Assembly: GCA_963718585.1 (NCBI GenBank)
Contig: OY970357.1
Span: forward strand, 900,001 to 932,000
Direction: 5' to 3'
DNA: 32,000 bases
Origin: Candidatus Saccharimonadota bacterium
Lineage (GTDB): Bacteria > Patescibacteriota > Patescibacteriia > 2-12-FULL-60-25
Position numbers and translations under genes: made by a program. The notes under the pieces are model-generated. The model was not told the origin of the DNA, did no database searches, and saw nothing but the letters and a program-made list of their open reading frames with translations. Shown one piece after another: positions 1 through 32,000 of the stretch (its first letter is position 1; every line of letters begins with the position of its first letter).

Positions 1-313
1 ACGGATCTCCGGTCACTTTTTCCAATGCAGACAAAAAGAGATTGCCGAACGTGTGACCAGACAGGCCGCCTTCGTGGAACCGATAGGTGAAAAGACTGCG
101 AAGTGACTCATCCCCATCCGCAAGCGCGACAAGGCATTGCCGGATATCGCCCGGCGGCAGGACCCCGAGCTCATCCCGAAGCACACCGGTCGATCCGCCG
201 TTGTCTGCGATGCTCACGATCGCCGTGAGATCGACGGGATGATGCTTCAGTCCGGACAGGACCGTGAACGTCCCCGTCCCGCCTCCCAGCACGGCGATCT
301 TCTTCTTCGACAT
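1..313 (-). CDS. yvcK: YvcK/CofD-like gluconeogenesis-factor family protein (UPF0052), N-terminal part; gene continues past the window start
   Basis: The reverse strand from ATG at 313-311 reads [65 protein letters not shown]... The GGGTG and [12 protein letters not shown] motifs match my recollection of B. subtilis YvcK. It is absent from the ORF track because it is truncated by the window edge. Confidence 0.8.
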
Positions 314-323
314 GAGGGCCACC

Positions 324-1277
324 CTAAGAGGTGCGCTTCTTTTTTGCCAGGGTATACTCGTGCGCCGCACATTCGGCAGGAACGGCGTTCACGACGATAC
401 CCGCATCAAGCTCAAACCCGCCCCACACATTCGCTCGTGGAACGAAATGGATCTCGAAGAATTCATCCTTCTGCCCGAAGACATCATGAAAATACAGATT
501 GTACGGATACCCACGCTCCCGGACGAGCGGAAAGAGCGCATGAAGTGCCCGGGCAAAGGATCGCCGTTCCGCCGCCGTCGCCTCGGTCACATTATCGATC
601 CGCCGCCGCGTCAGGATCCGGACCCCATACGCGAATCGGGAGACCGGGTCCGCAAATGCGACCACCAAGCGATCCGCGTAGATCGTCCGTGCTGGAGTCG
701 CTTCGGCCAAGGCGAGCGCATGCGCGGTCTGATGATGTTTCATACGGATCCGTGTGCGCGCGCGGGCCATGCGTTTCAAACGTTCCGGGACGAACGGGAG
801 CCCGAAGATCTGTGAATGCGGATGCGGTTGCGACGCACCGGCCGCCTTCCCTTCGTTCTTGAATACGACCATGAACTTCAACCGTGGATCCTGACGATAG
901 ATACGACATCGCTCCGCCATCGCATCGATGGATGCCGTGATCCGTGCGACGGAGAATGCTGTGAACGGCGTCCGTGTCTGTCCTTCGACGAGGATCTCCT
1001 GCCGTCCTTCGATCGGTTTGGTTTGATGGAAGATGGGATACCTGTTCTCGACCACCGTCACCTGCCGATCCTTCGATCCATATGTCGCCAAGATGGTCTG
1101 TTCCTTCAACCCTGCAGGTGAAAAAGGGTCCTTCAAACGCTTTTGACCCAGTCCCTGCGGACGATACCGACGCGCCGGTGCAACGATGATGGTGTCGCCG
1201 GTCAACTCATCCGTGAACAGATGGGACGTATTCGGGTCTTTGAACGGATACGCGGGGCAAAGTGAGGATCGAGGCAT
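324..1277 (-). CDS. galT: Galactose-1-phosphate uridylyltransferase-like (HIT superfamily, GalT branch)
   Basis: 317-aa ORF containing [20 protein letters not shown], the HxHxQ nucleotidyl-transfer motif. A GGAGGA Shine-Dalgarno site lies 3 nt upstream of the ATG on the minus strand. Confidence 0.75.
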
Positions 1278-1312
1278 AGCTCCTCCATTCTACCGCATGG
1301 ATCGGATCACGT

Positions 1313-1888
1313 ATGCTACGATGCCCTCATATGGCACTCATTCGACCTCTCGGCATCTTCAACGCCGGCGGTGGCGGCACAAAAAAGCCATCGAATACGC
1401 CTCCGTCCCAACCAGGGCGGACGCCCGTACCCGGACGAGGATTCCAGCATCCGACGGCAGGCGCCGGACACGGAACGGCGTCGACCCCGACCTTGGGTCG
1501 CGCAGAAAAGCGGCTTGCCGACATCAAAGCCTCGCTCCGCGCGAATCAGCAGACCGCCAAGAGTGCCGCACATCAAGGCGTGATCGCCCGACCGATGGAT
1601 CAAAATCTCTCGCGCTCGCTCGAACAGCGCCGTGCCGAAGTCCAGAGATCTGGCACCTCTGTCGCCCGCATCGGAAAAGGGACTGAAGGTTCGACGAGTG
1701 TCGAACGGCTTGGCGAGACCCCGGGAGGAGAACAGACCTCCGTTGCACGCCTCGGAAAGACGGAGTCGCCAGAAGCGGCACGCGGCTCCTCGGTCGCCCG
1801 TCTCCAGAACAAAGAACATCCGTCCTATCTCCCACCGCCTCCGCCACTTCCGCAAAACAAAAATACGAAATTCGGCGACATGTCCTGA
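1313..1888 (+). CDS. Hypothetical low-complexity protein with four TSVARLGK-type repeats
   Basis: Open frame of 191 aa. The repeat units start at 1655, 1694, 1736 and 1787, giving spacings of 39, 42 and 51 nt, all multiples of 3. The units differ mainly by synonymous codons in this frame (Ser TCT/AGT/TCC/TCG; Arg CGC/CGG/CGC/CGT), which indicates selection on the plus frame. The start codon is uncertain (1313 or 1331) and I see no clear SD. Confidence 0.55.
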   Translation: MLRCPHMALIRPLGIFNAGGGGTKKPSNTPPSQPGRTPVPGRGFQHPTAGAGHGTASTPTLGRAEKRLADIKASLRANQQTAKSAAHQGVIARPMDQNLSRSLEQRRAEVQRSGTSVARIGKGTEGSTSVERLGETPGGEQTSVARLGKTESPEAARGSSVARLQNKEHPSYLPPPPPLPQNKNTKFGDMS

Positions 1889-1902
1889 TCAAAGACGCTC
1901 GG

Positions 1903-2124
1903 CTATCGGCCGGGCGTCATGGTCTGTAGCGGATCAACGGTCAAATTCTGGCCAAGTCCGGAACCCGTGAAATCGCCTCCGCGAAAACTCCCCGGCATAG
2001 ACGACGAGATGACATATCCGTCATTACCGCCACTTGTTGCGACAGGGGTATCCGCACATCCGGCACCGAATAGAGCAAGGGCAAGGACAGCGGGGATCAG
2101 GTATCGAAAACGCATGGTTGGCAT
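1903..2124 (-). CDS. Small putative lipoprotein
   Basis: MPTMRFRYLIPAVLALALFGAGCADTP is a signal peptide with a lipobox-like LFGAGC. The longer track ORF (to 2235) would overlap the ruvC 3' end, so an internal Met at 2124 or 2115 is preferred. Confidence 0.5.
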   Translation of the reverse strand: MPTMRFRYLIPAVLALALFGAGCADTPVATSGGNDGYVISSSMPGSFRGGDFTGSGLGQNLTVDPLQTMTPGR

Positions 2125-2224
2125 CTTACACGAGTTGTGGTTTGGACGCAGGACGCGAAGCGGATGAGCACGTGAGGAGGCGTACTGAACGTACGTCGAC
2201 GAGCGCGCGGAGAGAGCGACGATG

Positions 2225-2725
2225 TCATGCGCCAAATCCGCGACTCGTGCGGTACATCAGGGCGCCGACCATGGCGATAGCAAGCGCATCTGCAGCATCA
2301 TCCGGCTCCGGCCGCTCCGCGAGTTTCAGGAGACGCTGGACCATCTCTTGGACCTGCCGCTTGTCCGCCTTCCCCCAACCCGTGATCCCCTGCTTCACCT
2401 GATTCGGGGTCAATTCCACGATCGGAATGCCCGCGTCTGACGCAGCAAGCAGGATCACCCCACGCGCCATGCCGACTTTGATCGCGGTCTTGGCATTCGT
2501 CGAAAAAAAGAGTTCTTCGACCACAACGCACGCAGGCGCATGTGCGGCGATGAGATCACGGACGCCATCGCGCGTCTGTCGCAGCCGCAAATCGAACGGA
2601 TCCTTGGCTGACGTCATCACGCATCCGTGGTCCACCCATGTCGCATCGCTTCCTCGCGAATCGATCACGCCAAAACCCGTCCGATCGAAACCGGGATCAA
2701 TGCCAAGGACGCGGATCTGGCTCAT
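2225..2725 (-). CDS. ruvC: Holliday junction resolvase RuvC
   Basis: 166 aa. N-terminal RVLGIDPGFDRTGFGVI and C-terminal DDAADALAIAM acidic catalytic motifs are typical of RuvC. The start overlaps the yebC stop by 4 nt (ATGA). Confidence 0.92.
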   Translation of the reverse strand: MSQIRVLGIDPGFDRTGFGVIDSRGSDATWVDHGCVMTSAKDPFDLRLRQTRDGVRDLIAAHAPACVVVEELFFSTNAKTAIKVGMARGVILLAASDAGIPIVELTPNQVKQGITGWGKADKRQVQEMVQRLLKLAERPEPDDAADALAIAMVGALMYRTSRGFGA

Positions 2726-3444
2726 GCGAGGTTACTGTACACCTTCGACACATCATCAAGCTCATCCAAGGCATCGATCAGCTCCTGCACGGCGAGACCG
2801 ATCGCTTCATCCGTCTCAATGAGAGTCTTTGGGATCCACTCGAAATCTGCGGATTCGACCTCGAGCCCCAGCGCTTGGACGGCTTCCGTGACTTTCGCCA
2901 GGTCGCTCGTCGCACATCGGACGTCTGTCCCCTCCTCGTCGTCCACGATATCCGTCGCACCGGCGTCGATGAGCGCGAGCTCGAGCTCATCCCGCCGGTC
3001 TGCCGGCAAGCCGCCTGCCACGCGGACGACGCCGACGTGGTCGAAGAGATACGTGACCGCCCCGCTCCCCGCAAGGGTACCCCCATTCTTTGTGAGCAGA
3101 TGTTTTACATCATTCGCAGACCGATTACGGTTGTCCGTCAGGCATTCGATGATGAGTGCGGTCCCGCCTGGGGCGTATGCCTCATACGTGAGCGAATCGA
3201 TCTGCCCCTCGCCGCCCGCGCCGCTCCCGCGCTGGATCGCGCGCTCGATCGTATCCTTGGGGACGGACGCCTTCTTCGCCCGATCGATCGCCACACGCAA
3301 ACGGATGTTCATGTTCGGATCCCCGCCCTTGTCTCGCGCGGCGACCGTGATCTCACGGGCGAGCTTGGTGAACGAGGCAGATCGCTTCGCATCCACTGCG
3401 CCCTTGAACTGTTTGACCTTGGACCATTTGGAGTGTCGGGACAT
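2722..3444 (-). CDS. yebC: YebC/PmpR family DNA-binding transcriptional regulator
   Basis: MSRHSKWSKVKQFKGAVDAKRSASFTKLAREITVAAR... is the canonical YebC N-terminus. The Met at 3444 is chosen over the 16-aa extension in the track. The yebC-ruvC pairing is a common operon. Confidence 0.9.
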   Translation of the reverse strand: MSRHSKWSKVKQFKGAVDAKRSASFTKLAREITVAARDKGGDPNMNIRLRVAIDRAKKASVPKDTIERAIQRGSGAGGEGQIDSLTYEAYAPGGTALIIECLTDNRNRSANDVKHLLTKNGGTLAGSGAVTYLFDHVGVVRVAGGLPADRRDELELALIDAGATDIVDDEEGTDVRCATSDLAKVTEAVQALGLEVESADFEWIPKTLIETDEAIGLAVQELIDALDELDDVSKVYSNLA

Positions 3445-3492
3445 ATGCGGCGTGAGCGTAACGCATGACCGTCGGATTGACAAAGGAGCCAT

Positions 3493-3522
3493 AAAAAAGC
3501 GGGCCCGGAGGCCCGCTTTTTC
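3493..3522 (-). terminator. Rho-independent terminator downstream of rpoC
   Basis: GCGGGCC(3499-3505) / GGCCCGC(3510-3516) stem with a CGGA loop, flanked by an A-run and a T-run. It lies 15 nt after the rpoC stop. Confidence 0.8.
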
Positions 3523-3536
3523 TTTCGCGAGATGCG

Positions 3537-7499
<3,963 letters not shown>

Positions 7500-7511
7500 A
7501 TGCGTGGTCGG

Positions 7512-10964
<3,453 letters not shown>

Positions 10965-11277
10965 GAACAGATGGGACGCCCACGAACGGGTTCCCCTCCC
11001 ACGCGGGCCTCGCGCTGCGGGACAGAGCAGGCGGAGATGCGAGGCGTCGGTGAGACCGGAGGACCCGGGCGTCTTCAATGGAGTAAAAAACGATGCGGAC
11101 GCAAACACCCACCCGTCCGCGAGAACAGGTGGGTGACGAAATTTACGCGAGACGCGTGATCATTCGGCGTGAGGGATGAATCAAGGCGGACGGTTTCCCG
11201 TCGCCCTCGTCCACGGCCGATCAAATGAAGAACCTGCAGAGTTTCCTTCACCTGACAAGCCGCATCGTTGCGGGCGG

Positions 11278-11306
11278 ATTATGCCACGCTCGGAAATGCC
11301 CGTCAA
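11278..11306 (-). promoter_or_regulatory. Sigma70-like promoter reading toward rpoB (TTGACG-N17-CATAAT on the minus strand)
   Basis: -35 is the complement of 11301-11306 and -10 is the complement of 11278-11283, with a 17-nt spacer. This implies a rpoB 5' UTR of roughly 300 nt. Confidence 0.55.
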
Positions 11307-11368
11307 CTGTGATAAGTAAGCCAAATTTCGCGTCGCTCTATAGAGCCAAATCCTGGGCCTTCCAGGCC

Positions 11369-11397
11369 TTGACAGAAAGATTGTAATGTGTTATCTT
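11369..11397 (+). promoter_or_regulatory. Sigma70-like promoter (TTGACA-N17-TATCTT), divergent from the rpoB promoter
   Basis: TTGACA at 11369-11374, a 17-nt spacer, and TATCTT at 11392-11397. Confidence 0.65.
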
Positions 11398-11403
11398 AAC
11401 AAG

Positions 11404-11569
11404 TCCCAGGATGGACAGGTCGTGCCCAACGGACAAAAGCTTACAATCTAGCCAATATTCGTCTCGAAGTGGAGAGCGAGACCCTGTCAGGCTAAAGGTA
11501 AAATAATGGCTCAAATTGGGCCATTTCGCTCATCCCTTGTTCGAGACGGAAATACCCGTCTCGTTTTTT
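11404..11569 (+). ncRNA. Leader RNA / sRNA ending at an intrinsic terminator, with alternative-pairing (attenuator-like) segments
   Basis: The terminator is CGAGACGG(11542-49) / CCGTCTCG(11556-63) followed by TTTTTT. Upstream, GTCTCGAA(11461-68) can pair either with CGAGAC(11477-82) or with TTCGAGAC(11540-47), which is the 5' arm of the terminator. Confidence 0.5.
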
Positions 11570-11579
11570 GTCTCAAGAG

Positions 11580-11761
11580 ACGCGGAGGAGAGAGCCTCTT
11601 GTTGGCGAAAGCCGTTTCCAAACGCGTTTTCACCACAGAGTGGCCACGGAAGCCAGTTACGCCGGTTCCAGACTTTTGTCCGGATACTGGCACCACTGGT
11701 CGGTACGTCGCCTTGGAGAGGGACACGCTTCGGCTCCCGTCCCTCTCCCCTTCGCATCCCT
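11580..11761 (+). ncRNA. Structured RNA module, copy A (unassigned family)
   Basis: Closing helix CGGAGG(11583-88) / CCTTCG(11749-54). Penultimate hairpin GGAGAGGGAC(11715-24) / GTCCCTCTCC(11739-48) enclosing GC-TTCG-GC. CCGGTTCCAGAC box at 11662-73. Confidence 0.6.
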
Positions 11762-11780
11762 TGAGATGAAGACCTGCTGA

Positions 11781-11938
11781 CACACATGGAGGAGGACCCC
11801 TGTACCGGCCCGAACACGGATCCCGGACAGGACGGTCGCGGAAATCATGCGAAGCCGGTTTCGACTGGCATCGCACGATCGGTACGCGACCATGGACGCG
11901 GGGAGCTTCGGCCCACCCCGCGTCCCCTCTAGGTGCGT
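11781..11938 (+). ncRNA. Structured RNA module, copy B
   Basis: Closing helix TGGAGG(11787-92) / CCTCTA(11926-31). Hairpin GACGCGGGG(11895-903) / CCCCGCGTC(11916-24) enclosing GC-TTCG-GC. GCCG / TGGC stem closing the loop GTTTCGAC (11854-69). Confidence 0.6.
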
Positions 11939-11959
11939 CCGCAGGACTTATTCCAACAG

Positions 11960-12110
11960 ACGTGGAGGAGAGTACGTTCCGAGATCCTCTTGGGGGTCAC
12001 GGACGTCGGAAGGCAAAACCAGCTGACCCGGTTCCGACTGGGTCTCGCTGGGAGTCGCTGACCATGGATCGCCCGATGCTTCGGCAAACGGAGGTCCCCT
12101 CTACATCCGT
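11960..12110 (+). ncRNA. Structured RNA module, copy C
   Basis: ACG+TGGAGG(11960-68) pairs with CCTCTA(12098-103)+CATC bulge+CGT(12108-10). GACCCG / TGGGTC stem closes the loop GTTCCGAC (12025-44). GC-TTCG-GC at 12078-85. Confidence 0.6.
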
Positions 12111-12133
12111 TGGAAGAAATTCCGACGACATTT

Positions 12134-12222
12134 CGCAGTGCCGGGTCAGGTCCCGGTGCCCTATCCACGGGCCAAAACTCCCTAAACCGGAGAAATAGGT
12201 GGTTCGAACCCATCCTCTGCGG
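12134..12222 (+). other. tRNA-like element (canonical T-arm, non-canonical anticodon loop); not a confident tRNA gene
   Basis: T-arm GGTGG-TTCGAAC-CCATC (12198-12214). Acceptor CGCAGTG(12134-40) / CTCTGCG(12215-21) pairs at 6 of 7 positions. CCGGG / CCCGG arm at 12141-56, 4-bp GCCC / GGGC arm with loop TATCCAC (no U33), and an extra CTCC / GGAG arm. No encoded CCA. Confidence 0.3.
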
Positions 12223-12266
12223 CGATCGCACCCTTCACCATCAACCCTAAGGACAAGAGGTCATCA

Positions 12267-12668
12267 ATGATCGAGATCGTCCGCCGTTCCATCGACGGCA
12301 CCGTCACGCAGGAGTTCATCAGCGTCACGACCAAGACCTTTTTGGCCATGGACGAACGCACGTTCTCTCGCGAGGACGAGCCGTTGCACCCGACCAAAGC
12401 GGTCTTGCGGTGCGACGAGACGCTCTACGGTTTCGATATCGAGGTCGTGATCGTCGCCTACCACCCACCTCCCGAGCCCGTCGATCCCGACGAACACGAG
12501 GAGGCGCGTGCACTGTTGCGACGGCATCGCGAGATGCGGGAACGGCTGGAAGCGCGCTTCATCAAACGGTCGAACCGCGGTCAACGCGCGAAGGCTGGCC
12601 TTCGCGTGGATACACGCAAATCGCATCGTCGCTTCGGCCGCGATACGACCCGTCACGAAGCGGCCTGA
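12267..12668 (+). CDS. Hypothetical protein (133 aa, basic C-terminus)
   Basis: ATG preceded by AAGGACAAGAGG. Codon usage is like the housekeeping genes (GC-ending codons). No motif recognised. Confidence 0.65.
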   Translation: MIEIVRRSIDGTVTQEFISVTTKTFLAMDERTFSREDEPLHPTKAVLRCDETLYGFDIEVVIVAYHPPPEPVDPDEHEEARALLRRHREMRERLEARFIKRSNRGQRAKAGLRVDTRKSHRRFGRDTTRHEAA

Positions 12669-12736
12669 GACGACACCCGCTCTCACCGCGACGGAAAACT
12701 GCCCATTGTTGGTACGGCAGACATCTCTCTGACATC

Positions 12737-12763
12737 GCCGGAGGAGTCCAACACTCCTCCGGC
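12737..12763 (+). terminator. Strong 10-bp hairpin after ORF 12267-12668 (no U-tract)
   Basis: GCCGGAGGAG / CTCCTCCGGC with a 7-nt loop. Confidence 0.45.
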
Positions 12764-12824
12764 ACCGATCCGAGTCCATCAAGCGATTGGTGGTCTCAGA
12801 ACGCTCAACCCACGGAGGTCACAC

Positions 12825-13031
12825 TTGTTCATCGTCAAATATTTCGTCCCGTCAGCAGCCATGGAAGAGTCCGGCGATCTCGACCTCATCCCCGATGGGG
12901 AAAGCGAGCCGTGCACCCGCCGCCAGGCGGAAGTGAAACTTGAAGTCAAAGACTTCATGCCCTTCGACGCGGAACTCGGCCTCTGGAAGAACCCGCTCAC
13001 CAACCAATTCGCCCTGATCGCTGCGGCGTAA
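12825..13031 (+). CDS. Hypothetical acidic protein (68 aa)
   Basis: TTG start 6 nt after GGAGG (12814-18). An alternative Met lies at 12861. The protein ends ...NQFALIAAA. Confidence 0.5.
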   Translation: MFIVKYFVPSAAMEESGDLDLIPDGESEPCTRRQAEVKLEVKDFMPFDAELGLWKNPLTNQFALIAAA

Positions 13032-13060
13032 AAAAAAACAAACCAAGAAGGAGAATACCA

Positions 13061-13174
13061 ATGCAGCTCAACATGACCGTGTTCGCCGCTCTTTCCCCCA
13101 ACGACAAGCTCCGCTACGTCCAGATGGTCCGCAGGCATCTCACCGAGAAGCAGGCGGACAAGAAGGCGGCGTAA
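13061..13174 (+). CDS. Hypothetical 37-aa protein
   Basis: AAGGAG SD 7 nt upstream of the ATG. Reads MQLNMTVFAALSPNDKLRYVQMVRRHLTEKQADKKAA. It is followed directly by a hairpin and is below the length cutoff of the ORF track. Confidence 0.4.
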   Translation: MQLNMTVFAALSPNDKLRYVQMVRRHLTEKQADKKAA

Positions 13175-13181
13175 GCCTCAA

Positions 13182-13207
13182 GGCGGAACGGGATTCCCCG
13201 TTCCGCC
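13182..13207 (+). terminator. Hairpin terminator candidate
   Basis: GGCGGAACGGG / CCCGTTCCGCC with an ATTC loop. A second imperfect hairpin lies at about 13217-13243. Confidence 0.45.
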
Positions 13208-13294
13208 GCCGATCCGAGGCCGCGACACCGTCGCGTCCTCAGATCGCTCTTCTTCAATCTCCATCCAAAGCCCGCAAGGGCGAGAAAGGCAAAA

Positions 13295-13372
13295 ATGGAT
13301 CAGTTCATCTTGTTCCTCGCCCTCGTTCTCGTCCGTCGCCGCGAAGCGGCCAAGCACGGAGGTAACCGATGA
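13295..13372 (+). CDS. Candidate 25-aa hydrophobic micro-ORF
   Basis: MDQFILFLALVLVRRREAAKHGGNR. Its stop overlaps the next ATG (ATGA), and the GGAGG that serves the next ORF lies inside its 3' end. Confidence 0.25.
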   Translation: MDQFILFLALVLVRRREAAKHGGNR

Positions 13373-13509
13373 TCTCTGTCTGGTGCGTCGTCATGGGCGT
13401 CGCGTTCATCCCGTTCGTAAAAATCTGTCTCTGGGCAGACGTTCGGGAACGCGCCCACAAACGTCATCAGCGCGATGCTCGGCTCATGAAGCTCGCCGGG
13501 CTCGGTTGA
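13369..13509 (+). CDS. Candidate 46-aa single-pass membrane peptide
   Basis: GGAGG 6 nt upstream. MISVWCVVMGVAFIPFVKICLWADVRERAHKRHQRDARLMKLAGLG is a TM helix followed by a basic tail. Confidence 0.35.
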   Translation: MISVWCVVMGVAFIPFVKICLWADVRERAHKRHQRDARLMKLAGLG

Positions 13510-13705
13510 ACAACCGCTGACGCAAATGCGCCAGCCCCTGCAACGTCGGAGACCATACATGGATGAAGCGTAGCCCCGTGGTCGGAGGGGCAATAACCAT
13601 CAACAACTCATCGCTGGAAGCCGACCACTTCCAGCCCCTTTCACAGCCCGCGATCACATCACGGCCTGTGACGGAGGCCAAACCAAAACCAACAAGGAGG
13701 TTCCT

Positions 13706-13897
13706 ATGGAAGGGAACATCAAACGCTTTGCCAGCTATACGCATGACCAGGCCATGATCTACCTGCGGATCAGCGCCCTCATCAACGCCGCGTTCGTCCA
13801 GGCGCGCCAGGAGGGACTCGTCCCGCAACAGAGCGACCGGGACACCATCATCGACATGGACCCATCCTCGCTGGACGAGGTCGATCACGTCGCGTAA
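13706..13897 (+). CDS. Hypothetical protein (63 aa)
   Basis: AAGGAGG SD 6 nt upstream of the ATG. Followed by a hairpin at 13909-13932. Confidence 0.55.
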   Translation: MEGNIKRFASYTHDQAMIYLRISALINAAFVQARQEGLVPQQSDRDTIIDMDPSSLDEVDHVA

Positions 13898-13908
13898 CCC
13901 TATGACTA

Positions 13909-13932
13909 GGCGGTCTGCCCTCGCAGACCGCC
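13909..13932 (+). terminator. Hairpin terminator candidate
   Basis: GGCGGTCTGC / GCAGACCGCC with a CCTC loop. Confidence 0.45.
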
Positions 13933-14003
13933 GCCCACTCTGCCTTCCGAAATGCTTCGGGATGCGAAGCGGGCGATCCCGCCCTCAAAACAAAAGGGTT
14001 TGA

Positions 14004-19291: not shown

Positions 19292-21580
19292 TCATTCCTC
19301 CTCTTCGTCCTCGATGTCCGGGATCTCGTCGTTCACCTGATCAAGGGTCGGATGCGACAAGGGTGCGGAAGGAACGGGCGCCTGGTCCATCCCTTTCGTG
19401 AATTCGACCTTCAAGATCTCACGCGGCTTTGCGCCATCAGCCGGTCCGATGAACCCGTCCATCTCAAGCAGATCGAGGATCCGCGCCGCGCGAGCGTATC
19501 CGACTTTGAGTCGTCGCTGGAGGAGCGATGCTGATGCTTTTCCGGCACGGATGATCTCTTCTTTCGCATCAGGGATGAGCGGGTCCGCATCCTCATCGAT
19601 CGCATTGCCGACACCATTCGGACCCGCGTTCCCACGATTCCGTTCGACGACCGCATCGTCATACTCCGCCGGTTCATATTTCGACTTCAAGTAATCAACG
19701 ACGCGCTTGATCTCGTCATCAGAGATGAATGAGCCCTGGACACGCTTCGGGCTGGACATGTCAGACGTCTGCATCAACATGTCTCCACGACCAACGAGTT
19801 TTTCTGCGCCCGTCTGATCGAGGATCGTCCGAGAATCCGTCGCCGACGCGACGGCGAAGGCGATCCGCGCCGGGATATTCGCTTTGATGAGACCGGTCAG
19901 GACGTCCACCGACGGACGCTGCGTCGCAAGGATCAAATGGATGCCGACCGCACGCGCCATCTGCGCGAGTCGGACGATCGGTCCCTCCACCTCTTGCATA
20001 GCCGTGACCATGAGGTCCGCAAGCTCGTCGATGATGAAGACGACGTACGGTAATTTTTCTTCGGCGCGCTGGTTGTACGTCGCGATGTCGCGCGCCCCGA
20101 ACTTCGAGAGGACATCAAACCGCCGATCCATCTCGCGTAAAGCCCACTTGAGCGCATTCACGGTCTTTTCGACGTCGGTGATGACCGGAGTCAGCAGTTG
20201 CGGAATCCCGTTATAGACCTGGAGCTCCACGCGCTTCGGATCGACCATGATGAGCTTCAGATCGTCCGGCCCGTTCGCATAGAGAAGCGACATGATGAGC
20301 GTGTTCAAACAAACGGATTTCCCGGAACCCGTCGCGCCAGCCACGAGCAGATGCGGCATCCGTGAGATGTCGAGGATCGTCGCCGAACCGGACACATCAC
20401 GTCCAAGGGCAAACGGCAATGAGCCACTTCTGTCTTTCCATTCGCGCGATTCAAAGATCTCCCGCAATCCAACGGTCGCGACGCTTTGGTTCGGCACCTC
20501 GATCCCGACGAGCGATTTACCCGGGATCGGGGCCTCGATCCGGATCGGATGCGCGGCGAGGGCGAGAGCAAGGTCGTTATGCAATGCCGTGATCTTCGTG
20601 AGTTTCACGCCTTCTGAGGGCTTGAGCGTGAACTGGGTCACCGTCGGTCCAACGGAGACCTCTGCCATATCCACCGGGATCCCAAAGGTCTCTAATGTCC
20701 GCTGGATCACATCCTTATTCCGATCCAGATCTCCAGAGGTCGGCTTCTGATCGCGCCGCGAGAGGAGTTCGACGGGGATCTCGATCTTCGGCTGCCGGCG
20801 ACGGCGCTTCGGTGGCGGTTTAGGACGAGATACTTCTTCTTCCTCGTCTTCCCCCTCTTCTTCTTCTTCCTCATCACCCTCCTCACCATCTTCTTCCTCT
20901 TCTTCTTCCCCATCACCCTCCTCACCATCTTCTTCCTCTTCTTCGTCATCCGACCCAAGTGCTGCCACGCGTATACGCTCCTCCACACGGACCGCATGCG
21001 CCGCCTTTGCCCACTTGAAGGGGGCAAGAAGCAACAGACCGATCCGCTTCAGGAGCGACAGGATCCGTGTAAAAAATTCCACCACGCTCCGTAACGACGT
21101 ATTGAATATGAGCAACAATGACATCACGAAGAGCGCAAAGAACACCACGATCGCCCCAGCACTGCCCAACAAAGAACGGAAGGGATCCGCGAGCAGAGCG
21201 CCGATCTTCCCGCCAAGCGTCATCAGCTGATCCGGTGTCACATCCTGAAAGTCAGGGATCGCCGCAATGTGTACGAAGGGATTGAGTGTAAAAAAGAAAA
21301 GAAGGAAGCCGATGTAATTCGTTCCCTTGAGCGGAAACCGTTCCGGGGTCAGCTCGTGGATCCCGATGGCAATGAGGAAGAACGGAAGGATGATCCGATC
21401 CCACCCAAGAGCATGCGCCATGGCCCCATCGATCGCCGTTCCGAGACTTCCGGCCAGATCGAACGTCGACAAAAGGAATAATGCGGCCAACAAGAAGACC
21501 GCGACCGTAAAGATCCCGTGCGCGGTCTGCGGGTCAAGGGAAAAATCGATCTTTGATCTTGATCTGCGGCGTCGTGACAT
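19292..21580 (-). CDS. ftsK: DNA translocase FtsK/SpoIIIE
   Basis: N-terminal multi-TM region, acidic linker, Walker A GATGSGKS, the IDELADLM motor domain, and a C-terminal gamma-like winged helix (SASLLQRRLKVGYARAARILDLLE). Confidence 0.95.
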   Translation of the reverse strand: MSRRRRSRSKIDFSLDPQTAHGIFTVAVFLLAALFLLSTFDLAGSLGTAIDGAMAHALGWDRIILPFFLIAIGIHELTPERFPLKGTNYIGFLLFFFTLNPFVHIAAIPDFQDVTPDQLMTLGGKIGALLADPFRSLLGSAGAIVVFFALFVMSLLLIFNTSLRSVVEFFTRILSLLKRIGLLLLAPFKWAKAAHAVRVEERIRVAALGSDDEEEEEDGEEGDGEEEEEEDGEEGDEEEEEEGEDEEEEVSRPKPPPKRRRRQPKIEIPVELLSRRDQKPTSGDLDRNKDVIQRTLETFGIPVDMAEVSVGPTVTQFTLKPSEGVKLTKITALHNDLALALAAHPIRIEAPIPGKSLVGIEVPNQSVATVGLREIFESREWKDRSGSLPFALGRDVSGSATILDISRMPHLLVAGATGSGKSVCLNTLIMSLLYANGPDDLKLIMVDPKRVELQVYNGIPQLLTPVITDVEKTVNALKWALREMDRRFDVLSKFGARDIATYNQRAEEKLPYVVFIIDELADLMVTAMQEVEGPIVRLAQMARAVGIHLILATQRPSVDVLTGLIKANIPARIAFAVASATDSRTILDQTGAEKLVGRGDMLMQTSDMSSPKRVQGSFISDDEIKRVVDYLKSKYEPAEYDDAVVERNRGNAGPNGVGNAIDEDADPLIPDAKEEIIRAGKASASLLQRRLKVGYARAARILDLLEMDGFIGPADGAKPREILKVEFTKGMDQAPVPSAPLSHPTLDQVNDEIPDIEDEEEE
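20872..20944 (-). repeat. In-frame 39-nt tandem duplication within the FtsK acidic (Glu/Asp/Gly) linker
   Basis: The 34-nt string CATCACCCTCCTCACCATCTTCTTCCTCTTCTTC occurs at 20872-20905 and again at 20911-20944. Confidence 0.85.
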
Positions 21581-21654
21581 GCGCGAAAGATAGCGAAATC
21601 TTAGCGGGATTGCGCCAAAAAGTCACGCGGGAGCAGAAACACGATGCCTCGTAT

Positions 21655-22746
21655 TTACTCCTCGATCGGCGGGGGTTCGTCGTCCTCCGGTGCCGGAGGC
21701 GTAGGACCGCCAGAGGGCGTTCCACCTTCGGCGATCTCACGTTCGCGCCACTGCTCGATGACCTGTTCGCGAAGCGGCTTCCAGATCTCTGGCCGTTCCT
21801 TGATCCCGTTCTTTGCATTCTCACGTCCCACACCAAGCTTGATATCTCCGTAGGTATATGAGTTTCCCGATTTTTTGATGACGCCGAATTCCGTCGCCCG
21901 ATCAAGCAGATCACCGGAGAGTGAGATCCCCTCGTTATACATGATGTCGAACTCGCAGGTCCGGAACGGTGCCGCGACCTTATTCTTCACGATCTTCACC
22001 TTCACGCGATTTCCGATGACCCGATCACCCATCTTGATCTGCGCGGAACGACGGACCTCGATGCGCATGGAGGAGTAGAACTTGAGGGCCACCCCGCCGG
22101 TCGTCGTCTCCGGATTGCCGAACACGACGCCGATCTTCTGACGCGTTTGATTGATGAAGACAACGACCGTCTTCGTCTTGGATACGATGCTTGTCAGCTT
22201 TCGAAGCGCTTGGCTCATGAGCCGCGCCTGCAACCCCATGTGCGAGTCCCCCATCTCTCCCTCGATCTCCGCTTTTGGCGTCAACGCGGCGACCGAATCG
22301 ATCACAACGACATCGACGGCATTGGATCGCACGAGCGTCTCCACGATGTCGAGCGCCTGCTCCCCGGCATCTGGCTGGGAAATGAGCATCTCGTCGATAT
22401 TCACACCGATCTTTCGCGCATAATCCGGATCCAATGCATGCTCCGCATCCACGAATGCCGCGATTCCGCCTATCTTCTGCACTTCCGCGATGATGTGCTG
22501 TGCGAGCGTGGTCTTTCCGGAAGATTCCGGGCCGTAGATCTCGACCACGCGGCCGCGCGGGACGCCGAGGACACCGGAGGCGAGATCGAGCGAGAGACAA
22601 CCGGTCGGCACGACCTCCACGGACATCTTCTTCGCTTCACCGAGGCGCATGATGCTCCCCTCGCCGAATCGTTCTTTGATCTGATCCATCGCCTCTTGGG
22701 CTGCATTTTGGCGCTCGTCGCGCTCGTCAGTAGGTTTCTTGGCCAT
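21655..22746 (-). CDS. recA: Recombinase RecA
   Basis: GPESSGKTT Walker A and RecA motifs throughout, plus a Pro/Glu-rich C-terminal tail. Confidence 0.98.
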
Positions 22747-22781
22747 AATGTTGGGTGAGTTGTATACGTTTCCGTATCAAT

Positions 22782-22796
22782 GTTCTAGTTTTGTTC
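22782..22796. promoter_or_regulatory. GTTC-N7-GTTC direct repeat in the recA upstream region (candidate SOS/LexA-type operator)
   Basis: GTTC(22782-85)-TAGTTTT-GTTC(22793-96), 36-50 nt upstream of the recA ATG, in an unusually AT-rich stretch. GTTCTA(22793-98) and TAGAAC(22809-14) also form an inverted repeat. Confidence 0.35.
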
Positions 22797-22865
22797 TATT
22801 CTGGTCTATAGAACCTTATCACGCAAGACCGTTGATGTGGATAAATATGTCAAACCATTTCCTCC

Positions 22866-22904
22866 CAAAAAGAGACCCCGCCCCCTCACGACGAAAGGGC
22901 GGGG
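22866..22904 (-). terminator. Rho-independent terminator after the M23 lipoprotein gene
   Basis: CCCCGCCC(22877-84) / GGGCGGGG(22897-904), with a T-run on the minus strand (complement of 22867-71). Confidence 0.7.
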
Positions 22905-22909
22905 AAGAT

Positions 22910-25087
22910 TCACGGAATGAGATCGACATACCCGTTGAAATACGGGTTTCCGTCCGTGTTGTTCGGGACCATGGAGACCGTGAGCGGAGAACCGTCCGCG
23001 GTCAACATGACCGTACCGATCGGCGTGCCGCACCCACCGTTGGAGCACGACTCATTCCCCCAATAGTTCCCGTTCGGGAGATCGAGCTGAAATTCAAAGG
23101 AGCTCGTCTCGTGCGGGAGGGAAAAGGTACAATCGAGATTCCCATCATCGGATGCGCTGTCGACGCAGGCCGTGACCGCTCCCCAGGAATGAGGTGGCGC
23201 ATTCGGTGGCTGCCACCATCCCTGCAAGACAATGGGACCGAACGAGAATGGTCCGGTGTACGACAGATGGATCGTCGCATCGGTCGTTGCGCCAGCATCG
23301 ACGGCGGAAGGTCCCGCGTCCGGATCAGAGCCCTGCACGCACGACGGATCTGACATACACGTCGGATCGTCGCAATCGATCAGACCATTGCAGTCATCGT
23401 CTATCGTATTCGCACAGTTCTCCGGCATCGGTCGACACGAACCCCATGTGCACGACGCACCGTCACAGACGCGTTGGCCTGCGGTCCCGCACGAGGAGAC
23501 GCATGGTGGACCATCGATCGCACCCTTACGGCACTGGAAGATCTCGTCGATGAGACCGTTGCCATCATCATCGAGACCATTACAGATCTCTACACTGGGT
23601 GAACCCGCATCCGACACCGGCGTTGTAGATCCGGCATCATTTTCGGCGGGACCACCGCCGCCGCACGAACCCCCACCCGGACAGGGCGATGGCACGGCGC
23701 ATCCGTGGATGAAGGCATTGTCGATGACAGTGTTCTCACGCGGTCCCGCGACTTGATCGATCACCGCTTGCGGGATCGACACGACGCGTTCCCACTTGAA
23801 GCCCAAAGCTTCGAAGATATCCGCCGACGCGATCGGTACACGTGTCTGCGACGGCGTGACGATCGAGACCTCAGAAGATTCGTCTGCCTTCACGAGCGTG
23901 CCGGGGCGTAGCCGTTCGAGGCCATCGTCTGCAAATGACGCATCCAAGGATGCGCTTTCCGTAGCGTCGGTACGGATATCCGACGCCCCATACCCCCACG
24001 AAGTCAGCGCCTCCCATCGGATGAAGTCCTTACGGGTCTTCGTCGCTTGGAATGCGATGGCCACCGCGGAACTCCCCGCGTGTTTGTAGAGCGTCGTTGC
24101 GCCCCACCCACTCACGTCCGACGCGACCGCGTAGCATCTCTGCTCGTCGGCCGTCATTCGGATCGCCGCGGCCGGATCGTACCGGTCTGCGGCGAGCACA
24201 TCATTCGGGATGCGGGCGAGATGCGTATCATCTTTCACGAACCAGTATCCGCCGTTCACATCCTCCAGGAGGCTGCCGGGCGGATGGTGCCTGACGCTTG
24301 CATCGGCTGCGAGTGCTGGATCGCCATTGGCGGCGACCAGGTCGAAGAAGTCGATCCAGATCGGGTGCGTCATGCGTCCGGTCGTTGGATCGGTCATGAA
24401 CGTGGATGGATCCGCGTACCCAACGACGGAGTCGCCGAGCTTAGAAGCGTCGAATCGACCACGTCGCGCCGCCGTATGGACGTGATGCCAATCGAGTGAC
24501 GTATCACGGCCCGCCCAATAGTGGGCTACGTGTCCGATATATTGTCCGCGCGTCACGATCGTCCCGACGGGTGGATTGCCACGCTGGGCGGCCGGATCGT
24601 ACGGGGTCGCGGATTCGCATTGCACGTGACCGAGCAAGGTCGTGAGCGGCGAACCGCTCGCAAACTCATGTTCCAGCACAAGCACGCACCCTCGGTAATC
24701 GGGGTTTGCCGGCGAATCCGACCCATACCCGCCGAACGTCTGATCTGTGCTCACGCGGACGATCCCGTCCGCCGGTGCCACCACCACGGTCCCGACCGGC
24801 GTCTTATCGACGCACGTATCTCGACCGAGGTGCGCCCCGTAGGTGACGCACTGGTCATCCTGCCTCTTAAGGCAGAATTGGGAGTTGACCTCCCCGAAGC
24901 CGAAACAGTAGTCCGACGTGTCGAAACCGACGACCGGAAACTGGAAGGTGTAGGCAAAGGGGATACCGGTCGTGGGATCAATCGTGACCCCGTCAGACCG
25001 GGTCCCATCCGGCGGTCCACCGCCGGAGGACCCACAGGCCGCGACCAACGCGACGAGCAGGATGAGCCATCGTCTGATTCGGTCCAT
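22910..25087 (-). CDS. Secreted lipoprotein with an M23/LytM-type peptidase domain and C-terminal Cys-rich DDD repeats
   Basis: The Met at 25087 has an AAGGAG SD. Signal/lipobox MDRIRRWLILLVALVAACGS. M23 motifs HLGRD, GTVVVAPADGIV and DWHHVH. CNGLDDDGNGLIDE and IDDDCNGLIDCDD repeats. Confidence 0.8.
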   Translation of the reverse strand: MDRIRRWLILLVALVAACGSSGGGPPDGTRSDGVTIDPTTGIPFAYTFQFPVVGFDTSDYCFGFGEVNSQFCLKRQDDQCVTYGAHLGRDTCVDKTPVGTVVVAPADGIVRVSTDQTFGGYGSDSPANPDYRGCVLVLEHEFASGSPLTTLLGHVQCESATPYDPAAQRGNPPVGTIVTRGQYIGHVAHYWAGRDTSLDWHHVHTAARRGRFDASKLGDSVVGYADPSTFMTDPTTGRMTHPIWIDFFDLVAANGDPALAADASVRHHPPGSLLEDVNGGYWFVKDDTHLARIPNDVLAADRYDPAAAIRMTADEQRCYAVASDVSGWGATTLYKHAGSSAVAIAFQATKTRKDFIRWEALTSWGYGASDIRTDATESASLDASFADDGLERLRPGTLVKADESSEVSIVTPSQTRVPIASADIFEALGFKWERVVSIPQAVIDQVAGPRENTVIDNAFIHGCAVPSPCPGGGSCGGGGPAENDAGSTTPVSDAGSPSVEICNGLDDDGNGLIDEIFQCRKGAIDGPPCVSSCGTAGQRVCDGASCTWGSCRPMPENCANTIDDDCNGLIDCDDPTCMSDPSCVQGSDPDAGPSAVDAGATTDATIHLSYTGPFSFGPIVLQGWWQPPNAPPHSWGAVTACVDSASDDGNLDCTFSLPHETSSFEFQLDLPNGNYWGNESCSNGGCGTPIGTVMLTADGSPLTVSMVPNNTDGNPYFNGYVDLIP

Positions 25088-25219
25088 GTCTGTCTCCTTT
25101 TGTGGAAAGAACGTTTCTGTCCTGGATTCCGTCCGGTATGCATCGCGGACGGGACAAGGAACGGAAAGGGACGACAAACCAACCGACATCGACGACGCTT
25201 GACGGAACGGACGGACGGA

Positions 25220-25801
25220 TCAACGCACGCTCACGCTCCAAATGTAATTCGCGATCTCCGGATCGACCTGCTCAGGCCACGGCATGAGCTGCTGATATCG
25301 ATCATCACCCGTCTCGAGAAGGAGAGCGGTCGAAGTGCCGGTGAGCAGGAACCCGGACTCCCCGCCAAGGCTAGGTACGGGAATGACCTTTCCGGTACGC
25401 CCTTGGATGGTCTGATCGGTCGTAGACGACGTATCGAGGTCGGCCTGCAAAGCACCCGCATCAGTGATAGAAAATTCCGTGATCATGAGCTCCGTATGAC
25501 CACCGACGAGCTTCGCAAGCGTTTCGCGCGTCTCCATGGTCCCCGGGAACATCGACGTCCCAGACGATGCCGCGTTCTGACGAAGAAGGGTCCAATTCGG
25601 TCCGAGGCTCTGGATCGGATCCGCATCCGCGAACTTCGCGCTCGTGAATGCGGGAACCCCCGATTCGGCTGCGGTTGGCGGAGGTGCCGGCGGCGCAGGC
25701 GTGTTTGGTACCGGCTGAAGGCCGTACACGATCCCAAGGACGATCAAAAGCACGACCGTGAAGACCAGAGAACCGATGAAAAATGATTTTTGCTTCTGCA
25801 T
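25220..25801 (-). CDS. Hypothetical membrane-anchored protein (193 aa)
   Basis: The Met at 25801 gives MQKQKSFFIGSLVFTVVLLIVLGIVYG (signal anchor) followed by a Pro-rich linker. The upstream part of the track ORF is not protein-like. Confidence 0.65.
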   Translation of the reverse strand: MQKQKSFFIGSLVFTVVLLIVLGIVYGLQPVPNTPAPPAPPPTAAESGVPAFTSAKFADADPIQSLGPNWTLLRQNAASSGTSMFPGTMETRETLAKLVGGHTELMITEFSITDAGALQADLDTSSTTDQTIQGRTGKVIPVPSLGGESGFLLTGTSTALLLETGDDRYQQLMPWPEQVDPEIANYIWSVSVR

Positions 25802-26161
25802 AGGTATGGATGAAGTGTAGCGGTTCTGCGACCGAACGACGAACGCAAAGGCTGGGATCTCCCACGGGCAGGACAGCGGCGGACGGACCCTGTCGACACA
25901 AGGTCTGGGTCCGTACATGGCGACAAGCCAACCAACCGGTATCTTGCAGATCGGCGACCGCGAGGATCCACGAACGTGAAAGCGAGATCACTTTTCCCAT
26001 GATGCGCCATCTCCGGATCCGTTGCCGGACCGATCCGGGGAGCGTAGCAGGGCCGCTTTACCCTCCCTGCCCGCGCCCGGCGCTGATGATCTCATCATCG
26101 CACGTGTCGTGTTTCAGCCTCTTGCGTTGTCGAGGTGCGGAGTCATGCGACCCACCTTTCC

Positions 26162-26190
26162 AGACTACGACGCGTTGGATTACCCGTCAA
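26162..26190 (-). promoter_or_regulatory. Sigma70-like promoter on the minus strand (TTGACG-N17-TAGTCT)
   Basis: -35 is the complement of 26185-90 and -10 is the complement of 26162-67, with a 17-nt spacer. It lies just downstream of the comEC stop. Confidence 0.5.
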
Positions 26191-26217
26191 AAAATGTGTC
26201 GGTTGAAGTAGACAATT

Positions 26218-27810
26218 TTAAGCCCCATCATTCGGAAGCCCCGTATATCGGGAAAGATCCGCGTCTGATCCTGTCGGTGACAACCGACAGTTTTCAAGAA
26301 CGACGGCTGACGTGATCAAGACTGTGGATAATGATCCGTCATCTGTCGCCGCTCTCCATGCCGACCAGATCAAAAGGTACGTTCCTAAAAGCGCTGGAAG
26401 CGCCATGCCCGCGACCGTTCCATTCAACCAAGGGATGCTGGCCCCAAAACGGGCGATCCAGAGGATGAGGTCCGTGAGGCCATACACCGGCGCGGCAACG
26501 ATCGTGCCACCGATAAGATCCCCCCACAAAGCGCTCATAGCGCCCCACAACATGGTCCAGGGAACAAGTGGCAACACCAACAGATTCGTCGCTAAACCGG
26601 CGAGACTCATGGACCCGAATGCCCACGCCGCATACGGCGCGGTCATGAGGGTGGCCGCAGCGGTCGCCGCCACCGTTTCCCGCAGGCCGAATGCCTTCGG
26701 GATGGCACTCCATCGATCCACGAACAACGGCGCCCACGTCAGCAGACCCCACATGGCCAAAAACGAAAGCGCAAACCCGGCATCGAAGCAGAGGAGGCGC
26801 GGGTTGAGGACGTTCAGGGTGAATGCGGCAAAGAGCAACAATCTATCACTGGATACGGCGCGGCCAAACTCGCGTCCGAGCAGGACGAGCCACCCCATGA
26901 ATGCCGCGCGAATGACACTCGCCGAGGGACCGACGAACCCGACGAATAACAGCAATGTGACCGTGACCACGATGAACGACCAACGACGACGGATGCCAAG
27001 TGCAGTGAGGAAAGCAGATAGGACCAAGACCACGATCGTGACATTGGATCCAGAGACGGCCACGATATGCATGAGGCCAGCGCGTTGAAAGGCCGTTTTG
27101 AGCGACGGATCGAACGCCGCATCCCCGTAGAGCATCCCCGCGGTGAGCTCCGCATTTTCCGACGGAAGGACGCTCGCGATCCGCGCCGTAAGCCGGGTCC
27201 GAGATCGCGTAAGAGTTGCGAACAGATCGAACGACGATGGACCGGTGATGACCGACAGATGCGAGACACTCGAACATTCGGCGAAGATCCCACGCTTGGC
27301 CAATGATTGCCGTCGATCAAGACTGGATGGATAGGTATATGGGATCCGAGGCGCACAGGTGAATGAGACCGTTGCACCGACACGCGGCGCGGTCCCGGAC
27401 ATCGTCGCTGACAATCTGTTCGCAGGCCCATGGATCACCGCTTCGTTCACCGTGACGACATTGACGGTCAGGACCGGCTTGCCACGCGAGACTCCGACAT
27501 CTGTCACGCGTCCGACGAACGATCCGCTCTGGCCGATCCAAGGCATGAGACCATCCCCGCGCTGAGGGATCGTAAGATCGAATCGAACGAATCCGATGAG
27601 ACCAGACGCCAAACAAAGCAGGATAAACCACGCTGCGCGAGGGATCATGCGACCGATGAGCACAGGTGCTCCAAGCACGGCGGCAAAGGACCCGATGACC
27701 GGCAAACCGACGCTCGGCATGGCAGAATGTGTGGCAACTCCGAGAAGAAAGCACGCCATAGCCCAACCAGCTTGTTCACCGAAGGTCGCGGGGAATCGAA
27801 AAAGACGCAT
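26218..27810 (-). CDS. comEC: ComEC/Rec2-family DNA internalisation channel (no metallo-beta-lactamase domain)
   Basis: 530-aa polytopic membrane protein with the ComEC core motif GLMHIVAVSGSNVTIV and an N-terminal OB/DUF4131-like region. Confidence 0.8.
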   Translation of the reverse strand: MRLFRFPATFGEQAGWAMACFLLGVATHSAMPSVGLPVIGSFAAVLGAPVLIGRMIPRAAWFILLCLASGLIGFVRFDLTIPQRGDGLMPWIGQSGSFVGRVTDVGVSRGKPVLTVNVVTVNEAVIHGPANRLSATMSGTAPRVGATVSFTCAPRIPYTYPSSLDRRQSLAKRGIFAECSSVSHLSVITGPSSFDLFATLTRSRTRLTARIASVLPSENAELTAGMLYGDAAFDPSLKTAFQRAGLMHIVAVSGSNVTIVVLVLSAFLTALGIRRRWSFIVVTVTLLLFVGFVGPSASVIRAAFMGWLVLLGREFGRAVSSDRLLLFAAFTLNVLNPRLLCFDAGFALSFLAMWGLLTWAPLFVDRWSAIPKAFGLRETVAATAAATLMTAPYAAWAFGSMSLAGLATNLLVLPLVPWTMLWGAMSALWGDLIGGTIVAAPVYGLTDLILWIARFGASIPWLNGTVAGMALPALLGTYLLIWSAWRAATDDGSLSTVLITSAVVLENCRLSPTGSDADLSRYTGLPNDGA

Positions 27811-27892
27811 ACTCCACCGCTATCACACTTCTAAAAGTTGTCCATACAAAAAGACAGCTGAAAGACAGCCGCTGTTGTAAATTCTGAAGACG

Positions 27893-29170
27893 CTAGTCCA
27901 CCTTTCCGACGCGAAGGTACCGGAACCCCGCGTTTCGTACCGTATCCGCATCAAGCAGATTCCGCGCATCGAACAAAAGGTCGCCATGCATCTTCGCCTT
28001 CAACGCTTCGAGATCAAGCGCACGGAATGCATCCCACTCCGTCGCAAGGAGGATCGCATGAGCGTCCTGTATCGCGTCATTTGGTTCCGCCACCTGTTCC
28101 CCCAAGCCTTCAGGAAGTCGCGCGACCGGATCATACGCACGCACTTCTGCACCGCGCTCCATCAGGATCCGAGCGAAATCCACGGCCGGCGACTCGCGTG
28201 TGTCATCCGTATTCGCCTTGAACGCGATGCCGAAGAGGGCGATCCGCTTCCCAGCCAGACCATCCAAGGTGCGTTCCAGGCGATCGATGATCCGTTCGCG
28301 CACCATACGGTTCGCGACGATGGCGGCCTCCACGATCTGGAGTGTCCGGCCGACCTCTTTTCCCTTTTGTTGAAGTGCGAGGACGTCTTTCGGGAAGCAG
28401 CTCCCGCCCCAGCCGACACCGGCGCGCAGGAATTCCTTCCCGATCCGCGGATCACTCCCCATCCCCCGCGCCACCAACTCGACGTCTGCCCCAACTTCTT
28501 CGCACACGTGTGCGATCTCGTTGATGAAGCTGATCTTCGTCGCAAGGAACGCGTTCGATGCATACTTCGTCAGCTCAGCGCTGCGCGGATCCATGACCAA
28601 CTTCGGGCAATCCAAGTAGGAATACAGATGGACCATGGCATCAGTCGCCCGAGACGATGCGGAACCGATCACGACGCGCGCCGGTTGAAGGAAGTCGTAG
28701 ACCGCATGCCCTTCCCGCAAAAACTCCGGATTCGAGACCACATCGAACGGCTGGGAGGTCTGTCCGGCGATCACGGCCGTGACCCGCTCCGTCGTCCCGA
28801 CCGGGACCGTACTTTTATTCGCAATGACCGCATATCCGCTCAAATGCCTGCCGATCGTCTCGGCGGCGGCATCGACATATCGCATGTCCACGGTCCCGTC
28901 TGCGGCGGACGGCGTCCCGACCGCGATCGAGATCACTTCCGCGCCCGGGATCGCATCCGCGAATGAGGAGGTGAAAGACAACCGCCCCGCGCGGACATTC
29001 CGCATGACGAGCTCTTCCAGGCCCGGCTCGAAGATCGGCATCTCGCCGTTCCGCAACCGCTCCACCTTCGCCGTATCCGTATCGATGCACACGACCGCAT
29101 GACCCAGATCTGCAAGACAGGCTCCAGAAACAAGCCCGACGTATCCTGTTCCGACGACGGCAACACGCAT
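27893..29170 (-). CDS. ugd: UDP-glucose 6-dehydrogenase
   Basis: MRVAVVGTGYVGLVSGACLA Rossmann N-terminus and the catalytic GGSCFPKDV motif. 425 aa. Confidence 0.92.
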   Translation of the reverse strand: MRVAVVGTGYVGLVSGACLADLGHAVVCIDTDTAKVERLRNGEMPIFEPGLEELVMRNVRAGRLSFTSSFADAIPGAEVISIAVGTPSAADGTVDMRYVDAAAETIGRHLSGYAVIANKSTVPVGTTERVTAVIAGQTSQPFDVVSNPEFLREGHAVYDFLQPARVVIGSASSRATDAMVHLYSYLDCPKLVMDPRSAELTKYASNAFLATKISFINEIAHVCEEVGADVELVARGMGSDPRIGKEFLRAGVGWGGSCFPKDVLALQQKGKEVGRTLQIVEAAIVANRMVRERIIDRLERTLDGLAGKRIALFGIAFKANTDDTRESPAVDFARILMERGAEVRAYDPVARLPEGLGEQVAEPNDAIQDAHAILLATEWDAFRALDLEALKAKMHGDLLFDARNLLDADTVRNAGFRYLRVGKVD

Positions 29171-29184
29171 AAAGAGAAAAGAGA

Positions 29185-32000
29185 TTACGTGGAGATGCTC
29201 ACCAAACGGCCCGGGACGTAGACGATCTTTTTCGGCTCTGCACCATCCAGAAAAACGTTCACCTTTTCAGAAGACAGCGCCGCTTCCTTGGCGTCGGCCT
29301 CGGTCACGGTCGATGGGAGCGTGATCTTGTCACGTACTTTTCCGTTCACTTGGATGACCAATTCGAACGTCGAGGCGGTCAGCTTGGATGCGTCATACGT
29401 CGGCCACACCGAGACATGGATGGAGGTCTCGTGCCCAAGACGGCGCCACAGCTCATCCGTGATGTGTGGCGCGAATGGCGCCAGGAGTTTCAGCAACGTT
29501 TCCCAGGAGTCTCGAGAAAATGGTACTCCTTCAACGAAGGCATTCACCAGGATCATCAATGCGGACACGGCGGTATTGAAATGCATTCCTTCAATATCTT
29601 CACCGACCTTCTTAACGGTCCGATTGAGCAAGATCTCAAAATCGGAGTCCGTCTGATCAGAGAATGGATTCGATCCGGCCGCCTCTGGTGGCGTCATGAC
29701 GCCATACAAATTCCAGACCTTATCCAAGAACCGACGAACACCTTCGATCCCGTTCGTATCCCATGGGGCATCCTGATCGAACGGACCGATGAACATCTCA
29801 TACAAACGGAAAACATCGGCACCATATCGCTCCACGACCTCGTCCGGATTCACGACATTCCCGCGCGACTTGGACATCTTCACGCCGCCCTCGCCAAGGA
29901 TGAGTGCATGGGACCGCCGCTTGGCATAGGGTTCGGATCCACAGGACCGCGGCACGAGGTCAAGGTCGAACAATACCTTGTACCAGAACCGGGAATAGAG
30001 CAGGTGAAGGGTCGTGTGCTCCATCCCTCCGTTGTACAGGTCGACAGGCATCCAATACGAAAGCTTTTCCTGGTCCGCGAATGAATCATCATTGTGCGGA
30101 TCGCAGTAGCGGAGGAAGTACCACGAAGACCCCGCCCAGTTGGGCATGGTGTCTGTCTCGCGCTCAGCCGGCTTCCCGCAATGCGGACAGGTCGTTTCGA
30201 CCCAATCACGGATAGCGGCCAATGGCGACTCGCCCGAATCCGTCGGTTCGTAGTTCTCGACCTCCGGAAGCATGATGGGCAGCTGCGCATCCGGAACGGG
30301 CACATAACCGCACACGTTGCAGATCACGATCGGGATGGGTTCCCCCCAATACCGCTGACGCGAAAAGACCCAATCACGCAGACGATACGTCGTTTTTCGC
30401 TCACCGACACCATTTTCCGACAACCATTCGATCATCTTTTCCTTCGCCTCAGCGGTCGAAAGACCATCAAGAAAACCCGAGCTCGTCACAACACCTGCAT
30501 CCGTATAACAGGTACCATGAAGAAGTTTTCGAAGCAGATAGGCATGCGCCGGATCCTTGATCTCCTCTTCGGCGCGCGTGATATCGACCCATTCGACCTG
30601 GAACGCTTCGTGCGGCTCACGCACCGCGTCCTCGCGCACATCATCGACCAGGTCAAAGAGATACCCGGTGACATCGATGTTCCGCGCGACCCCTTTGGCA
30701 TACGCGAAATAATGATGATGCACGACCTCGGAACGTGACACGAGCCGGACGTGCGTATATCCGGTCTCTTCCCGGATCTCCCGCTCCGCACAGGCGACCG
30801 GATCCTCCCCGTTCTCGATCCCCCCACCGATGAGCAGGCGTCCGCCGTTCTTTTTCCAATCCAGGGTCAACACCTTCCCACTCTTCGGATCGCGAACGAT
30901 CGCAATGATACTGGTACGCGATTCCTCATTCGACTGGGGCGTGCCCGTGACCGGTTCGACAACGACCTTCACCGGCAATCCAAAGGTCTGCGCAAACGCA
31001 TGGTCGCGCTCATCATGCGCCGGTACGGCCATGATCGCGCCCGTGCCATATCCGCCGAGGACGTAGTCCGCGATCCAGACCGGCACCATCTCGCCGTTCG
31101 CCGGATTCTTGGCCATGACACCTTGCAACGCGACGCCCGTCTTCTCCTTGTTCTCCTGCCGCTGCAATTCGCTCTTCAACGTTGTCCCTGCCTGATACGC
31201 GCGGACCTCGTCCGCATTCGTCACATCTCCTTCCGCGATCCAGGTCTCGATGAGCGGATGCTCCGGAGCCAACACCAGGTAGGTCGCACCAAAAAGCGTA
31301 TCCGGCCGGGTCGTGAACACGGTCACCTTGTCGGGCAGCAATCCGTTCGGTCCGGTGATCGTGAAATCCACATACGCTCCCTTGCTCCGGCCGATCCAAT
31401 TGATCTGTTGCGCCTTGATCTTCTCGAGGTAATCGACGGTCTCCAGATCATCGATGAGCCGATCCGCATAAGAGGTGATCCGGATCATCCACTGCGCCTT
31501 GATCCGCTGCTCCACATCTGCCCCGCAACGCTCGCACACGCCGCCCTGCGCCTCTTCGTTCGCCAGACCGATCTTGCATCGCGGACACCAGTTGATCGTG
31601 GATTCGGCCTTGTACGCCATGCGCTTCCCATCGACATAGGTTCGGACCGCGGCATCGCCCTGTTCGCGCACCGCGTCCGGGATCGCCAACTCCCCGATCG
31701 GGCGCGCGCGACCCTCGACCGGATCGAAATAGCTGTTGAAGAACCGCAGGAACATCCATTGCGTCCACTTATAGTACGCGGGATCCGTGGTGTTGATCTC
31801 GCGCGACCAGTCGAATCCGAACCCGAGCGACTTCAGCTGACGCGTGAAATTCGCGACGTTCTTTTTCGTCGCATCCTGCGGCTTGACCTTGTGTTTGATC
31901 GCGAAATTCTCGGTCGGGAGACCGAAGGCATCCCATCCGATCGGATAGAGGACGTTCTTCCCCTCCATCCGCTGCTTGCGGGTCATGATGTCGAGCGCCG
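29185..32000 (-). CDS. leuS: Leucyl-tRNA synthetase (5' end beyond the window) carrying an inserted Nudix domain
   Basis: PIGWDAFGLPTE, the CP1 editing domain (TTRPDTLFGATY...YGTGAIMAVPAHDERD) and KMSKS are present. The frame stays open upstream of the track Met at 31986 (..ALDIMTRKQRMEGKNV matches the conserved LeuRS N-terminal region). Confidence 0.95.
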   Translation of the reverse strand, partial: ALDIMTRKQRMEGKNVLYPIGWDAFGLPTENFAIKHKVKPQDATKKNVANFTRQLKSLGFGFDWSREINTTDPAYYKWTQWMFLRFFNSYFDPVEGRARPIGELAIPDAVREQGDAAVRTYVDGKRMAYKAESTINWCPRCKIGLANEEAQGGVCERCGADVEQRIKAQWMIRITSYADRLIDDLETVDYLEKIKAQQINWIGRSKGAYVDFTITGPNGLLPDKVTVFTTRPDTLFGATYLVLAPEHPLIETWIAEGDVTNADEVRAYQAGTTLKSELQRQENKEKTGVALQGVMAKNPANGEMVPVWIADYVLGGYGTGAIMAVPAHDERDHAFAQTFGLPVKVVVEPVTGTPQSNEESRTSIIAIVRDPKSGKVLTLDWKKNGGRLLIGGGIENGEDPVACAEREIREETGYTHVRLVSRSEVVHHHYFAYAKGVARNIDVTGYLFDLVDDVREDAVREPHEAFQVEWVDITRAEEEIKDPAHAYLLRKLLHGTCYTDAGVVTSSGFLDGLSTAEAKEKMIEWLSENGVGERKTTYRLRDWVFSRQRYWGEPIPIVICNVCGYVPVPDAQLPIMLPEVENYEPTDSGESPLAAIRDWVETTCPHCGKPAERETDTMPNWAGSSWYFLRYCDPHNDDSFADQEKLSYWMPVDLYNGGMEHTTLHLLYSRFWYKVLFDLDLVPRSCGSEPYAKRRSHALILGEGGVKMSKSRGNVVNPDEVVERYGADVFRLYEMFIGPFDQDAPWDTNGIEGVRRFLDKVWNLYGVMTPPEAAGSNPFSDQTDSDFEILLNRTVKKVGEDIEGMHFNTAVSALMILVNAFVEGVPFSRDSWETLLKLLAPFAPHITDELWRRLGHETSIHVSVWPTYDASKLTASTFELVIQVNGKVRDKITLPSTVTEADAKEAALSSEKVNVFLDGAEPKKIVYVPGRLVSIST

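Follow-up and report, generated by a model that had tools for sequence, protein, structure and literature searches.

The window analysed here, i.e. the whole 32-kb stretch of DNA, comprises a block of + strand genes that lies between rpoB on the one side and HTH_25 and ftsK genes on the other. What had been labelled an island in the original prediction is better described as a syntenic orphan-gene region whose gene content varies between genomes and whose adjacency to rpoB/rpoC is not kept in the homologous loci L142 or L144 to L146. Comparison of the operon proteins with Pfam, PHROGs, PADLOC, NCBIfam and PDB profiles gave nothing significant, and the downstream orphan genes carry no metabolic or transport annotation. 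The proteins encoded here include a conserved basic one of 58 aa (14312-14488) and a Cys-rich one of 198 aa (14876-15472). For a 353-aa orphan, homologue searches returned the protein itself and one relative, a search of viral loci returned no homologue, and AlphaFold2 on the two-sequence alignment from this follow-up gave an unusable model (pLDDT 33.7). The gene block ends at a strong terminator-like hairpin of 14 pairs (18217-18248, + strand), which is the strongest such site downstream of the modules described below in the region scanned for terminators, and several terminator-like hairpins lie within the ~7-kb operon itself. Several assemblies break at this locus.

The main promoter of the region (11369-11397, + strand; TTGACA, a 17-nt spacer with TG, TATCTT; 10/12 in the promoter scan) is divergent from the rpoB promoter (11306-11278, - strand), and an equivalent TTGACA-N17-TAnnnT promoter is found in every homologous locus. 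It is followed by a leader RNA (11404-11541, + strand), as delineated by an alignment of seven leaders and by an inverted repeat (11455-11468 with 11540-11553), in which the motifs UCUCGA (11462-11467) and GGAGAG (11471-11476), followed by a terminator, are invariant in seven genomes. This hairpin, CGAGACGG-AAAUAC-CCGUCUCG with a U run (11542-11570, + strand), resembles an intrinsic terminator with eight pairs, six of them G-C, in the terminator scan, and is conserved in L121, L141, L150, L146 and L125. As it is located between the promoter and module A, the first 170 nt thus constitute a separate attenuator-like leader, and UCUCGA, which can pair with the 5' half of the stem of the terminator behind it, has antiterminator potential.

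Downstream of this leader, tandem and diverged copies of one RNA element had been proposed, and a search of the whole window, with all filters off, using a covariance model (CM) built from eight modules indeed yielded exactly four copies, A to D, all on the + strand and with about 52-56% identity to one another. They represent a previously undescribed RNA module of ~160 nt (range 130-190 nt) that folds into a four-way junction. While their locations had been given correctly, the coordinates were slightly too narrow and are here extended to 11571-11766 for module A, including an extension of its closing helix (124.6 bits), to 11781-11943 for module B (138 bits) and to 11957-12115 for module C (126.1 bits), module D residing at 15616-15746 (85.1 bits). 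The next-best match in the window is the antisense of copy C with 18.9 bits; a weak match at 18630-18777, inside the HTH_25 gene and on the opposite strand, was taken as chance. In addition, the motif CCWWGG-N-GCTTNNGC-N-TCCCCT occurs four times in the window, once in each module, but not at all in 100 shuffles, and direct and inverted repeats with a period of 172-190 nt were recovered at the positions originally reported. Inverted repeats of 24-35 nt with 71-83% complementarity form a long stalk that closes each module.

In minimum-free-energy (MFE) folds a four-way junction is obtained for module A (z -4.9), module B (z -4.9) and module C, the last of which also appears as an inverted repeat. 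In module A, or A-type, the closing helix P1 pairs 11579-11588 with approximately 11749-11758 and its extension pairs 11571-11578 with 11759-11766, enclosing the hairpins P2 (11596-11640), P3 (11642-11712), which holds an additional inserted hairpin, and P4 (11715-11748); orthologues are present in L121, L141, L144, L145 and L150. The corresponding helices of module B are P1 (11783-11792 with 11926-11935), P2 (11799-11831), P3 (11834-11891) and P4 (11894-11925), and those of module C are P2 (11974-12006), P3 (12008-12063) and P4 (12066-12097), its P1 being flanked by an outer CCAAC/GUUGG stalk. Module D, or D-type (MFE z -4.2), is a reduced, three-way version without P2. It is preceded by a second promoter (TTGACA-N17-TAGTAT; 15546-15574, + strand, promoter scan) ending 41 nt upstream, and forms the 5' leader of the sub-operon at 15798-18214 with only weak pairing near the SD in the leader fold.

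The module is conserved in a clade of Uhrbacteria, which belong to the CPR bacteria. The search with a covariance model that had been called for revealed 28 copies in 11 related Uhrbacteria/Patescibacteria loci, with E-values down to 1e-34 and all on the strand of the downstream genes. The copies are confined to this type of locus, as judged from the window and the 11 loci of up to ~23 kb, and a pattern scan of the genome collection gave eight loci of which two were real, L121 and L125, both of the same locus type. A metagenome pattern scan gave 12 loci, none of them scored with the CM; on viral contigs a loose DNA pattern gave chance matches only, and two specific patterns found nothing. Between two and four modules are present per locus, and their order varies between genomes. 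Among the copies of a locus, the A-type invariably comes first behind the main promoter, B-type copies are located between cistrons, and each of eight genomes (8/8) has a single D-type copy, which its own consensus promoter precedes by 20-56 nt and which stands ahead of a conserved orphan sub-operon; the D-type homologues in L121, L141, L144, L145, L146, L150 and L151 likewise lie between promoter and conserved orphan genes. Small ORFs separate the modules in L141, L145 and L150, whereas the modules are directly tandem, with no ORF in between, in the window and in L146, L143 and L144. Close relatives differ in how many units of module and ORF they carry and in the order of these units. The 67-aa ORF that follows module D in the window is the first ORF after the tRNA-like element (see below) in L144. 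Finally, L142 has a gene-free region of 1.6 kb containing two modules and three further repeats of ~270 nt.

The fold common to all full modules consists of the closing helix P1 and the three hairpins P2 to P4, with stable tetraloops capping the tips of P3 and P4, where they are of the C(UUCG)G type, and some P2 tips as well; the internal loop of P3 is asymmetric (GAA opposite (A/G)GUA), and P4 and P1 form a continuous stack in which the inner pairs of GGAGG with CCUCY are essentially invariant. When the modules were folded independently, a closing helix with three branches was obtained for 17 of 20 full modules as compared to about 16% of shuffles, with a mean MFE z of -4.05. In the CM alignment of the 28 copies, 95.3% of the pair cells are canonical, in contrast to 78.6% in shuffles and 40-54% in slid controls, and double compensatory changes occur in 21 of the 28 pairs. 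With 125 double-change cells observed versus 38.9 expected, a value reached in none of 500 shuffles (the copies stem from one clade, and some change counts include inherited changes), the original view of a functional structured RNA with compensatory changes is well founded, and a new RNA family is already warranted by the strength of the covariation.

At the level of the individual helices, the YGGAGG/CCTYYR closing helix is present as described, with CGGAGG/CCTTCG in A, TGGAGG/CCTCTA in B and C, and TGGAGG/CCTCCA in D. Its inner three pairs are identical in 28/28 copies and the two pairs beyond these vary almost only between G-C and G·U, whereas the outer P1 pairs as well as P2 to P4 covary freely; the U-A pair of P1 swaps with C-G (UA 15, CG 8 and UG 5 among the 28 homologues). 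The pairs of the outer ACG/CGT extension are kept in 25-28 of the 28 copies, but instead of the 4-nt bulge suggested there this part is better drawn as a continuous helix (5'-GACGU/3'-CUACA) with one C·A mismatch. P4, the penultimate hairpin, does differ in stem sequence from copy to copy around a GC-UUCG-GC tip; its base pairs are nearly invariant in a core comparison of the 28 copies, and compensatory changes were counted at all four pairs of the base helix and at inner pairs. The CCGGTTYCRAC box, in turn, is not presented as an 8-nt loop but forms the tip of P3, a CCGG/CUGG stem with a UNCG-type tetraloop, where one G·U pair is invariant in 27/27 copies and the loop-closing pair covaries (UA 15, CG 7, AU 4). 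P2 and the base of P3 are out of register in both the CM and the MAFFT alignment, with pairing there at 31-67%, and their helices were not recovered by RNAalifold. Therefore, the complementarity of strands from the same copy was compared with that of strands swapped between copies, giving -19.2 versus -10.4 kcal/mol for P2, -9.0 versus -4.3 kcal/mol for the P3 base and -15.7 versus -8.6 kcal/mol for P4.

The strand of the module is fixed by the invariant G·U pair together with CM scores that are far higher in sense (85-138 bits) than in antisense orientation (14-19 bits), and there are many further G·U pairs. With respect to known families, the search against Rfam 15 that had been suggested (4227 covariance models, including GOLLD, ROOL, OLE, raiA, the riboswitch classes, tRNA and tmRNA) gave no match at the gathering thresholds in the window or in six homologous loci, no more than background scores of 10-18 bits for the modules and copy D at E<10, and nothing at E<1 in L121 or L125, in line with the claim that the element belongs to no known family. 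The lack of a credible coding frame was likewise confirmed, as each of the six frames is free of stops in no more than 8-12 of 21 copies and all values modulo three occur among the spacings of conserved anchors. In some loci, ORFs have been annotated over modules by gene callers; current programs of this type thus wrongly assign ORFs to these modules. That the region is coding or the similarity due to chance is next to impossible, even though ORFs of 70-121 aa overlap the module region of the window and others are annotated over modules elsewhere: no frame is open across the copies, the indels do not come in multiples of three, copies A and C have the CCGGTTCC box in different frames, and neither the fourfold motif absent from shuffles nor the E-values would be expected.

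After the array, a tRNA-like element was identified by fold and scan (12134-12225, + strand), 42 nt upstream of the first ORF (12267), so that the tRNA-like end of the array postulated before is borne out by its fold as well as by homologues. It comprises an acceptor-like stem (CGCAGUG/CUCUGCG), three internal hairpins and a T-arm (GGUGG-UUCGAAC-CCAUC). Homologues with covarying acceptor stems and T-stems are present in L141, L144, L145, L146 and L125, the element following the array in at least six loci; all six elements examined have acceptor stems of 6-7 bp that differ in sequence and T-stems that covary at three pairs. It is missing or degenerate in L143, L151 and L150, and the T-loop is degenerate in L141 and L150. 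ARAGORN called no tRNA or tmRNA, and the copy in L144 reaches 22.4 bits with the Rfam tmRNA model (threshold 47), matching its tRNA-like domain only, and 21.2 bits with the mascRNA model, also below threshold. A long structured RNA with an acceptor-like stem and a T-arm immediately behind it is an arrangement shared with the mascRNA of MALAT1 and MEN-beta and with the tRNA-like domain of tmRNA, from which the present element differs by its sub-threshold model scores and by the lack of G3·U70 (position 3:70 being C-G), of a tag ORF and of pseudoknots; its internal loops are not anticodon-like and, as opposed to the mascRNAs, it is bacterial and lies upstream of an ORF. A tmRNA as explanation of the whole locus was rejected, since the acceptor stem is local and there is neither a tag nor G3·U70.

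GOLLD and ROOL frequently occur in the vicinity of tRNA genes. Like these RNAs, OLE and raiA, the locus contains a long and highly structured non-coding sequence with strong covariation (PMC12286853, PMC12968392), and its total non-coding length of 0.8-1.6 kb is comparable. However, the former are single large units of fixed architecture, whereas the present locus is composed of repeated units of ~160 nt in variable number and order that may be separated by ORFs, and the Rfam models of GOLLD, ROOL, OLE and raiA give no match here. The proposal of one fixed ornate RNA of ~820 nt of the GOLLD/ROOL/OLE class is not sustained, as the number and order of the modules vary, ORFs lie between them, the D-type has its own promoter, and no terminator follows the array or any module, the array reading into ORFs. 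Therefore, given the variable modules, the separate D-type promoters and the lack of a terminator, the behaviour of the modules is that of units repeated in an mRNA leader or between cistrons and not that of domains of one giant RNA.

The most probable of the readings considered, with a probability of roughly 0.42, is that the module serves as a cis-acting leader or intercistronic control or processing element of a clade-specific orphan-gene operon. It would be transcribed on the + strand inside a long polycistronic transcript; each copy folds on its own into the four-way junction, the units of cis control or processing being placed right after promoters (A- and D-type) and between cistrons (B-type). 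The invariant junction core would then be the functional surface, which a protein or a small ligand could recognise as trans factor, and the P1 strands GGAGG, which is SD-like, and CCUCY, which is anti-SD-like, could toggle access to downstream ribosome-binding sites or set RNA stability. In the window, the terminator/antiterminator leader would gate the transcription of three units that follow back to back without an intervening ORF, and the tRNA-like element would let RNase P split the structured leader from the mRNA.

In favour of such a cis-acting role are the promoter-proximal placement of the D- and A-type copies, the ORFs between modules, the absence of a terminator after them, and their co-orientation with the genes. 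Against it speaks that no expression platform is evident, there being neither a terminator nor a clear SD-sequestering helix after any module, that modules A and B in the window have no ORF behind them, and that an attenuator upstream of the modules would be unusual for riboswitch-type elements. It also counts against it that the orphan genes, being without an assigned function, hint at no ligand or regulator. Finally, excision of stable RNAs would explain the tRNA-like element and the long P1 stalks just as well.

The main rival to a cis-acting element is a processed stable non-coding RNA, which we regard as possible albeit doubtful: cuts of the RNase III type in the P1 stalks, together with RNase P at the tRNA-like element, would release from the long primary transcript, as the precursor, an RNA of ~160 nt or of several modules that would function in trans or supply the RNA component of an RNP or scaffold. 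This would account for the complementary stalk closing each module, for the modules directly in tandem without ORFs (window, L146, L143, L144), for the tRNA-like element after the array in at least six loci, which resembles the MALAT1/mascRNA arrangement, for the strong consensus promoters and very stable folds, and for the gene-free region of L142 with its repeats. However, the modules have neither a terminator nor any other 3'-end signal behind them and read into ORFs, the D-type is single and fixed between promoter and conserved operon in 8/8 genomes, the loops are UNCG tetraloops and not kissing or recognition loops, and the tRNA-like element is absent or degenerate in L143, L151 and L150.

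As a sub-case of the cis-acting role, the modules would be tandem riboswitch aptamers, binding a small ligand at each junction, with the copies sharpening or widening the response. Tandem glycine aptamers and the triple-tandem c-di-GMP riboswitch Bc3-5 provide precedents (PMC9481103, PMC4759541), and the locus shares with them several homologous, independently folding domains in series behind one promoter in a 5' leader, each with a closing P1, a conserved core and covarying stems. The invariant core centred on the junction amid freely covarying stems and the recurrence of the module ahead of several transcription units of one gene neighbourhood would be in keeping with this. Nevertheless we judge it improbable, since the modules have no Rfam riboswitch match and no evident expression platform, since an aptamer of 160 nt with long decorated arms would be a large one, and since the downstream orphans, for which no annotation is available, have no metabolic or transport role assigned; in contrast to these precedents, module copies are also found between cistrons and behind a second promoter. 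Moreover, the conserved nucleotides form the Watson-Crick helix GGAGG/CCUCY and are not unpaired junction residues, so that a ligand pocket cannot be inferred.

Even less probable is processive antitermination of the HK022 put or EAR type, in which the nascent module would bind RNA polymerase and permit read-through of the hairpins of the ~7-kb operon. As with put and EAR, structured RNA in more than one copy is located just downstream of the promoters of a long accessory operon, and the copies recur along this operon with its several terminator-like hairpins. However, there is no similarity in sequence or structure, Rfam, where any curated model of put or EAR would be found, gives no match, and the module is much larger; the clearest terminator is upstream and not downstream of module A, promoterless internal copies and a triple tandem would not be expected, and the adjacency to rpoB/rpoC is not kept in L142 or L144-L146.

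The modules would also be compatible, though only at very long odds, with a repeat acting at the DNA level, either MITE-like or an attC-type integron site marking orphan cassettes, the fold being that of single-stranded DNA or incidental. Terminal inverted repeats surround each copy, the number and order of the units of module and ORF change from one close relative to another (cf. the 67-aa ORF in L144), several assemblies break here, and, as in attC sites and MITEs, imperfect inverted repeats are interleaved with small orphan ORFs, the structure being kept while sequence and unit content diverge. In contrast to these elements, the helices contain many G·U pairs, including an invariant one, where the other strand would have A·C mismatches, and there are RNA-specific C(UUCG)G tetraloops on P3 and P4 and a branched conserved core. 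The module ends (GACGUGGAGG ... CCUCUACAUC) contain no RYYYAAC/GTTRRRY core sites when read by eye, and no integrase or transposase was found in the 32-kb window; an integron attC/CALIN array was rejected on these grounds and because of the branched junction. A dispersed MITE or REP repeat was rejected as well, since there are no dispersed copies in the window or the 11 loci, the copies being restricted to this locus, tied to promoters, always on one strand with the genes, and retaining their pairing at ~55% identity, which is unlike recent mobile repeats.

In full-text searches of the literature on non-coding RNAs of Uhrbacteria and Patescibacteria, no regulatory RNA of such a kind was found described. 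Although CPR/Patescibacteria genomes are tiny, this locus spends 0.8-1.6 kb on a structured and strongly conserved RNA system, consisting of an attenuator-like leader, two to four four-way-junction modules and a tRNA-like element, ahead of genes that have no recognisable homologues. It is conceivable, if rather unlikely, that the modules represent a new, CPR-specific class of sensor or assembly RNA, being either a riboswitch-like aptamer for a ligand or protein, with up to four uses per operon in the control of lineage-specific orphan genes, or a multi-copy four-way-junction RNA that RNase P would release from a precursor, with the tRNA-like element as dedicated signal. Should the tRNA-like element be an RNase P site, it would provide a bacterial case in which a tRNA-like signal directs the 3'-end or leader processing of a long structured RNA, and if a processed multi-copy RNA is indeed made, the locus would parallel the MALAT1-mascRNA arrangement in a bacterium. 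Through what it binds and its targets, the module offers a direct experimental handle on the clade-specific orphan genes of these bacteria.

The tandem, diverged copies claimed in the original prediction proved real by repeat finding, pattern search and folding, and on sequence evidence modules A (11571-11766), B (11781-11943), C (11957-12115) and D (15616-15746), all on the + strand, most likely represent a new structured-RNA family whose modules form part of an operon transcript. Repeat finding reveals direct repeats with a period of 172-190 nt and inverted repeats of 24-35 nt closing each unit, and a pattern for the P4/P1 region matches all four modules with 0 matches in 100 shuffles, column-wise identity among the four copies being only ~52%. 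The 871-nt region folds far more stably than its shuffles (z = -6.8), and single copies fold alike into a four-way junction of closing helix P1 and hairpins P2, P3 and P4, with P2 missing from copy D. The closing helix with three branches forms in 17 of 20 full modules versus ~16% of their shuffles (mean z -4.05).

The window has a G + C content of ~59% and carries housekeeping genes, with a GalT-like gene, ruvC, yebC, rpoC (3537-7499), rpoB (7512-10964) and, further along, a RodZ-like HTH_25 gene, ftsK, recA, comEC, a UDP-glucose dehydrogenase gene and leuS, all on the - strand. A + strand block of ~7 kb (11369-18250) separates rpoB from the HTH_25 gene; it has near-consensus promoters at 11369-11397 and at 15546-15574 and a single strong terminal terminator-like hairpin (18217-18248), and its small ORFs found no assignment in Pfam, PHROG, PADLOC or NCBIfam. 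A lysine-rich, very basic protein of 58 aa (14312-14488) is conserved in the homologous loci L141 and L151, and several CxxC pairs mark a second protein, of 198 aa (14876-15472), that is conserved in L141 and weakly resembles the cysteine cluster at the C terminus of Cas4 (E ~1e-4). Both proteins are candidates for nucleic-acid binding.

The nearest rpoB homologues are found in Candidatus Uhrbacteria and Patescibacteria MAGs. Scanning one genome per species with a specific pattern gave two true loci, L121 (Ca. Uhrbacteria SZUA-46), where synteny extends to the rpoB 5' UTR, and L125 (a Patescibacteria MAG), and no real match in viral and metagenome contigs. The covariance model (CM) search for homologues that had been called for was run, with a model built from 8 modules, on the fetched contigs of close rpoB homologues and yielded, at E < 1e-3, 28 copies spread over 11 loci, all from one clade and reaching down to ~80% rpoB identity; L153 (78%) has a weak copy. 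Every syntenic locus contains two to four modules; these share the strand of the orphan genes throughout and lie upstream of rpoB, in divergent orientation to it, or a few kb off, as in L142. The contigs of L121, L125, L147, L148 and L149 end 340-720 nt 5' of rpoB or within the RNA locus, and these assembly breaks appear to stem from repeated modules or strain variation. Gene callers place ORFs of 40-147 aa over modules in L141 (8944-9387, 8788-8919) and L150 (8799-8984, 7462-7584), which are probably spurious.

In P1, 5'-GACGUGGAGG pairs with CCUCUACAUC-3' apart from a single C·A mismatch, a pairing that supersedes the bulge model first proposed for the outer helix. The inner three pairs of P1 are invariant, the next two are nearly always either G-C or G·U, and the outer pairs covary. 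A purine-rich, AGAGAA-like J1/2 leads to P2, a hairpin of variable sequence. P3 begins with a base helix and an asymmetric internal loop (5' strand GAA, 3' strand (A/G)GUA or AGUC), which may resemble the loop-E/sarcin-ricin motif; above the loop, a middle helix leads to the tip, CCGG-UNCG-CUGG, which replaces the 8-nt loop formerly assigned to the conserved box. P4, two nucleotides further on, ends in a GC-UUCG-GC cap and is directly stacked on P1 through the latter's 3' strand.

The compensatory changes noted in the original prediction are borne out by the 28-copy alignment, in which 21 of the 28 model pairs change on both sides. Standard pairs fill 95.3% of cells, in contrast to 78.6 ± 0.9% with shuffled partners and 40-54% with partners slid by 1-3 columns, and there are 125 double-change cells where 38.9 ± 5.3 would be expected. 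No measure reached its observed value in any of the 500 shuffles; the counts lean toward the model because the alignment was fitted to the CM structure, and the copies are related. As P2, the P3 base and inner P4 vary in stem length and align out of register, the 5' and 3' strands of each copy were compared with those of unrelated copies. Own strands form duplexes of -19.2 kcal/mol for P2, -15.7 kcal/mol for P4 and -9.0 kcal/mol for the P3 base, as opposed to -10.4, -8.6 and -4.3 kcal/mol when swapped; self duplexes are thus about twice as stable, and best or near-best among ~30 partners in most copies. A G·U pair occurs in the P3 tip (CCGG/CUGG) of 27/27 copies and at P1 pairs in up to 12/28 copies per pair, and CM scores reach 85-138 bits in sense but 14-19 bits in antisense orientation. 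In agreement with the lack of a coding frame reported initially, no reading frame stays open across the copies, the anchor spacing taking all values modulo 3.

Conserved in seven genomes, the leader comprises the ~170 nt that begin behind the main promoter (11404-11570); it contains the invariant motifs UCUCGA (11462-11467) and GGAGAG (11471-11476), downstream of which come an intrinsic-terminator-like hairpin (11542-11563) and a U run. Since UCUCGA is complementary to the 5' half of that hairpin's stem, an A-to-G change yielding U·G in L146 and L125, this attenuator-like layout makes the leader a candidate attenuator upstream of the modules. Around the main promoter (11319-11511) are grouped AGCCAAAAT-like boxes (RGCCAWWWT; three of the four window matches), and comparable repeats occur in the AT-rich stretch 5' of the promoters in L121, L125, L144, L145, L146, L150 and L151; they may be regulator binding sites common to the main and the divergent rpoB promoters. 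The rpoB 5' UTR (11150-11290, - strand; L121 1-160), downstream of the - strand promoter at 11306-11278, is conserved between genomes at the nucleotide level, e.g., GACAAGCCGCATCGTTGCGGGCGGATTATG, an indication that rpoB has a leader element of its own. Non-coding sequence is also conserved at 13570-13654 (77% identity to L121 872-952), a stretch that includes the hairpin CUGGAAG-CCGACCA-CUUCCAG just 5' of a small ORF (13706), its L121 counterpart lying directly 3' of the modules.

Module D, predicted as a distant copy, is indeed a copy but not merely a distant one, as D-type modules have their own promoter and conserved genes: in 8/8 genomes they lie 20-56 nt 3' of a TTGACA-N17-TAnnnT promoter, upstream of conserved orphan genes of ~90, 350-500 and 190-250 aa. 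Between D-type module and first ORF, an extra conserved structured stretch (...GUCCGGCCC-AAAUGGACC...GGUCCGCGCCAUGCCGGAC...) is present in L121 (1816-1995), L144 (~5990-6106), L145 (~5040-5155) and L150 (~6345-6523) and missing from the window. Small ORFs separate modules in L141, L145 and L150, and the order of module-plus-ORF units varies between genomes. A 67-aa acidic ORF (16070-16273) follows module D in the window and has counterparts in L144 (7919-8077), there as the first ORF after the tRNA-like element, and L145 (7269-7448); given this difference in position, RNA-plus-ORF units appear to have been shuffled between genomes. In L142 (4230-5900, - strand), a gene-free, presumably transcribed region of 1.6 kb carries two modules 1.1 kb apart and between them three copies of another repeat (AAUACGCGCCCAUGAUGGAAGGGCCGCCAAAAAG...) with a period of ~260-295 nt.

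Between the last module of the first array and the first ORF lies a tRNA-like element (12134-12225), with homologues in L141 (8381-8487), L144 (8151-8237), L145 (7916-8004), L146 (7805-7890) and L125 (1414-1499). All six have an acceptor-like stem of 6-7 bp that differs in sequence each time, the stems covarying; a T-arm, its loop being UUCGAAC, UUCGACU or UUCAACU, is present in most, and three encode CCA. Two architectures occur, a cloverleaf-like five-way junction and an acceptor stem, long helix and T-arm like the tRNA-like domain of tmRNA. With the Rfam tmRNA model, the L144 element matches in that domain only, at 22.4 bits (threshold 47), and it scores 21 bits with the mascRNA model; ARAGORN did not call the element.

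Three features, the position behind promoters and between cistrons, the strand shared with the genes and the lack of terminators of their own, argue that the modules act in cis on the downstream orphan genes, affecting expression, stability or processing. No expression platform was found with the modules of the window and the homologous loci, and the genes presumed to be regulated offer no hint of module function. The main rival explanation is that stable module RNAs are excised from the transcript as their precursor; the long P1 stalks, the tandem copies without intervening ORFs and the tRNA-like element as a putative RNase P site would agree with it. Readings as a DNA-level or attC-like repeat, as antitermination or as coding sequence are weaker. 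Returning to structured modules of the operon transcript, the invariance of the GGAGG/CCUCY inner helix amid covarying surroundings speaks for a sequence-specific role of the P1-P4 stack, which might be recognised by a factor; alternatively, the P1 strands could act as an SD/anti-SD-like toggle.

The modules resemble tandem riboswitches in the form of their arrangement (PMC9481103, PMC4759541), large ornate RNAs in total length (PMC12286853), and MALAT1/mascRNA in the tRNA-like tail, but most of the defining tests run for these systems came out negative. As already supposed from the sequence, no family of Rfam 15 matches, and in the literature no described counterpart was found for repeated four-way-junction modules combined with an attenuator and a tRNA-like element. 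We rate the modules as a new RNA family of an already known general kind, namely structured leader or non-coding RNA.
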